A DNA stretch of 64,000 nt, from positions 2,976,001-3,040,000 of the forward strand of contig OZ251225.1 in assembly GCA_965240325.2 (NCBI GenBank). Reading direction: 5' to 3'. Of this stretch, positions 1 to 64,000 are shown one piece after another; position 1 is the first letter of the stretch; the number at the start of each line of letters is the position of its first letter. Source of the stretch: Rebecca billardiae RCC1528. Lineage: Eukaryota > Protista > Haptophyta. The position numbers were made by a program, and so were the translations under genes. Below the pieces are notes generated by a model that made no database searches, was not told the origin of the DNA, and worked only from the letters and a program-made list of their open reading frames with translations.

Positions 1-1
1 G

Positions 2-808
2 CACGGCAGCCGCACGGTGCTGCTGTACGACGCCTCAGATCGCCTCGTCCCCTACCGTGACGGGCTGCGCTGGCAGGAGGCGCTGCATGGCGAGCGAGTG
101 AAGTGCGCAGTCGCGCGCGCGCGCGCCGTCGAGGACGCTTCGAGCTCGTCCGGCATCCTCGGAGTGCCAGACGCGCTCATCATGCTGCAGCACCAGGCTG
201 TGCTGACGTTGGGCACGGCGAGCACGGAGGACAACATCCTCACGGCACGCGGGGACCTCCCCTTCGACGTGGTGCGCACGACGCGCGGCGGGGAGGTCAC
301 CTACCACGGCCCTGGCCAGCTGGTCGCGTACCCCATCTTCGACCTCAGGGCGAGTCACACGGCCGACCTGCACTGGTATCTGCGCACGCTCGAGGGCGCG
401 GTGATTGGCGCGCTTGGCGACTTTGGCATCGACGCCGGGCGGATCGATGGGCTGACCGGCGTGTGGGCAGGCGGCCGCAAGCTGTGCGCTATCGGCGTCA
501 AGGTGTCGCGCTGGGTGACGATGCACGGGCTCGCGCTCAACGTCGACCCCGAGCTGCGCGACTTTGAGCACATCGTGCCGTGCGGCATCTCCGACAGGCC
601 CGTCGGGTCCATCGCGCAGTTTGTGCCCGGCGTGCGCATGGACGAGGTGCGCGACTCGCTGCTCAAGCACCTGATGCACGCATTCGCCCTCGACGCGTGG
701 CTTGACGCAGGGCCCGATCCATTGGCATTCGACGCTCCGCCTGCTCCCCAGGAGGCCTTGTCGTTCTATGCACCGGGCTCCGGGTATGACCGTGCCTCAG
801 GTGCCTAG
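2..808 (+). CDS. lipB: Octanoyltransferase / lipoate-protein ligase B (5'-partial)
   Basis: Motifs QHQAVLTLG, RGGEVTYHGPGQLVAYPIFDL, RKLCAIGV, HGLALN, IVPCGI; frame open from the window start. Confidence 0.95.
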   Translation, partial: HGSRTVLLYDASDRLVPYRDGLRWQEALHGERVKCAVARARAVEDASSSSGILGVPDALIMLQHQAVLTLGTASTEDNILTARGDLPFDVVRTTRGGEVTYHGPGQLVAYPIFDLRASHTADLHWYLRTLEGAVIGALGDFGIDAGRIDGLTGVWAGGRKLCAIGVKVSRWVTMHGLALNVDPELRDFEHIVPCGISDRPVGSIAQFVPGVRMDEVRDSLLKHLMHAFALDAWLDAGPDPLAFDAPPAPQEALSFYAPGSGYDRASGA

Positions 809-891
809 GCTGCTCGTGAGCAGGGGTGTGGGGGCGGTGTGTGTGCGGGGCTGCGGGCGATTTCGACGCCGACGAAACCGGTGAAAGTCAA

Positions 892-1073
892 AAAGTCGCC
901 CGTCCCATCATTCTTTCGAAAACGCATTATTATTCATTACCGACGAAACATATATATTCATATATCGGTAATAATCGCACGACCGCAAACGTTGCACTGC
1001 TTGTACCTGGGACCACCCCACAGTGTTGGGCTCGTATGCTGTTGGCAATGGCATACCCGCCCCGCCCCCTCTG
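892..1073 (+). repeat. Direct repeat copy A (second copy at 6404-6581)
   Basis: aaagtcgcccgtcccatcattctttcgaaaacgc...ggcatacccgccccgccccctctg recurs nearly identically at 6404-6581. Confidence 0.9.
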
Positions 1074-1383
1074 TATTGTACCCCCATCCTGTGTATCATA
1101 CGCGACTGTTCGTCGGCCAGCGGGAAGATACTGCATACAGTCGCCAGTCGCCGGCGACCACCCCCAACCGCCGGTCCAGACCTCGGGATTTACTCCTGGG
1201 ACCACCCCACAGTGTTGGGCTCGTATGCTGTTGGCAATGGCATACCCGCCCCGCCCCCTCTGTATTGTACCCCCATCCTGTGTATCATACGCGACTGTTC
1301 GTCGGCCAGCGGGAAGATACTGCATACAGTCGCCAGTCGCCGGCGACCACCCCCAACCGCCGGTCCAGACCTCGGGATTTACT
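1006..1383 (+). repeat. Two-copy tandem duplication, 189-bp period
   Basis: cctgggaccaccccacagtg starts at 1006 and 1195; both units end ctcgggatttact. Confidence 0.92.
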
Positions 1384-1504
1384 ATGATGACAGCCCTACA
1401 GTTCACTAAGACTAAGAGACGCACACAGCTCAGGCAGGCGAGATTACCTTACGGTGCCGGGTGCCCTTGCCGTCCTGACGACGACGCAGCTGTGATGCTG
1501 CTGC

Positions 1505-3130
1505 TCAGGCCCGGCTCCCCCCGGTCACACGCCTGGCCATCACCACGGGTCGTTCACACGACGGCGTCGAGACGACGCTGGCTGTGACCAGCTGCGGCAG
1601 CTGCGATGATCGCGGCCGCCGCGCTGCCACAACGTCCGGAGCAGTGGCTGTGCTGCTGGCGCGCTTCCGCTGGCGCTTGGCGGCGCTCGTCACTTCGTTG
1701 GGGCTCTTCATGTCTTGCTGCAGCCCGCGCTTGTGCCGACCTGAACTCCGATGGCGCTTCATGCCGGCCAGCTTGTGCGCAGCGCAACGGCTGGCGCGCG
1801 CGTCGCCCGGCATGCCGAATGAAGGCCCCGTGGTGCAGCCCGTGTGATCGCACTTGGGGTTCTTCAGGTCGACCATGCCGGCCAGCTTGTGCGCAGCGCA
1901 CCGGCTGGCGCGCGCGTCGCCCGGCATGCCGAATGAAGGCCCCTTGGTGCAGCCCGTGTGATCGCACTTGCGGCTGTTCAGGTCGACCATGCCGGCCAGC
2001 TTGTGCGCAGCGCACCGGCTGGCACGCGCGTCACCCGGCATGCCGAACGCAGGCTGCGTGGTGCAGCCCGTGTGATCGCACTTGCGGCTGTTCAGGTCGA
2101 CCATGCCGGCCAGCTTGTGCGCAGCGCACCGGCTCGCGCGCGCGTCGCCCGGCATGCCGTAGGAAGGCTGCGTGGTGCAGCCCGTGTGATCGCACTTGGG
2201 GTGCTTCAGGTCGACCATGCCGGCCAGCTTGTGCGCAGCGCACCGGCTGGCACGCGCGTCACCCGGCATGCCGAATGAAGACCGCGTGGTGCAGCCCGTG
2301 TGATCGCACTTGGGGTTCTTCAGGTCGACCATGCCGGCCAGCTTGTGCGCAGCGCACCGGCTCGCGCGCGCGTCACCCGGCATGCCGAATGAAGACCGCG
2401 TGGTGCAGCCCGTGTGATCGCACTTGCGGCTGTTCAGGTCGACCATGCCGGCCAGCTTGTGCGCAGCGCACCGGCTGGCACGCGCGTCACCCGGCATGCC
2501 GAACGCAGGCTGCGTGGTGCAGCCCGTGTGATCGCACTTGCGGCTGTTCAGGTCGACCATGCCGGCCAGCTTGTGCGCAGCGCACCGGCTCGCGCGCGCG
2601 TCGCCCGGCATGCCGTAGGAAGGCTGCGTGGTGCAGCCCGTGTGATCGCACTTGGGGTGCTTCAGGTCGACCATGCCGGCCAGCTTGTGCGCAGCGCACC
2701 GGCTGGCGCGCATGTCGCCCGGCATGCCGAAGTGAGGCCGCGTGGTGCAGCCCGTATGATCGCACTTGGGGTGCTTCAGGTCGACCATGCCTGCCAGCTT
2801 GTGCGCAGCGCACCGGCTGGCACGCGCGTCACCCGGCATGCCGAATGAAGACCGCGTGGTGCAGCCCGTGTGATCGCACTTGGGGTTCTTCAGGTCGACC
2901 ATGCCGGCCAGCTTGTGCGCAGCGCACCGGCTGGCACGCGCGTCGCCCGGCATGCCGAACGCAGGCTGCGTGGTGCAGCCCGTGTGATCGCACTTGCGGC
3001 TCTTCAGGTCGACCATGCCGGCCAGCTTGTGCGCAGCGCACCGGCTGGCGCGCGCGTCGCCCGGCATGCCGAATGAAGGCCGCGTGGTGCAGCCCGTGTG
3101 ATCGCACTTGCGGCTCTTCGGGCCGACCAT
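1505..3130 (-). CDS. EsV-1-7-type cysteine-rich repeat protein, 12 x 38-aa units, basic NLS-like tail
   Basis: Unit KxxKCDHTGCTTxPxFGMPGDARASRCAAHKLAGMVDL (C-x4-C-x16-C-x2-H) fits the EsV-1-7 motif; tail KRHRSSGRHKR...KRQRKR; first in-frame ATG at 3130, upstream exon possible. Confidence 0.85.
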   Translation of the reverse strand: MVGPKSRKCDHTGCTTRPSFGMPGDARASRCAAHKLAGMVDLKSRKCDHTGCTTQPAFGMPGDARASRCAAHKLAGMVDLKNPKCDHTGCTTRSSFGMPGDARASRCAAHKLAGMVDLKHPKCDHTGCTTRPHFGMPGDMRASRCAAHKLAGMVDLKHPKCDHTGCTTQPSYGMPGDARASRCAAHKLAGMVDLNSRKCDHTGCTTQPAFGMPGDARASRCAAHKLAGMVDLNSRKCDHTGCTTRSSFGMPGDARASRCAAHKLAGMVDLKNPKCDHTGCTTRSSFGMPGDARASRCAAHKLAGMVDLKHPKCDHTGCTTQPSYGMPGDARASRCAAHKLAGMVDLNSRKCDHTGCTTQPAFGMPGDARASRCAAHKLAGMVDLNSRKCDHTGCTKGPSFGMPGDARASRCAAHKLAGMVDLKNPKCDHTGCTTGPSFGMPGDARASRCAAHKLAGMKRHRSSGRHKRGLQQDMKSPNEVTSAAKRQRKRASSTATAPDVVAARRPRSSQLPQLVTASVVSTPSCERPVVMARRVTGGSRA

Positions 3131-3486
3131 GCCGGCCAGCTTGGCTGGGAAGGCGACCACGACCCTGGCCGCGCCCGCCGTCGCGCGCGCCTCGAGTTGA
3201 CGAGCACCCACGCCGACGCTTTTCAGACTCGAACGTCACTTCCCCTAGGTGTACGACGGTACCGTATCCTCGATATCGCCGGCGCTCCGGCCGCGCTCAC
3301 CGTGTCCGTGAAGTCCTCCGGTGAGAGTCAGAGTCCAGAGACTCCGAAGGGACGGTCACGGTTGACAAATGACAGCCCTACAGTTTACTAAGACTAAGAG
3401 ACGCACACAGCTCAGGCAGGCGAGATTACCTTACGGTGCCGGGTGCCCTTGCCGTCCTGACGACGACGCAGCTGTGATGCTGCTGC

Positions 3487-4542
3487 TCAGGCCCGGCTCC
3501 CCCCGGTCACACGCCTGGCCATCACCACGGGTCGTTCACACGACGGCGTCGAGACGACGCTGGCTGTGACCAGCTGCGGCAGCTGCGATGATCGCGGCCG
3601 CCGCGCTGCCACAACGTCCGGAGCAGTGGCTGTGCTGCTGGCGCGCTTCCTCTGTCGCTTGGCGGCGCTCGTCACTTCGTTGGGGCTCTTCATGTCTTGC
3701 TGCAGCCCGCGCTTGTGCCGACCTGAACTCCGATGGCTCTTCATGCCGGCCAGCTTGTGCGCAGCGCAACGGCTGGCGCGCGCGTCGCCCGGCATGCCGA
3801 AGTGAGGCCGCGTGGTGCAGCCCGTGTGATCGCACTTGCGGCTCTTCAGGTCGACCATGCCGGCCAGCTTGTGCGCAGCGCACCGGCTCGAGCGCGCGTC
3901 ACCCGGGATGCCAAATGAAGGCCGCGTGGTGCAGCCCGTGTGATCGCATTTGGGGTTCTTCAGGTCGACCATGCCGGCCAGCTTGTGCGCAGCGCACCGG
4001 CTGGCACGCGCGTCACCCGGCATGCCGTAGTAAGGCCGCGTGGTGCAGCCCGTGTGATCGCACTTGCGGCTGTTCAGGTCGACCATGCCGGCCAGCTTGT
4101 GCGCAGCGCACCGGCTGGCACGCATGTCGCCCGGCATGCCGAAGTGAGGCTGCGTGGTGCAGCCCGTGTGATCGCACTTGCGGCTGTTCAGGTCGACCAT
4201 GCCGGCCAGCTTGTGCGCAGCGCACCGGCTCGCGCGCGCGTCACCCGGGATGCCAAATGAAGGCCGCGTGGTGCAGCCCGTGTGATCGCATTTGGGGTTC
4301 TTCAGGTCGACCATGCCGGCCAGCTTGTGCGCAGCGCACCGGCTGGCACGCGCGTCACCCGGCATGCCGTAGTAAGGCTGCGTGGTGCAGCCCGTGTGAT
4401 CGCACTTGGGGTGCTTCAGGTCGACCATGCCGGCCAGCTTGTGCGCAGCGCACCGGCTGGCACGCGCGTCACCCGGCATGCCGAAGTAAGGCCGCGTGGT
4501 GCAGCCCGTGTGATCGCACTTGCGGTGCTTCAGGCCGACCAT
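3487..4542 (-). CDS. EsV-1-7-type cysteine-rich repeat protein, 7 x 38-aa units
   Basis: Same unit and near-identical C-terminal tail as 1505-3130; first in-frame ATG at 4542. Confidence 0.85.
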   Translation of the reverse strand: MVGLKHRKCDHTGCTTRPYFGMPGDARASRCAAHKLAGMVDLKHPKCDHTGCTTQPYYGMPGDARASRCAAHKLAGMVDLKNPKCDHTGCTTRPSFGIPGDARASRCAAHKLAGMVDLNSRKCDHTGCTTQPHFGMPGDMRASRCAAHKLAGMVDLNSRKCDHTGCTTRPYYGMPGDARASRCAAHKLAGMVDLKNPKCDHTGCTTRPSFGIPGDARSSRCAAHKLAGMVDLKSRKCDHTGCTTRPHFGMPGDARASRCAAHKLAGMKSHRSSGRHKRGLQQDMKSPNEVTSAAKRQRKRASSTATAPDVVAARRPRSSQLPQLVTASVVSTPSCERPVVMARRVTGGSRA

Positions 4543-4750
4543 GCCGGCCACTTGGCTGGGAAGGCGACCACGACCCTGGCCGCCCCAGTTGACGAGCACC
4601 CACGCCGACGCTTTTCAGACTCGAACGTCGCTTATCCCGGTACGACGGTATCCTCGATATCGCCGTCGCCTCCGGCCGCAGCTCACCGTGGCGGTGAAGT
4701 CCTCCGGTGATCGAGAGTCAGAGTCCATAGACTCAGGGACGGTTGACAAA

Positions 4751-4975
4751 TGACAGCCCTACCTACTGTTTACGAAGACTAAGAGACGCGCACACAGCTC
4801 AGGCAGGCGAGATTACCTTACGGTGCCGGGTGCCCTTGCCGTCCTGACGACGACGCAGCTGTGATGCTGCTGCTCAGGCCCGGCTCCCCCCGGTCACCCG
4901 CCTGGCCATCACCACGGGTCGTACACACGACGGCGTCGAGACGACGCTGGCTGTGACCAGCTGCGGCAGCTGCGA
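4751..4975 (-). pseudogene. Truncated third EsV-1-7 unit (C-terminal tail and 3' flank only)
   Basis: Matches 1388-~1605; similarity stops at ~4976, just before the RT-like fragment. Confidence 0.75.
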
Positions 4976-5039
4976 TTCTCGTGTGAGGTGCGCCCAGGAC
5001 CCCAGAGACTACCGCATGCGTCCGGAGGAGCGGTAAGAC

Positions 5040-5135
5040 AGCCGCGTCCGGACAAGGGCTTCTGGGAGCCGACGCAGCGACTCGAGCACCTCGGCATCGA
5101 GGTGGACACCGCGCGCGGCCTCTTCCTCGGGTGTA
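5040..5135 (+). mobile_element. Fragment of DIRS/tyrosine-recombinase retrotransposon-type reverse transcriptase
   Basis: DKGFWEPTQRLEHLGIEVDTARGLF resembles the K-x4-P-T-Q-x3-[FH]LG-x2-D segment after the YxDD motif of DIRS-type RTs; no YxDD seen. Confidence 0.55.
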
Positions 5136-5331
5136 CCTCCCGGCGCGCGTCGTCTCCGAGGCGCTCGACTGGGCGCTGGGTGCGCGCGTGCGCGGCTCCG
5201 CGCGCGATCCGCGGCCTGCGCAGCTTACAAAATCTCTCTACATCGTCATCAACCTGGAACACTGTTCACACAATCATCTTCACAGAATCACAGTATTAAT
5301 CGTACGTGCATTAAGTTTTGAGTGTGACGAG

Positions 5332-5868
5332 TCATGCAGTCACCACCCCGCGCATCTCGTGATCGGCGTCGCCGGCGTGGATTCGCACCGTGCCCCCGGG
5401 CAGCACGAGGCCCTGCCGAGAGAGCTGCAGCGGCGAGCTCGCCAGCGTGATCTGCCCGCACTCGGCGAGGACGGTGCTGCCGTCGGGTTTGAGCACCTCG
5501 TACACATCGGAGGGAGACTGCTGTCGGTTGCTGTCCACTGCTCGCAGCACGGTGCATGGCGCGAGGCTCGAGCGGCGCGTCTTGTCGCGCATGACGATCT
5601 GCGCGCCACTCACCGCTCCCGGCACCACGCCCCAGCACATGCCGTCGCGTTGGAGGTGCTGCGTGAAGGTGCTGCGCACCAGGAGGTTCTCGATGCACTC
5701 ACGATCTGAGTCCGCCTCGGCGTCCACGAGCGCTCCGACGTGATGCATGGCGCGAGCTGAGTCGCCATCGTGGCCATCGGTGCGCACGCGGCGCGGAGCG
5801 AGCTCCGGAGTCATGGGCGCGTGCGCCGGCACGGCGGCGACCGTCGCGAGCAGCAGGTGCGACGCCAT
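5332..5868 (-). CDS. Hypothetical protein (~178 aa)
   Basis: ATG at 5868 (MASHLLLAT...), balanced composition unlike the Arg/Ala shadow frames; no family recognised. Confidence 0.35.
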   Translation of the reverse strand: MASHLLLATVAAVPAHAPMTPELAPRRVRTDGHDGDSARAMHHVGALVDAEADSDRECIENLLVRSTFTQHLQRDGMCWGVVPGAVSGAQIVMRDKTRRSSLAPCTVLRAVDSNRQQSPSDVYEVLKPDGSTVLAECGQITLASSPLQLSRQGLVLPGGTVRIHAGDADHEMRGVVTA

Positions 5869-6403
5869 GGGCAGAGGATGGGCGAGGGGTGTGGGCCGTT
5901 TGCCGTGCTCGGTCAGTGGATCGCTTTGGATTGCTTTTGCGCGCGGACGGCGGTCCGGGGCTCGCACGCGGTCCGTTGTTCCCGACCCATTTGGCGCAAC
6001 TCGATCGCAAGGGCTAATTCTATGATTTTTAAAAGACACAGGCACGAGGGCGCAGCTCTCCTGATTCGTCTGTAGTGGTACTGGTCGAAGCTTGCAGCAG
6101 TGGCAGTGGTGTGAGCACGTTGATGTTGGTCCCCATGGCGGATGTCGTTGTTGTCGTCGTCCGGACGTCGTCAGGCCCACCAGGAAGTGCATGGGTACGG
6201 AATCAAAGGCGAGTGAGCATGTTGGCGTCGGCCAGGCCGTCCCCTACTTGGTCAGCAGCTGGTGCGGATGATGTCGTCGCCTACTTGGTCAGTGGGCACA
6301 TCGCGCGGCGATGGTGCGGAATTTGTTATTCGTTTATTCGATTTTTCGTCTGCAGTCTGCTCGTTTTGGCCCTTTCAGAGGAAAAGGGTATTGGACAATT
6401 TGT

Positions 6404-6581
6404 AAAGTCGCCCGTCCCATCATTCTTTCGAAAACGCATTATTATTCATTACCGACGAAACATATATATATATTCATCGGTAATCGCACGACCGCAAACG
6501 TTGCACTGCTTGTACTCCTGGGACCACCCCACAGTGTTGGGCTCGTATGCTGTTGGCAATGGCATACCCCCGCCCCCTCTG
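6404..6581 (+). repeat. Direct repeat copy B (partner of 892-1073)
   Basis: Near-identical to 892-1073. Confidence 0.9.
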
Positions 6582-7010
6582 GAGGCGGGCTGTCCACAGT
6601 GGAGTGGTGTCAAGACACTAGGTGTCTCGGTCAGTGGTTTGAGGTTGGGTGAGGGTGGTGGTTGGTTGGGGGCTGGCCAGGGTAGGGCTGGAGGCTTCGG
6701 CCGCCAGCCTGATCACCCGGAGCCCGTCTATTTTAAAAGCAAACGTGCATCATGCGGGTAGACGAGTTCTTGGTTAAAGGCCTGCGCCAATCGATAGCAA
6801 TCGGCGCCCCGAATAATCTCCACTGTTCCAAACCTGAACTGCCTACGGCCGCGGTATCGGGAGTAAAAACTGTAGATGAATACTATGATAGTAATAAGTC
6901 GTACTGGTACCGCGAGGCGTTGGTGTGCTTGCTCAACAGCGGCGAGGGGCCCACAAGCCACGAGGGCGGGCACCTTTCGGTGCACGTCCCGTGGGTGGCC
7001 GAGCCCGCGC

Positions 7011-10000
7011 ATGCTGAACGTCGGTCGAGCCGTGGTGCAACCGCGGCATGATCTGGACCTCCCACGCGTGGTCCTCATCGCCGACCCGGTGCGCGCTGCG
7101 CCGCCGCGCGCCCGCGTGCTCCGAGCGGGCGGGGCTCACGGCGCGTCATGCGCGGCCGCCCCCCTGCACACCACAGGGCCCGGATCCAGACGATGTGAAG
7201 GCCCTGCTCATCGCGGCCATCATGCACAAGGAGCAGCAGCTCCAGTTGTGCGCGGTCATCGCCAACGGCGGGCAGCAGGCTGTCGAGCGCGCCGCGCTCG
7301 CGTGCTGCCTGCTCGACCACATGCACGAGCGCAGCGTGCCCGTCGGGATCGGCTCGCAGGGCCGGGCGTACGTGCCGTGCGCGCACGAGTACGACTTGCA
7401 GCAGTTCGACCTCGAGCGGCTGCGCCCGCGGCTCCGCGACGGCGCGGAGCTGCTGCTGAGCGTGCTCCGCGACGCGCCGCCCAAGTCGCTCACCATCGTG
7501 TGCATCTCCTCGCTGCGCGACCTGGCGGACGTGATGGCGAGCGCCCCCGAGCTGGTGATGGAGAAGGTGGCGACCGTCGCCGTGATGGGCGGTCTCGCGC
7601 GCGCCCACGACGCGGCCGACGGCGCGGCGCCCTGGCGCGCCGACAACAGCGTGAACAACCTGTTCGACCTCGAGGCGGCCGAGGCCGTGTACACCTTCTG
7701 CTTTTCGCGCGGGCTGCCGATGGCGATCACGTCGCGCAACGCGGTGCCGCTGCTGCCGATGCAGCTGGCCAAGTCGTTCGCCGCGCGGACGGAGTGTCCC
7801 GTCATGTCGTACCTCGCCGACGCGCAGTTCCTCGGCCTCGAGGGCCTCTGGCAGAAGCTGTGCGCGGGCGAGCTGCCCGCGCGCTGCGACATGCGCTGGT
7901 ACTTCCAGACCTTCTGCGGCGTCGACGCGGCCGAGTTCGACGCGCAGGGGCTCGAGTCGAGCTTGGACGGCGAGACGGACATCCTGGAGTACCTGAACGG
8001 CAACGTCAAGCCGTACGACGTGGTCGCGCTCATGACGGTGCTGCCCGCCACGCGCCACCTGTTTGAGCACTTCTCGGGCGCGCGCTTCACGTGGCACGGC
8101 GTGCGCCACCTGCTGCTGCTCGAGCCCGAGCACATGATCGACGTGAAGCACGTGCTCAAGCTGCTGCGCGACGTGTACCACGAGGTGGTGCTCGTGACGG
8201 TGGGCGGCGACGACGACGCCTCGCTCATCCGCACCTCGCGCCTCGCGCGCGGCTCGAGGCGGATGGTCCAGTTCTCGCGCTCGGCCGCGCGGCCGTTTGC
8301 CGAGGTGTCTCGCACGCTCTCGGCGTCCTTCCTGCGCATGGCGGACGAGCCGTCGCAGGCGTCCACCTCGCGCTCCTCGCTGCCGGCGGTGATCGACCCG
8401 GCCCCCTTCCGCCGCGACTCGCGCACGAGCAGCGCCGGCGGCAACACGCCGGCGTCCACCACGCGCGGCACGCCGCAGGGCGCGTCGTTCACGCGCAACC
8501 TCCGCACGGAGGTCGGCTGCATCCCGCTGCCGGAGCTCGAGGCGCTCTTCGAGGAGGCGTTCGCGCAGGCGCGGCATCGGCAGGTGCACGTGACGCTGCC
8601 CGCGGCGGTGACGGGGTCCACGATGCTCACCGCGCTGCTGCTCGCCGCCTGCATCGACGAGGGCCTCCACTGGAGCCTCGAGGGCTGCGCGCGCGTGCAG
8701 CTGGAGGTGCGCGTAAGGCTGTACGCGACCGCGGCCGCGTTCGCCATCCCGACGTGCTTCATCGGGCTGCACCCGATGGAGAGCTACCGGCGGATCATCC
8801 TCGGCGGGCTGGTCGCCGCGCTCGTGCTCGCCTTGGGCGGCGCCGCGCTCTACCTCTTCATCGCCATCCACGAGGCGCTCGGCGAGGCCGCGCACGCGCT
8901 GCGGCCGGGCGAGGCGCCGCCGTCCGGACGCCGCGTGGCGGAGCTGGTGCACTTCTTCTCATACGGCCTCTCCGCGCTGCTCGAGCTGCTCGCCGCGCTC
9001 TTCGCGGCGGCGCTCGTGTGCTCGCAGGCGCGGCGGAGCCCGCGCTCCCTCCTGCGCGGCCTGTGGACCGTCGGCGGCCTCGTCATCTTCTTCCGCGGCG
9101 TGGGCGACTCGGTCCGCACCTGCACGTCAGCGCTGACCGCGCGCTTCGCCGGCTGCGGATCCGCCATCTGGGTGGCGAGCGCGTGCGACAACCTGAGCAT
9201 GCTGGTGTTCGGCGTGCTGATGCTCACGCCGATCACGCGGCACATGGCGCAGGCGTGGATCGTGCGCATCTCGCACGCCGAGGGCAAGCTCGCCGCCCTC
9301 GCGCCGCTGCTCGGCTTCGGCACGCGGCACGAGCTCGAGCCCGCGCGGCTCGTGAGCTCGGCCATGCGCACGTTTCTGCCGGCCACGCTCAGCGCGGACG
9401 TGCTGGGGCGGATGGTGCTGCACGCGCAGTCGGGCGGGCGCGAGCTGCCGCGGACGGCGTCGGCGAACCGCGAGGTGTTCATCCGCGCGAAGGAGCTCGC
9501 CTCGGACACGAGCACGCGCTTCGCCGACGCGTTCGTCGTCCATTCGCACCGCGACGACGGCGCGCTGCGCAAGGCGCAGCTCGAGCGCTGGGCGGCGCGC
9601 TTCCGGCAGGAGCACGGCCGCGACCCGCAGGTGTGGATCGACCAGCTGTGCACGGACATGTCCCTCGACGAGGGCGTGGAGATCCAGCACATCCTCGTCT
9701 ACCTCGCGCGCTGCCGCTCGCTCCTCGTGCTCTGCGGCCCCACCGTCGCCGACGAGCACCTGTGCGTCGCGGAGCTGTGGGCGTGGCGCGCGCTCGGCGG
9801 CGATCTCGGCCGCGCGCAGGTGCTGCCGGTCGCGCGCGACGTGGTCGAGCTCGAGCAGGTGGTCGCGGGGCTCGACGCGTTCCACGTGCGGCTCGCGAAG
9901 GGGCGCTCGTGGAGCCGCGCGGAGGAGCGGCGCATCCGCTACGCCATCGAGATCGAGACGGCCTCGCGCGTGAACGAGGCGATCAGAGACTACACGCCAC

Positions 10001-10395
10001 TCGCCACCGCCGCCGCCGCGCGCGTGCGCGAGACGCTGCCGCGCTCGCCGTCCTTCCGCAGGGGGAGCGTGTCGGTGCCGCAGCCCGCCGCCGACGCGGC
10101 TGTCGTGCCGATCTCGATCGCAGGGGCCCCCACCAAGCGCGGCCCCGGCGGGCTCGACGGCTCCGCCGAGTTGGCCGACAGGCGCCTGCTGAGCACCTCG
10201 CTGAGCACCATCGCCTCCGCCGGCGAGCGCGAGGAGGTCCGGCGGCACTCGATGGCCGAGCCGAGCAGCGACAGAAAGGAGTCGCGGCACTCGAGCGTGT
10301 CGTCCGTCGGCCTCCAGCCGCGCGGGAGCTCCGTCGACGAGACCACGCTCGAGGTGACGGATGCCGGACCGGCTGCTGACGAGCTGCCTTGTTGA
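7011..10395 (+). CDS. Nucleoside hydrolase-like / multi-TM / TIR-like fusion protein; exons 7011-7088 and 7177-10395
   Basis: Removing GT-AG intron 7089-7176 rebuilds VVLIADPGPDPDDVKAL (IU-NH Asp-rich motif); also VAVMGG, NNLFDLEAA, YDVVAL; hydrophobic helices at ~8600-9270; C-terminal DAFVVHSHRDD...VWIDQLC...LLVLCGPT...LCVAELW. Confidence 0.75.
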
Positions 10396-10507
10396 TTGTT
10401 GGCTCAGAACAATCGGTGCGGGCGGTCCAGCGACAGACAGCAGCTTCGCGGCGCAGCGCGTCACACACGCAGTCTGACTCAGGGTGAGACTGTGGCAGCG
10501 TGCTCGA

Positions 10508-10541
10508 AGAGAGAGAGAGAGAGAGAGAGCTATAGAGAGAG
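10508..10541. repeat. (GA)n microsatellite
   Basis: Direct reading. Confidence 0.9.
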
Positions 10542-12590
10542 CAGACGCACGAGAGCTAATAAATGCTCGTGAGAGGAGCAGTCCGAGGTAGTATTATTGA
10601 TAATTACTCATTTAATTTTAAAAAAATCACATATATAAGTATGTAAAAAGCGCGTTACTATACAGTACGTTACACGGCGGTTACACTTACAACCTGAACG
10701 ACCTGAAGTCCACTGGGGATTTGGGCTGCTCGCGTGTTTTGCCCCTGCGGAGGCTTCGGGCACTGCTGGACGACCAGTGATACAATGCGAACCTGGCTGG
10801 TACTCACTCAGCTCCCGCACATATTATTATAAATAATTTCGCACTCGCTTACTGTGTGAAGGATGGCGCGGCAACCTGCCACCGTGAGCCTTACGCGCGT
10901 TAAAACAAATAGACTGTAGTAACGATTAACTCGCGACGGTGCGATGACCCGGGGCTGTGCCCGACGAGTAACGATATGGCGGCGTATGTTAGTCGTTAGA
11001 GGAGAGTACTGCATGGTCAGACAGGCGCCGTGCGGCGCCATCAATAAATAAATGATCTGCTACGCCGATCTTCGGGTAGCTAAACAACGAAGTTGAGGCG
11101 GCGCACGGCGGCCCTAACGTGAACCATAGTTGTCGCGTTCACGAATCAATCACGCGCTGACGCCGAGCTCGTGAGCAGCTGCCGGCTTGTGACAGACACG
11201 GTCACGGTCGGACGGTACTCGACGGTGCATGAGCCGTGCAGCCGAGTCAGCCGACCATGCTGCTCAGTGTAACGGCGACGCAGCGAGGCAGCGAGGCAGA
11301 GCGGCGCGCAAGATCCGACCTCACGGCCGCAGGAGCGCACGGCGCGAGCGGCCCGGCCGCCGTCGTGCCGGTGCACGGCGGCGAGCAGCCGAGCCGACAG
11401 GGTACTGTAGGATAACCGCGACCGATGGCCCCGATGGACTTGCGCCGACCCGATGACTGATGAGCCGACCCGTGGGCACCGCCACACATTGAACATGCGC
11501 GGGCTGCTGCCACAGGGAGGCCCGGGCGGCAGCTTGCTGAATTCTCCTATTCACGAATCGAACATTTTCGCTCGTGAAAAATACCCGGAAAGCTCAGCTG
11601 TGCAAAGCTGTCATAATATATGGCCCAACCGCCGCGGACAAGTCGCCATCAACAAACTCGGATCGCTATATATTAATCAATGGGGGGGGGGTCAAGGGTC
11701 GTACGTGAAGCGGTAGAAATTCTTATGCTCATGATCGAGATTTTCAGGCCCGGCCATCATTCGTTGATGAGTGAATTGATCGATGACTCATCAACAAATG
11801 GTCATATGGGGGTATGCATCAAGCTGTCCCAGATGACGCCGGTCGAGAGCAAGAATGTTCGCCTTCAGGATATTGTGTCGTTCATCTGAAATACAAGAAT
11901 TGGATTGCCACCCGCGCATTGACCTCGAATCAGTATAGACCAAAAGTATATCGGCAAGAGAATCACGAACGGCCCACCATATGAGAAAGGTGCAGGCGTC
12001 TTTTTTCCTATTTGAGTTCCATTTCTTCTATAACTTACTATCTTAAAAATAAAAGGCAGTAGAAACGCAATCAACTGAATCTAATCAAGGGCAGTGCAAT
12101 CCACTCAAATGCGCGTTTCACACCTAATAAATCCACCTACAAAATCCCCAATAATAAAATCCTGCTCGCGCATGCTCTTTTTGGATTTTGCGGGCGTCAC
12201 CCCCCCCCCCCCCCCCCCCGGCTTTCGCTCACGCTCAGACCTTCCGCTCCGGGGGGCGTGCGCGCCATAATACTAGCTAGTCGTCCGCCGCCGGTTTTGT
12301 CATCGCGCGTTTCTGCGAGACGAACGACCGCCGATCGTCGATCTCGGCGGGCGGCTGATGCCTCATTGATCAGCAGACGACTTGTCAGTCGTCCCGGACT
12401 GCCGCAGTCAGTGCCGCACTGTCCGCGTCGTCAGCGCATCATCTTCGGAGTGCGTGTCGCGATCGGCTGATCGCGTCCACTCACCTGCGGGGCTCTGCTG
12501 ACTGCTCCGACGACGATCATCCGCCGCGATGACTTTTACCGGCGGATATTATGATTCTCGCAGCAAGACTACTCGCTCCAGCTCTCTCTC

Positions 12591-14207
12591 TCACGTCGTG
12601 TCGTCAGCCGTCCCGCAGCAGGTCCCCTCTGAGATGCGCTGCCATTCCTTGCAGTGCTGCCTGTGCGCCTTCCACGCCAGCCCCAGGTGGTCGTACGAGC
12701 AGAACACCGCCACACGACACTTGCCGCACTTCTTCAAGGCTCGACTCCCGCGACGGCCCGCCTGTGCCTGTGCACACACCATGCAGCACTTGGACACCAC
12801 CTCGCGATCCCCCGCAAACTCGGCGGCGAGCATTTTCGCAGGGTCGAGATCGGTGTCGAGCTCGTGCGCACGGCGCAGCAGCCGCGCGCCCTCCTTCACA
12901 CTGCGCTCCACTCCGTCACCCGAAAGTGTCAGTCGCCCAAGCTGGTACGAAGCGGCTGGCCAATCGGCATCTGTGGCCAGCCGGTACCACCGCGCCGCCT
13001 CGGCCATGTCCTGCGGCACGCCCTCGCCCTTCTCGCAGCACACACCCAGGTTGAACTGCGCAGTTGCGTGGCCCTGCTCAGCCGCCAGCCGGTACCACCG
13101 CGCTGCCTCGGCCATGTCCTGCGGCACGCCCTCGCCCTTCCGAAAGCACATGCCCAGGTTGTACTGCGCGCCTGCGACGCCCTGCTCGGCCGCCAGCCGG
13201 TACCAGCGCGCCGCCTTGGCCATGTCCTGCGGCACGCCCTCGCCCTTCCGAAAGCACATGCCCAGGTTGTACTGCGCGCCTGCGACGCCCTGCTCGGCCG
13301 CCAGCCGGTACCAGCGCGCCGCCTTGGCCATGTCCTGCGGCACGCCCTCGCCCTTCGAGCAGCACACGCCCAGGTTGTACTGCGCGAATGCGTTGCCCTG
13401 CTCGGCCGCCAGCCGGTACCAGCGCGCCGCCTCGGCCATGTCCTGCGGCACGCCCTCGCCCTTCTCGCAGCACCAGCCCAGGTTGTGCTGCGCACCTGCA
13501 TCGCCCTGCTCGGCCGCCAGCCGGTACCACCGCGCCGCCTCGGCCATGTCCTGCGGCACGCCCTCGCCATTCTCGCAGCACACGCCCAGGTTGCACTGCG
13601 CGGCTGCGTCGCCCTGCTCAGCCGCCAGCCGGTACCACCGCGCCGCCTCGGCCATGTCCTGCGGCACGCCCTCGCCCTTCTTACAGCAGACGCCCAGGTT
13701 GAACTGCGCGTCTGCGAAGCCCTGCTCGGCCGCCAGCCGGTACCACCGCGCCGCCTCGGCCATGTCCTGCGGCACGCCCTCGCCATTCTCGCAGCACCAG
13801 CCCATGCTGCACTGCGCATCTGCGTCGCCCTGCTCGGCCGCCAGCCGGTACCAGCGCGCCGCCTCGGCCATGTCCTGCGGCACGCCCTCGCCCTTCGAGC
13901 AGCACGCGCCCAGATTGCACTGCGCTAATGCGTGGCCCTGCTCGGCCGCCAGCCGGTACCAGTGCACTGCCTCAACCAGATCGCGGTCCAGCCCGCGCTC
14001 GCCCTGGTAATGAAGAACGCCAAGCCTGAACTCTGCGTCTGCAAGCCCACGTTCGGCGGCGACGTGCCACAGGCGCATCGCCTCGCTCCAATTCCGAGCG
14101 ACGCCGTCTCCGCGGGCAAAGCGATTCGCCAGAACGTACGTGGCACGCGCATCACCTCGCGCCGATCTGCGCCGAAGGGAATTGACCGAGGCGCTGGTTT
14201 CATCCAT
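12591..14207 (-). CDS. Sel1-like repeat protein with C-terminal MYND-type zinc finger (9 near-identical 36-aa units)
   Basis: AQxNLGxCxxxGEGVPQDMAEAARWYRLAAEQG repeats; CMVC...CGKC...FCSYDHLGLAWKAHRQHC. Confidence 0.92.
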   Translation of the reverse strand: MDETSASVNSLRRRSARGDARATYVLANRFARGDGVARNWSEAMRLWHVAAERGLADAEFRLGVLHYQGERGLDRDLVEAVHWYRLAAEQGHALAQCNLGACCSKGEGVPQDMAEAARWYRLAAEQGDADAQCSMGWCCENGEGVPQDMAEAARWYRLAAEQGFADAQFNLGVCCKKGEGVPQDMAEAARWYRLAAEQGDAAAQCNLGVCCENGEGVPQDMAEAARWYRLAAEQGDAGAQHNLGWCCEKGEGVPQDMAEAARWYRLAAEQGNAFAQYNLGVCCSKGEGVPQDMAKAARWYRLAAEQGVAGAQYNLGMCFRKGEGVPQDMAKAARWYRLAAEQGVAGAQYNLGMCFRKGEGVPQDMAEAARWYRLAAEQGHATAQFNLGVCCEKGEGVPQDMAEAARWYRLATDADWPAASYQLGRLTLSGDGVERSVKEGARLLRRAHELDTDLDPAKMLAAEFAGDREVVSKCCMVCAQAQAGRRGSRALKKCGKCRVAVFCSYDHLGLAWKAHRQHCKEWQRISEGTCCGTADDTT

Positions 14208-14763
14208 CTGTGCGTGCGGCTCCTGCTTCCTCGTCGAGGCTCGGTGAGGCGCGCGCGGTGCGCTGTCGCCCTCTTACATCAGTAGTCCGGAACCGTCCGG
14301 AACTGGAGTGCGCCGCGCGAAAATGACCGTTGTCAAGTGGTGCCACTGCCGGCCGTTACTTGCGTTAGCAACCGACGTACTATCTAACTTTCGATCTAGT
14401 AACACTCATAGACAGATGTACTGAGTACTCAGTCGTCGATCGATCCACCTTCGCCTGCCATTTCCGCGCACAATCATGCGGGCCAGAAGGGACTGACCGA
14501 CGTCACACGGCCGGGCCGCGCAGGCAGGGCTGCCGTCAGGCCTCAGGGCCAGCCGTCTCCGTACGCGGGGCCGTCTGCTGAGTGGTGATGAACGACCGAA
14601 GGGCGAAGGCCCGTGGTATGTACTCATCTGCAGCCGCACCGGCTGAGCCGGCGGCTGAGCCGGACAGTGATCGCCCGGGCAAACCGAGCGCGCAGCAGGG
14701 CGCACGTCTGACGTCAAAGCTCGTGCGGCTGGCCTCGGCCTCGCGCCCGCTGCCTTGGCATCG

Positions 14764-15615
14764 TCAGAGCCCATGCGGCACTGCGAGCGTACTGCTCCAT
14801 ATGGCCAGCCCATGGCAGGTGTGCCACGAGCCGATGGCCGTGCCCACGTGCATCAGGGTGTGAGAGCTCGGGCCAAGATCGAAGGCCCCCGGCATGAATC
14901 GCTCAGGCACTCGCAGCACGTACGCAGTGCCGCCGATCAGCGATGGGATGAGCGCACCGGCGGCGTAACGCATCACTGTGCGCGCGAGTGGTGAGCCGGG
15001 GGCCCGCAGGACGAGACGCGCGACCGGTGATGCGGCGAGCAGCATCTGCAAACCGAGCGCTGTTCCGTTCACAAGCTTGCTCGAAGACACGCGGCCACAG
15101 ATCGCGCGGATGGTGACCGCGCAGCAGATGGCCATCACGGCGACGACGAGAGCGCACGCGGCGGGCTGCGCTGTGCCAAACTCGAGCACGGCGGCGCAAG
15201 CGCCAGAAGCGAGGAACATGATCGCGATCGCCGCCTTGTCTGCGCGGAAGAGCATCAGCGACACGCGCTCGGAGACGACGCCAAACGTGTGCGCTGTCGC
15301 CGAGATCCAGTACAGCCCCGCATGCACGGCCGTGCATGCGCGCACTAAGGGCGTGGCTCCGCTGACAGGCGGCCAGAGAGCGACGACGGCGAGGAAGTAG
15401 AACGCCGCGAGCAGGTGTGTCCAGATGTTCCAGGTCTCATTGTGCAGCTCGAATGCTGATGCTGCGGCAGGGCCAAAAGCTCGGTACTCCTCGCCACGGT
15501 AGCCCGAGAGGATGAAGGGCTCCTTGTCTAAGGCATCGCGGCGAGACAGCTGCTCAGCCCCGGCCTTGGCTGCAGAGCCACCTGCCGCCTCTGCGAGCGG
15601 GCGACGTCGGACCAT
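14764..15615 (-). CDS. PAQR / haemolysin-III family (adiponectin-receptor-like) membrane protein
   Basis: ILSGYR, HNETWNIWTHL, SATAHTF, PERFMPGAFDLGPSSHTLMH; about 7 TM helices; start codon uncertain. Confidence 0.9.
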   Translation of the reverse strand: MVRRRPLAEAAGGSAAKAGAEQLSRRDALDKEPFILSGYRGEEYRAFGPAAASAFELHNETWNIWTHLLAAFYFLAVVALWPPVSGATPLVRACTAVHAGLYWISATAHTFGVVSERVSLMLFRADKAAIAIMFLASGACAAVLEFGTAQPAACALVVAVMAICCAVTIRAICGRVSSSKLVNGTALGLQMLLAASPVARLVLRAPGSPLARTVMRYAAGALIPSLIGGTAYVLRVPERFMPGAFDLGPSSHTLMHVGTAIGSWHTCHGLAIWSSTLAVPHGL

Positions 15616-15971
15616 CGCGGGTGCCAAAGGTGAGGTCCCACCGCTACCTTACTCCGGTGACTCCATAGATTCCACGCGCGGCGGCGCCGCGCGACGAAGC
15701 TCTGCATCAAGCTCCGGTTCAAGAGAGAACAACACCGAAGCAGTTTTCGCATCTGCTTCTTTTCCGACTACTTTTCGCCAGCCACTGCCGGTTGTATCGT
15801 GGCGTCCTTGGCGCGCCGAGGGCCGACGGGCGTGGTGCCGCCATCGCGAGGCGTCGCGTGACGCCGCGCCGTGCCCACCACGTCCCCCGGCGTTGGCGGG
15901 CGGCTCGACGCATGAGACGAGGCATAGGCCGTTGGCGTGAAGCCCGGCTCTCGCGCGTGCAGAGGGCTCCG

Positions 15972-17492
15972 ATGGCCCTGCGCGTTCTTCTTTGGGCGTT
16001 GCTCGCGGGCGCGCCTTGGATCACCCTCGGCGTCAGGCCGGAGCCGGAGCAGCAGCCGCTCGAGAGGTTCATCGTGTACACACGCCTGCACTTCGACATG
16101 CCGTATGTGAGCCAGTTCGTGGACTGGTACGTCAGCCTTGGATTCGACCGCATCGTCGCGATCCAGTCCGATGCGGCGCTGGGCAACGCGTACGCGCCCC
16201 ACCCATCGGGCAAGCTGCAGATTCTGCCCGCGTCGTGGGACAGGGGCGACACGCTGCTCCGAGAGTTTAGCCAGCACATTCTGACCGGCGACTACCGCGA
16301 CTGGGTCCTCATGGTAGACTCTGACGAGTTCCTCGTGCTCTCGCAGCCGACCATCCAGGCGTACATGGACTCGCTGCGCGCCGGCCGGCCGTGGAGGGAG
16401 GCGAGGCGCCTCACGAGCGTTCAATTCCGCTGGGCCATCGTGCACCACGATCGGCCCTACTGCGCGCCTGCGATGGCGGCAGCCATCTTGGCGGCCCAGC
16501 CCGCACAGGGCACCTTCCTCCGGCAGATGGCGCGGAGTGACGTGATTCGCGACGTGTTCGACTCGCACCGGTACGCGTTAATACGGATGTACGAGTATAA
16601 TCACTTCGAGGGGGTCGAGCAGCGGATGGATCTCCGGCGGTACCGTGGGTCCACCGCGCACAGCGCCCGCGCCTTTGTCGACTCGGCGGTGGTGCACGTG
16701 GCCACCCGCTCGCTCGCCAACGCGGTGACCAAGCAGCTGGCCCACGCTCACGCCCGAGCCGTGCGCCCCGCCAACGAGTCGTCAAGGCTTGGCGCGCTCG
16801 AGAACAGGTACAACGCCTCCACTGCCAGGCTGGTGCGGCTCATGCACGAGCTCGGCGCGCACACGCCGCCACCGCCCGGCGCCGACGTCGCTGGCCGGCC
16901 GGTGGGGCTGTCCACGGACGACCGAGCCGCGCAGCTGCAGCTCTTTGCCGCCTGGCTGCGCGCGTACGGTGTCAAGGGCGGCGACGCGATCAGCGGGCCG
17001 ACCTCGCTGCGGAGAGGCGACATGGCGGCGTGGGACTGCGGCTACAACCAGTCCGACCTGAACGCGCGCCTGCTGCGCCTGCTCGAGACCTCTCGCGTGC
17101 CCCGCGAGCAGCCCCTGTGCGACGCCGCGCACGAGAGGCGCGCGCTGCAGGCGCTGCTCCGCAAGGAGGGCCTGAGCATCGACGAGTTTGAGCGCTTCGC
17201 GGCGCGGATTGCGGCCGCGCACGCCGAGGTGCTCTCCGCAGTGCGGCGGAAGCCCTTCGCGCCGCTTCCCGCTGAGATCGCAGCAGTGCTGGGCGAGATC
17301 AGCTCTCATCCGAACGCACCGAAGCTGCGGCGGGTTGCCAATGCGACGAGTAACACCACGGAGTGGCAGCTCTTTGTCCCCACCGCGTCGGCTGCAGCAC
17401 CGAGTCATGGTGACGCTGGCGGATGGCCCGAAAGAAATCCGGCCATGTGCGTCCCTTGGGACTTGCCGCTGATCGTCCGGCGTCTTTGGTGA
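15972..17492 (+). CDS. Glycosyltransferase (GT2-like / GT92-like) with N-terminal signal or anchor
   Basis: MALRVLLWALLAG; FVDWYVSLGFDRI; DWVLMVDSDEFL (DxD). Confidence 0.7.
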   Translation: MALRVLLWALLAGAPWITLGVRPEPEQQPLERFIVYTRLHFDMPYVSQFVDWYVSLGFDRIVAIQSDAALGNAYAPHPSGKLQILPASWDRGDTLLREFSQHILTGDYRDWVLMVDSDEFLVLSQPTIQAYMDSLRAGRPWREARRLTSVQFRWAIVHHDRPYCAPAMAAAILAAQPAQGTFLRQMARSDVIRDVFDSHRYALIRMYEYNHFEGVEQRMDLRRYRGSTAHSARAFVDSAVVHVATRSLANAVTKQLAHAHARAVRPANESSRLGALENRYNASTARLVRLMHELGAHTPPPPGADVAGRPVGLSTDDRAAQLQLFAAWLRAYGVKGGDAISGPTSLRRGDMAAWDCGYNQSDLNARLLRLLETSRVPREQPLCDAAHERRALQALLRKEGLSIDEFERFAARIAAAHAEVLSAVRRKPFAPLPAEIAAVLGEISSHPNAPKLRRVANATSNTTEWQLFVPTASAAAPSHGDAGGWPERNPAMCVPWDLPLIVRRLW

Positions 17493-17856
17493 CACTCTAT
17501 CATCGTCTAGCTTCAATGAGTAAATAGCAGACTCATGAGCGGTGATCTGTTCACCGTCCGACGTCAGCACATATATATATCATCGTCTGCTTGATGAGCC
17601 CCGGTGGCGGCCCTGCATGGCGGCCCGCCCGGTACCGGGCCGGGCCGGCCGGCCCGGAGGCGGAGAGGCCGGAGACCGTGGTACCGCAGCCGCTCTCCGT
17701 GCGTCGAGTGACGTGACTACACGTGTGCTGACGTGCGGGCCGCGGCGACCAGGCGGCCACTGTCCCGCCCAATGATGAGTGCGTATTCTTACACGTGCTC
17801 GGCCGGCGTCCAGCTCGTCCCCAGCACAAGGCTGCATTGGCGAGGCGGAGGCGGGC

Positions 17857-19506
17857 TCAGAAGCGCTTCGGCTCCTTCACCGGCGTGAAGTTGACAGGGT
17901 GCGACTGCGGCGTGGCGTGCGCGTCCTCCTTCCACACCTTGATCGTCTTGTCCGCCTCGCCGGTGAGCAGCCGCGCGCCCGAGCTGCGGACGCGCGCGCG
18001 CGGCGCAGGCACGGCGTGAGCGCGGGCGCGCGGGCGCGCCCGCCACGGCCCTCGCTCGCAGGCTGCGGCGCGCGCACCGGTCAAAGGTGGTCGCAAAGAT
18101 GCCGTGCTCGCTCTCGAGCGAGCCCGGCTGCGCGATGGTCATCTGCTGCTGGAAGCAGTGGCCGGTCTTCCAGTCCCAGAAGTGCATGGTGCCGTCGTTG
18201 CCGCCCGAGACGAGCACGCCGTCCTGGTTCACGGCGAGCGCGTTGAGGATGGTGTTGTGCCCGCTCAGGTTGTGCATGAACTCGCCGTCCGGACACCTCC
18301 ACTTTTTGATGTTGTCCGCCGAGCCCGTCGCAAACGAGTACTCGGACGGGTGCAGGGCGAGCGCGCGCACGGACTTCTTGTGGTTGGTGAGGGTCGCGCG
18401 CGTCTTGCCCGCCTTGAGGTCGTACAGGCGCACGGTCGAGTCCATCGAGCCCGAGATCACCTGCGGCTCCGCCGCCTGCGTCTCGAGCGAGACCACCGTG
18501 TTCTTGTGCCCGCTCAGGACGAACACAGGCGCGCGCGTGCGCACGTCCCACACGCGCACGACCGAGTCGCGCCCTCCGGTGCACAGCACGTCGATGGTCG
18601 GGTGGAGCGAGGCGCAGTACACGCCCGAGAGGTGGCCGTGGTACGCGCGCACCTGCCGGTTCGTCTCCAGGTCCCAGCACTTCACCATCTTGTCCTCGCC
18701 CGCCGAGAAGATGTATGGGTGCCGGTCCGAGATGCAGAGCGCGCGGATCGCCGAGATGTGCCCGGTGAGGGTCAGCTTGAGAGTGCCTGCGGCGGCGCGG
18801 GAGCGGGGCCGGGAGGGTGTGAGCACGCGGCGCGAGGGCGCGGGCCCGGCAGCGGCTCGCCCCCGCGCGCGCGAGGCCATGCGCGCGCCGGCGCGACCGC
18901 GCGGCGCGGGCGCGCACCGGACGCCAGGTCCCAGATCTTAATCGTGCGGTCGGCCGAGCCGGTGGCGAACCATTCGTTGGTCGTGTCGACGGCGATGCAG
19001 CGCACCCAGCCGAGATGGCCCGAGATGACGCGCATCAGCTTCCACGGCGCGTGCCACTCGGGCTGCGGGAGCTCCCGTGCCTGGCGCTTGCCCACGAGCA
19101 GGTTGCGCCCTGGTTGTGCCGCGCCCGACCCCGCCGGCGCGCCGCCCCCGCCGCTGCCGCTCGCGCCATCGCCCGCGGGAGCAGGCCGGGCCACGAGCTG
19201 GCCTCCGGCGCCGGCCGCCGCGGTCGCGCCCGCGCCCCCGCCCGCGCCCTCGCCCGTCGGCCCTTTGAGCATGGGTGGCAGCGTGCCCTGTGCGTCGGCG
19301 CCGTTCCGCGCGGCCGCGGGCTGCGCCGGCTCCTTGGCGCTCGCGTACTCCGCCTGCACCTTGGCGGCGTGCTTGAGCATGGTCGCGGCGTGCGGCCTCT
19401 CTGGGCGTGAGCCGTAGTTCGAGAGAAACATGTCCAGCGTGCGAGTCACCGACCTCGTGCACACGGCCTCCACATCGAGGGCGACATCGCTCGCGCCGCC
19501 CGCCAT
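17857..19506 (-). CDS. PLRG1: Pleiotropic regulator 1 / Prp46 WD40 splicing factor; introns 18787-18917 and 17984-18077
   Basis: [61 protein letters not shown]; GT-AG introns restore the frame. Confidence 0.95.
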
Positions 19507-19615
19507 CGTTGGCCCAGCACGGGCGTGGTGGCACGTGCGACTTCCGCGCTGGCCGCACCCGGCCTGCCGATCGTCGCTCGAGAGCCACCGGGGACGGGGC
19601 CGGTGCGCGCGCGAT

Positions 19616-21130
19616 ATGCCGTGGCTGGCGACGCGCTGGGCACGGCCGATGCGCGCGCACGTGCCGGCGAGGGGGCTGAGCACGCTGCGCCAGCGCATTC
19701 CGAGCTGTGGCTTCCGCCTCATCCGCCATGACTGCGCGAGCGGGGGCCTGGCGATCCGCGACGGCAGCGAGCAGCTGGCCGGCGACGACCACATCCCGCC
19801 GTCTGGGCTGTTGTGGATGCAGCGCTCAGCCATGGCCGCGATCCTGCCGAAGGGGTTCCCCCGCTCGGTCAGCGCGAACTACTTCAACTACGTGCAGTGG
19901 ACGGCGCTCAGCCTCTTCACCGGCCGCGTGCAGGCCGTGCTCGCGACGCAGGCCATGCTGTTTGCGATCGGGCTGGGCAAGGGCGCGGTGCCGATGGCTG
20001 CGGCGATCCAGTGGGTGCTCAAGGACGGGATCGGCCACCTGGGCGCGATCGTGTACGCCGCGTCTGTCAACACGCGCTTCGACGCCGAGGCCAAGCGCTA
20101 CCGCTTCCAGGCGACGGTCGCGCTCACGTTTGCCGACTTTGTCGCGGTCGCGATGCCGCTCGTGCCGCAGCACTTCTTCGTGCTCGCGTCCCTCTCGAGC
20201 GCGACGAGCTCGATCGCGAACCTCGCGCAGGTGGCGAGCCGCGCGCGCGTCATGTCGTCGTTCGCGCTGCAGGGCAACCTCGCCGACTGCACGCGCGCCG
20301 GGCAGACGCAGGCCAAGCTGATGTCGATCCTGGGCACGAGCGCGGGCGCCGGCCTCTCGTGGGTGATCGGACCGTCGCCGGTGCACGTGGGGATGGCGAT
20401 GCTGCCGCTGGCGGCGATCTCGCTGTACAGCACGTACGCGTCGTGCCAGCTCGTCGTGCTGCGCTCGCTCAACCTGCAGCGCGCCGAGCGCGTGTTCGAG
20501 CACATCCTGCGCGCGCACGAGCCGCTGGCGGCACGCGCCGAGGGCGACAGCGTGCTGGCGGCGTTGGCCGCACCCAATCCGGAGCAGGTGGGCAGGTCGG
20601 AGACGTTCGGGCGAGCGTACACGTCGCTCTTCAGCACGCCGATGGAGCTGCAGCCCATCATCGGCACGCCGCTCACCGGTGGCTGGCGGCTGGCGCTCCC
20701 CTTTGCAAGGCGCATCGAGCTCGGCGCTGTCGCGCAGCTTGTCGCTGGCGACGCGGGCGCTCGGCCTCACGGCTGGACCGCGGCGTGGCACGCGGGTGGG
20801 GCGTACGCGCTCGCGTGCTCGCCGGAGTACGACCGCGTCGCGGTATGGCACCGCGAAGGATCGACATCGGTGGAAAAGCTGCGCGCTGTGTGGCACGCAA
20901 GCGCGCTCAGGTGGGAGCTCGGCCGGGCATCACGCGAACGTCGGCCCGCGGATGTGGTGGCGGCGGCACACGAGGGCGCGCACCGCGCGTGGCCCAGCGT
21001 CCTAGGCGCGCTCACGGAGGCTGGCTGGTCGGTCGAGAACGTCTTCCTCGACGGCGACGGCGCGAGTCTGGCGCGTCTGCCTGCCGATGCGGCGACGGAT
21101 GGCGCCGGTGGGCCTGTCAGCAGTGCGTGA
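19616..21130 (+). CDS. RUS1 / DUF647 (root-UVB-sensitive) family protein
   Basis: [55 protein letters not shown]; start uncertain (19616, 19649 or 19832). Confidence 0.88.
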
Positions 21131-21278
21131 CCGCTGTCTGTCGGCGCGCTCGGTCGTAACACTCACACTGATAGCTGAGATCAAGGCTACCGGTTTAGGT
21201 TACCGTCGATCGCCGCAAGCCCGAAGTCGCAACTCGCATGCCGCCGCCGGCCAATGCTGGCAACTTTGACTGCAGCAC

Positions 21279-21388
21279 TCTCTCACTCTCTCTCGATCTC
21301 TCTCTCAGGCTCATCTCTCTCTCTCTCTCTCTCTATGATGTCATCACTGCTATGTGTGTGTGTACTGTGTGTGTGTGTGTGTACGTGA

Positions 21389-21420
<32 letters not shown>

Positions 21421-21437
21421 GTACGTGTGTGTGTGTG
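21279..21437. repeat. Compound (CT)n and (GT)n microsatellite
   Basis: Direct reading. Confidence 0.9.
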
Positions 21438-21968
21438 ACACTGCTGAGCCTGGGTCCACGGTACTGACATCGGCTCTGACACTCTCCGCCCCCCCCCCCC
21501 CCTGACGCCGCCCCGATTATTCCGATTCCGAAACGTCTCGTTCCCGAGCCGAACTTGGACAATAACCCGAAGCGGACCATGCAATGGTGATTGGTGTTCA
21601 GAGTCCAGGCTTCGGCGACCCCCGAATCAGATTGATGACTTCAACTCATCATTATTCTATGATTTAACTACACAGCAGGCCAGGACGGCGCAGGTCTCCT
21701 GATTCGTCGTCGGCAGTGCCCGGCCGGTCGTCGACACGAAGTCGAAGTCGGCGCTGGTGGCAGAGCATATAGCCTGGACCGCGATCAAATAACTGGCTTG
21801 AGCGCTGCCTTGAGCTGCTGCCGTGCTGGAGCGCAATCCACCTATCTGCGCTGCGCGGCTCGCATGGACCTGCTGTGACTATACGAGCTCAGAAATAATA
21901 ACTTTAATGGGGCGCATACCACTACCAGACCACCTCCCAACACCGGGTTCTGAGACTACTCTTGTTTA

Positions 21969-21969
21969 C

Positions 21970-22031
<62 letters not shown>
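21969..22031. repeat. Compound (TA)n(TG)n microsatellite
   Basis: Direct reading. Confidence 0.92.
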
Positions 22032-22032
<1 letters not shown>

Positions 22033-22474
22033 TTACTCCCGTCCCTTACTCATCAGACAATATCAGCAGCACAGTCCGGGAGCGTCCCGGACACCTCACT
22101 ACCTGTATACATTACATATGCGAAAATGTCACCCGGGCTGGGCAAGCTATCACGGACAGTGGCACCCTGGGGACTTTGACCCCGCGCCCCTCTCGCAGGC
22201 TCTGGCGCGCGAACGCTTTGTCACTAGTGGCCGCCGAGCCGTAGATTGGCGCTCCGTGCACCAACAAAGACATCCCCAGCCGCATGTTGCCACTCGACAC
22301 CTCGTCTCGCCTCGCGCGGAGCCAACTTGTGGTGTGCGGGAGCCACCCGTAGCACACTGGGCCGTGTAGCGACGCGCGTGGCGGGTCAACAGTGCATCGC
22401 GAAGGCGTCACACGCGCAATCATCCGTTGAGTACATACTCATGTCATTTAGTCTATTTTACATGTGCCGCGCCC

Positions 22475-22807
22475 GGCACGGCCGCGGCGGCAGTCTCAAG
22501 GCGCAGCCGCCTACCCCTCGCGGAAGGAGGCTAGCGCGTGCAGGCATGCGCCCGAAGAACGCGGCCTCGTCTACCCGTCACGGGTCGTCGCCGTGCCGTC
22601 CGCGTGACTCCGCTCGACGCGCCGCGCCGCGCGCCGCGTCCCACCGCTGGCACGTGCCCGCGGTGCCGTCCGATCACACGCTCGGGCGCGGCACGGCCGC
22701 GGCGGCAGTCTCGAGGCGCAGCCGCCTACCCCTCGCGGAGGGAGGATAGCGCGTGTAGTCCTGCGCCCGTGGAGCCAGCCCGCGGCCTCGTCTGCCCGTC
22801 ACGGGTG
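22475..22807. repeat. Diverged direct repeat, ~215-bp spacing
   Basis: ggcacggccgcggcggcagtctc(a/g)aggcgcagccgcctacccctcgcgg at 22475 and 22690. Confidence 0.75.
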
Positions 22808-23970
22808 CGACTTGGCCGCGCTGACCGACGAGCCGTCAGAGCAGTGGCTCAGCCGCGCCGAGCGGCGCGCGCGCGGCGCGTGGTCGGAACGGGAGCCTCG
22901 GCGCGCGTGACGCGGGTCCGTCGACGAGAGTACCGCACGAGACACGTCACACGCACGCGCGCCGCCCTGACATCGCCGTCCTCGCCTCGCCACGCGGCCG
23001 CGCTTTCACCGGGCCATACAGGCAGTGCGTTGCGGGCGTTCCGGCGGGCCGCGGCGGCGGCGGAAGGCGCGCGGGCGCGAACCGACGGCGCGACCGGGTT
23101 CCGGGCACCCTGGCGCCCGCCCGCGAGCGCGCGCGACGGCCTGCCGCGGGCGATGCGGGCGGCCAGGGTGCGAACACGCGCGCGCACCCCGCGGTAGGGC
23201 GGCCCGCGCACGCGACTTGTGATCTCGGGCGATCGCCGTATGATCTCCGCGCACGCCGCGTGCATGCACGGAGGCCGGGCCGCCGCGCAAGCGCCCCCCC
23301 CCCCCCCCCGGGCATTTGGAGAGCGAGGAGGCCGGGCCAACCCGCGACGATTTCGCTGGAGTGGACTCAGGCTGCTCATAGTGCCTCATACCGGCCCCGC
23401 GGCTTTTTTGTAGCTGTTGATGATCATGCGAATCATGATGAGATTCTTCCTGCTTCTTCTTTGTCTATATGTATAGCCGTGAACACCTATACTGGAGAGG
23501 TCGTAAGACTCATCCCGTCGGCGTCATCCCCTGTAATTGCATGGCTGCATCCCGTTCAGATTGCTGCAGATCTGCTGTCGTTCGTCATTTTAAGTATTCT
23601 GGGTACCGGGGTTAGGGCGGCAAAAGTTCTGAGCAGCTTATAAGATACTACCAAGGGGAATCCATCGATCAATCATACTACATCAGTTTACTGAGAATAA
23701 GAGACGCACGCAGCTCAGGCAGGTGAAAGCAAGCCGCGCCGTCTATCCAAGTGAGTATCCAGCACCAGCGCGGGCAGCGCCAAACACGTTTTATCGCCCG
23801 CCGTGGGGGCCGTGTTGAGCCAAGGGCGGTGTTGAGCAGACTAGAAACTTGGGCGCGGCGCCAGGCACGCATCGGTCGTCAAAGAGTCTCTGACACGGGT
23901 GGTGTCGGGCCTTGCGCGCCAGCTCGGGACTCGGCGCGCGGACTCTAATCGCGCCTCGACTTGCGCAGTC

Positions 23971-25892
23971 ATGGGCACCTGCCAGTCCTCGGCGATCATC
24001 GCGATTCTACAGGCGAACAACCTTATGAGTTGGGACCCGAACTGCAGCATCGAAGGGCGAACGGGTGTGTGCGCGGCCGCAGCCCGGCGCACGCGGACGG
24101 ACGACCCGCGCAGCGCGCCGCGCCCTGCTCATGTGCCGTGCGTGTTCTTCCCCACGTGCCGTGCGTGTTCCATCGTGCGCAGTTGACAGTCCCAACGACA
24201 ATCCTGCCGTTTTCCCGTGCCACATTTACTGCGATTTGGGCTATTCGATAGCTCCGGAATTTGCCGCGGACGAGGCCGTCGAAGGGATCGAAGCCATCTG
24301 CCTGGCGAACGATTGGCTCATGACCGTCGGCGGCGGACAGGGCCTCAACGCGGCGGTCCTCGCGCCGCAGTTGTGCGTGGAAAACACGGGCGTTGTGACG
24401 CCTCTGCCCAGTCCGAGTGCGCGCGCGCGTGCGCGTGCTGCTGCGCCCGCGCCCGAGCGTCGCGCGCGCGCTCGCTCACGCACGGGCCGCTTCTCCGCCC
24501 CTGCCCTCGCCGCCGCGCGCCACAGCGCCATACCCGAGTGCGCGCAGCACACGCCTGCTGCTGCGCCCGCGCTGTGCGTCGCGCGCGCGCGCCCGCTGCT
24601 CGTCACGGGCTGCGCCCCCGCCCCTGCCCTGCCGCTCCGCGCCACAGCGCCCATTCCGACGCCGACGCCCGTTCCCACGCCTTTTCCGTCGCCTACGCCG
24701 ACACCGTCTCCGAGTGCGCGCGCGCGCGCGCGCGCGCTGCTACGCCCGCGGCGCGCATCGCGCGCGCGCCCGCTGATCGTCCCGGGCCGCGCCCCCGCCC
24801 CTGCCGATGCCGCTCCGCGCCACAGCGCCCGTTCCTTCGCCGACGCCGACGCCGACTCCAACTCCGACTCCGGTCCCATCGCCGACACCCACGCCCGTCC
24901 CATCGCCGACGCCGAGTGCGCGCGGGCGCGCGCGCGGCTACGCCCGCGCCGCGCAGCGCGCGCGCGCGCGCTGATCGTCACGGGCCGCGCCCCCGCCCCT
25001 GCCCTTCCGCCGCGCCACAGCGCCCGTTCCGTCGCCGACGCCGACTCCAACTCCAACTCCGAGTGCGCGCGCGCGCACGCGCGCTGCCACGCCCGTGCCG
25101 CGCATATCGCGCGCGCCCGCTGATCGTACGGGCCGCGCCGACGCCCCTGCCGATGCCGCTCCGCGCCACAGCGCCCGTTCCGTCGCCGACGCCGACGCCG
25201 ACTCCAACTCCGACTCCGGTCCCATCGCCGACACCCACGCCCGTCCCATCGCCGACGCCGAGTGCGCGCGCGCGCGCGCTGCTACGCCCGCGCCGCGCAT
25301 CGCGCGCGCGCGCGCTGATCGTCACGGGCCGCGCCCCCGCCCCTGCCCTGCCGCCGCGCCACAGCGCCCGTTCCGTCGCCTACGCCGACTCCAACTCCGA
25401 CTCCGGTCCCATCGCCGACACCCACGCCCGTCCCATCGCCGACGCCGAGTGCGCGCGCGCGCGCGCTGCTACGCCCGCGCCGCGCATCGCGCGCGCGCGC
25501 GCTGATCGTCACGGGCCGCGCCCCCGCCCCTGCCCTGCCGCCGCGCCACAGCGCCCGTTCCGTCGCCGACGCCGACTCCGCTCCCATCGCCGTCACCGAC
25601 GCCCGAGCCTTCGCCCACGCCGCTCCCCTCGCCAAGTCCCGGGCCGCAGCCTTCGCCCACGCCGCTGCCCTCGCCAAGTCCCGCACCCACGCCTGGAGAG
25701 GAGCCCAATGGGCCCGAGCCATCGCCCGCCCCGATCATTTGCCCGGAGAACTGCAGGCCCGCCATCTCGGGAAGCACACGCCGCGCGAGGGCGCTCTCGC
25801 AGCGCGCGCATCGACGCCGGAAGGCGCTGCTCTTTGGCCATTTCGACAAGTTCCATTGCCCCGTCGGATGCGAGCCGGCGGTGGCAGGCTGA
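23971..25892 (+). CDS. Cys-domain + Pro/Ser/Thr-rich (mucin/extensin-like) protein, copy 1; exons 23971-24064, 24183-24416, 24526-24537, 24648-24713, 24826-24915, 25021-25062, 25172-25261, 25365-25448, 25552-25892
   Basis: All introns GT-AG and phase 1; spliced frame open to TGA at 25890-25892; CHIYCDLGY (sushi-like); (TP/SP)n stalk; C-terminal CPENC...RRRKALLFG...CPVGCE; upstream exon possible. Confidence 0.75.
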
Positions 25893-26717
25893 TTCATCCC
25901 TTCACCCGCGCTGGCCTCGCGGGCTGTCTCCAAGATATAGTATTGGCCGACGCGGCCGCCCGCGGCGGCCGGCAGCGCCGTGCCGCAGAGCGGGCGCCGG
26001 GCGGCCGCGCCGGCCGCGCCGGCCGCGCGCGCGCGCGTTGCTCGGAGTTGGAAGAGTCGGCTTCGGATTCGGTCCCAAGGGGTGCGAGCCGGCGGTGGCA
26101 GGCTGACGAGCCCGGGCCCTCTGGGCGCGCCCCGACGAACTATTTAGGGACGATCTCACTCTAGCCAGTTGCCGAGGCGCGCGCGCGCAGATCTTCGACC
26201 GCCCATCTCAGATCGACCTGGTAACGCGCCCTGCGTCGACCTGGCACGCCTCGTGGCGGCCCGGGTCGCCACAGAGCCGCGCGCGGGTGCCACCAAAGCC
26301 AGCGCCAGTGCCTGGCGGCTGGGCGCGCTGAGCTGGCTAGGTGCGATCAGCTGTGAAGTCCGCGTCACGTACTACGTAGCGCGCCGCAGCCGCCCCTCGG
26401 GACTTGCACCGGCCAGGTAGAGGTTGAGGAGTTATGTGCTAAATACAGCATTCACAATTGGCCCGCCGATAGCAGGTGTTCTACTATGTACACTTATTAG
26501 ACGGGTAATTCTGTCCCTCACGCCACGCTGCTGCAACCCGAGCAGGTTACTGTGCTGGAAAAACATCGCAACCGAATTAAATATGGCGGTGTATTTTTCA
26601 GAGTATCATATTACAATGTTTAAATACTACATTGCGTAGTGTTATTTTTTACAAATACCATGTATTATTCGCGTACGTAGTTGTTTTGATTTTGTACATA
26701 GGTACATTAATACTGCG

Positions 26718-26756
26718 TATTATTATTATTATTATTATTATTATAATAATAATAAA
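26718..26756. repeat. (ATT)n/(AAT)n microsatellite in an AT-rich tract
   Basis: Direct reading. Confidence 0.85.
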
Positions 26757-27365
26757 TGCCGTCATTTATTATTCGCGTCAGAAAAGTTCTCCAGGCGCAA
26801 TAGAACATACTGTATCCCAGAGACAAGCGTGTACATTTCCGTCTTGGATTCAATTAGATTCGCATCATCATTACATTATAACAACATTTGCCTGCCCATC
26901 TGATCCGGCCTGCGCCGGATCAGATCTTCCCAACTCCCAAGTTACGTGGTCGAGAGGTTTTCAGGTTACATTATAATACATACCTTTTTACGCGGCAGGA
27001 TGGCGGCGCCGCGCACCTCGCCGCCCCGCAAGTGCGCGCGCCAGGGCCGCTACAGCATGGGCAATTCAATCACTGACGGCTGACAGCGTGGCTTAGGAGT
27101 AGCTATAGACATCAGTTCACCTCACGGTGAATGCCTGGGCCGCGCTGGCGGCGACCTCGTCGTCGATAAGTGCCCCTCAAGTAAGCATCTTCCAGTCACT
27201 TGGCCGCGTTGTACTCGATGGCTCCCGCGCAATCATATGCGGAGAGAATCGCTTGTCTCGAGCATGCGCCGGCCTTTGCGGGTCGGAGCAAACTGCACCG
27301 ACGTGCTCGGCGTGCGGTGATCGAAGACGAGGTGCTACGACGTACGAGGCTCAGGCAATCGCACG

Positions 27366-27975
27366 CGCATATGCAGCGCAGAGCTGTTCCAGACCTCGAA
27401 GCCGAGAATTTGTTTGCTACGACGCTGAACAGTTCGCCCCTGCACTGCTTGGTGCTACCGCTCCTCGGTGCTACCGCTCCTCGGTGCTACCGCTCCTCGG
27501 TGCTACCGCTCCTCGGTGCTACCGCCCCAGGAGTGATTTAGAAATGAGCGGGGGGGTGTGGGGGGGCGCAGCCCCCCCACAATGAGTCGACGGTTTGACC
27601 ACCGCCAGCGCACATGCAGCGCAGAGTTGTTCATCCAGACCTCGACGCCGAGATATTGTTTGCTACGGCGCTGAACAGTTCGCCCCTGCACTGCTTGGTG
27701 CTACCGCTCCTCGGTGCTACCGCTCCTCGGTGCTACCGCCCCAGGAGTGCCGATTTAGAAATGAGCGGGGGGGGGTGGGGGGGCGCAGCCCCCCCACAAT
27801 GAGTCGACGGTTTGACTAGGTACCACCGCCAGCGCACATGCAGCGCAGATCGAGTTGTTCATCCAGACCTCGAAGCCGAGATATTGTTTGCTACGGCGCT
27901 GAACAGTTCGCCCCTGCACTGCTTGGTGCTACCGCTCCTCGGTGCTATCGCCGCTCCTCGGTGCTACCGCCCCGC
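27366..27975. repeat. Three ~225-240-bp tandem units, each with a 16-bp minisatellite (GGTGCTACCGCTCCTC)n; first two end in a GGGGGGCGCAGCCCCCC hairpin
   Basis: Unit starts at ~27366, ~27608, ~27832. Confidence 0.85.
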
Positions 27976-28070
27976 CCATCACTCATGCGGTGCCATTTAA
28001 TTTTAGCCAAGTTCTGAGTGAGCGGGTGCCCGCATTGGCTGACGTGCGGGCCCGGGCGGTGTAAAGTAGC

Positions 28071-29420
28071 GTTACCTCGTGCCCGCAAAACCATGTAACC
28101 TGAGCCCGGATGCCAAAGCCGAGGCGGTGAGCCGAGCAGCAGCAGTCGAGCTGGCTGGCGCGGTGGCCCAGGTGTGGTTACCTCGTGTCCGCAAAACCAT
28201 GTAACCTGAGCCCGGATGCCAAAGCCGAGGCGGTGAGCCGAGCAGCAGCACTCGAGCTGGCTGGCGCGGTGGCCCAGGTGTGGTTACCTCGTGTCCGCAA
28301 AACCATGTAACCTGAGCCCGGATGCAATGCCATTATGCCGAGGCGATGAGCCGAGCAGCAGCACTCGAGCTGGCTGGCGCGGTGGCCCAGGTGCGGTTAC
28401 CTCGTGCCCGCAAAACCATGTAACCTGAGCCCGGATGCCAAAGCCGAGGCGGGTGAGCCGAGCAGCAGCACTCGAGCTGGCTGGCGCGGTGGCCCAGGTG
28501 CGGTTACCTCGTGTCCGCAAAACCATGTAACCTGAGCCCGGATGCCAAAGCCGAGGCGGTGAGCCGAGCGGCAGCACTCGAGCTGGCTGGCGCGGTGGCC
28601 CAGGTGCGGTTACCTCGTATCCGCAAAACCATGTAACCTGAGCCCGGATGCCAAAGCCGAGGCGGTGAGCCGAGCAGCAGCACTCGAGCTGGCTGGCGCG
28701 GTGGCCCAGGTGCGGTTACCTCGTATCCGCAAAACCATGTAACCTGAGCCCGGATGCCAAAGCCGAGGCGGTGAGCCGAGCAGCAGCACTCAAGCTGGCC
28801 GGCGCGGTGGCCCAGGTGCGGTTACCTCGTATCCGCAAAACCATGTAACCTGAGCCCCGATGCCAAAGCCGCCAGGCGATGAGCCGAGCAGCAGCAGTCC
28901 AGCGGGCTGGCGCGGTGGCCCAGGTGTGGTTACCTCGTGCCCGCAAAACCATGTAACTTGAGCCCGGATGCCAAAGCCGAGGCGGTGAGCCGAGCAGCAG
29001 CACTCGAGCTGGCTGGCGCGGTGGCCCAGGTGTGGTTACCTCGTGCCCGCAAAACCATGTAACCTGAGCCCGGATGCCAAAGCCGAGGCGGGTGAGCCGA
29101 GCAGCAGCACTCGAGCTGGCTGGCGCGGTGGCCCAGGTGTGGTTACCTCGTGTCCACAAAACCATGTAACCTGAGCCCGGATGCCAAAGCCGCAAGGCGA
29201 TGAGCCGAGCAGCAGCAGTCCAGCGGGCTGGCGCGGTGGCCCAGGTGTGGTTACCTCGTGTCCGCAAAACCATGTAACCTGAGCCCGGATGGCAAAGCCG
29301 AGGCGATGAGCCGAGCAGCAGCACTCGAGCTGGCTGGCGCGGTGGCCCAGGTGTGGTTACCTCGTGCCCGCAAAACCATGTAACCTGAGCCTGGACGATG
29401 CCAAAGCAGAGGTGCGATGA
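28071..29420. repeat. ~106-bp satellite, about 13 copies
   Basis: gttacctcgt recurs at 28071, 28177, 28283, 28396, 28503, 28609, 28715, 28821, 28929, 29035, 29142, 29250, 29356. Confidence 0.95.
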
Positions 29421-29439
29421 GCAAATCAGTGCTGAGAAC

Positions 29440-30140
29440 GAGCGGATGCATCATCAGCACAATTCCCGCCGAAAATATCGGAGCACGCGCGGCTGCAGGT
29501 CCAAAAGTCTCCGGAAAATGACGAGCGGGAGCATAGGCACTGCTAGAAAATCCCGAACATCCCGCCGAGAATAGTTGCTGCCTTTCTGCCGGCTTCAGAT
29601 TCGCGCTGAGAAACTGAGCGAATGCATTCTTAGTTTGAATTCCCGCCAAAAATATCGGAGCACTGCTGCCAGTTCAAAAGTCTCTGGAAAATGAGCGGGA
29701 GCATAGGCTCTGCTAGAAAATCCCGCCGGAAATACTTGCTGCCTTTCTGCCGGCTTTAGAATCGCGCTGAGAAACTGAGCGGATGCATTCATAGTTTGAA
29801 TTCCCGCCGAAAATATCGGAGCACTGCTGCCAGTCTAAAAGTCTCCGGAAAATGAGCGGGAGCATAGGCTCTGCTAGAAAATCCCGCCGAAAATAGTTGC
29901 TGCCTGTCTACGGCTTCAGATTCGCGCTGAGAAACTGAGCGGATGCATTCATAGTTTGAATTCCCGCCGAAAATATCGGAGCACTACTGCCAGTCCAGAA
30001 GTCTCCGGAAATGAGCGGGAGCATAGGCACTGCTAGAAAATCCCGCCGAAAATAGCCGCTGTCTTTTTGCAAGCCTCAAATCCGCGCTGAGAAACTGAGC
30101 GGATGCATTGTCAGTTTACATTCCCGCCGAAAATATCGGG
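29440..30140. repeat. ~160-bp satellite, a little over 4 copies
   Basis: attcccgcc(g/a)aaaatatcgg recurs near 29462, 29639, 29800, 29960, 30120. Confidence 0.9.
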
Positions 30141-30289
30141 CTGCTACCTGGCGAACGATGCTTGCGCGCACGTGAGTTGCTCTACTGTGTAACCATTTTA
30201 CTGAGCAACCGCCGCAATCGAAACGCATTTCTCTCGCAAATGAACGAACATGCGCGCGTCACGCGCGTGCTCGTCGCTATCGTCAATCT

Positions 30290-30720
30290 GAATATTCCAT
30301 CATTGTTGTATTATTCTCAATATTCTCAATATTCTCATTTTCTCATTCTTCTCATTTTCTCATTTTCTCATATTATCATTAACTGATAAATTATTATATT
30401 CGAAATCGTTCTCATTATTCTCAATTATTCTCATTATTCTCAACAATTCTCTATATTCTCATTTCTGTGAGTATAAAATTAACAAGTAAATATTCAAAAT
30501 ATGCACGTATATATAAACTAGCAGAGGCTACTACAGCAGCGCTTTGTTTTTAAAAAATATATCAACGGCCCGCCATACAATAAAAGTATATATATACGTA
30601 TATAATAAATACGAGTTCTACTTGTCATCCGATAAATATGTGCAATAAGGGGCTATCTTTATTAATGAAAATATGTTATAATTGAAGCTAGGGCGTTCCA
30701 CGCTCTAAATAGGGGAAAGG
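30290..30720. other. AT-rich low-complexity tract with (TTCTCA[AT])-like repeats
   Basis: Direct reading; strong contrast with surrounding GC content. Confidence 0.75.
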
Positions 30721-30949
30721 GGTACATACTACTCATCACGCTGGATCTGTAGCTGAAATGCGTACCCCTTTAGAGCTGTTGGCACGACTCCTCAACCTCC
30801 TCCCGGCCAGAGCAGCCCCCGCCCCGCCCCCCCATCCAACACGCCGCCCGACCTGCCCTCGGCGTGCGCAGCAGCTGCGGTACCGTCTACGACGACTGCT
30901 GCCGTGCACGCTCGTGATCGTGTACGGTCAGATCTTCGGCCGCGCACGC

Positions 30950-31200
30950 GCCAAGCAGGCGCCCGGTGCTGCACCCAGGCCTGCCGCTCGACCGTGCCGA
31001 CCAGCCCCAGCTGGCCGCACTTGTTGCGGCCGCACGCGTACCGACGGCGCCCGTCTCGCTCAGCGCGGGCAGGCGCGCGCGACCGGCGGCCACAGCGCGC
31101 TCACGCACCGCCTCCAGTGAGGCCACGCGCGTCGGCACGAGCAGGCGGGACTCGGTGGCGAGGTAGCGGTGCGACGCACGTGCGCACGCCGCCGTCGGGC
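30950..31200 (-). pseudogene. Degenerate RCC1-repeat fragment related to the F-box/RCC1 genes
   Basis: LLVPTRVASLEAVRERAVAAGRARLPALSETGAV, then frameshifted YACGRNKCGQLGL; matches VPTRVASLSAVRVAAVAAGDDHLLALSEAGAVYGCGNNHRGQLGL. Confidence 0.7.
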
Positions 31201-33901
31201 CCCTCGCGCGGCCTGGGATGGCGGTCGCTGGTCGACTCTCTCCGGCGGGGCGGCCGTTTGGGCGTCCTCTCTCGGGCGTGCGCCGCGCGGCGGCGTGGCG
31301 CCGCGCGGCGGCGGACGCGTCGGTTCTCGCGCGTGCGGTGTGACGGCGCTGCCCGCGCGCTGCCGTGGCGCGCCCCTGCGGCCGCCGCGCCCGCGGGCGG
31401 GCGCGCGTCTTCGCGCGGCGTGCTGAGCGGCGCGGCGCGAGCGCGCGCGCGAGCGCGTGCGCGCGCGGCGAGCGCGACGGCGCGGACCGAGTGGGTTGCG
31501 GTTTGCGCGCGACTCCGGGCTGCACGCGAAGCTGAGCCGCCGGCGCTCGCGCCGCGCTCGGCCTGCCCAGGCGGGGGCGCTCGCAGCCGCCGCGCGGCGC
31601 GGCGCGCCCCCGCGTCTGACCTCTGGCCGGCGGTGCGCGAGGGCACGCCAGCGCGGGCCGTGAAAAGTGGCCTCATCGTGCAGCGCGCTCCGTATACGTG
31701 CCCTCTGTCTTCGCGCCGGGCGCCGAGCTCGCCTGGGCCCTCTCGGTCCGCCGGGCGGCGCGTGCGTTGGTGTGTGGGCGCGGCGCAGCTTCCTGTGCCA
31801 AGTGCCTGCGGATGATGAGCTAGCTCGCCCCGCGGCGTGTGGCGAGGCGGACCGGCGATCGGGCGCGGCCCCGTCGCTTCGCCGCGCCTCGGACGGCGCG
31901 GCGCGTGCACGCGGCGCGCCGCTGCACGCTTTCGAGGCGGCGGCCGGCGGGCGGCCGCCATCGTGAGCTCGTCGCCCGCCCCGAGATCGACGCAGATCGA
32001 CGAGATTTGCGGTTTGCGGCAGGGATGGGCACAAGCAATTCGCCGAATTGCCAATTCGCCGAATTCGCCGATTCGCGAATTCGCGAACGCTGGGCGCGTT
32101 CGGCGAAAGTGGCGAAATGCCCCGATCCGGGCGGTATTGCCCTTGCCGGACTCAGTATCTCCCGGCCGGCGCCCGGCGGCCGGCGGCCGCCGTTCGGCGC
32201 ATGCGACCTTCGCGCGGCCGCGTGCGCGCCCGCCGCGCCGAGGCGAGCGGCGTACGACGCGAACTCGCCAAGCGGGCTGCCGAATATGATGCGCTCGGCG
32301 CGTGCATGCCTCCGCAGTGGCGGCAGCAGCCAGTCGTCTAGCGCGGAGAGGGCGCGTCCCCGCTCGGCGCCGCTGCGTTGAACTAGGCGGCTGCGAGCAG
32401 CTCGGCCTTGCACGCGTCGGTGACGCTCAGGGTCACGTAGCGCATGCCCACTACGAGTGCAGCGACGTGCACTCTAACGATCCACCTCGAGAGTGCAGCC
32501 GCGCCAAACACCTGCCTGCGCTGTGAGCGACGCCGCGTCGACTGATCGAGCCCCAGCCGAGGGAAGAACTGGAAGATGAAGGGTGGGCAGGTCCACATGC
32601 CGGCGTAAACTGCGCGCTGCTCGCCCGCAGAGGCAAGCAGCGCACCCCCGCCGCCTTTGCAAGCAGCGGGGGCGGGGGAAGGCGGCCCCTCTCGGCTGCC
32701 GCCAGCCCCTGTCTGCCCACCTACCCCGGTTGTGGCACAGAGCCTTCGCCTGCCCCGAACACAAACACCTTGTGAACAGGGCCAGGCGCGGCCCCACGCC
32801 CCATCGGGGCGAGTGGGCCCGCGAAGAGCGCGCCCACGACCTCGTCGGTCGTCGCCGACGCCGCGCCCTCATGCCCAGACGCCGCAGCCGGGGCGCCATC
32901 ACCCAGAGGGTGATGGCCGCCCCCGGCCTCTTGGCGGTCCAAAGACATGCGGGACGGCTGCGACGACGGCTCCGACGATGCCGAGGGCGCGAGCTCGCGG
33001 AAGGGGCCAGAGTTGGGAAGCTGCGGCGTCGGGTCCGCACGCGCCTTGGCAGCGCGTTTGTCCCGCCGCGTACCCGCAGCCGGCTTCAGCGAGCCCAATT
33101 TGGGGCCGTTGGTAGGAGGCAGTCGGCCGTGCGCCCGGAAACTTTCGCGCCTTCGCCGCGGGCGAGAAGGCCGGCGTCGGCGAGCACGGGCCGGCACGCT
33201 GTGTTGGAGCCGTTGTACGCGCGCGGCTCGCGCGCACGCGCGAGTGCAGGCCATGTGTCAGTGGGCGCAGACTCAGCACGGCCGTGCGCGCCACTACTAG
33301 TATCGCGCGCCGGCGCCACCATCGCGCCGTCACATGCGAAATGAAGCAGGGCGGCGGCGCGGCGCGGTGGTGGCGCGCGCCGGCAGTTGCGCGCCCCGGC
33401 CCCGTGGCGGTGTACGCGGTGGCAACGCGCGTGGCCCGTGCGAGCGCAGCCGCGCGCCCCGTGGACGCGCGCGCGCACGGCCTTGCGGCCCCACACCGGA
33501 CAGTGCTGTGCGGGTGATGCGCGGGCTCCCGGATTCTCGCGACAGTCCTCCGCCGCCAGGCGCCAGGGCGCGAGAATCCGGGAGCCCGCGTACCGGACGT
33601 CCGGCTAGATCTAGACGATCCCTTTTGGTGCCCAACGCCTTGAAAACGTCTTGTCGTAAACCGTTATCTTTTTCCTATGTGTCGTACGAATAAGTGTGTC
33701 ATCAATTACAACAGCACCAGCGCGGCCGCAACGGCGCAACGCGCCTGCGAAGTGTATTATAATAATTTTGATTATAATAATAAAACTTGGGCGCGGGCTC
33801 CCTTCGCACGGCACGACGCAGGGCTGCTGCCGAGGTGTCGGGCCTTGCGCGCCAGCTCGGGACTCGGCGCGGACTCTAATCGCGCCTCGACTTGCGCAGT
33901 C

Positions 33902-35904
33902 ATGGGCACCTGCCAGTCCTCGGCGATCATCGCGATTCTACAGGCGAACAACCTCATGAGTTGGGATCCGAACTGCAGCATCGAAGGGCGAACGGGTGTG
34001 TGCGCGGCCGCAGCCCGGCGCACGCGGACGAACCCGCGCCGCGCCATCCTCATTTTCGTCCTCATGTGCCGTGCGTTTGCCATCGTGCGCAGTTAGCTCT
34101 GACGACTTCGCTTGCGACGTCTACTGTGATCTCGGCTACGAGATAGCGCCCGAGTTCGCCGATGACGAGGCCCTCCAAGGTATTAGAGCCTCTTGTCTCT
34201 CCGAGAATACTTGGTTCATGACAGTGGGGGGGCCGCCCGGCAGCCCCGCAGCGGATCTGGCGCCGCAGCTGTGCGTGGCGAATACGGGCGAGGTGACGCC
34301 TCTCCCGTCTCCGAGTGCGCGCGCGCGTGCGCGTGCTGGTACGCCCGCGCCCGAGCGTCGCGCGCGCGCCCGCTCACGCGCGGGCCGGCTTCCCCGCCCC
34401 TGCCCTCGCCACCGCGCGCCACAGCGCCTTACCCGAGTGCGCGCAGCACACGCGTGCTGCTGCGCCCACGCCGTGCGTCGCGCGCGCGCGCCCGCTGCTC
34501 GTCACGGGCTGCGCCCCCGCCCCTGCCCTGCCGCTCCGCGCCACAGCGCCCGTTCCGTCGCCGACGCCGACTCCAACTCCGAGTGCGCGCGCGCGCACGC
34601 GCGCTGCTACGCCCGCGCCGCGCATCGCGCGCGCGCCCGCTGATCGTCACGGGCCGCGCCCCCGCCCCTGCCCTGCCGCTCCGCGCCACAGTCCCGTCGC
34701 CGACGCCCGAGCCATCGCCCGAGCCGTCCCCTGAGCCTTCGCCTGAGCCGTCACCCGAGCCGTCGCCTGAGCCGTCGCCTGAGCCGTCGCCCGAGCCGTC
34801 GCCGAGTGCGCGCAGCACACGCGTGCTGCTACGCCCGCGCCGCGCATGCGCGCGCGCCCGCTGATCGTCCCGGGCCGCGCCCCCGCCCCTGCCGATGCCG
34901 CTCCGCGCCGCAGCGCCCGTCCCGTCGCCTACGCCGACGCCGACTCCAACTCCGACTCCGCTCCCATCGCCGCTCCCCTCGCCAACGCCGACGCCGAGTG
35001 CGCGCGGGCGCGCGCGCGCGTGCTGCTACGCCCGCGCCGCGTATCGCGCGCGCGCCCGCTGATCGTCACGGGCTGCGCTCCCGCCCCTGCTCGCCACCGC
35101 CGCGCCACAGCGCCCGTTCCGTCGCCGACGCCGACGCCTACTCCAACTCCGACTCCGGTCCCATCGCCGACCCCCACGCCCGTCCCATCGCCGCTCCCGT
35201 CGCCGACGCCGACGCCAAGTGCGCGCGGGCGCGCGCGCGGCTACGCCCGCGCCGCGCATCGCGCGCGCGCGCGCTGATCGTCACGGGCCGCGCCCCCGCC
35301 CCTGCCCTGCCGCCGCGCCACAGCGCCTGTTCCGTCGCCTACGCCGACTCCAACTCCGACTCCGCTCCCATCGCCGACTCCCACGCCCGTCCCATCGCCG
35401 CTCCCGTCGCCGACGCCGACGCCGAGTGCGCGCGGGCGCGCGCGCGGCTACGCCCGCGCCGCGCATCGCGCGCGCGCGCGCTGATCGTCACGGGCCGCGC
35501 CCCCGCCCCTGCCCTGCCGCCGCGCCACAGCACCCGTTCCGTCGCCGACGCCGACTCCAACTCCGACTCCGCTCCCATCGCCGTCACCGGCGCCCGAGCC
35601 TTCACCCACGCCGCTGCCCTCGCCGTCTCCCGGGCCGCAGCCTTCCCCCACGCCGCTGCCCTCGCCAAGTCCCGCGCCCAAGCCTGGAGAGGAGCCCAAT
35701 GGACCCGAGCCATCGCCCGCCCCGATCATTTGCCCGGTGAACTGCAGGCCCGCCATCTCGGACGGCAGCACGCGCCGTGCGCTCTCAAGCTCGCGCCAGG
35801 GCGCTCTCTCGCAGCGCGCGAATCGACGCCGGAAGGCGCTGCTCTTTGGCCATTTCGACAAGTTCAAGTGCCCCGTCGGATGCGAGCCGGCGGTGGCAGG
35901 CTGA
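33902..35904 (+). CDS. Cys-domain + Pro/Ser/Thr-rich protein, copy 2; exons 33902-33995, 34093-34314, 34425-34436, 34547-34582, 34692-34805, 34914-34997, 35111-35218, 35324-35425, 35531-35904
   Basis: Paralogue of 23971-25892; all phase-1 GT-AG introns; frame open to TGA at 35902-35904; includes a (PEPS)n exon. Confidence 0.75.
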
Positions 35905-36452
35905 GCACCGTATCGGTCTGATGTCGGAGCGCCGCAGACTCTAAGCAGACCCGCAACGGCCGGCGGGTGGCGGCGTGGGCCGCGCTGGCGGGCGCCGGCC
36001 CGCCCCGGCCGGGGCCCGCGCCCGGCCCCGCCGGCGCCGCCGCCCGGCCGTAGTCGGCTGACAGTCAGCCGACACGGCTGACGTGTCAGCCGGCAGCACC
36101 CTCCCAGCCGCCTGACCGCCTGACACTGTCAGGCAGCCCATCTCGCCACTCGCCTCGGACAGCCTGACACGTGTCAGGTGGTGTCAGTGTTAGATTGACT
36201 CAGGTGTCAGGTGGCCCTCCGCTGTCAAAGGTGAACTGCCCTGCCAGGCTGCACTCCAGCGCGGGCCATCCGTCTGAATCATGAATGACGATGATGATAG
36301 GCATAGCCATAGGGCACTGTCGTCATTGATTTGATGAGTAGCAGACATCATCAATCGCCATCGGGGGTCGGAAGGGACTCGGCTGCAGCATGAGCATGGA
36401 TCGAATCCGCTGCTTGGCGGATATTGATGACTATAATTTATAGTATAAAGAG

Positions 36453-36454
<2 letters not shown>

Positions 36455-36524
<70 letters not shown>
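36455..36524. repeat. (TA)n microsatellite
   Basis: Direct reading. Confidence 0.95.
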
Positions 36525-36526
<2 letters not shown>

Positions 36527-38085
36527 CCGCGTTCCGCGGTCTTTTTCCGTAGAACGAACGTAGTTCGGGGCCCGCGGTGCACCCTCCGTCGGCTGCTGTC
36601 TCAGTCTGACATGTGTAACAGTTCGCCTGAGCTGCCACCGCCAACTCAGTCACTGCCGCCCACCGGGCCGGCGGGCCGAGGACTGTCGCCGCGGGCCGCC
36701 GCGGGGACTAGCGGCCGGCGCGCGCGCGCAGGCAGGGCGAGAGGCGCTGGCGCGGCGCGAGCCGGCGCGTGCGCGCGAGCGGGCGCACCTGCTTGAGGTA
36801 CTCGCCCTGCGCCATGCGCTCGACGACGGGCCGCTGGTCGCTCAGCCGGCACGCCTCGTGCCGGCAGAGCGAGAGCGCGCGCCACTGCAGACTGCTGACC
36901 CGCCGGCCTGCCGGCTGCGCAGCCGCGCACCGAGACCGACCGAGCGGAGCTCGGGGCGGTGGAACGAGGCGAGCGGCGCGTCGCGCCTGCCGCCGCGCGT
37001 GCGCGCCTGCTCCACCGCGCCGCCGTGCTCGCCCGCCGCCTCCTCCGCCGCGTCGGCCTCGAAGACGGCGGCTGCCAGCGGCAGGCTGAGCTGCGCGCGG
37101 CTCACTCGTAACACTGTCTGTGAGTCCTCACGCTGCTGCCGGACCTCCGCGCCGCCGTCGACCGAGTTGAGGAGGAGCTCGCGCTCGGCGTCGAGGCGCG
37201 AGCTCGCGTGCTCGAGCTCGCCCTTCAGCCGCGCGAGCTCCGGGCGCATCCGGCTCATCAGCTCTGCCGCGCCGCTCGCTCGGCGGCGGCGGGCGGCGCG
37301 CTCTGCTCCGGTCGGCGAGCGACGAGCTCGTCGCCGAGACTCCGAGTCGTCGCGTGCTCCGGACTCGGCTCGCCCTTGCGCGCTGCTCCTCGAGTGACGA
37401 ACGCGCCCGCGGGCAGGTTGTTGCCCGTCGCCCCCGCCGCGATCTCGCCGCCCCCGCCGCGATCTCGTCGCCCGCCGCCTCCTCCTCCGCCGCGTCGGCC
37501 TCGAAGACGGCGGCTGCCAGCGGCAGGCTGAGCTGCGCGCGGCTCACTCACACTGTCTGTGAGTCCTCACGCTGCTGCCGGACCTCCGCGCCGCCGTCGA
37601 CCGAGTTGAGGAGGAGCTCGGGCTCGGCGTCGAGGCGCGAGCTCGCGTGCTCGAGCTCGCCCTTCAGCCGCGCGAGCTCCGGGCGCATCCGGCTCATCAC
37701 ATCAGCTCTGCCGCCTCGCTCGGCGGCGGCGGGCGGCGCGCTCTGCTCCGGTCGGCGAGCGACGAGCTCGCGTGCTCCGGACTCGGCTCGCCCTTGCGCG
37801 CTGCTCCTCGAGTGACGAACGCGCCCGCGGGCAGGTTGTTGTCCGTCGCCCGCGCCGCGATCTCGCCGCCCCCGCCGCGATCTCGTCGCGCATGTGTCCG
37901 TGGCGCGCGCCTGCGAGGTGACAGGCGGGCCGCGAGCTCAGCCTCGGGGAGAGCGGAGCGAGAGGGCGAGACGCGCGGCCTGCGAGGCGACAGGCGCGCT
38001 CGGGGAGAGCAGAGCCGAGAGCGCGAGGGCGAGACCACTGCGGCCGGCCGGCCCCCGCCACCGCCACGCGCCGTCACTGCTGCGG
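36523..38085. repeat. Dispersed repeat, left copy, with internal ~440-bp tandem duplication; inverted relative to 45483-46543
   Basis: atgaccgcgttccgcggtc...ccgtagaac is the reverse complement of 46515-46543; both copies carry the remnant MSRxRPELARLKGELExASSxLDAERELLLNS. Confidence 0.85.
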
Positions 38086-38550
38086 CGTCCCCCGGTCGGG
38101 GTGGGCGCTGCCCGAGCAAAGCTCGCTCAGAGCCGGAAAGCCGTGACCGCAGCTGAATCAAGGGCCGGCGCGCCCGGGTTCGTCGCGCTGCTTTTTTTTA
38201 CTATTCACAGTTGGAGGTGATCAAGTTTCCCGATCCCTTGCCTTGCCGTTTTTATCGGTTGGCGGTTGGCGGCAATCTCATACTTAAAATCGCGCTCGTA
38301 ACGAACCGTTACACTAATGTCACGTCCAGCTGACGTCCAGATCGCACTTTACTTAGGGAATCAGCTGGGCGCGGTTTTTTTTGGCCTGATAGACCTCTCA
38401 ATGCGATCTCAAAAACTCGAAACTCGGTCTCCGCCAGCCCTAAAAATCGCCCCCCGTCCCTTTTTTCTTGATCAAAGATCTTTTTGAAACGTGGTTCGGG
38501 CCCGCTGGTGCGGGCTCCACGCTGCGCGCTCCGCCCTGCACCGCGGGCCA

Positions 38551-38553
<3 letters not shown>

Positions 38554-38641
<88 letters not shown>
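38554..38641. repeat. (TA)n microsatellite
   Basis: Direct reading. Confidence 0.95.
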
Positions 38642-38644
<3 letters not shown>

Positions 38645-38987
38645 TGACTTCACGGCTCGGGCGGTCGGGCGCGGCCAAGCCCTTAGCCCCGCCGATTGGC
38701 CCGATTGCCCCGACTAGACTCGTTACGGAACTGGGGGTGGTGGACCGGAGCTGGACGGCCATCACGCGACATGTATCGCGATGACGGCGACCGGACGGAC
38801 GCAGATCGGCAAGTGACGCGAAATCGCGCGTGCACCGGCGCACCACCTGACCACCGCCCTCGCACCTCGACAGACCGAAAGTTGTTCAACGCGAGCGCGG
38901 GCCTGCCGCCCTGCCGCGCCCCGCGGACACTCGGAGTGAGTCAAGAGTGCGACGACACGGTGTGCAGCGCGCAGCGCAGGCTGCTGC

Positions 38988-41110
38988 TCAGCGGAACGCG
39001 GTCCGCAGGGACCCGACCAGTGCAGGCGTGGCCACGCGCATCGGCTCGCCATCCACAGCCGTGCCGAGGCCGAGGCCGAGCGCGCCTGAGTGCTCTCCAC
39101 ACGCGTACACGTCTCCGCCCGCCGTCTCAAACAGCGAGTGGCATTGGCCCATGGCACAGCGCACCACGCGCGTGTGCGACAGGGCGGTCACGCGTGAAGG
39201 CGCCAGATGGCCTTCATCCGTGCGCTCAGTGCCCAGCATGGCGGGGAACTTGCCCCCGAACGTGTGCACGCTGCCGTCCGCGCCCAGCACCGCGCTGCTG
39301 AAGTGGCCGGAGTACGCGCGCACTGCACGCACGCCTGCAAGGGCCTCGATGCGCTTGGGCACGGCGCCGGCAGGCCAATCGCCGCGCCTCGGCGTGCCCT
39401 TGGCCTCAACGCCGAACGAGCGCACGCCGCCATCCGCGTCCACCACCAGGCTGTGGTCACCGCCCGCGCTCACGTGCACGGCGCGCACGCCCGCGAGCGC
39501 CTCGATGCGCCTCGGCGTGTGCTGATCCTGCCGGTTGCCGTGGCCGAGCTGGCCATCATTGCCAAGGCCGCACGAGAAGACGCAGCCAGTGGTGGAGAGC
39601 AGCAGCGTGTGAAAACCCCCTGCCGACACCCCGCCCACTCGCACGCCGCCCAGCGTCTCGATGCGCGTCGGCTCCCGTCGCTGCTCCGTGTCGCCGTGGC
39701 CGAGCTCGCCGCAGAAATTTTTGCCCCAGCTGTACGCGCAGCCCGCGGCCGTAAGCGCGAGGCTGTGCACGCAGCCTGCAGCTATACAGACGACGGGCTC
39801 ACTCGCGGGTAGCCCGACGAGTGTGAATGAGCGTTGCTCCTCCGTGTGGCCCAGACCGAGCTGGCCGCGGTGGTTGTTGCCGCAGCCGTACACGGCGCCG
39901 GCCTCGCTCAGTGCGAGTAGGTGGTCGTCGCCAGCGGCCACAGCGGCCACGCGCACCGCGGAGAGCGATGCGACGCGGGTCGGCACGTACACTGGCGGCG
40001 CCTGACGCCCGTGAGCGATAGCAAGCGGCGCAACGTACCTGGGGACCACCTCCTCGACCACCTCCTCGTCCTCGTCGTCGCTCTCCGGCATCTCCTCCTC
40101 CCCCTCCTCCTGCTCGCCGCACGTGTGCAGCCCGCCCTCCGCGTCCACAAACGCGCTGAAGCGAACGCCGCACGCGATCGGGCTCGCGTGCGCGCACGCC
40201 AGCCGGTACACGCGCTCCAACTGGAGGAGCTCCACGGACCACGTGCGCACGCCTGCGGGCAGCTCGGCGGGCAGCGCGCGCTCGTGCCCGCGCGCACGCG
40301 CGCGCGCGCGGAGCACGTGCTCGACCGGCGAGCGGCCACCGGGTGTGCCGCGGAAGGGGCGCGAGGCGGCGTTGGCGGCGGCGAGATCACGCGGGGCGTC
40401 GAGGTGGTGCAGGATGCGCTCGATCAGCTCCGATGGCAGGCCAGCCAGTGCGTCCCCGCGGCTCTCGCGGCGCTGCTTGCACGCGCGGAAGTGCTCATCC
40501 CTCACCTGGCGCAAGCGCTCCAGTGGCCTGCGGGAGCGCGTGCCACAGCGCGCGCGCGGCCGAGCGCGCGCGCGCGCATGCGCGCGCGAGTGAGGCTCTT
40601 GGAGGCGCGCGCGGCTCGCACGCGACGCACGCGCGGCGCGCGCGCGATGGCGCACCCGATCGCGACACCCGTCGCCTTGTCGAACGCCATGGCGCACCAT
40701 TCCTCGCACACGCGCTCCCAGTAGCCCAACCGATCCGGCTCATTGTGCGCCACCCTGCGCGCACGCGCGGCCGGGGGCGCGCGAGCGCGCGCGCCTCGTC
40801 GATTCGCGCTCAGCTCGCGCGTCGCGTGGACCGAGCCAGCGCGCACGCGGGTCCACGCGTGCGTGCGCCACGAGCGCGCGTGCGCGCACTCGGCGGAGTA
40901 GATCATGGTCTTGAGTATGGGGCAGGTGAGAATGTCGTGCCACGTCAGAAGGCCCTCGCGGATGAGTTCTGAGATCATCTTCTGGAGGCCCGGCGCTCCG
41001 GCAGGCGAGCACTGCCTGTCCCATAAGTCCAATGCCCCCGGGTCGGCATCGTCGGGCGGGCTGATCGGGTCTGTGTTGGAGTCGCCCAGCACATGCGAAC
41101 CCCACATCAT
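38988..41110 (-). CDS. F-box-like + RCC1-repeat protein, copy 1; exons 41110-40890, 40754-40656, 40527-38988
   Basis: LAGLPSELIERILHHL (F-box-like); repeated AAGxxHxLAL...GxVYxxGxNxxGQLGxG; two phase-2 GT-AG introns join the upstream exons in frame. Confidence 0.82.
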
Positions 41111-41506
41111 TGCGAGCGGCTGCGGCGCCTGCGCGAGCGGCGCGGCGAGCGGAGAGGGTCGCGCGAGGCGAGCGCACGAGTCTGCGGGCGCGAGCATCGG
41201 GCGCGATCGTGCGCGCGCGAGGCGCGGCGTGCGCGGACGCCGCGTCGGGCGTACGAAAGGCGCGGGAAGGCTGTGCGAGTTGGCGTGAGCGGCTTAGGGG
41301 CAGGCGCAGGCGCGCCGCGCGCAAGCCACTCCCCACCGACCGACCGCCCGCCCGCCCCTCCGCTGGCTCCAATCCGGCTGCTGCGCCGGCCCCCGGACCT
41401 TCCTTCCACTCAGCAAGCAAGGCGGGTAGTACATTTAGTCACAGACAGCTGTGGGAGTTGCGTCGTCAACCCAATTCGCCACGGTTCTTGCTGGACGCGC
41501 ACGAGC

Positions 41507-44439
41507 ATGGTGAGCTGGCGGGTCACCGCGGGCTCATCGAGCGGTGCGGAGGCCAGGCCGGTGTCGATCGCTGGCCAGCTCGAGGAGGCGCGCACGCCAT
41601 TTGAGCTGCCGCAGCCCATGCGTGGCCGATTCACGGGCGCGTTCTTGGGCGGCGACCTGGAGGACGTGTACCGCGGCCAGGAGCTCAAGCCACACCTTGA
41701 GCGGAGCATGTGGCGGATCGTCGTGGTGGTCACCCTCTTCTTGGCTGCCCAGCAGCTGATCCGGATGGTGTCGAGGTCGCCGCCCTACGGCTTCGCCGTG
41801 TGGCTCCCGTTCGTCAACCTGGCGGGCTCGCTGATCACGCTGTGCGTGATCGTGTGCGCAAAGCGCCTCAACTGGCCGCTGCGCGTGTTGGAGCTGTGGA
41901 CCACGTTCTACCTAACCGTCATGTTCGTCATCCTGCAGCTCACCGATCGTGTCGACCAGTACCTGCAGTGCAATGGCGACCTCGCCGCGGCACCCGCTCT
42001 GGTCGACGTGGCCTCGTGCATCGACGACGGCACATCGGCCGCGCTCAAGTACTGCGGCCTGCTCACGCTCGTGAGCATCTTCACGCCGCTGCGCCCGCCG
42101 CTGTTCACGTGCATCGCCGCGTTCGGCTTCGTCACCGTCGTCCTCGTCGAGTTCCTCATCCTGCGCGCGCCGATGTCGGAGAAGGTGATCCACATCATCC
42201 TGTACGGGCTGATCACCTACTTCCTCACCGAGGGCCGCTCGCGCATGATGCGCATCGAGCGCACGCAGTGGTACTTCCACCGCGAGGTCGACGCGGCGGT
42301 GGCGAGGATGCACGTCGCCGAGCGCGCGCGCGCGTCCCAGGAGCTCAAGCTCGCGAGCGCCTCGTCCGCCACCGTCGCGCGCTCGCGGCTGATCCGCGTC
42401 GCGATGCACGACCTGCGCAGCCCGCTGCTCTCGATGCTCAACCTCGCGTCGACGATGAGCAAGCTGCCGCACACGACGACGCTGGGGCACGCGGGCGTGC
42501 AGGAGGCGATCGCGACGCTGCGGCAGTGCGCCACGCTGATGGAGCACATCGTCTCGGACATGCTCGACTTTGAGCGCATCGACAGCGGCCGGCTCAACCT
42601 CGTGCTCGACAGCTTCCGCACCGACCAGCTGCTCTCGAGCGCCAAGGCGACCTTCGACGGGCTCTGCACGGCGAAGAGCGTGCGGCTCGTGATCGAGCCG
42701 CTGCCCGAGGCGCTCGCGGGCGAGCGCGGCACGTTCGTCGGCGACGTGCGCCGGCTGCAGCAGTGCCTGAACAACGGCGTCTCCAACGCGCTCAAGTTCA
42801 CCGAGCGCGGCGGGCACATCACCATCCGCGTCGTCGCGGGCGCGCACGAGGACGCGGCGGCCGGCTGGGCGCGGCTGCACGTGCTCGTCATCGACGACGG
42901 CTCGGGGCTGAGCAGCGAGGAGCTCGAGACGCTCACGCGCGGCGAGGCCTTCTCGCAGGTCGGCCGCGGGCAGCTGCAGGGCAGCGGCGGCACGGGCCTC
43001 GGGCTGGGCATCACGCGCCAGATCCTGCAGCTGCACAACGGCTCCGAGCTGCGGCTCGAGTCCGACGGCCCCGGCACCGGCGTCACCTTCGAGATGGTGG
43101 TGAACGTGCGCGCGCCGCCGCGCGCGCGGCCGGCGGAGGCGCGCTCGGAGACGGCCGGCCCCGCCGAGGCGCAGCCACCCGCGCAGCAGGCCGAGCGCGC
43201 GCTCGCGGCCAGCGGCCTGGCGTGCTCGAGCCGCGCGCGTGGAGGCACGGCCGAGACGGACGCGACGACCGTCGACGTCGACGCGTCGGACGACGACGAC
43301 GCGGACGACCCGTCGGGCGCCGCGCACCCGCGCGCGAGCATGGCCTCCGTGACCTCCGAGGCGCCCCGCTCGCTGCCCCCGTCCACGGAGTTCCGCCGCT
43401 TCACGCGCAAGGGCTCGATGGGCGGCTACCAGGGCGACCGCACGCACGCCAAGGCGCTGAGCGCCGGCTGGCAGCCCGACGTCGCCGCGCTGCGCTCGCT
43501 CGCGGCGCACCACGACGAGCAGCCGCTCGAGCACGACGCGGCGGACGAGGTCGAGCGCTTCGACGATGGGCGCAGCTCGCGCGTCGCGGCGCCCTTCGCG
43601 CCCGCCGTGCGCGCGCGCCACGCACCGCCGGGGCGGGCGTCGTCGGCGCACGTGCCGCACGCGCTGCCGCTGCCGCCGCTGCCGGGCGAGCCCGATCACG
43701 CGCACCCTCCGGGGCCCGCCGCGCCCGCCGCGCCCGCCGCGGAGCCGTTCTGCGTGCTGCACGTGGAGGACGACCCGTTCCTGCAGATCACCCTCCCGCT
43801 GCGCGTCTTCGAGGAGCTCAGCTGCGCGTACGAGCAGGCGGTGAACGGGCAGGAGGCGGTCGTGAAGGTGCTCAAGCGCGAGGTGCCGTACGGGGCCATC
43901 CTGATCGACAACCAGATGCCCGTGATGAGCGGCTGCGAGGCCACCAAGCAGATGCGCGGTGAGCGCGCGCGCGCGCGCGCGGAGCCGAGCGCGCGCCCGG
44001 CGCCGCGCGGCATGGCTGACGGCGCTGTGCGCCCGCGCGCCGCGCGCGCGCAGCTGCGGGCTACACGGGCACCATCATCGGCATGACGGGCGACCCGGCC
44101 GGCTCAGACGACCGCAATGTGCGCGCGCGCGCGGCCCCGGGCGCGAGTGGCGGCGTGCGAGGGCCGCACGGAGCTGGCCGCTGCCCGCGTGCGCCTCGCG
44201 CGCCGCCGTCACCGCCCTGCCGTCACCGCCCGCGCTGCCCCCGCCCGCGCTGCGGATGGCGGCCTGCGCAGGCTTTCGAGGCGGCTGGGCTGGACCTGTG
44301 CGTGGACAAGTCCACCGATGGGGTTGAGGCCGTCATCAAGGTGATCAGGGGCGCCATGGACAAAGCAGCAGCCGGTGGCGCGAACGGCGGGAGTGCAGCG
44401 GCCGCAGCGCCGGCGCCGAGGAAGAATCCATTGCTCTGA
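41507..44439 (+). CDS. Membrane-bound hybrid sensor histidine kinase (TM-HisKA-HATPase-receiver); introns 43959-44053 and 44119-44271
   Basis: AMHDLRSPL (H box), NNGVSNALKFT (N), DDGSGL (G1), GGTGLGL (G2); receiver VLHVEDD, ILIDNQMP, IGMTG, VDK. Confidence 0.93.
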
Positions 44440-45482
44440 GCGGATCGACACCGAGCGAGATTCGGTGGCACTATTGAAACGGACTCACGGCCACGCCGCG
44501 GCCGCCCCCCTCTCAGTCTCAGTCTCACCGCTCTGCACAGTCTGTCGGAGTCGGAGTAGCGGACCGCGCGTCCGTGACGCTGCGACTACTGACGCTAGCG
44601 CCGGGTCGTAGCGACCGCCGAACTATACTATCTGTCCGCGTGCTGTGACGTACTCCGTGTCGTCTGCGCTGTGCGCACTGGCTGCGCCTCGTCGGAATAT
44701 CGGCCGCAACTCACTCATCAATGCCCCGACGCCTGCGCCGCCCCTCCCCCCGTACGCCTGCTTGCGCTTACAAATAAGTTCCGTCGTAGTAGTATATTTG
44801 CCGGCGGCGGACAATCGATCAAAGAAAAGGGGACGGGGGACGATTTTGAGGGCTGTTGGAGGGTGAGTTTTCGCTTATTTTTCGGCGGGGTACATTGGCC
44901 CATTGCTCTCCATTAGCAAGACGCGATTGACGAAAGAAGCGCGCCCGCGCCATTCCGCATATGTCGATGGACGGACGTGAGCCTGTGGACGTGCGTATGC
45001 ATTTGTCCGTATATCTGGGTAGTGAACGAATATCTAGCTGCGATTTGGTGTGAATATCCATCATACGGAACAACACTTGGTCGCCAGTCCGGGACCAACC
45101 GGACCCAGGGCCGGACGTGTTTTTTAAAAGTGCATGTGCACGGGGGTCCTACAGTAGCAGGGTATTCTACCATCAAGGGGGTTCCCGTTCAATCTTCCGA
45201 CGATACGGTCTGATCACCCGGAGCCCGTTATATTAAAGGGGAATTAAAAAAAAGTTGAACGTGCATGGTCGTAAATGGACATGGTTCCCGCGTAAGCCAC
45301 TAGAGGGCGCACTGCAGACAAAAGATGATCACTCCGTAGGGTATTCGTGACGAATATACAGCACGCAGACGAAATTGCACTATGGGGCAAGGCCCTTGAC
45401 GACTCGCGCCGGTACGCGCTGGCGCGAGCCGCGACGCGTGGAGCCCCGTTGACTCGGACCGGGGACCGTGCGTGCGCGTGCC

Positions 45483-46543
45483 GCCGCAGTACGCCGCGGT
45501 GCGCGAGGTGGTGGCGGGGGCCGGCCGGCCGCTGCCTCTCGCCCTCGCACTCTGCTCTCCCCGAGCGCGCCTGTCGCCTCGCAGGCCCCGCGTCTATCTA
45601 CTGACTACTCCGTCTCGCCCGGCCCTCGCGCTCCGCTCTCACCGAGCGCGCCCACCGGTCTGCCGTCTTGCCGGGCCGCGTGGCCGAGTCACGCCGAGTC
45701 GGCGCGCGCCCAACAACCTACCCGCGGGCGCGTTCGTCGCTCGAGGAGGAGCGCGCAAGGGCGAGCCGAGTCCGGAGCACTACGCGAGCTCGTCGCTTGA
45801 GGTCCAATGAGGACGGAAGCGCGCCGCGACGGCACGCCGCAGCGGAGATGAGCCGGACGCGCCCGGAGCTAGCGCGGCTGAAGGGCGAGCTCGAGCTCGC
45901 GAGCTCGCTCCTCGACGCCGAGCGCGAGCTCCTCCTCAACTCGGTCGTCGACCGCGCCGGAGGTGCAGCAGCAGCAACTCGGCGAGCACGCACGGCCACG
46001 GGCTGCCGATTGTCACGGCCTGCCGCGCTGGCTGCCGCCTGGCTTCGAGGCCAACGTGGCGGACGAGGAGGCGGCGGGCGAGCACGGCGCGGCGCAGTGG
46101 AGCAGGCGCGCACGCGCGACGGCAGGCGCGACGCGCCGCTCGCCTCGTTCCACTCCGAGCTCCGTTCGGTCTCGCCTCTGGCGATCGGTGCGCGGCTGCG
46201 CAGCGCCGGGCCAGCAGTGCCCGCTGGCAGTGGCGCGCGCTCTCGCTCTGCCGGCACGAGGCGCGCCGGCTGAGCGACCAGCGGCCCGTCGTCGAGCGCA
46301 TGGCGCAGCGCGAGCACCTCAAGCAAGTGCGCCCGCACGCCCGCACGCGCCGGCCCGCGCCGCGCGGCGCCTCTCGCCCTGCGCGCGCGCGCCGCCCCGG
46401 CGGCAGCGCTTCCCGCCGCGCGGCCCGCGGCGACAGTCCTCGGCCCGCCATGTCAGTCAGACTGATCGACAGCAGCCGACGGAGGTTGCGCCGCGGGCCC
46501 CTAACTACGTTGGTTCTACGGAAGGACCGCGGAACGCGGTCAT
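45483..46543. repeat. Dispersed repeat, right (inverted) copy of 36523-38085
   Basis: Reverse-complement similarity along ~1 kb. Confidence 0.85.
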
Positions 46544-46885
46544 CATCATCACATACTGACTGACTAATAGTAGCACTAGCGGTTCAGCCCGCTCGGTACC
46601 GGTACAGCGCTATATAGCGCCGCAGATCGAGCAGCAGGTTCGCGACTGCGAGTCGTATAGGCGATGATGCGCTGATGGTGACGATGGCCGTCGGACCGCG
46701 CACCGGTCCGCCAGGCGGCCCACCCACCGCCCAGGGCCAGGCGCCAGCCAGCCTAGTGAGCCTGGGCGGCGGCACCGTGCGGGCACCTACTCGCTGCTGA
46801 TGACGGCCCGTGCCCATCGAATTCAACAGCTGCGTCGGCGGTCACCACCGCACATTGTCTCTGCAGCGGAGCAGTGGGGCGCGCG

Positions 46886-48361
46886 TCAGCAGCAGACGCG
46901 CGCACGCCACGCCGTCTCGACGCACGTGGGCGTGTCAAACCACTGGAGGGGCTCGTCTAGCTCGCCCGCGCTCATGCCGAGGCCGAGCGCAGCCGACTGC
47001 CTACCGCACGAGTGCACGCTGCCGTCCGCCGTCACAAACAGCGAGCGGTAGTAGCGCATGGCACAGTGCACCACGCGCGCTTGGGCGAGGGCATCCACGC
47101 GCGACGGGACGCGAAGTCCAAACTCTCCGTACCCCAGCCCGAGCACGCCGTTGCGAGAGCTCCCAAACGTGTGCACGCTGCCGTCCGCGCCCAGCACCGC
47201 GCTGCAGCAGCTTGAGCTGCCCGCACACGCGCGCACGATGCGCACACCAGCGAGGGCGTCAAGCCGCCTCGGCGCGAGCTGATGGCGCCTGTCTCCATGC
47301 CCGAGGGCGCCATACTCACCATACCCAAACGAGTACACCGCCCCCTCGCTGTCCACCACCAGGCTGTGGCGACCGCCTGCGCTCACGTGTACGGCGCGCA
47401 CGCCCACGAGCGCCTCGATGCGCCTCGGCCTAGTGAGCTGATACTGCTGGCCGCCGTGGCCGAGCTGGCCGTAGTAGCCCTGCCCACACGAGTAGACGTC
47501 ACCATCGGTCGAGAGCAGCAGCGTGTGAGTATACCCTGCCGACACCCCGCCCACTCGAACGCCGTCCAGCGCCTCGATGCGCGTCGGCTCCAGCCGGTCC
47601 TCCGTGTCGCCGTGGCCGAGCTGGCCGCAGGAGTTGTGGCCCCAGCTGTACGCGCAGCCCGCGGCCGTAAGCGCGAGGCTGTGCACTTCGCATGCAGCAG
47701 CTATACACACAATGGGCTCACTCGCGGGTAGCCCGACGAGTGTGAATGAGCGTTGCTCCTCCGTGTGGCCCAGACCGAGCTGGCCGTACTGGTTGTTGCC
47801 GCAGCCGTACACGGCGCCTGCCGCGCTCAGCGCGAGCAGGTGGTCCTTCCCAGCGGCGACGGCGACCACTCGCACCGCGCTGAGGGAGGCGACGTGCGTC
47901 GGGACGAGCACTGCCAACGCCCCGGAGTGCCCCGTGGCCATCCGGGGCGGATACTCGGGCATCCTGAACTCGTGCGTCACCGCCTCCTCGCCGCACGTGT
48001 GCAGCCCGCCCTCCGCGTCCACACACGCGCTGAAGTGATGGCCGGCCGCCACGGGAGGCGAGTGTGCGCATGCGAGCTCGAGCACCCGCTCGCGAACGAG
48101 CAGTTCCGCCGTCCACGTGCGCACGCCCGAGGGCAGCGATGTCGGCAGCGCGCGCTCGTGCCCGCGCGCACGCGCGCGCTCGCGCAGCGCGCGCTCGACC
48201 GGCGAGCACCCACCGGGCGGCGCGCCGTGGAAGAGGCGCGCGGTGGCGTTCAGGCTAGCGAGGTCGCGCAGCGGTAGGAACACGAGGATGCGGTCGAGCA
48301 CCTCGCGTGGCAGGTCGTCGAGCGCGAGGCGACGCGCGTGCGCCAGTGCGGTGCTGGCCAT
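46886..48361 (-). CDS. F-box-like + RCC1-repeat protein, copy 2
   Basis: LDDLPREVLDRILVFLPLRDLASL; several RCC1 blades; long DNA-identical blocks with copy 1. Confidence 0.88.
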   Translation of the reverse strand: MASTALAHARRLALDDLPREVLDRILVFLPLRDLASLNATARLFHGAPPGGCSPVERALRERARARGHERALPTSLPSGVRTWTAELLVRERVLELACAHSPPVAAGHHFSACVDAEGGLHTCGEEAVTHEFRMPEYPPRMATGHSGALAVLVPTHVASLSAVRVVAVAAGKDHLLALSAAGAVYGCGNNQYGQLGLGHTEEQRSFTLVGLPASEPIVCIAAACEVHSLALTAAGCAYSWGHNSCGQLGHGDTEDRLEPTRIEALDGVRVGGVSAGYTHTLLLSTDGDVYSCGQGYYGQLGHGGQQYQLTRPRRIEALVGVRAVHVSAGGRHSLVVDSEGAVYSFGYGEYGALGHGDRRHQLAPRRLDALAGVRIVRACAGSSSCCSAVLGADGSVHTFGSSRNGVLGLGYGEFGLRVPSRVDALAQARVVHCAMRYYRSLFVTADGSVHSCGRQSAALGLGMSAGELDEPLQWFDTPTCVETAWRARVCC

Positions 48362-48571
48362 CGCTCGCGGCTCGCGCGCGGCACGGCAACCCAGCCGGAC
48401 ACGAGCGCGCGGCCACCGGCCGCGCGCGCGGGCGGAGCCGCCACCGCCACCGCCAGGACCTCATAAAAGTGCACGCGGATACGCATGTTGGACGTCACGA
48501 TGGATGATCCTCCGCGGTCTTAGCTCCGAGCGCTCGTCATCGCGAGCTCTGGTGCTCTTCCGATCTCATCT

Positions 48572-51211
48572 ATGCTGGCGTGCTTGCTGGCTGCCGCCGC
48601 GGCGCAGTGCGCTCCATGCAACACGCGCCTGCTTCTCGTCACAGCGTCGCCGCCGGCGGAGCTCGAGAACTCGCCGCTGCTTGCGAGCGCCGCGCGCGGG
48701 GGCACTACCGTCCGCGCCTACCACTTTGGCGAGCCGCTCGAGGAGCGAGGAGCGCGCAAGCGGCCCGAGCTCGTTTCACGTGTCCCCTCAGTGCAGCCGT
48801 GCGCCGTCAGTCCGGCGTGTGGCGGCGCGTTGCTCGATCTCGACGCGATCTACCCGTGGGCGGCTTCGTTCGGCGCGTTTGGCGCGCAGCTGGACACATC
48901 GCACCTCTTCTCCAGAGAGAGCGCGCGGCAGCAGGAGGCGACGGGCGCGGCGCTGCGGCTGCGCGCGAGACGGTCATTTTTCAAGGTGCTCGCCCTCAGG
49001 CACACCGTCGTCGACGAGCCGTCGCCCGCCGCGCGCGCCGTGCCCGTCATCATCTGGGCGGATGCGTCCGCGCGGCTCGCCGGCGATGCGGGCGCCGCCT
49101 TCTCCGCCTTCATGGCGCGGTACGACGTGGCCGTGGGCTACAGGTACGCCAGGCGAGCGCCCAGGGCGGGCACGTGCGGGCCGAAACTGCAGCACGCGAA
49201 GCCGCCTGCGCCCCTCCTCTTCGAGCCCGACTTGCCGCTGACTGACGTGATCGCGCTGCGCGTGGGCGACGCCGCGGCCGCGGGCGCGCGGGCTGGTGCG
49301 GACGGCGGCGCGGCGGCGAGGCGGCCGCCGTTCGCCCAGGCCCGCGCCTGGGCGCAGCGGGAGCGTGCGGAGGCGCTCGTCGTGGCGTGGGCTGCTCGCT
49401 TCGCGACGCGCGGTGCCGCGCGCGCGTCTTGCCTCTCCGACGCGTGCGTGTACGACTCGATCTTGCGGCGCGGCGTCCGCGGCGCCGAGGCGGCGCCGCC
49501 GCCCGCGGCCGACGACCTCGGCGTGTGCGTGCGCTCGGGCCGCGCAAGGTGTGAGCCGGCGGCGGACGGCGTCGCGGCCGCGCTCCTGCCGCCCGCGCGG
49601 CTCGAGAGCCTCGTCACGGGCACGCCCCGCGAGAACGCCTCCGATCTCGAGCGCGTCTCGGCCGCGCTCCGGCTCGAGCGCTGGCTCTCTGCCTATCTGC
49701 GCCGCCCGGCGGCGGCGCCCGCGCTGGCGGAGGGCTGGCTGGCCACGTGCGCGCGGCCGAGCGCCGACGAGCTGGGTGGCGGCGTGTACGGCGGCGTGGA
49801 GGGCTCGGGCGGGCGCGTCTGCCCGCGCGAGGCGCCCGCCGCGTCGCCCTTCCACCTCGACGACTACTTCGCCCTCGCAGCGCCGCCCGCCCACTCGCCG
49901 CGCGGCGCGCGCGCCGCGCGCGCCGCCGTTGGCTCGCGCTCGAGACCAGCCGCGCGGCACGCATGGGTTGGCGCGCCGGCGCGCGCCGCCGCGGGGCTTC
50001 GCAGCGTCAACCCAGAGCTCAGGGGAAGCGCGCTGTCGTACGCCGAGCTCAACCGCTCGCTGCCCGGCGGGCCGGCGTCGACGGCGTCGCTGCGCGAGTG
50101 CGGCGCGGACGCGGACGCGGAGCGGCTCCGTCTGCAGCTGCGCGTGCTGGGCGTGTGCGCGTGCCAGCTGCCGCCCGCGGTGGGCGGGCGGCTCACGGCG
50201 GCGCAGAGCGCAGACCGGCGCGTGGCGCGGCGCTTCGTGATGCCCGCCAAGAGCGGCCTCGGCTCCGAGCTCTCCGCGCTCCCCAAGGCGCTCGGCTGGG
50301 CCTTCAGCCGCGGCGCGGCGTTCCTCGACCCCGAGCTGAAGCGCCCGGACTGCGAAGGCAGCCCGCTCAGCGGCTGCCTCGGGCTGCTGCCCGTGGACGG
50401 GTGCGACCCGGGCGTCGAGCCCTTCGTCGCGCGCGAGGCGCGCGCGCGGCGCAGCGCCGGGCTGCCGCGCGCGCGCGGCGACACGCACGCGTTCGCGCGA
50501 AGCAAGCCGGCGCGCTCGACCGTCCCAGACGCGTACGCTCACCGCGGCGTCTTCTGGTGGACGTCGGCCATGCTGGGGCAGCTGCTGCGCCCCGCCCCGC
50601 CGCTGCGCGAGCACCTGCGCGAGCTGCGGGCTGGGTGGGGCTGGACGCCCGCGCGGCGCGTGCTCGGGCTGCACGTGCGCCGCGGCGACATCTGCGCGCT
50701 CAGCGACGGCACCGACCTCGCCCACGAGCAGCAGCGCACCGGGCGCACGTGCGACGGGCTCGCGCAGTACGCGCCCGCGGTGCGCGAGATGGTGCGCGCG
50801 CACGCGCTCGACGCCGTCTTCCTCGCGACGGACGACGATGCGGTCGTGCGCGAGGCGCGCGCGCACGCGCCCACGCTGCTCGGCGTGGCGCGAACGGCCG
50901 TGTACGTCGTCGCGGCCAACCGGAGCGCGCTGTACGGCACGGGCACGTACTACGACCGCGCGCTCAAGGCCGGCATGATCGACGCGGCCGCGGACGCGCG
51001 CGCGTTCCTCGTCGACCTGATGCTCCTCGCGGAGGCCGACGCGTTTGTCGGCAAGTTCACATCGAACATCGCGCGGATCGCGTTTGCGCTGTCCAACGCG
51101 CGCAAGGGCGGCGACTGCGTCGTGCCCTTCTACTCGCTCGACGCGACGTGGTGCGCCGATGCGGGCAAGAAGCGCGCCGGCTGGTCGATCTACGGGACCT
51201 TCACGTGCTGA
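48572..51211 (+). CDS. Secreted/Golgi glycosyltransferase with C-terminal alpha-1,6-fucosyltransferase-like (FUT8/NodZ, GT23) domain
   Basis: Signal-like N-terminus; LGLHVRRGD, VFLATDD, DLMLLAEADAFVGKFTSNIARIA. Confidence 0.8.
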   Translation: MLACLLAAAAAQCAPCNTRLLLVTASPPAELENSPLLASAARGGTTVRAYHFGEPLEERGARKRPELVSRVPSVQPCAVSPACGGALLDLDAIYPWAASFGAFGAQLDTSHLFSRESARQQEATGAALRLRARRSFFKVLALRHTVVDEPSPAARAVPVIIWADASARLAGDAGAAFSAFMARYDVAVGYRYARRAPRAGTCGPKLQHAKPPAPLLFEPDLPLTDVIALRVGDAAAAGARAGADGGAAARRPPFAQARAWAQRERAEALVVAWAARFATRGAARASCLSDACVYDSILRRGVRGAEAAPPPAADDLGVCVRSGRARCEPAADGVAAALLPPARLESLVTGTPRENASDLERVSAALRLERWLSAYLRRPAAAPALAEGWLATCARPSADELGGGVYGGVEGSGGRVCPREAPAASPFHLDDYFALAAPPAHSPRGARAARAAVGSRSRPAARHAWVGAPARAAAGLRSVNPELRGSALSYAELNRSLPGGPASTASLRECGADADAERLRLQLRVLGVCACQLPPAVGGRLTAAQSADRRVARRFVMPAKSGLGSELSALPKALGWAFSRGAAFLDPELKRPDCEGSPLSGCLGLLPVDGCDPGVEPFVAREARARRSAGLPRARGDTHAFARSKPARSTVPDAYAHRGVFWWTSAMLGQLLRPAPPLREHLRELRAGWGWTPARRVLGLHVRRGDICALSDGTDLAHEQQRTGRTCDGLAQYAPAVREMVRAHALDAVFLATDDDAVVREARAHAPTLLGVARTAVYVVAANRSALYGTGTYYDRALKAGMIDAAADARAFLVDLMLLAEADAFVGKFTSNIARIAFALSNARKGGDCVVPFYSLDATWCADAGKKRAGWSIYGTFTC

Positions 51212-51606
51212 CCGCTTGATACTTGCAGCCGCGCGAAATAGTCGTCCGCGTTACTAGTCTGCGCTTGACAAAGTGGCCAACGGACTCAGATCAAGGCGGG
51301 GCGGCCGCTACAGTGCGGTCTGTTTTGTGGCGGTGTCTTTGTGCAGTGTCGGATGGCGTCAATCACGCTTGGGCCTGGAAGTGTGCACGTGAAATCAGAG
51401 TCAACTGTATACTCCGTTCACCAGCCATCTCCAGCTGCAGGAGCGCTCTCCAGCTCCGCCTGGGCGGGCCAAAAGAAAATCGAAAGGAATGAAAAGAAAA
51501 AGAAAATCTATACCTCCGTTTGGGTTGGGAGGTCGTCCAACGGTCTTCGCCTTGTCATCGCCTCCGCCGCAGCGCCTCGACGGGGAGCAAGGAACCGCCC
51601 GCACTG

Positions 51607-52881
51607 ATGGACGAAGCCACCGCCGCGGTGGAGCTGCTTGGGCGCAGATCGGCACGAGGTGACGCACGTGCCACGTACCTTCTGGCTGATCGCCTCGCAC
51701 GTGGAGACGGCGTCGCTCAGAACGAGCGCGAGGCGGCGCGCCTGTTCAACATCGCCGCCGAGCGCGGGCTGGTGGAAGCTCAGTGTGCACTTGGCAAATG
51801 CAATCATCAGGGCCTGCTTGGACTGGACCAAAACCTTCTCCAGGCGGTGCGCTGGTACCGGCTGGCCGCCGAGCAGGGCGACGCAGCCGCGCAGTTCAAC
51901 CTGGGCGTCTGCTGTACGAAGGGCGAGGGCGTGCCGCAGGACATGGCCGAGGCGGCGCGGTGGTACCGGCTGGCGGCCGAGCAGGGCGACGCAGCCGCGC
52001 AGTTCAACCTGGGCGTCTGCTGCGAGAAGGGCGAGGGCGTGCCGCAGGACATGGCCGAGGCGGCGCGGTGGTACCGGCTGGCGGCCGAGCAAGGCCACGC
52101 AGTAGCGCAGTGCAACATGGGCGTGTGCTGTAAGAAGGGCGAGGGCGTGCCGCAGGACATGGCCGAGGCGGTGCGGTGGTACCGGCTGGCGGCCGAGCAG
52201 GGCTACGCAGTAGCACAGTGCAGCATGGGCGTGTGCTGCCACAGGGGCGAGGGCGTGCCGCAGGACATGGCCGAGGCGGCGCGGTGGTACCGGCTGGCGG
52301 CCGAGCAGGGCTACGCAGACGCGCAGTTCATCCTGGGCGTCTGCTGTCAGAATGGCGAGGGCGTGCCGCAGGACATGGCCGAGGCGGCGCGGTGGTACCG
52401 GCTGGCGGCCGAGCAGGGCGACGCAGCCGCGCAGTTCAACCTGGGCGTCTGCTGTCAGAATGGCGAGGGCGTGCCGCAGGACATGGCCGAGGCGGCGCTG
52501 TGGTTCGGGCTGGCTGCTGATGGTGATCAGCCACACGCTATGGTGGGGCTTGGAGCGCTGATGCTGTTGGGTCAGGGCGTGGAGCGCGATGTGGCGCAGG
52601 GCGCGCGGCTGGTGCGCCGTGGGCACGAGCTTGACAGCACTCTCGACCCCTGCAAAATTCTCGTCGAGGACTTTTCGGGGGAGCTCGAGGTCGTGTCCAA
52701 GTGCTGCCTCGTCTGCGCCAAGACGGGGCGTGGCCTCAAGAAATGCGACCGATGTCACGTGGCAGTGTTCTGCTCACACGACCACCTGCGCCGCGCGTGG
52801 AAGGCGCACAAGCCGCACTGCAACAAGTGGCGGCAGAGAGATGAGACGAGATCGAGACTCACGGATCCCAATGGCAATTGA
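51607..52881 (+). CDS. Sel1-like repeat protein with C-terminal MYND-type zinc finger (6 near-identical units)
   Basis: Paralogue of 12591-14207; CLVC...CDRC...FCSHDHLRRAWKAHKPHC. Confidence 0.92.
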   Translation: MDEATAAVELLGRRSARGDARATYLLADRLARGDGVAQNEREAARLFNIAAERGLVEAQCALGKCNHQGLLGLDQNLLQAVRWYRLAAEQGDAAAQFNLGVCCTKGEGVPQDMAEAARWYRLAAEQGDAAAQFNLGVCCEKGEGVPQDMAEAARWYRLAAEQGHAVAQCNMGVCCKKGEGVPQDMAEAVRWYRLAAEQGYAVAQCSMGVCCHRGEGVPQDMAEAARWYRLAAEQGYADAQFILGVCCQNGEGVPQDMAEAARWYRLAAEQGDAAAQFNLGVCCQNGEGVPQDMAEAALWFGLAADGDQPHAMVGLGALMLLGQGVERDVAQGARLVRRGHELDSTLDPCKILVEDFSGELEVVSKCCLVCAKTGRGLKKCDRCHVAVFCSHDHLRRAWKAHKPHCNKWRQRDETRSRLTDPNGN

Positions 52882-54719
52882 CACGGCCACGCGACAGGCC
52901 ACTCGGGCGAACCGTCTCTGGAGACTGGACTCGCCACTCCGCATGTTCACAATCTCATCGTTGAGCTGTTTGAGTCTGGACTCTGGTGAGCACGTCGATG
53001 GCGGCGGCGAGTGTGACGCTGGCTTTGGGTCACTCGGCGATTCTGCCGCGTTCATCATCGGTATCCCGCGTTCATCACATCGGTCTCGTGCGTCATCACA
53101 CAGTCTGCTGCTGATACACGACCACCACTCATCACAACTGCTTGCATGAAACTGCACCTCCGGCGCGGGCGACGCAGCATTTTGCGCGTATTATTGATTA
53201 AGTGTCATTTGTCAGCCATCACTGACACTCCTAGACCTAGACCTAGTCATGCTGACGATGGTGCCTTATTTATAGTAGCCTTGCCAATGTACTGATATAT
53301 ATTTATAGTGATGGCTAGTAGCTTGGTGCACCGTGGCGTCAGGCCCGCACCGGCCAATCCTCGGCTTCGAGGCCGATGAGCGGCCCGAGGCCCGGGGCCG
53401 ACCAGGCCCGTGGCAGCGCCAGCGCCAGCTTCAAGTTCAAGGCGCCGTGGCGGTGAGCCGCACGCGGTGGAGGCCTCGGCCTCGGCTCAGGGCACGCAGT
53501 CTTATTCATGATGAGTCTTGTGACGACACAACGTAGTCTTCATTCAATCGTCGAGCACCCCTCGCGCTTCGACGAGGGTTGCTCGACCCGCCAGCCGTTA
53601 GGTACACAGTTTGCACTGCCATTACTCATTAGAAGGGGCGGTGAAAGTTCACCACTCACCAATGATGTCCAATTGCCCGGAGCACTGGCCGGTCACCCCG
53701 TCAGACCGGTGTCCCCTGAAGTATTCACAGAACACCTGTGATGGGACAGAACATATATCGGGCACCCCGGCCGCAGATGTTCTGCAGCCGCCACCCGCCA
53801 TGCAGAACATCTGTCGCACAGATGGTTTTCAGAGTGCGCCACCGGGCCACTGGCGCGAGCGCCGCGGCGGCCACGCGTGCCAACCTGCTGCAGCAGGGCT
53901 GCTGGCTCCGCTCGCCGCCAAGCGCGATGCCGCCCCCGCCCTGCCCGCCTTAAAACGCGCTGGCGCAAGAGACCGCATACAGTGCTGCGCGCTGTGGATG
54001 CGCGAGCTGTGCAGCGACTCGCTCGCTGCTTCTTCTGGTGCCGCGCGCTCGCGCGCTCGAACGCGCGTGTGCATGCGCGCACGCGAGAGGACTGACTTGA
54101 TGCTGACGATCGTGGTGGCTCATGGCTCGCGAGAGGAGACAACTGCCCCACTGGCTCTCCCTGCCCCCGAGCCCTCTCTCGCGCATGGCCGTCACAAGTG
54201 CGCGCGCGCATGTGCCGAGTGCCGCAGCGCAACGCTCACTCCTTTCGCGCACCCTCTCCTCACGCAGAGGACGAGCTCGCGCGCGTCGCGGGCCTTGCCC
54301 TTCGGCTGTGCGAGCCTCTGGCCCGGGCAGACTACTGGGCGCGCCGAGCGGTCTGAGCCCACGCCGCTGACCGGCGTGGGCAATGGAGGTTGGGGGATCA
54401 CCTGGTTGCGCGCTGCCCTCTATCGTCCTCAAGTTCGTCAGTCTCCCAGGTGGCAGCCCTGGAGGTGCTTGGGGCGCACGGCGCGCGCTCCTGTGGCCAT
54501 AGACGCGCCCGCGCAGGCAATGCGTACTGCTGGGCAGCAGCGAGAGAGCACGCAGCGCCCTCCGCATTGTCACGCGCCTTGGGTAGCGCGCGCGCACGCG
54601 ACGCCATCATCGCGATGACGATGCAATCCGGCCCCCAACCGCCGGCAACAGCGCATCAGCCGGACTTGTGCCAAAAGAGGGCGAGCCGTGCGGTGGGGCG
54701 TTGAGCCAGCGCCACCAGG

Positions 54720-56853
54720 ATGTCCGCACGTGGTGGAGATGCGTCGTCGCTCGGGCCTGACGGCAAGGCGATCACCGACCTCGACGCGATCGCCCCCAAG
54801 CCCTTCGTGGACGCCTTCTTCGCGCGCTTCATGCAGCAGCCGGAGAACAAGGTGCGCTTGGCATTGGGCGTGCGCATGCCGCGCGCACGCGCGCGCACTT
54901 GCTGAACGCCGCGCCCGCGACGTGCGCGCTCCCGTGCAGGTCTGCTTCGACTGTACCGCGAAGGGGCCGACGTGGGCGTCGGTCACCTTCGGCACGCTGA
55001 TGTGCCTCGATTGCTCGGGCATGCACCGCCGGCTCGGCGTGCACGTGTCGTTCTGCCGCTCGACCGGCATGGACAAGTGGACGTACCGGCAGCTCTACCG
55101 CATGGCCGTGAGCGGCAACAAGCGCGCGCGCGCGCACTGGCGCTCGAGCAACCTCGATCCGCAGCAGAAGATCGAGTCGAAGTACTCGACCGGCGCCGCG
55201 ATGAGGTACCGGCAGACCGTCGATGCCAACTCCGCCGCCGAGGCCCGGAGCGGCATTCCGCTGCTCGACGCGCCGTCGGGCGGCGCGGACGCGCCCTCGG
55301 GCGGGGCGGCGGCCAAGGCGGTCGATCCGCTCACGGCGTACATGAACGCGCTCTCGACGAGCGCCTCCGCCCCACAGCTCGACCATCTCGTCCCGCTCAA
55401 CCGCCAGGCCTCGGCCGGGAACTCGCCGGCGATCCCGCGCGCAATGTCTGCGACCTCGTCGCCCGCGCCGGCGCGCGGCTCGCCCGTGCCGACGGCGTTC
55501 GTGTCGGCCGCCAACATGGGCCCGCCCGTGCCGACGAAATCCGCGTCGATGCCCGTGCACAGGCCCGCGGTGAGCAAGGGGCTCGGCGGCGCGAAGCGGG
55601 CGGCGCCCTCCAACCCGCTGCTGGCGTACGGTGCCGGGCTGGGTGGCGGCGGCGGCGGCGGAGGCGTGGACGAGCTGGCCGACACCGGCGCGGCGGCTGA
55701 TGCGGCCGAGCCCGAGCGCGCGGGCAACGTGGCGCCGAGTGGCGCGCGCCCCGCGCCGGCCGGGGGCTCGGACGACTTCTTCTCGAGCCTCGGCGTGGGC
55801 AACCCCGCGGGGGCCGACAGGCCACCGCGCCCGCCTGCCGCGGGCGGTGCGGCGCCCGAGGGCAGCGCGTCGCCAGCGCTCGGCCCGGGCGCGGGCGCTT
55901 TCGCGCGGCCAATGGCGTCGCAGCTCGTCGCCGGCATTGGCACGCAGCCGCCGGCGCAGGGTGCGCGGCCATCGTCGGCGGGGCAGTCGTCGCTGATTGG
56001 CCGGCGGCCAGCGTCCGGCGCAAAAAAGGGGCTGGGCGGGGCAGTGCGCATGTCCGGTGCTGCGGGCAGCTCGGCAGGGATTGCGTTTGGGCCGGTGAGG
56101 CGCCGCGCCCGCGCGCGAGCCGCCGCGCGCGCGCGCGCCGTTGCGCACCGCCGCGCGGCTGCTGATGCCGTGCCCACGCGCGGCGCCGATCCTGTTCGCA
56201 GACTGGCCCGGTCAGCGCGTCACCGGTACCCCAACCCGCCGCCGCCCGGGGAGGCGAGAGCGAGCCCGCACACCTGGGCAGCGACGTTGCGAGGTGCGCG
56301 CGCGCGCCTGGCGGCGCGGCCTGCGGTCGGCGCGCCGCGCGCTCGTGTGCTCTCGGCCCGCATGGCTGACCGTCCGCCCGCCGCCGCCGTGCCCCGCCGC
56401 CCGCTGCGCAGTGCTGGGAGCCGTCCCGCGGTCTCGTCGATCTTCTCGTACGACGACCCGCTGCAGCAGCAGGAGCGGCCGGCGCCCGCGCAGGTGCCGG
56501 TCGCGGCGCCGCCCAAGCCCAAGCCGGCTGACGGCTCCGACCCGGCTGCCAAGGCAGAGTCGCCACCCGAGGCGCGGGGCGCGCTCGGCGGCTACTCAAA
56601 CCTGACGGCGTTCGGCTCGGCCGACTTGGAGCCGCCGCCGCCGGTGGTCACCTCGCCGCGGGCGGCGTACGCCACCGCGTTCGCGAGCAAGGTGGCGAGC
56701 TGCGCCACCTCCACCATCGCATCCGTCGCGTCCAAGGTGCTCCGCTCGCCGACCAACGAGTCGCCAAACTCGGCGGGCGGACGCGCAGGCGGCCCGGACG
56801 GCTTCGACAGCTTCGATGGCTTCGGCGACGGCGTCAAGGACGGCAACGCTTGA
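54720..56853 (+). CDS. ArfGAP (ArfGAP2/3-Glo3-like); intron 54852-54939 and probably two more within ~56095-56411
   Basis: Spliced QQPENKVCFDC...[38 protein letters not shown]; KKGLGG motif. Confidence 0.9.
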
Positions 56854-57687
56854 TGGCGGGATGTGGGGGCACCGCTTGGCGCGCAGTCGGCCCCCGCCAC
56901 TGTCTGCAACGCGACACGCCTGCGACAGAGTAGTCAGATGACTACGCGAGCTTGACGATCCGTCGATCGCCGATCAGGCGGCCGCGTCGGCGGATCGCCC
57001 GTGACCCACGCGTCTCACGCCGGCGTGACCGTGACCGCGCGTGTCATCCGACATCACTACAGGGAGCAGTGCTGATGATCACGGCGGTACCGCGTCCGTG
57101 TCCGGCCGTTCACCCGTTGCTGCGCGGCCTACGCGCTGCATCAATGATATATATATGCGGCTAATAACTGCTACGCAGATCGAGCAGTTATTATGCCGCC
57201 GACGAGGCGCCGAGTCATCAGCGAGCTATAGCGCTAGTGCGCCGGCTCATCGCGTCGTCAGTAGGCTAGCTCATCAGTGACTACTACTAACTGCTACTAT
57301 TTATAACTAGCAGCTACAGTAGCTGGCGGCCCGCGCGCGGGCTCGCACTGCTCCCGGACAGTCGCGCCCCTGGACGGACCTCTGACAGGCGCGTGCTGCG
57401 GTGCTGACGCGGACGACGGAGTCGGAGTCGGGCCCCCGGGACGACTGCATGCAGCCTGGGGCCCTGAGGGCGCTGCTCGGCCCGCTCTCCGCACTGAGAC
57501 TGCCACAGCACTCATCACTGGGACTGCGGTCTGCGATCCGCGGCGGTGCAAACGCGCTGTGGCTGCGGCGGCGCAGTGCCCGCGCTGCGTGCCGGCGACA
57601 ACGGCCGACGTACCACGCGGGCACGGCACCCGTGGCGGTGCCGGTGGCCGGCAACTCGCCACCGGGGCAGGCTCTCACCAGACTGCT

Positions 57688-60600
57688 TCAGCCGCCGAAG
57701 ATGGCCTTGAGGCCCGACTGGATGCTGGAGACGCACACGCCCACCGTGTTGGCGAGGATCTCGGCAAACAGCTCGCCCACCACGTCGTTCGACGTGAGCA
57801 TGTCGATCAGGAAGGGCGCGATGATGCTCAGCGCGATCAGGATGGGCTCCTGTGCCGCGTGCGCAAGCCGAGAGAGAGACGGCCGCCGGACGGCGCGCGG
57901 CCGCGCGCACGGACGCAGCGGGGCAGAGGATGAGTGACGAGCCGCGCGGCGCGGCGCGGCGCGCGGCGGGTGGATGGCTGCGCCGCGAGGCGCCGCTCGC
58001 GGCCTCGCACCTCCACAAAGTACGTCTGCCCCTCCGCGAACGTCCAGCTGAAGAGCAGCAGCCGCGTCTTCTCGGGCCCGAAGACGAAGGCGTACGTGAG
58101 CGCAATGGCGGCGAGCGCGGCAAAGAAGAGCCACATGATCAGCCAGGTGATCGCGATCTTGGCGGGGCGCGGCAGAGTCACGTACGGCTTGAGCCGCGCC
58201 CACTGCTTGCGCCACCCCTTCTGCCGCCGCGCCTCGCGCCACACCGCCTCCTTGACGATGCCGTCGTACCACCAGACTGCGCGCGGCGGGGGCGGGCGCC
58301 GCGGCCGAGCGGGCCGCGCCCGGGACGGGGGCGGGCGGAGGGAAGCGCGCGCGGCGTGAGACAAGGGCGGTGAGCGCGCGTGCGGTGCGCGCGCGCGCGC
58401 GGTGCGCGGTGCACACGGCGCGCACCAAGCTCGGGCAGCGTGATCTTGCCGTTGCCCGACTCGTCGAGCTGCTGCGCGAGCTGCCCCAGCTTGCGCCTCG
58501 AGAGCGTGAAGCCCAGGTCCTTCACCAGCTGCCCCAGCTCCTGCGTGGACACGTATCCCGAGTCGTCGCGGTCGTACTTGATGAACTTGGCGCGCAGCTG
58601 GCGCACTGTCGCCTCGTCGAGGTCGTGCTGCACGTCGTCGAGCGAGAGCATCTGCTGCCGCCGCTCCGAGCGCCAGCCGGTCAGCTTGGCTCGGATCTGC
58701 TTGGCTGTCTTCTTCGGCGTGCCGAAGAGGATCGCCATGTTGAGCCCGCCGCCGCCGGGCCTCCGCGCGCCGCTGCCGCCGCCCGCCGCCGGCGGCTGCT
58801 GCTGCTGCTGCTCGGCAGACGGCGTCGAGTCCGCCGCCTCGGTGTCGGCGGTCTGCGGCCGCGAGCCCGGCGGCGTGGGCGCGGGCGGGCGCACGCGCGA
58901 GAAGGCGCGCGCGGAGGGGCCCGAGGCGGAGGTGCTGCGCGACGCCGGCCCCGGCGTGCCGTCTCTCTCGCCGCACGCGCCGCACGCGCCGTCGCCCGCC
59001 TGCGGCCGACTCGCGCCGCCCTCGCCCTCGCCCTCCTCGCGCGGCGGCGGCGGGCGCGGCGGCGGCGGCGCGGCCGGCGGCGGCCCCGGCGGGCGCTCGG
59101 CCGGCGGGCGCGGCTGCGGCGGCGGCGGCGGCGGCGGGCGCGAGGGCGCGGCGGAGGACGAGGCGCACGCGCTCTCGCCCTCGGCAAGCGCGGCCGGGGT
59201 CGCCGCGGGCGCACCGCCGCCCCTCTCCGGGTGGATCGCCGCCGCGCCCGCCGCCGTGGCGGCGGCGGCGGCGCTCGCTGCGGCGGTGGGCGTGGGCAGC
59301 ACGCGCCCGCACGAGGCCGCGCCGGCGGGCAACGCGGCGGGCACGCCCGCCGCCGCCGCGCCTGGCGCGGCGGCGCCCTCCGGGCGGACGCCAGGTGCGG
59401 ATGGACGCGACGGGCGCGACGGGCGCGACGGGCGCGCCGAGCGGTAGCGCGCGACGCCGGACGGCTCCGTCTCCGCTGCCGCGCCCTCGGCGCCCAGCGC
59501 GCCGCTGCCCGAGCCCGAGCCGCCCTTGGCCGCCCTGGGCGGCGGCGGCGGCGTGCCCGGCACAGGCAGCAGTCCCTCCCGGGACACGTCCTGCTCGATG
59601 GCCTCCTTCACCTCGGGCCTGACGCGGCCGACGAGCTGCGAGTCCGCCTCCGCCTGCGCGCCGCCGAGCAGCGTCTGCCCGAACCGCTCCGCCAGCGGCG
59701 AGTTGCGCGCGTAGCCCCACGTGTACAGCGCGCGCCAGACCATCAGCGCGGGGATGCAGAGCGCGGCCGTCACGAGCGCGGTGTACACGACGAAGAGCAA
59801 GTTGATCGGCCCGTCGGACGGCGCGGACCACAGCATGCACTCGATCACGAGCGAGAGCATGCAGATGTTCCAGAACTGCTGCGCGAGCTCCGAGCGCTTC
59901 GACTCGGCCGGGTCGCCAAACCAGAGGCCGAGCAGCGAGTGGTCCGTGCCGATGCGCTCGAGGATCGTGCGCGCGAGCGTCGTGCACGAGTGCGTCCCCG
60001 AGCCGTCGCGCCTGTCGCGGGCAAAGTCCATCAGCCCGCGCACCTGCTTGCGCGCGAGCCGGCCGCGCGCCACCTTTTGGATCACGATGGCGGCGCGCTC
60101 GGCCTGCTGCGCCATGCTCGCGTCCAGCCGGTCGAGGTTGCGCTCGAGCGCCTGCGTGAGCACCTGCGCGCGCGTGCGCTCCTCCGCGGCCGCCTCCGCC
60201 TCGGCCCTCTTCGCGCGGCCGCTCGCCTCCCACCAGTCGCGCGCACACAGCAGGGCCACCGACAGCCCGCACGCGCCGCTCATCGCGAGAATGAGGCCGT
60301 AGATGTACGGGTTCTGCTCGATGCGCTCGACCAGCTGCTCGGGCGTGACGACGAGCGCCTCGCGCGCGTCCTCCGCGCTGAACGTGTTCACGCCGCGGCC
60401 GAACTCCTCAGAGTCGTCGGCGAGCTCCTCGGGCGTGCTCGGCACGGCGATCCCGCCAAAGTCTGCGCGTGCGCCGGTGCGCGGCGCGCGCGGTGTGGGC
60501 GGGCGCGCGCGTGAGCCGGCGCGCGCGCGGCGCGCGTCGCTGGGCGCGCGGCGGACCTGTGAGGTGGTTGCACGCGCAGTACAGCAGCGACGGGTCCGCG

Positions 60601-63600
60601 CCCGCCGGCAGCGGCTGCGCCGCCGTGGGCAGCGTCGCGCAGCCGTCGGACGCCCACTGCGCGGTGCTCTCGTTCCAAAAGTGGCACGTGGCGCGCACGG
60701 TGCAGCGCGCGCCGTAGTAGGGCGTGCGGCACGCGCACGCGCCGCCGACGCACTCGCCGCGCCCCGCGGCGGCGTTGCAGAAGTCGAGCTCCGAGCAGTC
60801 CCCCGTGCCGTTCCCACCGCCGCCGCCGCCCTCCGCCGCCGCGCTCAGCGGGATCGCGATCAGGATCGGCTCGGGCAGGCCCGCGATCGGCAGCGCGGCG
60901 CCGCTCGAGGCCGAGGCGAAGGCGAGCGAGAAGACGCCCGTCTGCAGCTCGCCCAGGCTGCCGCCCGCGTCGCCGCCCGAGCCGCTCGCCGACTGGTTGG
61001 TCGGGTCGCCGTGGGTGTTCCGGCCGAACGCATACATGAGCACGTCCACGCCGCCGGCCGTGCCCGTCTGGTTGGCAAGCGCGCTCGAGGGCACGTCGAC
61101 CGCGCCCGCGCCGCCCGGCCCGGAGAGGGTGCCGTTGGCGAGGGAGGAGGCGGACTTGCGGCTGGCGGAGACGTTGACGTTCGCGCCGATCGCCTCCGTC
61201 GCCTCCTCGTCCGCCACCAGCCCGACGAGGAACGAGCTGCCCAGCCCGGCGGCCGCCTGCGCCGCGAGCGCGTTGACCTCGTCGTTGAGCGCGGCCGCCT
61301 GCGCGCTCGCGTTCACGCCCAGCACCGCGTCCATCGCGGAGAGCAGGTTGGCGGCGGTGGAGGCGTCGATGCCGGCGGAGGCGGCCTGGCCGGCGAGCGC
61401 GGCGACCTGCGCCAGCCCGCTCGTCTGCGCGCTCGCGTCGATCGCCTCCGGGTTGGCGAGCACCGCGGCGAGCGTGCGGCTCGACTGCTTGCGGGAGGTG
61501 GCGGTGGAGACGGTGCGCGCGGACGCGTCCGCGACGATGGCGAGCATGTCGTTGACGATGGCGGCGGTGGCGTTGGTGTCGTTCGAGGCGAGCACGGCGG
61601 GCAGCGCGGCGACCGACGAGACCAGCTGGTTCGCCTTCGACGTCGCGCCCACGTCCACCGCCTCCTCCGCCTCGCTGAGCGCCGAGGCGATCGAGAAGAG
61701 ATCGGCGGCGCTCGGCTCGAGCACGGTCGCGGCCGCGGACGCGCCCGACGCGGCGCCGTAAAAGTCGAGCACGCGGACGGAGAGGACGAGCTGGCCGACG
61801 GGGAGGAACGCGGCGATCGTCGGCGTGCGCACGCGCTCGGACAGCGCCGCCGACGTCAGCCCCTCCGCCGCGCGCCGGTACTGGAAGGCGTATGCGAGCG
61901 GCAGGTCCTCCGCGTCGTCCGTCCACGAGCGCGCCTCGAGCGAGAACTCGTCGAGGATGGCGGTGCCCTCGGCGGGGGTGATGACGAGGGTGCCGCCGAA
62001 GGGCGGGCGGTTCATCAGCACCTTCACCTCCGCGAACGCCGGCTGCTCGCCCCCCGTCACCGTCAGCGCGAACGAGTAGAGCGCGCCGGCGCGCAGCACG
62101 CCCGAGCGGAAGGCGAGCGTCGGCCCGGCGGCGCCGGTCGTCGTGACGGCGGCGGACGCGAGGTCGAAGGGCGCGGGCACCTCGACGCCGGAGACGATGG
62201 TGGACGCGCGCCACTCGTACGCGAAGCTCACCTCGCCGCGCGCCGCGAGCGCCGCCGAGCGCGCGTCCACGCTCGTCTCCAGCGCCACGCGCTGCGTGCC
62301 CAGCTCCCAGCTCGGGTTGTACTTGAGCGCGGCCAGCGGCGCAAACGAGATCGTGGGCACGAGCCCAAGCACGACCTCGACGTTGACGGAGGCGGAGACG
62401 CGCTGCACGGGCCAGCCGGCCTTGGAGAGGGTGAGCGTCACGCTCCAGTTCCCCACCTCGAGCTCGCCGCGCGGCACGAACAGCACGCGCGCGCTCGCGT
62501 TCACGGCCGCGCCGAACGCCGACTCGAAGACGCCGGTGCCGTTCACGCGCGCGAGCGACCAATCAAACTCGAGCTCGGCGTCGACGGGCGCGCCGGCGTC
62601 GTCGAGGACGAGCGGGACGTTGGGGTCGTACGAGGCGGACGCGTCGATCGCGACGTCCGACTCGGTGGAGACGCGCCGGTCGCCGCCCGAGACAATCGCC
62701 TGCAGCGGCTGCGACTCCACGACCAGCAGCACGGTCGCGCTCGACGCCGCGCTCGGGTCGGCCGCCATCGCCGCGCGCAGCCGCAGCTCGTACGTGTACG
62801 TGGGGAGCAGCGTGTACGCGTCGAGGAGGAGGGAGGGCTGGTCCGGCTCGAGCAGCCGCAGCGCGGGCAGCGCGGCGGGCTCGCCCGTCGCCGTCACCGT
62901 CGCGTTGAGCTGCGCCCACGAGAAGTCGATCGTGGCGGAGTCGTTGGCCGGCCAGCAGTCGGCGAGCCGCGCGTTGCCGAGCAGCAGCACCTCGGACGAG
63001 GGGCGCGTGGTCAGCCGGTACGGGCCGTCGATCACGAGGGAGGGGTTGGCGCCGCCGGAGCGCGTGACGGTCCAGCGCTCCACCGCCGACTCGAACCCGA
63101 GGAACGACGCGACGCGCAGCAGGAACACGTACTGCGAGCCGTCGCCCGCCAGCCGGAAGTTGGCGCCCAGGTCAGACGGGATGCGCAGAACGTCGCGGTC
63201 TGGGGGCAGGCTCGCCAGCCGCGCGTTCAGCTCGTCGGCGATGTCGGAGAGGGCGGGGTCGACGCGCCACGTGTACTGCAGCGCCTTGATCCCGCCGCCG
63301 GACGACGCCGACGCGTCCAGCCGGATCTCCGCGTCGGGGCAGTTCGAGACCAGCGTCGGGCCGTTGAGCGCCGCGACCGGCCGCACGCACGCGGCGCACG
63401 GGAAGTCGACGTCGATGGTCGCGCTGAGGCCGACGGCGCACTCGACGGCGCCGGGGCACGCGCGGCCGAGGCCGAAGGGCCAGAGGACGTTGTCGCGCAG
63501 CGAGACCGTCGAGCCGGGCGCGAGCCCCGTCTGCGCGTTCAGCTGCGCCACCAGCGTCACGTCGTCGCGCCAGAAGCACTCGGGCTCGCTCTCGGCGGCG

Positions 63601-64000
63601 CCGCGGATCAGCGCGACGGTCGCGTCGTCAAAGACGACGGCGCACGGCGCGACGGAGGTCATGCCCGCGCGGTTGGTGGGCTGCGGGTCGAAGGTGAGGA
63701 CGAGCGTGGTCGCCGCGTCGTTGAACAGCGCCGAGACGATCGCCGGCTCGTGCAGCCCGTCGAAGCGGTACGCCAGCGCCGCGTCGGTGTACTGCTGCCC
63801 GTTGAGCGAGACGCTCACGGCCGCGCCGCCTTGCTTGCCGTACGACGTCACCTGCACGATCGAGGCGTCGGTGTACGACTCGGGCGCGGGGCCGACGGTG
63901 GGGCCGTAGCGCACGCGCAGGAACGAGGCCGTCGGCGCGCCGTACCCCACCTCGGCGTCCGCGAGCGCGCGGAACCCCGAGCCGCTGATCGTGGTGCGCG
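57688..64000 (-). CDS. Polycystin-1-like REJ/GPS membrane protein with EGF-like, IQ and EF-hand modules (5'-partial); introns 60463-60556, 58277-58425, 57850-58010
   Basis: REJ motifs LDASAS, IDASASYDP, NRPPFGGTLVITP...WTDDAEDLPLAYAF; GPS CHFWN...WASDGC...CACNHLTDF after splicing; IQKVARGRLARK; DRDDSGYVSTQEL and DESGNGKITLPEL. Confidence 0.88.

What the first reader, a model, noticed from the sequence alone, without database searches (positions are those of the whole stretch)
7011..10395. Nucleoside hydrolase - transmembrane - TIR-like fusion: candidate nucleotide-signalling or immune receptor
Seen: an intron hides the N-terminal ADPGPDPDD motif, followed by other IU-nucleoside-hydrolase-like motifs, a disordered linker, about 6 hydrophobic helices and a TIR-like domain (FVVHSH, WIDQLC, LLVL, CVAEL) that keeps the Glu at the catalytic position. 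Known: TIR domains are Glu-dependent NAD+ glycohydrolases in bacterial, plant and animal immunity, and IU-NH enzymes cleave N-ribosidic bonds, including nicotinamide riboside in some members. Inference: two N-glycosidase folds on one membrane protein could make and degrade, or sequentially process, an NAD-derived signal. I do not know this architecture from described systems.
Basis: partly seen in the sequence, partly recalled or inferred. Interest (0 to 1): 0.78.

Follow-up and report, generated by a model that had tools for sequence, protein, structure and literature searches.

The report
XopQ-like hydrolase, membrane, TIR fusion
This haptophyte alga gene encodes one membrane protein with a TIR-type domain (the kind that makes NAD-derived immune signals) and an enzyme domain like bacterial XopQ (reported in a 2026 preprint to destroy such a signal), probably on the same side of the membrane, which suggests a built-in signal maker and breaker.

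Summary
A 26-codon first exon (7011-7088), an 88-nt GT..AG intron (7089-7176) and one 1072-codon exon (7177-10395) encode four parts:
- an N-terminal nucleoside-hydrolase domain;
- a low-complexity linker;
- a six-helix membrane domain;
- a C-terminal TIR-fold domain that keeps the Glu at the catalytic position.

The hydrolase is the HopQ1/XopQ type, not a generic IU-NH. Its only solved-structure hits at E<=0.01 are XopQ (5e-24). It has the clan's DXXXDXDD calcium motif, split by the intron. It keeps the equivalents of XopQ D120, D399, Y398 and the adenine-lid residues L345, W361 and F366.

The C-terminal domain misses every Pfam model. Its model (pLDDT 90.7) matches only TIR domains (Z up to 10.8). 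Family profiles align its Glu with the catalytic Glu of plant TIRs.

Six helices, no signal peptide and the positive-inside rule put both enzyme domains in the cytosol.

The architecture recurs in at least 29 related sequences. All named ones come from Pavlovales, and three are transcriptome ORFs.

The maker-plus-breaker reading is well motivated but has no biochemical test. I found no paper describing the fusion. This scan already found paralogues on other pieces of the same genome and read them the same way.

The parts
7011..7088 (+). Exon 1 (26 codons). It holds the start codon, the first beta-strand of the hydrolase fold (RVVLIADP) and the first Asp of the DXXXDXDD calcium motif (Asp at 7083-7085, the equivalent of XopQ D116).
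   Evidence: Sequence read; frame. Homologues read ..ITDPGPDPDD.. without a break. XopQ reads TDPNKDPDD.
7089..7176 (+). Intron, 88 nt, GT..AG. It splits the calcium-binding motif after Asp-Pro.
   Evidence: The splice is inferred from homology to uninterrupted homologues, including transcriptome ORFs. It was not checked with reads.
7177..10395 (+). Exon 2: 1072 codons plus the TGA stop. One continuous reading frame carries all the domains.
7177..8226 (+). XopQ/HopQ1-like nucleoside-hydrolase domain (exon-2 residues 1-350). XopQ equivalents: D120 = D3 (7183-7185); D122/D123 = D5/D6; L345 = L224 (7846-7848); W361 = W241 (7897-7899); F366 = F246 (7912-7914); Y398/D399 = Y280/D281 (8014-8019).
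   Evidence: Pfam PF01156, E 1.3e-12. XopQ chains 4kl0, 4p5f and 7jlu_B at E 5e-24 are the only hits at E<=0.01. Residue mapping comes from the alignment and the residue lists. These positions are invariant or nearly so across the 20 aligned NH domains (19 homologues plus this window).
8227..8541 (+). Low-complexity S/T/R/P-rich linker (residues 351-455).
   Evidence: No family hit. Its length varies among homologues.
8542..9456 (+). Six-helix transmembrane domain plus a conserved juxtamembrane linker (residues 456-760). The LAPLLGxG-type motif lies around residues 706-713.
   Evidence: AlphaFold2 pLDDT 87.5 with six long helices. The domain is conserved upstream of the TIR-like domain in 133 of 194 collected proteins. 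Positive-inside rule. Conserved positions. No structural relative was found.
9454..10011 (+). TIR-fold domain (residues 760-945). Box-1-like ADAFVVHS starts at about 9523, WIDQLC at 9634, LLVLCGP at 9721, and CVAEL at 9763 with Glu866 at 9772-9774.
   Evidence: Model pLDDT 90.7. The Foldseek top 44 hits are all TIR. The VIA-align top 50 are all TIR, Z 8.3-10.8. The profile aligns the Glu to the Glu of SNC1 WCLNEL and TLR WCQYEL. The Glu is kept in 126 of 151 representatives.
10012..10392 (+). Low-complexity C-terminal tail (residues 946-1072).
   Evidence: It lies outside the part of the TIR-like domain that aligns with relatives.

Best explanation
The gene encodes a polytopic membrane protein of a pavlovophyte (haptophyte) alga. 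Two nucleotide-processing domains face the cytosol and are joined by a six-helix membrane domain.

Shown here by computation:
- It is one reading frame.
- The N-terminal domain belongs to the HopQ1/XopQ clan of nucleoside hydrolases and keeps the calcium, catalytic and adenine-lid residues.
- The C-terminal domain has a TIR fold, a box-1-like motif and the Glu in the catalytic position.
- The six helices, the absence of a signal peptide and the charge distribution put both ends inside the cell.

Inferred:
- The TIR domain, probably after clustering driven by the membrane domain, cleaves NAD+ and makes an ADP-ribose-derived signal, possibly a cyclic ADPR isomer.
- The XopQ-like domain on the same polypeptide hydrolyses that signal (XopQ itself turns 2'cADPR into ADPR).
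- The signal would therefore stay local, short-lived and below threshold unless production outruns breakdown. That amounts to a built-in off-switch or noise filter for TIR signalling.

The large, divergent paralogue family in Pavlovales points to a role in immunity or non-self sensing. So do sister architectures that carry an extracellular C-type lectin on the same 6TM-TIR core.
For: Architecture and frame.

Hydrolase clan:
- XopQ E 5e-24 against no canonical NH at E<=0.01.
- For homologue P0035, XopQ scores 8e-26 against 6e-3 for the best canonical NH.
- DXXXDXDD is the motif that defines the HLP clan. It is present across the exon junction.
- The equivalents of D120, D122, D123, L345, W361, F366, Y398 and D399 are invariant or nearly so across the 20 aligned NH domains.

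XopQ activity: 2'cADPR to ADPR, with D120N and D399N inactive (preprint 10.64898/2026.06.15.732069).

TIR:
-.
- Relatives reach Pfam TIR_2 at E 1.5e-5 over the whole domain.
- The Glu aligns to plant and TLR TIR Glu residues.
- The Glu is kept in 16 of 22 NH-fused members and 132 of 163 others.

Topology:
- Six helices.
- Family mean K+R is 11.8 in the predicted inside loops against 4.9 outside.
- The lectin fusion P0104 has a signal peptide and one extra helix ahead of the 6TM domain. That fits if the 6TM N-terminus is cytosolic.

Recurrence: 29 sequences carry both domains. They include MMETSP transcripts P0021, P0166 and P0170 and genes of Diacronema lutheri and Pavlovales sp. CCMP2436.

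Context: multi-TM TIR genes of the haptophyte G. huxleyi respond to virus infection (PMC12489294).
Against: - No activity of either domain has been measured for any family member.
- The XopQ activity rests on one preprint. An earlier report assigned XopQ a different substrate (2',3'-cAMP/cGMP; cited in PMC11685791).
- The XopQ phosphate-binding Tyr311 is an invariant Pro in the algal family, so the substrate may differ from 2'cADPR.
- The window's TIR-like domain misses all Pfam TIR models.
- It has Leu where the family mostly has the Trp of the WCxxE motif, and Leu at a position that is Pro in 135 of 152 representatives.
- The Glu is lost in about a quarter of NH-fused relatives while the hydrolase site never is. 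In those copies the hydrolase must work without a cis TIR enzyme.
- Transcription of this locus is unverified.
Confidence: 0.45

Rival explanations
1. Receiver-effector model. The XopQ-like domain senses (binds and slowly turns over) a nucleotide alarm made elsewhere in the cell, for example by other TIR proteins or during infection. Ligand occupancy then controls the C-terminal TIR domain, which acts as an NAD+-depleting or second-signal effector. This would resemble SARM1, whose regulatory domain reads nucleotide levels.
For: - The adenine-lid and ribose/phosphate residues of XopQ are conserved, so an ADPR-like ligand is plausible.
- Both domains lie on the same side of the membrane.
The NH module therefore pairs with different partners.
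Against: The catalytic Asp residues are invariant. That argues for turnover rather than pure binding. Nothing here distinguishes a cis product from a trans signal.
Confidence: 0.2
2. Adaptor or death-domain model. The C-terminal domain is a non-enzymatic TIR/HET-type oligomerisation or cell-death module. The hydrolase performs a separate nucleotide reaction at the membrane, so the two chemistries are not coupled.
For: - No Pfam TIR hit for this copy.
- Relatives give weak HET matches at the WIDKxCIDQ motif.
- UniRef names one family member a heterokaryon-incompatibility-domain protein.
- HET is only remotely related to TIR and was proposed to act as an adaptor (PMC4986451).
- The Glu is not universal in the family.
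Against: - The Glu, the box-1-like motif and the WCxxE-type helix are conserved in most members.
- The best structural matches include enzymatically active TIRs: RPP1, RUN1, SARM1, SPARTA, AbTir.
- The fusion partner is of the one enzyme clan reported to cleave a TIR product. That would be an odd coincidence.
Confidence: 0.2
3. Housekeeping model. The protein is a membrane-bound NAD+/nucleoside salvage or nutrient-scavenging enzyme with no signalling or immune role.
For: Both folds can act as plain hydrolases. Canonical IU-NH enzymes serve salvage (established knowledge).
Against: - The domain is XopQ-type, not canonical. XopQ and HopQ1 do not cleave standard nucleosides.
- Dozens of divergent paralogues per genome are unusual for a salvage enzyme.
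- Both domains are predicted to be cytosolic, not extracellular.
Confidence: 0.08
4. The locus is an untranscribed or decaying paralogue of the family, with no function of its own.
For: - No RNA run was listed.
- A few highly conserved positions are substituted (Trp to Leu at 862, Pro to Leu at 840).
- The gene belongs to a large family, where some copies decay.
Against: - An uninterrupted frame of 1072 codons.
- All catalytic and most conserved positions are intact in all three domains.
- A canonical GT..AG intron.
Confidence: 0.05

Closest known systems
XopQ / HopQ1 (HopQ1-like protein clan of nucleoside hydrolases; PDB 4KL0, 4P5F, 7JLU chain B)
   Same: - Best and only significant solved-structure relatives of the N-terminal domain (E 5e-24 over about 296 residues).
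- Same DXXXDXDD calcium motif.
- Same catalytic Asp pair (D120, D399), same Tyr398 and same adenine-lid residues L345, W361 and F366.
- An algal HLP clade that includes haptophytes was described in 2018 (PMC6019455).
   Different: - XopQ is a soluble, secreted bacterial effector. Here the domain is the N-terminus of a eukaryotic six-pass membrane protein fused to a TIR-like domain.
- XopQ Tyr311 is Pro here.
- The alignment with XopQ ends near residue 297 of exon 2 (index 335 of the 379-residue 4KL0 chain), so His433 could not be mapped.
- Substrate untested.
Enzymatic TIR domains (plant RPP1, RPS4, RUN1, L6; SARM1; bacterial SPARTA, AbTir, ThsB)
   Same: - Same fold and order of secondary-structure elements.
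- Box-1-like DAFxSHS motif, and Glu four residues after the Trp/Leu of the alpha-C helix.
   Different: - Sequence identity is only 10-16%.
- The window copy scores below every Pfam TIR threshold, and relatives stop at 25.9 bits against a cut-off of 28.
- The family has its own W(L/I)DxxC(I/A)D(Q) motif after strand B, which resembles HET.
- It sits C-terminal to a conserved six-helix membrane domain rather than on an NLR, ARM/SAM or Argonaute scaffold.
HET domain (PF06985) of fungal incompatibility proteins
   Same: - The WIDxxCIxQ-type motif gives weak partial Pfam hits in relatives (E 0.02-0.14).
- UniRef names one D. lutheri relative as HET-domain-containing.
- HET is reported to be remotely TIR-like and present in Haptophyceae (PMC4986451).
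   Different: - No HET hit for the window protein or for any of 49 close relatives at E<=1.
- The matches cover only about 20 residues.
- The fold search returns TIR structures.
Multi-TM and receptor-like TIR proteins of Gephyrocapsa (Emiliania) huxleyi
   Same: These are haptophyte TIR proteins with N-terminal transmembrane helices or an extracellular region, a conserved Glu, and regulation during virus infection (PMC12489294).
   Different: That paper reports no additional NBS or LRR domains and does not mention a nucleoside hydrolase. Homology of those genes to this family was not tested here.
Self-limiting cyclic-nucleotide immune systems (for example, type III CRISPR ring nucleases, including effectors that degrade their own activator) and viral or bacterial enzymes that cleave TIR signals
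   Same: The logic is the same: a signal-producing enzyme paired with a dedicated signal-degrading enzyme (my own knowledge; the discussion of the XopQ preprint, covers pathogen-encoded degraders).
   Different: In those systems maker and breaker are separate proteins, or the breaker belongs to the pathogen. Here both would sit on one host polypeptide in a eukaryote. This is an analogy only, not homology.

Membership tests
HopQ1/XopQ-like (HLP) clan of nucleoside hydrolases | Nucleoside-hydrolase (PF01156) homology | tested here: met
   E 1.3e-12, 48.4 bits against a gathering score of 34.2, residues 5-199.
HopQ1/XopQ-like (HLP) clan of nucleoside hydrolases | Modified calcium motif DXXXDXDD in place of the canonical DXDXXXDD (definition in PMC11685791 and PMC6019455) | tested here: met
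   Exon 1 ends ..ADP and exon 2 starts GPDPDD, which gives D-PGP-D-P-D-D across the junction. Homologues read TDPGPDPDD and XopQ reads TDPNKDPDD. I read it by eye across the splice; the joined sequence was not built.
HopQ1/XopQ-like (HLP) clan of nucleoside hydrolases | Closer to XopQ/HopQ1 than to canonical IU-NH enzymes | tested here: met
   XopQ chains score E 5e-24 and no other PDB sequence reaches E<=0.01. For P0035, XopQ scores 8e-26 against 6e-3 for the best canonical NH.
HopQ1/XopQ-like (HLP) clan of nucleoside hydrolases | Catalytic and ligand residues of XopQ (D120, D399; Y398; adenine lid L345, W361, F366; Y311) | tested here: inconclusive
   Eight of the nine mapped positions are kept and are invariant or nearly so across the 20 aligned NH domains. 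Y311 aligns to an invariant Pro. H433 falls outside the alignment.
HopQ1/XopQ-like (HLP) clan of nucleoside hydrolases | Hydrolysis of 2'cADPR to ADPR | not testable with these tools
   Needs an enzyme assay. The activity is known only for bacterial XopQ homologues.
Canonical IU-preferring nucleoside hydrolases | DXDXXXDD motif and a His/Asp acid-base pair (xHDxxA) | tested here: not met
   The motif here is DXXXDXDD, and the C-terminal pair is Tyr-Asp (KPYDVV), as in XopQ.
TIR domain | TIR fold (five-stranded parallel sheet with alternating helices, A to E) | tested here: met
   Model pLDDT 90.7 with the element order beta-alpha x5. The Foldseek top 44 hits are all TIR, E from 2.9e-4. VIA-align gives Z 10.8, rmsd 3.2 A over 128 residues to 7xoz_B, and all top 50 entries are TIR.
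TIR domain | Match to a Pfam TIR model above its gathering score | tested here: not met
   No TIR hit for the window domain, even at E<=10. Three of 49 close relatives hit TIR_2 at E>=0.045. More distant relatives reach E 1.5e-5 at 25.9 bits against a cut-off of 28.
TIR domain | Conserved Glu in helix alpha-C at the catalytic position (WxxxE-type) | tested here: met
   Glu866 lies in CVAEL. The family profile aligns this Glu with the Glu of SNC1 WCLNEL and of TLR15/2 WCQYEL. It is kept in 126 of 151 representatives. The Trp is Leu in this copy.
TIR domain | NAD+ cleavage and oligomerisation-dependent activation | not testable with these tools
   Needs biochemistry.
HET domain (PF06985) | Match to the Pfam HET model | tested here: not met
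   No hit for the window or for 49 relatives at E<=1. More distant relatives give only partial matches of about 20 residues at E 0.02-0.14.

The most novel reading that the evidence does not exclude
XopQ-type hydrolases are, in their eukaryotic form, the cell's own off-switch for TIR-made ADP-ribose signals. Pavlovophyte algae wire maker and breaker into a single membrane protein. On this reading the fusion is independent 'Rosetta-stone' evidence for three things: haptophytes use a 2'cADPR-like TIR messenger; the HLP clan as a whole is dedicated to TIR signals; and bacterial XopQ/HopQ1 effectors copy a host-type regulatory activity.
Probability: 0.3. Interest if true: 0.85.

Novelty: new variant of a known kind. 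Interest (0 to 1): 0.75.

Why it matters
TIR domains signal in bacterial, plant and animal immunity. How the host cell itself switches these signals off is largely unknown.

A eukaryotic protein family that fuses a TIR-type domain to the one enzyme clan reported to destroy a TIR signal would have several uses:
- It gives a directly testable model of self-limited TIR signalling.
- It extends TIR nucleotide signalling to haptophyte algae, which are ecologically important hosts of giant viruses.
- It supports, from comparative genomics alone, the newly proposed biochemical role of XopQ/HopQ1.
- It points to a widespread, unnamed 6TM-TIR receptor-like core in protists (1404 cluster representatives).

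Tried and rejected
- RNA evidence: the look-up of sequencing runs listed no run. The single-transcript claim rests on the continuous frame and on transcriptome homologues.
- A word-indexed homologue search on residues 460-950 found nothing. The exhaustive HMMER search was needed.
- The Protein Atlas feature search gave no usable hit.
- Membrane-domain fold: Foldseek against PDB gave a best E of 0.056. ESM Atlas gave TM<=0.41. VIA-align wide gave a best Z of 8.6, to designed helical proteins and BAR domains, which is within the noise for helical bundles. No relative can be named, and no conserved intramembrane charged residue suggests a pore.
- HET-domain membership was considered because of the WIDxxC motif. 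It was rejected as a filing but kept as a remote resemblance.
- Canonical IU-NH membership was rejected on the motif and on E-values.
- Other copies in this window: tblastn found none.
- Literature: searches for XopQ/HopQ1 with TIR fusions, for haptophyte TIR, for HLP phylogeny and for inosine-uridine with TIR architectures found no description of this fusion.
- The long antisense ORFs at 7075-8952 and 7146-8762 are treated as high-GC artefacts, because the sense strand carries all the homology.
Full report
**Gene model**

The region lies in a GC-rich (about 72%) stretch flanked by GC-poorer DNA. One frame is open from 7048 to the TGA at 10393-10395.
- An ATG at 7011 opens 26 codons ending ..RVVLIADP at 7088.
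- GT at 7089-7090 and AG at 7175-7176 bound 88 nt.
- The codon at 7177 continues GPDPDDVKALL in the long frame.

Nineteen full-length homologues read (I/V)TDPGPDPDD(V/I)KALL without interruption, preceded by only 4-60 residues. Three relatives with the same architecture are transcriptome ORFs from MMETSP (P0021, P0166, P0170). The splice and the start codon are therefore supported by homology.

All searches used exon 2 by reference, and exon 1 was read by eye. No RNA run was listed for this locus, so there is no direct transcript evidence. Exon-2 residue numbers are used below (residue 1 = Gly at 7177).

**N-terminal domain**

Pfam gives IU_nuc_hydro at E 1.3e-12, above its threshold.

Against all PDB sequences, the only hits at E<=0.01 are three XopQ entries (4KL0, 4P5F, 7JLU chain B), at E about 5e-24 over residues 2-297. 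A homologue with an intact N-terminus (P0035) scores 8e-26 to XopQ and only 6e-3 to 5e-2 to canonical IU-NH structures.

The HopQ1-like protein (HLP) clan is defined by the calcium motif DXXXDXDD in place of the canonical DXDXXXDD (PMC11685791; PMC6019455). The window has D-PGP-D-P-D-D across the exon junction, and XopQ has D-PNK-D-P-D-D.

I mapped XopQ numbering onto the alignment. The offset is validated because L345, W361 and F366 all land on Leu, Trp and Phe. The mapping is:
- D116 = the Asp in exon 1 (7083-7085)
- D120 = D3
- D122/D123 = D5/D6
- L345 = L224
- W361 = W241
- F366 = F246
- Y398/D399 = Y280/D281

D120 and D399 are the residues whose Asn mutants kill XopQ. L345, W361 and F366 recognise the adenine of ADPR, and Y398 contacts its phosphate. 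Across the 20 aligned NH domains (19 homologues plus this window), the Asp, Trp and Phe positions are invariant and L224 and Y280 are kept in 19 of 20. The one difference is XopQ Y311, which aligns to an invariant Pro.

So the domain is a member of the XopQ/HopQ1 clan, with an active site under strong constraint.

**What XopQ does**

A 2026 preprint (10.64898/2026.06.15.732069) reports the following:
- XopQ homologues hydrolyse the O-glycosidic ribose-ribose bond of 2'cADPR, a TIR product, giving ADPR.
- Efficiency is near the diffusion limit.
- They do not cleave 3'cADPR, pRib-AMP, canonical cADPR or nucleosides.
- This activity suppresses TIR immunity in plants and in type VI Thoeris.

This is one preprint, and an earlier report proposed 2',3'-cNMP substrates. 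An algal HLP clade that includes haptophytes has been known since 2018. That study trimmed the proteins to the NH domain and did not describe their architectures.

**C-terminal domain**

Residues 760-945 hit no Pfam family. An exhaustive HMMER search finds 1404 cluster representatives at E<=1e-3 and 494 at E<=1e-10.

An AlphaFold2 model built on 49 relatives has pLDDT 90.7, with the element order beta-alpha repeated five times.
- Foldseek against PDB: the first 44 matches are all TIR domains (RPP1, SPARTA, RPS4, RPV1, RUN1, L6, MyD88, SARM1, AbTir), with E from 2.9e-4 and TM about 0.5.
- VIA-align: Z 8.3-10.8, rmsd about 3 A over 110-137 residues, and all 50 listed entries are TIR.

The family consensus is (C/A/V)DAF(V/I)(S/V)HSWxDD .. 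GRxPxVW(L/I)DxxC(I/A)D(Q) .. LLVLxGPTYxxRLWCxxE(L/I). Sequence evidence for a TIR relationship:
- More distant members reach Pfam TIR_2 over the whole domain, just below threshold (E 1.5e-5; 25.9 bits against 28). They give short, weak HET matches at the WIDKxCIDQ motif.
- A family profile searched against PDB returns mostly TIR domains at sub-significant E (0.02-1.5).
- That profile aligns the family's WCxxE with WCLNEL of SNC1 and WCQYEL of TLR15/2, and its DAFxSHS with the TLR box 1 FDAFISYS.

The Glu is kept in 126 of 151 representatives. In the window it is Glu866 (9772-9774), in the middle of predicted helix alpha-C.

This copy keeps D784, H789, S790, D793, W820, D822, C825, D827, G854, C863, E866 and G874. 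It has Leu for the usual Trp at 862 and Leu for the usual Pro at 840.

Automated database names for relatives waver between 'TIR domain-containing' (D. lutheri KAG8464703.1) and 'heterokaryon incompatibility domain-containing' (KAG8457780.1). That fits the published remote HET-TIR relationship and the presence of HET-like domains in Haptophyceae (PMC4986451).

My filing is a divergent TIR-fold domain with the catalytic-position Glu. It is not a Pfam-level member of TIR or HET.

**Membrane domain and topology**

An iterative search shows that the region upstream of the TIR-like domain is itself a conserved domain. It is present in 133 of the 194 proteins collected, so the core module is 6TM plus TIR-like.

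Its model (pLDDT 87.5) has six long helices, followed by a juxtamembrane helix and a conserved A..A.L.G motif leading into the TIR domain.

An even helix count puts both ends on the same side. Three observations place that side in the cytosol:
- Exon 1 has no hydrophobic signal sequence and runs straight into the first strand of the hydrolase fold.
- The predicted inside loops carry a family mean of 11.8 Lys+Arg, against 4.9 in the outside loops.
- Relatives with an N-terminal C-type lectin (P0104, Pfam E 1.7e-8) have a signal peptide and one extra helix before the 6TM domain. That is what is needed to put a lectin outside and the 6TM N-terminus inside.

No structural relative of the 6TM domain was found. 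No conserved charged residue lies within the helices. I therefore treat it as an anchor, clustering or sensor scaffold, not as a demonstrated channel.

**Distribution**

At least 29 collected sequences carry both the XopQ-like and the TIR-like domains. Every named one comes from Pavlovales: Diacronema lutheri, Pavlovales sp. CCMP2436, or MMETSP transcriptomes. The best identity to this window's hydrolase domain is 60%, so this exact gene is not in the database.

The 6TM-TIR core without the hydrolase extends further, for example to the dinoflagellate Gymnodinium smaydae. In the haptophyte G. huxleyi, TIR genes with N-terminal transmembrane helices and a conserved Glu respond to virus infection (PMC12489294).

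No second copy lies in this window. Earlier notes of this scan report many paralogues on other pieces of the same genome, and three follow-ups reached the same XopQ/TIR reading. An NH-WD40-multi-TM gene was noted 5.5 kb before this window.

**Interpretation**

Shown: one frame encodes a XopQ-clan hydrolase with an intact site, a six-helix membrane domain and a TIR-fold domain with the Glu, with both soluble domains on the cytosolic side.

Inferred: the TIR domain makes an NAD-derived ADPR-type signal and the hydrolase removes or processes it. This would be a self-limiting signalling unit.

Points against a simple cis maker-breaker:
- Y311 is replaced, so the substrate may differ from 2'cADPR.
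- The Glu is lost in 6 of 22 NH-fused relatives, while the hydrolase site is never lost.
- No biochemistry exists for any member.

Rivals are a receiver-effector arrangement, a non-enzymatic TIR/HET adaptor with an uncoupled hydrolase, housekeeping salvage, and a silent paralogue.

**Novelty**

Each part is of a known kind. The fusion, and the idea of a host-encoded XopQ-type enzyme tied to a TIR domain, was not found in the searchable literature. I rate it a new variant of a known kind, and of high interest because it is directly testable.

Noticed in passing
window 10508-10563: The 3' flank of the gene holds an (AG)n microsatellite (about 10508-10529) and an AATAAA hexamer (10558-10563), about 165 nt after the stop codon. 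Downstream, GC content falls to about 55%.
   Followed up: no
window 7075-8952 (-) and 7146-8762 (-): Two long antisense ORFs (625 and 538 aa) overlap the gene. They have Arg/Ala/Gly-rich translations typical of high-GC DNA. All the homology found lies on the + strand.
   Followed up: partly
P0104 (734 aa) and P0089 (873 aa), relatives from metagenomes: The same 6TM-TIR-like core carries a C-type lectin domain. P0104 also shows a signal peptide and one extra transmembrane helix. This is a pattern-recognition-receptor-like layout.
   Followed up: partly
P0001 (1110 aa, ENA metagenome): This protein appears to hold two tandem copies of the 6TM domain (24-290 and 478-785) and two stretches of the TIR-like domain. 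It may be an internal duplication of the core module.
   Followed up: no
It also occurs alone, in forms of about 440-490 aa. One of these, P0209, stands for 94 member sequences.
   Followed up: no
P0151 (KAG8464703.1) and P0195 (KAG8457780.1), Diacronema lutheri: UniRef names two members of the same C-terminal domain family differently: 'TIR domain-containing' and 'Heterokaryon incompatibility domain-containing'. The family sits between the two Pfam models.
   Followed up: partly
P0048 (EukProt, Gymnodinium smaydae): A dinoflagellate transcript encodes the 6TM-TIR-like core without the hydrolase. The core family is therefore not restricted to haptophytes.
   Followed up: no

Follow-up and report, generated by a model that had tools for sequence, protein, structure and literature searches.

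A gene of the haptophyte Rebecca billardiae RCC1528 raises the question of what is gained by a repeat protein whose units are almost identical over most of their length and diverse at a few fixed positions. The gene lies in a window of 64,000 nucleotides (contig OZ251225.1, positions 2,976,001 to 3,040,000 of the forward strand), and all coordinates given here are those of the window. The first-pass annotation described it, from the letters alone, as a variable recognition receptor, in which a Sel1 repeat array is coupled to a MYND finger rather than to a NOD domain. Haptophytes are major phytoplankton of the ocean, and giant viruses and bacteria are their opponents in arms races. We know of no receptor-type immune repertoire in haptophytes.

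Architecture of the gene and its product

The open reading frame at 12591..14207 on the minus strand is a complete, intact and intronless CDS for a protein of 538 aa. It begins with a start Met and an N-terminal motif common to most of the paralogues examined, and is open to the stop codon. In the Pfam scan, only two families scored above cut-off. Sel1 (PF08238) reached 397.6 bits (cut-off 30.7, E 5e-123) over 10 stretches, each covering positions 1-36 of the 36-position profile, and zf-MYND (PF01753) reached 24.4 bits (cut-off 22.7) at residues 475-519. The scan found no NACHT or NB-ARC and no N-terminal effector domain, which agrees with the description of a MYND finger standing where a NOD domain might be expected; F-box, U-box and RING domains and a transmembrane segment were likewise not found in the protein.

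The AlphaFold2 model has a mean pLDDT of 90.5, with about 98 in the solenoid and 43-63 in the MYND part, and solenoid and finger account for the whole length of the protein. The N-terminal cap (aa 1-90; 13938..14207, minus strand) comprises two and a half divergent Sel1-like units with model helices H6-16 to H77-89. This N-terminus is kept among paralogues, yet pS between genes is 0.14-0.7. The array that follows consists of nine Sel1 units of 108 bp, or 36 aa (aa 91-414; 12966..13937, minus strand), as delimited by Tandem Repeats Finder and a per-codon table. At the C-terminal end, the solenoid is capped by a further Sel1-like unit with a linker (aa 415-465; 12813..12965, minus strand; helices H417-429, H437-450 and H456-464); this segment is conserved among 27 paralogues and leads to the finger (aa 475-519; 12651..12785, minus strand).

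The finger carries C4-CHHC in place of C4-C2HC: seven zinc ligands are canonical, and the sixth is a His. When the finger is aligned to the MYND domain of SMYD2, the canonical Cys stands opposite this His and the spacing is kept. His is able to bind zinc; the residue is invariant in the 27 paralogues aligned, as are the other Cys/His columns, whereas two outside relatives, P0139 and P0258, retain Cys. The MYND domain is a protein-protein interaction module that binds PxLxP motifs, as known from ETO, BS69 and DEAF-1 (PMC3555993, PMC4742278). With the domains of ETO, BS69/ZMYND11, DEAF-1 and SMYD the present finger shares the spacing, seven of eight zinc ligands and a Pfam match above cut-off; it differs by the putative His ligand and by its partner in the fusion, which is a Sel1 solenoid, where the known domains are joined to chromatin or SET modules.

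Sel1 relatives were found by phmmer at E 1e-84, and Foldseek matched the model to two crystal structures of SLR proteins, 6ok3 and 4bwr, with a probability of 1.00 and TM scores of 0.72-0.75. The protein thus has the repeat family and fold of EsiB/c5321 (4bwr), the Oxalobacter protein (6ok3), LceB (8sxq), LpnE (6deh), HcpC (1ouv) and SEL1L. In contrast to the present gene, these proteins are encoded by single genes or small families, are mostly secreted or membrane-associated, and have no MYND domain. All 120 matches listed in a whole-protein word search were long bacterial or metagenomic Sel1 proteins, and none of them had PF01753. Such a search is useless for orthology because summed repeat scores swamp the list, and these 120 proteins served instead as a control set of Sel1 repeats. 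A word search with residues 405-538 gave no match at E <= 1e-5. No relative of the C-terminal module was seen in viral contigs and JGI metagenomes, where the few back-translated patterns used make this weak evidence of absence. A profile search of 1.84 billion representatives returned, among the top 150, only P0139 and P0258 as matches to the whole C-terminal module; since the profile kept the last Sel1-like unit and the top 150 were again long Sel1 arrays, these counts are mute on the spread of the Sel1-MYND combination. The literature search yielded no paper that connects Sel1 with MYND in haptophytes.

Concerted evolution of the repeat units

Tandem Repeats Finder reports, at 12976-13961, a period of 108 bp with 9.1 copies, 90% matches and 0% indels. 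Units were compared over the eight complete ones, the ninth being complete only through codon 33. Over these eight core units (288 residues), the mean pairwise identity is 89.7% in nucleotides and 83.5% in amino acids, and 88.5% of the amino acids agree with the unit consensus. The latter value lies above the threshold of >=85% over >=100 residues used to define high internal conservation in fungal NLR repeats.

The differences between units are concentrated at codons 2, 4, 7, 8, 11, 14 and 15, referred to below as hypervariable, the remainder of the unit being the scaffold. Segregating sites make up 16 of the 21 nucleotides of the hypervariable codons and 7 of the 87 nucleotides of the scaffold (Fisher p = 7e-10), and one pair of units differs at 12 of 21 hypervariable nucleotides and at none of the 87 in the scaffold (p = 1e-10). 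Codons 16-36 are invariant except for an E/K alternation at codon 25 and a few silent changes. The division of each unit into a constant and a variable part, proposed at first reading, is confirmed by these counts. The residue motif given there for the variable part, with diversity at codons 2, 4, 7, 11 and 14 and further variation at 8, 9, 13 and 15, matches the per-codon table exactly.

Self-comparison at a shift of 108 reveals an exact tandem duplication inside the array at 13110..13356 (minus strand). It spans 247 nt of perfect 108-nt periodicity, or 2.29 copies, and is half a unit off the Sel1 register; because of it, units 6 and 7 have the same hypervariable signature. The duplication marks a very recent gain of a unit, and unit gain is ongoing.

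The gene does not stand alone but belongs to a very large paralogous family of this GC-rich alga, for which at least 228 candidate loci were counted. The paralogues contain 5-19 units, and 437 distinct seven-residue signatures are found in 489 units. A second Sel1-MYND paralogue is located within the window at 51607..52881 on the plus strand and encodes 424 aa (Pfam Sel1 in eight stretches, zf-MYND 29.2 bits). Units of this gene, 38 kb away, are the closest DNA relatives of several units of the array at 12966..13937. They are 93-97% identical in DNA to one of its units and closer to it than most units within the gene are to each other. Between these two genes, pS is 0.10 in the scaffold as against 0.36-0.39 in the termini, and between paralogues in general, 0.10-0.30 in the scaffold as against mostly 0.3-0.6 in the termini. 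Codon bias was rejected as the cause of the identity at silent sites, since different Ala and Arg positions favour different synonymous codons (GCA for A3, GCG for A33, GCC for A34, CGC for R28 and CGG for R31). Recent duplication, together with exchange inside paralogues and from one to another, keeps even the silent sites of the units nearly alike, i.e., the units undergo concerted evolution.

Rates of change and the helix A face

The rate comparisons rest on counting methods, and those for the present gene on the eight core units. In this gene, pN of the hypervariable codons is 0.404 and pS of the scaffold 0.084; for the scaffold codons that lie between them in helix A, pS is 0.087. The ratio of hypervariable pN to scaffold pS is above 1 in every one of the 51 paralogues examined, with a median of 2.7, for a set of codons that was picked because they vary. 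The yardstick, the synonymous sites of the scaffold, is itself homogenised, so that a high ratio shows change that outruns homogenisation as much as change that outruns mutation. The seven codons of each unit change amino acid several times faster than silent sites, which indicates selection for diversity. The excess of non-synonymous change anticipated for the variable positions is thereby found, both in this gene and in every paralogue examined. In the scaffold, pN/pS is 0.2, which indicates purifying selection and therefore a gene that is functional rather than decaying. Mutagenesis of the kind caused by diversity-generating retroelements was considered and rejected, as the changes are not limited to template adenines and no reverse transcriptase lies nearby.

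These rates bear on an alternative explanation without adaptive diversification or a special role in recognition. According to it, the array is a generic Sel1 scaffold whose family was amplified recently; the variable residues would be unconstrained, exposed residues such as any Sel1 helix A has, and the scaffold would appear frozen through recent tandem duplication and gene conversion. Bacterial and metagenomic controls (1036 units from 120 Sel1 proteins among the matches listed) vary at the same unit positions (Spearman 0.80), because of which the amino acid pattern by itself is generic to Sel1 arrays. Within-protein identities are also alike in the controls (0.26 against 0.25 at hypervariable and 0.73 against 0.77 at other positions), some of which reach a scaffold identity of 0.91-0.95. 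Further, the NG86 estimate of pS within the hypervariable codons is raised as well, at 0.34, giving an internal pN/pS of only about 1.2. We rejected that estimate as a neutral yardstick, as it is based on no more than 3.5 silent sites and counts replacements as silent steps in multi-step pathways; interleaved scaffold silent sites and plain counts of same and different amino acids were used instead. By such counts, unit pairs with <=2 scaffold differences show, at the hypervariable codons, 1606 amino-acid-changing against 75 silent differences (21 per silent one), and the unit pair with an unchanged scaffold described above is of the same kind. Neutral sites cannot outpace interleaved silent sites of the same history, yet they would have to do so in 51 of 51 genes. 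If diversity were not favoured, conversion that homogenises codons 3, 5-6, 9-10 and 12-13 would moreover wipe out the differences at codons 2, 4, 7, 8, 11 and 14. We regard this neutral explanation as unlikely.

The diversified residues would lie in a groove if helix A of these units is placed as in solved structures. The modelled solenoid is built of alternating 13-residue helices, and helix A spans unit positions 3-15. In SLR solenoids, it is the A helices that make up the concave face (PMC4746701), in line with the earlier statement that the first helix of each unit lines the ligand groove. The ligand-contact positions of TPR units are 2, 5, 6, 9, 12 and 13 (PMC1261162), to which unit positions 4, 7, 8, 11, 14 and 15 correspond in the N-L-G...Y register. 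On a helical wheel these six positions fall within a 120-degree arc, the rest being filled by conserved residues. Six of the seven hypervariable codons are thus on one face of helix A, and the seventh is just before it. From the helix assignment, the helical periodicity and the homology to TPR and SLR proteins, we infer that this face is the concave groove. The expectation that the variable sites would cluster on the solenoid in this way holds as far as the TPR ligand positions, the mapping being by homology and periodicity rather than by coordinates.

Possible roles of the array and the finger

We consider it probable that the protein is an adaptor or sensor, composed of a soluble Sel1 superhelix with capped ends and a MYND finger, whose helix A codons are selected for diversity and whose groove would bind a ligand. 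The superhelix is acidic (pI 5.8 and charge about -8 for the whole protein). The concave groove may bind a variable protein or peptide, with six or seven specificity residues per unit, and new specificities could arise from point substitution and whenever units are gained, lost or shuffled. MYND domains dock to their partners through PxLxP-type motifs; the constant finger would likewise tie the protein to a common partner, so that many different targets might be joined to one output.

Near-identical units with a few combinatorially variable residues, in arrays whose length differs among paralogues, also bring to mind TALE, PPR and Pumilio proteins, in which each unit reads one base. A code-like reader of nucleic acids is highly improbable here, given the acidity of the protein and a net charge of only +1 over the 63 hypervariable residues. 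Seven variable positions and the number of signatures far exceed the need of a four-letter code, and solved SLR proteins are described as binders of proteins or peptides.

The adaptor reading has to be weighed against a housekeeping or developmental role other than non-self recognition, in which the array would pick clients for a protein-quality-control or ubiquitin pathway and the finger would dock a ligase or chaperone, comparable to SEL1L/Hrd3 in ERAD and to U-box and F-box proteins with Sel1 repeats. SEL1L and Hrd3 are among the closest eukaryotic structural relatives, and land plants have F-box/Sel1-like/MYND proteins. In a diatom, families of Sel1-repeat U-box ligases respond to sexual reproduction (PMC7335047). 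The scan described above nevertheless gave neither an F-box, U-box or RING domain nor a transmembrane segment, and a housekeeping adaptor would not be expected to show a replacement excess throughout its family, unique signatures by the hundred and continuing gain of units. A substrate-selecting subunit of this type is, in our judgement, improbable.

A narrower form of the adaptor or sensor is the receptor of the first-pass annotation: the family would encode germline, NOD-less, variable intracellular receptors whose groove reads viral, bacterial, parasite or conspecific proteins, which gain new specificities by shuffling and substitution and which are coupled to a common partner by the non-canonical finger. 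The replacement excess and the coincidence with TPR ligand positions favour it, the amino acid pattern is generic to Sel1, and we put it forward tentatively, as possible though on balance unlikely; the term receptor itself, like any link to virus infection, is something we infer. If it is correct, the family would serve immunity-like functions or allorecognition in a way undescribed in any lineage. Should the arrays turn out to bind foreign or non-self proteins, the combination of constant scaffold, diversified binding face and concerted evolution would have evolved once more, on a solenoid of Sel1 units and with a zinc finger as its output, and the genes would be testable candidates for virus resistance in phytoplankton. 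If they do not, the arrays would be natural analogues of designed consensus-repeat binders.

A frozen scaffold combined with fast-changing residues in the predicted groove, in a family of well over a hundred Sel1-MYND genes, is the signature that first flagged the fungal NLR repeats and the brown-algal candidate receptors, here without a nucleotide-binding switch. Highly internally conserved WD40, ANK and TPR repeats are known from fungal NLR (STAND) proteins such as HET-E/D/R and the NWD family (Paoletti 2007, Dyrka 2014, PMC4986451). There, positive diversifying selection acts on a few codons per repeat, and these map to the surface that binds, in TPR the concave one (PMC4986451). The likeness drawn at first reading is apt: near-identical repeats, concerted evolution within and between paralogues, variation in repeat number and a few diversified codons per repeat are all shared. 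The present protein differs in having neither NACHT/NB-ARC nor an N-terminal effector, in that its repeat is Sel1 and its only other module a C-terminal MYND, in its unicellular algal host, and in a family much larger than typical sets of highly conserved NLR repeats.

In the brown alga Ectocarpus, NB-ARC-TPR and ROCO-LRR genes are candidate pathogen receptors (Zambounis 2012, PMC3341825; PMC11378527). They too are fast-evolving algal repeat-protein families proposed as variable receptors on sequence evidence alone, and their diversity is ascribed to exon shuffling in genes with NB-ARC or ROC-COR domains. In contrast, the array described here is a single exon of exact 108-bp periodicity with no indels and no NTPase domain, and its diversity comes from substitution and from the duplication or conversion of units.

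Architecture of the Sel1-MYND protein and position of its variable residues

The Sel1-MYND gene at 12591-14207 (-) is open over 538 codons without interruption, and Pfam assigns to its product ten stretches of Sel1 (E = 5e-123) and, at residues 475-519, a MYND finger with a score of 24.4 bits (cut-off 22.7). The array at 12976-13961 has, according to Tandem Repeats Finder, a period of 108 bp, with 9.1 copies, 90% matches and zero indels. The AlphaFold2 model, for which the input alignment consisted of 30 paralogues, has a mean pLDDT of 90.5 and of ~98 along the solenoid. In the model, residues 1-90 form an N-terminal cap whose Sel1-like units are divergent, and residues 91-414 make up nine regular units with helix A at unit positions 3-15 and helix B at positions 23-35. 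A further unit that caps the array and a linker (together aa 415-465) lead to the zinc finger, which is poorly modelled (pLDDT 43-63). Foldseek searches with this model retrieved the solved Sel1-like repeat (SLR) proteins 6ok3 and 4bwr at TM 0.72-0.75, as well as 8sxq, HcpC and SEL1L; TPR superhelices are more distant matches. With a pI of 5.8 the protein is acidic, its hydrophobic runs are never longer than 6 residues, and for these reasons it is probably soluble and intracellular.

The nine-unit array of constant and hypervariable half-repeats described in the first-pass annotation is borne out by a codon table in the register G1...Q36, which gives the identical motif. Apart from E/K variation at codon 25 and a handful of synonymous changes, codons 16-36 are constant; the listed diverse residues occur at codons 2, 4, 7, 11 and 14 and less so at 8, 9, 13 and 15. 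Taking codons 2, 4, 7, 8, 11, 14 and 15 as hypervariable and the remainder as scaffold, 16 of 21 hypervariable nucleotides are polymorphic in the eight complete units, versus 7 of 87 elsewhere (Fisher 7e-10). One pair of units has no difference in the 87 scaffold nucleotides, yet 12 of the 21 hypervariable ones differ.

All hypervariable positions lie within helix A of the model save position 2, the residue just before it. On a helical wheel, positions 4, 7, 8, 11, 14 and 15 are predicted to fall within a 120-degree arc, and the conserved positions 5, 6, 9, 10, 12 and 13 make up the rest. The A helices form the concave surface in SLR proteins (PMC4746701). When the two repeat types are aligned on their common N-L-G...Y motif, unit numbering runs two ahead of TPR numbering; positions 4, 7, 8, 11, 14 and 15 of the arc then correspond to TPR positions 2, 5, 6, 9, 12 and 13, the ligand-contact positions of the concave face, and position 2 to the variable TPR loop positions 33/34 (PMC1261162). 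The mapping by helix assignment, helical wheel and SLR/TPR homology thus agrees with the suggestion that the variable sites would cluster on the concave face.

The MYND finger, encoded at 12651-12785 (-), retains seven of the eight canonical zinc ligands. The sixth is His in 27 of 27 paralogues aligned over the C-terminal region, and aligns with a Cys of the SMYD2 MYND domain. Since the usual MYND pattern is C4-C2HC (PMC3555993), the family finger is, as read from the alignment, a C4-CHHC variant.

Paralogue family and concerted evolution

A six-frame search of the 72-Mb assembly returned at least 228 candidate loci of the family, many of them clustered on contigs C5, C3 and C10; the same assembly holds at least 264 MYND candidates. 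The 80 loci that were scored have 57-85% identity and most share the same full-length architecture. Forty loci were fetched, which gave 49 paralogues and, together with the target and a second Sel1-MYND gene at 51607-52881 (+), 489 ungapped 36-residue units. Entropy over these units is 2.5-3.6 bits at positions 2, 4, 7, 8, 11, 14 and 15 and below 0.4 bits at G1, A5, L9, G16, G18, E25, A26, R28, A33 and A34, and 437 distinct seven-residue hypervariable signatures are present.

Synonymous codon choice is position-specific (A3 GCA; A5 and A33 GCG; A24 and A34 GCC; R28 CGC; R31 CGG). Because the preferred codon differs between Ala positions and likewise between Arg positions, codon bias is ruled out as the cause of silent-site identity between units, which is by descent. 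In comparisons of the target with its paralogues, pS is mostly 0.3-0.6 in the caps and MYND region and only 0.10-0.30 in the repeat scaffold; the silent sites show homogenisation of the repeats after gene duplication. One target unit has its closest DNA relatives (93-97%) in the second gene, 38 kb off on the opposite strand, and units are exchanged between genes, including these two neighbours. The segment 13110-13356, 247 nt of perfect 108-nt periodicity lying half a unit out of the Sel1 register, marks a very recent unit gain, a process that is ongoing, and because of this duplication units 6 and 7 have one and the same signature. Paralogues carry 5 to 19 units, and the target has the highest internal scaffold identity (0.96) of the 51 genes examined.

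In five family loci, among them L001 (G000:C5:4212064-4213635), the match is full-length except for one in-frame stop (TAA, TGA or TAG); these loci are candidate pseudogenes, unless the assembly is in error. No similarity is seen between the 1-kb flanks of the target gene and those of its closest paralogue, L012, though pS at the CDS termini is only 0.14-0.18, and residual flank similarity (75-85%) is found with the paralogous locus L003 only. The two possible causes are transfer or conversion restricted to the CDS and rapid turnover of the flanking DNA.

Replacement excess at the hypervariable codons

The excess of non-synonymous change implied by the idea of a variable recognition receptor is found by counting methods in the target and in all 51 genes. 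In the eight core units of the target, the seven hypervariable codons, a set picked because it is variable, have a pN of 0.404. For the scaffold as a whole pS is 0.084, and it is 0.087 for those scaffold codons of helix A that alternate with hypervariable ones. The resulting pN(hypervariable)/pS(scaffold) is 4.8, with the homogenised scaffold serving as the neutral yardstick; the ratio exceeds 1 in 51 of 51 genes (median 2.7). The NG86 pS within the hypervariable codons is high too (0.34), a value drawn from only 3.5 sites with ambiguous multi-step paths. Counted as minimum events, the target requires at least 19 replacements at hypervariable codons versus at least 9 silent changes over the whole unit. 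Family-wide, unit pairs with no more than 2 scaffold differences show 1606 amino-acid-changing versus 75 silent differences at hypervariable codons, a ratio of 21:1 where ~5:1 is expected from site counts alone. The scaffold pN/pS of 0.20 in the core units indicates purifying selection.

The two classes of codon are interleaved at intervals of one to three codons, and therefore an ordinary conversion tract cannot homogenise one set and spare the other; given this interleaving, the diversity at hypervariable codons must be favoured or at least shielded from homogenisation. Family-wide, T predominates as the third base of hypervariable codon 4 (239 of 489 units; GAT, GCT, CGT, GGT), although codons ending in T are rare in family genes (10-12% of those for Ala, Gly and Arg); the first two bases vary. 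It seems that an ancestral silent base was retained there while the replacement sites diversified.

Relatives, proposed recognition and genomic surroundings

As a control, 1036 units were taken from 120 bacterial and metagenomic Sel1 proteins among the word-search matches listed. They vary at the same positions as the family units (Spearman 0.80) and with nearly equal within-protein identity, control versus family (hypervariable 0.26 versus 0.25; rest 0.73 versus 0.77), scaffold identity reaching 0.91-0.95 in some controls. The amino-acid-level pattern is, because of this agreement, a general property of Sel1 arrays. Particular to this family are the nucleotide-level scaffold identity, the replacement excess, the size, the between-gene exchange and the MYND fusion. 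None of the 120 whole-protein matches listed carries a MYND domain, and the C-terminal module alone gave no match by word search, nor, with a few back-translated patterns, in viral contigs or JGI metagenomes. In a profile search of 1.84 billion representatives, Sel1 arrays dominated the matches because one Sel1-like unit was still part of the profile; among the profile matches listed, P0139 and P0258 are two proteins that match the module over its full extent, on GC-rich contigs (62-68% GC), and P0139 also has the N-terminal motif of the family. By virtue of these two matches, the Sel1-MYND architecture occurs outside this genome too. Both have divergent rather than near-identical units and keep the canonical Cys at ligand 6; the frozen scaffold and the His variant look like features of this lineage's expansion, as seen in a thin sampling of two outside proteins.

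The likeness drawn by the first-pass annotation to fungal NLR repeats of high internal conservation holds in three respects: the repeats evolve in concert, they vary in number, and within otherwise conserved units a few codons of the binding face are under positive selection (PMC4986451). The target protein differs from fungal NLRs in lacking both a NOD and an effector domain; a MYND finger stands in place of the former, as had been proposed. The closest known analogues also include the brown-algal NB-ARC-TPR and ROCO-LRR candidate receptors, the diversity of which is ascribed to exon shuffling (PMC3341825); the target array is a single exon. Full-text literature searches found no paper linking Sel1 with MYND in haptophytes. 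What the target adds is the most homogeneous array of 51 genes, an exact unit duplication and exchange with a neighbour 38 kb away, together with the bacterial control and the MYND ligand variant.

The analysis demonstrates the architecture, the evolution of the repeats in concert, the continuing gain of units and an excess of replacements at those positions of helix A that contact the ligand in related solenoids. The groove of the array may bind variable protein or peptide targets, and substitution and unit shuffling would give rise to new specificities. By analogy with MYND domains that dock via PxLxP motifs (PMC3555993, PMC4742278), the constant finger could dock to a common partner.

No mobile-element gene adjoins the target gene. 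Its upstream neighbours are a haemolysin-III/PAQR-type membrane protein at 14764-15627 (-) (PF03006, E = 8e-24) and, at 15792-17492 (+), a protein that matches glycosyltransferase family 2 weakly. The second Sel1-MYND gene has as its immediate upstream neighbour an 879-aa ORF at 48572-51211 (+), the C-terminal domain of which is alpha-1,6-fucosyltransferase-like (PF19745, E = 1e-8). GC content reaches 75-76% in the 2-kb blocks at 24001-26000 and 34001-36000, where the GC skew is strongly negative (~-0.19); the skew is -0.21 over the repeat array of the target (12001-14000).
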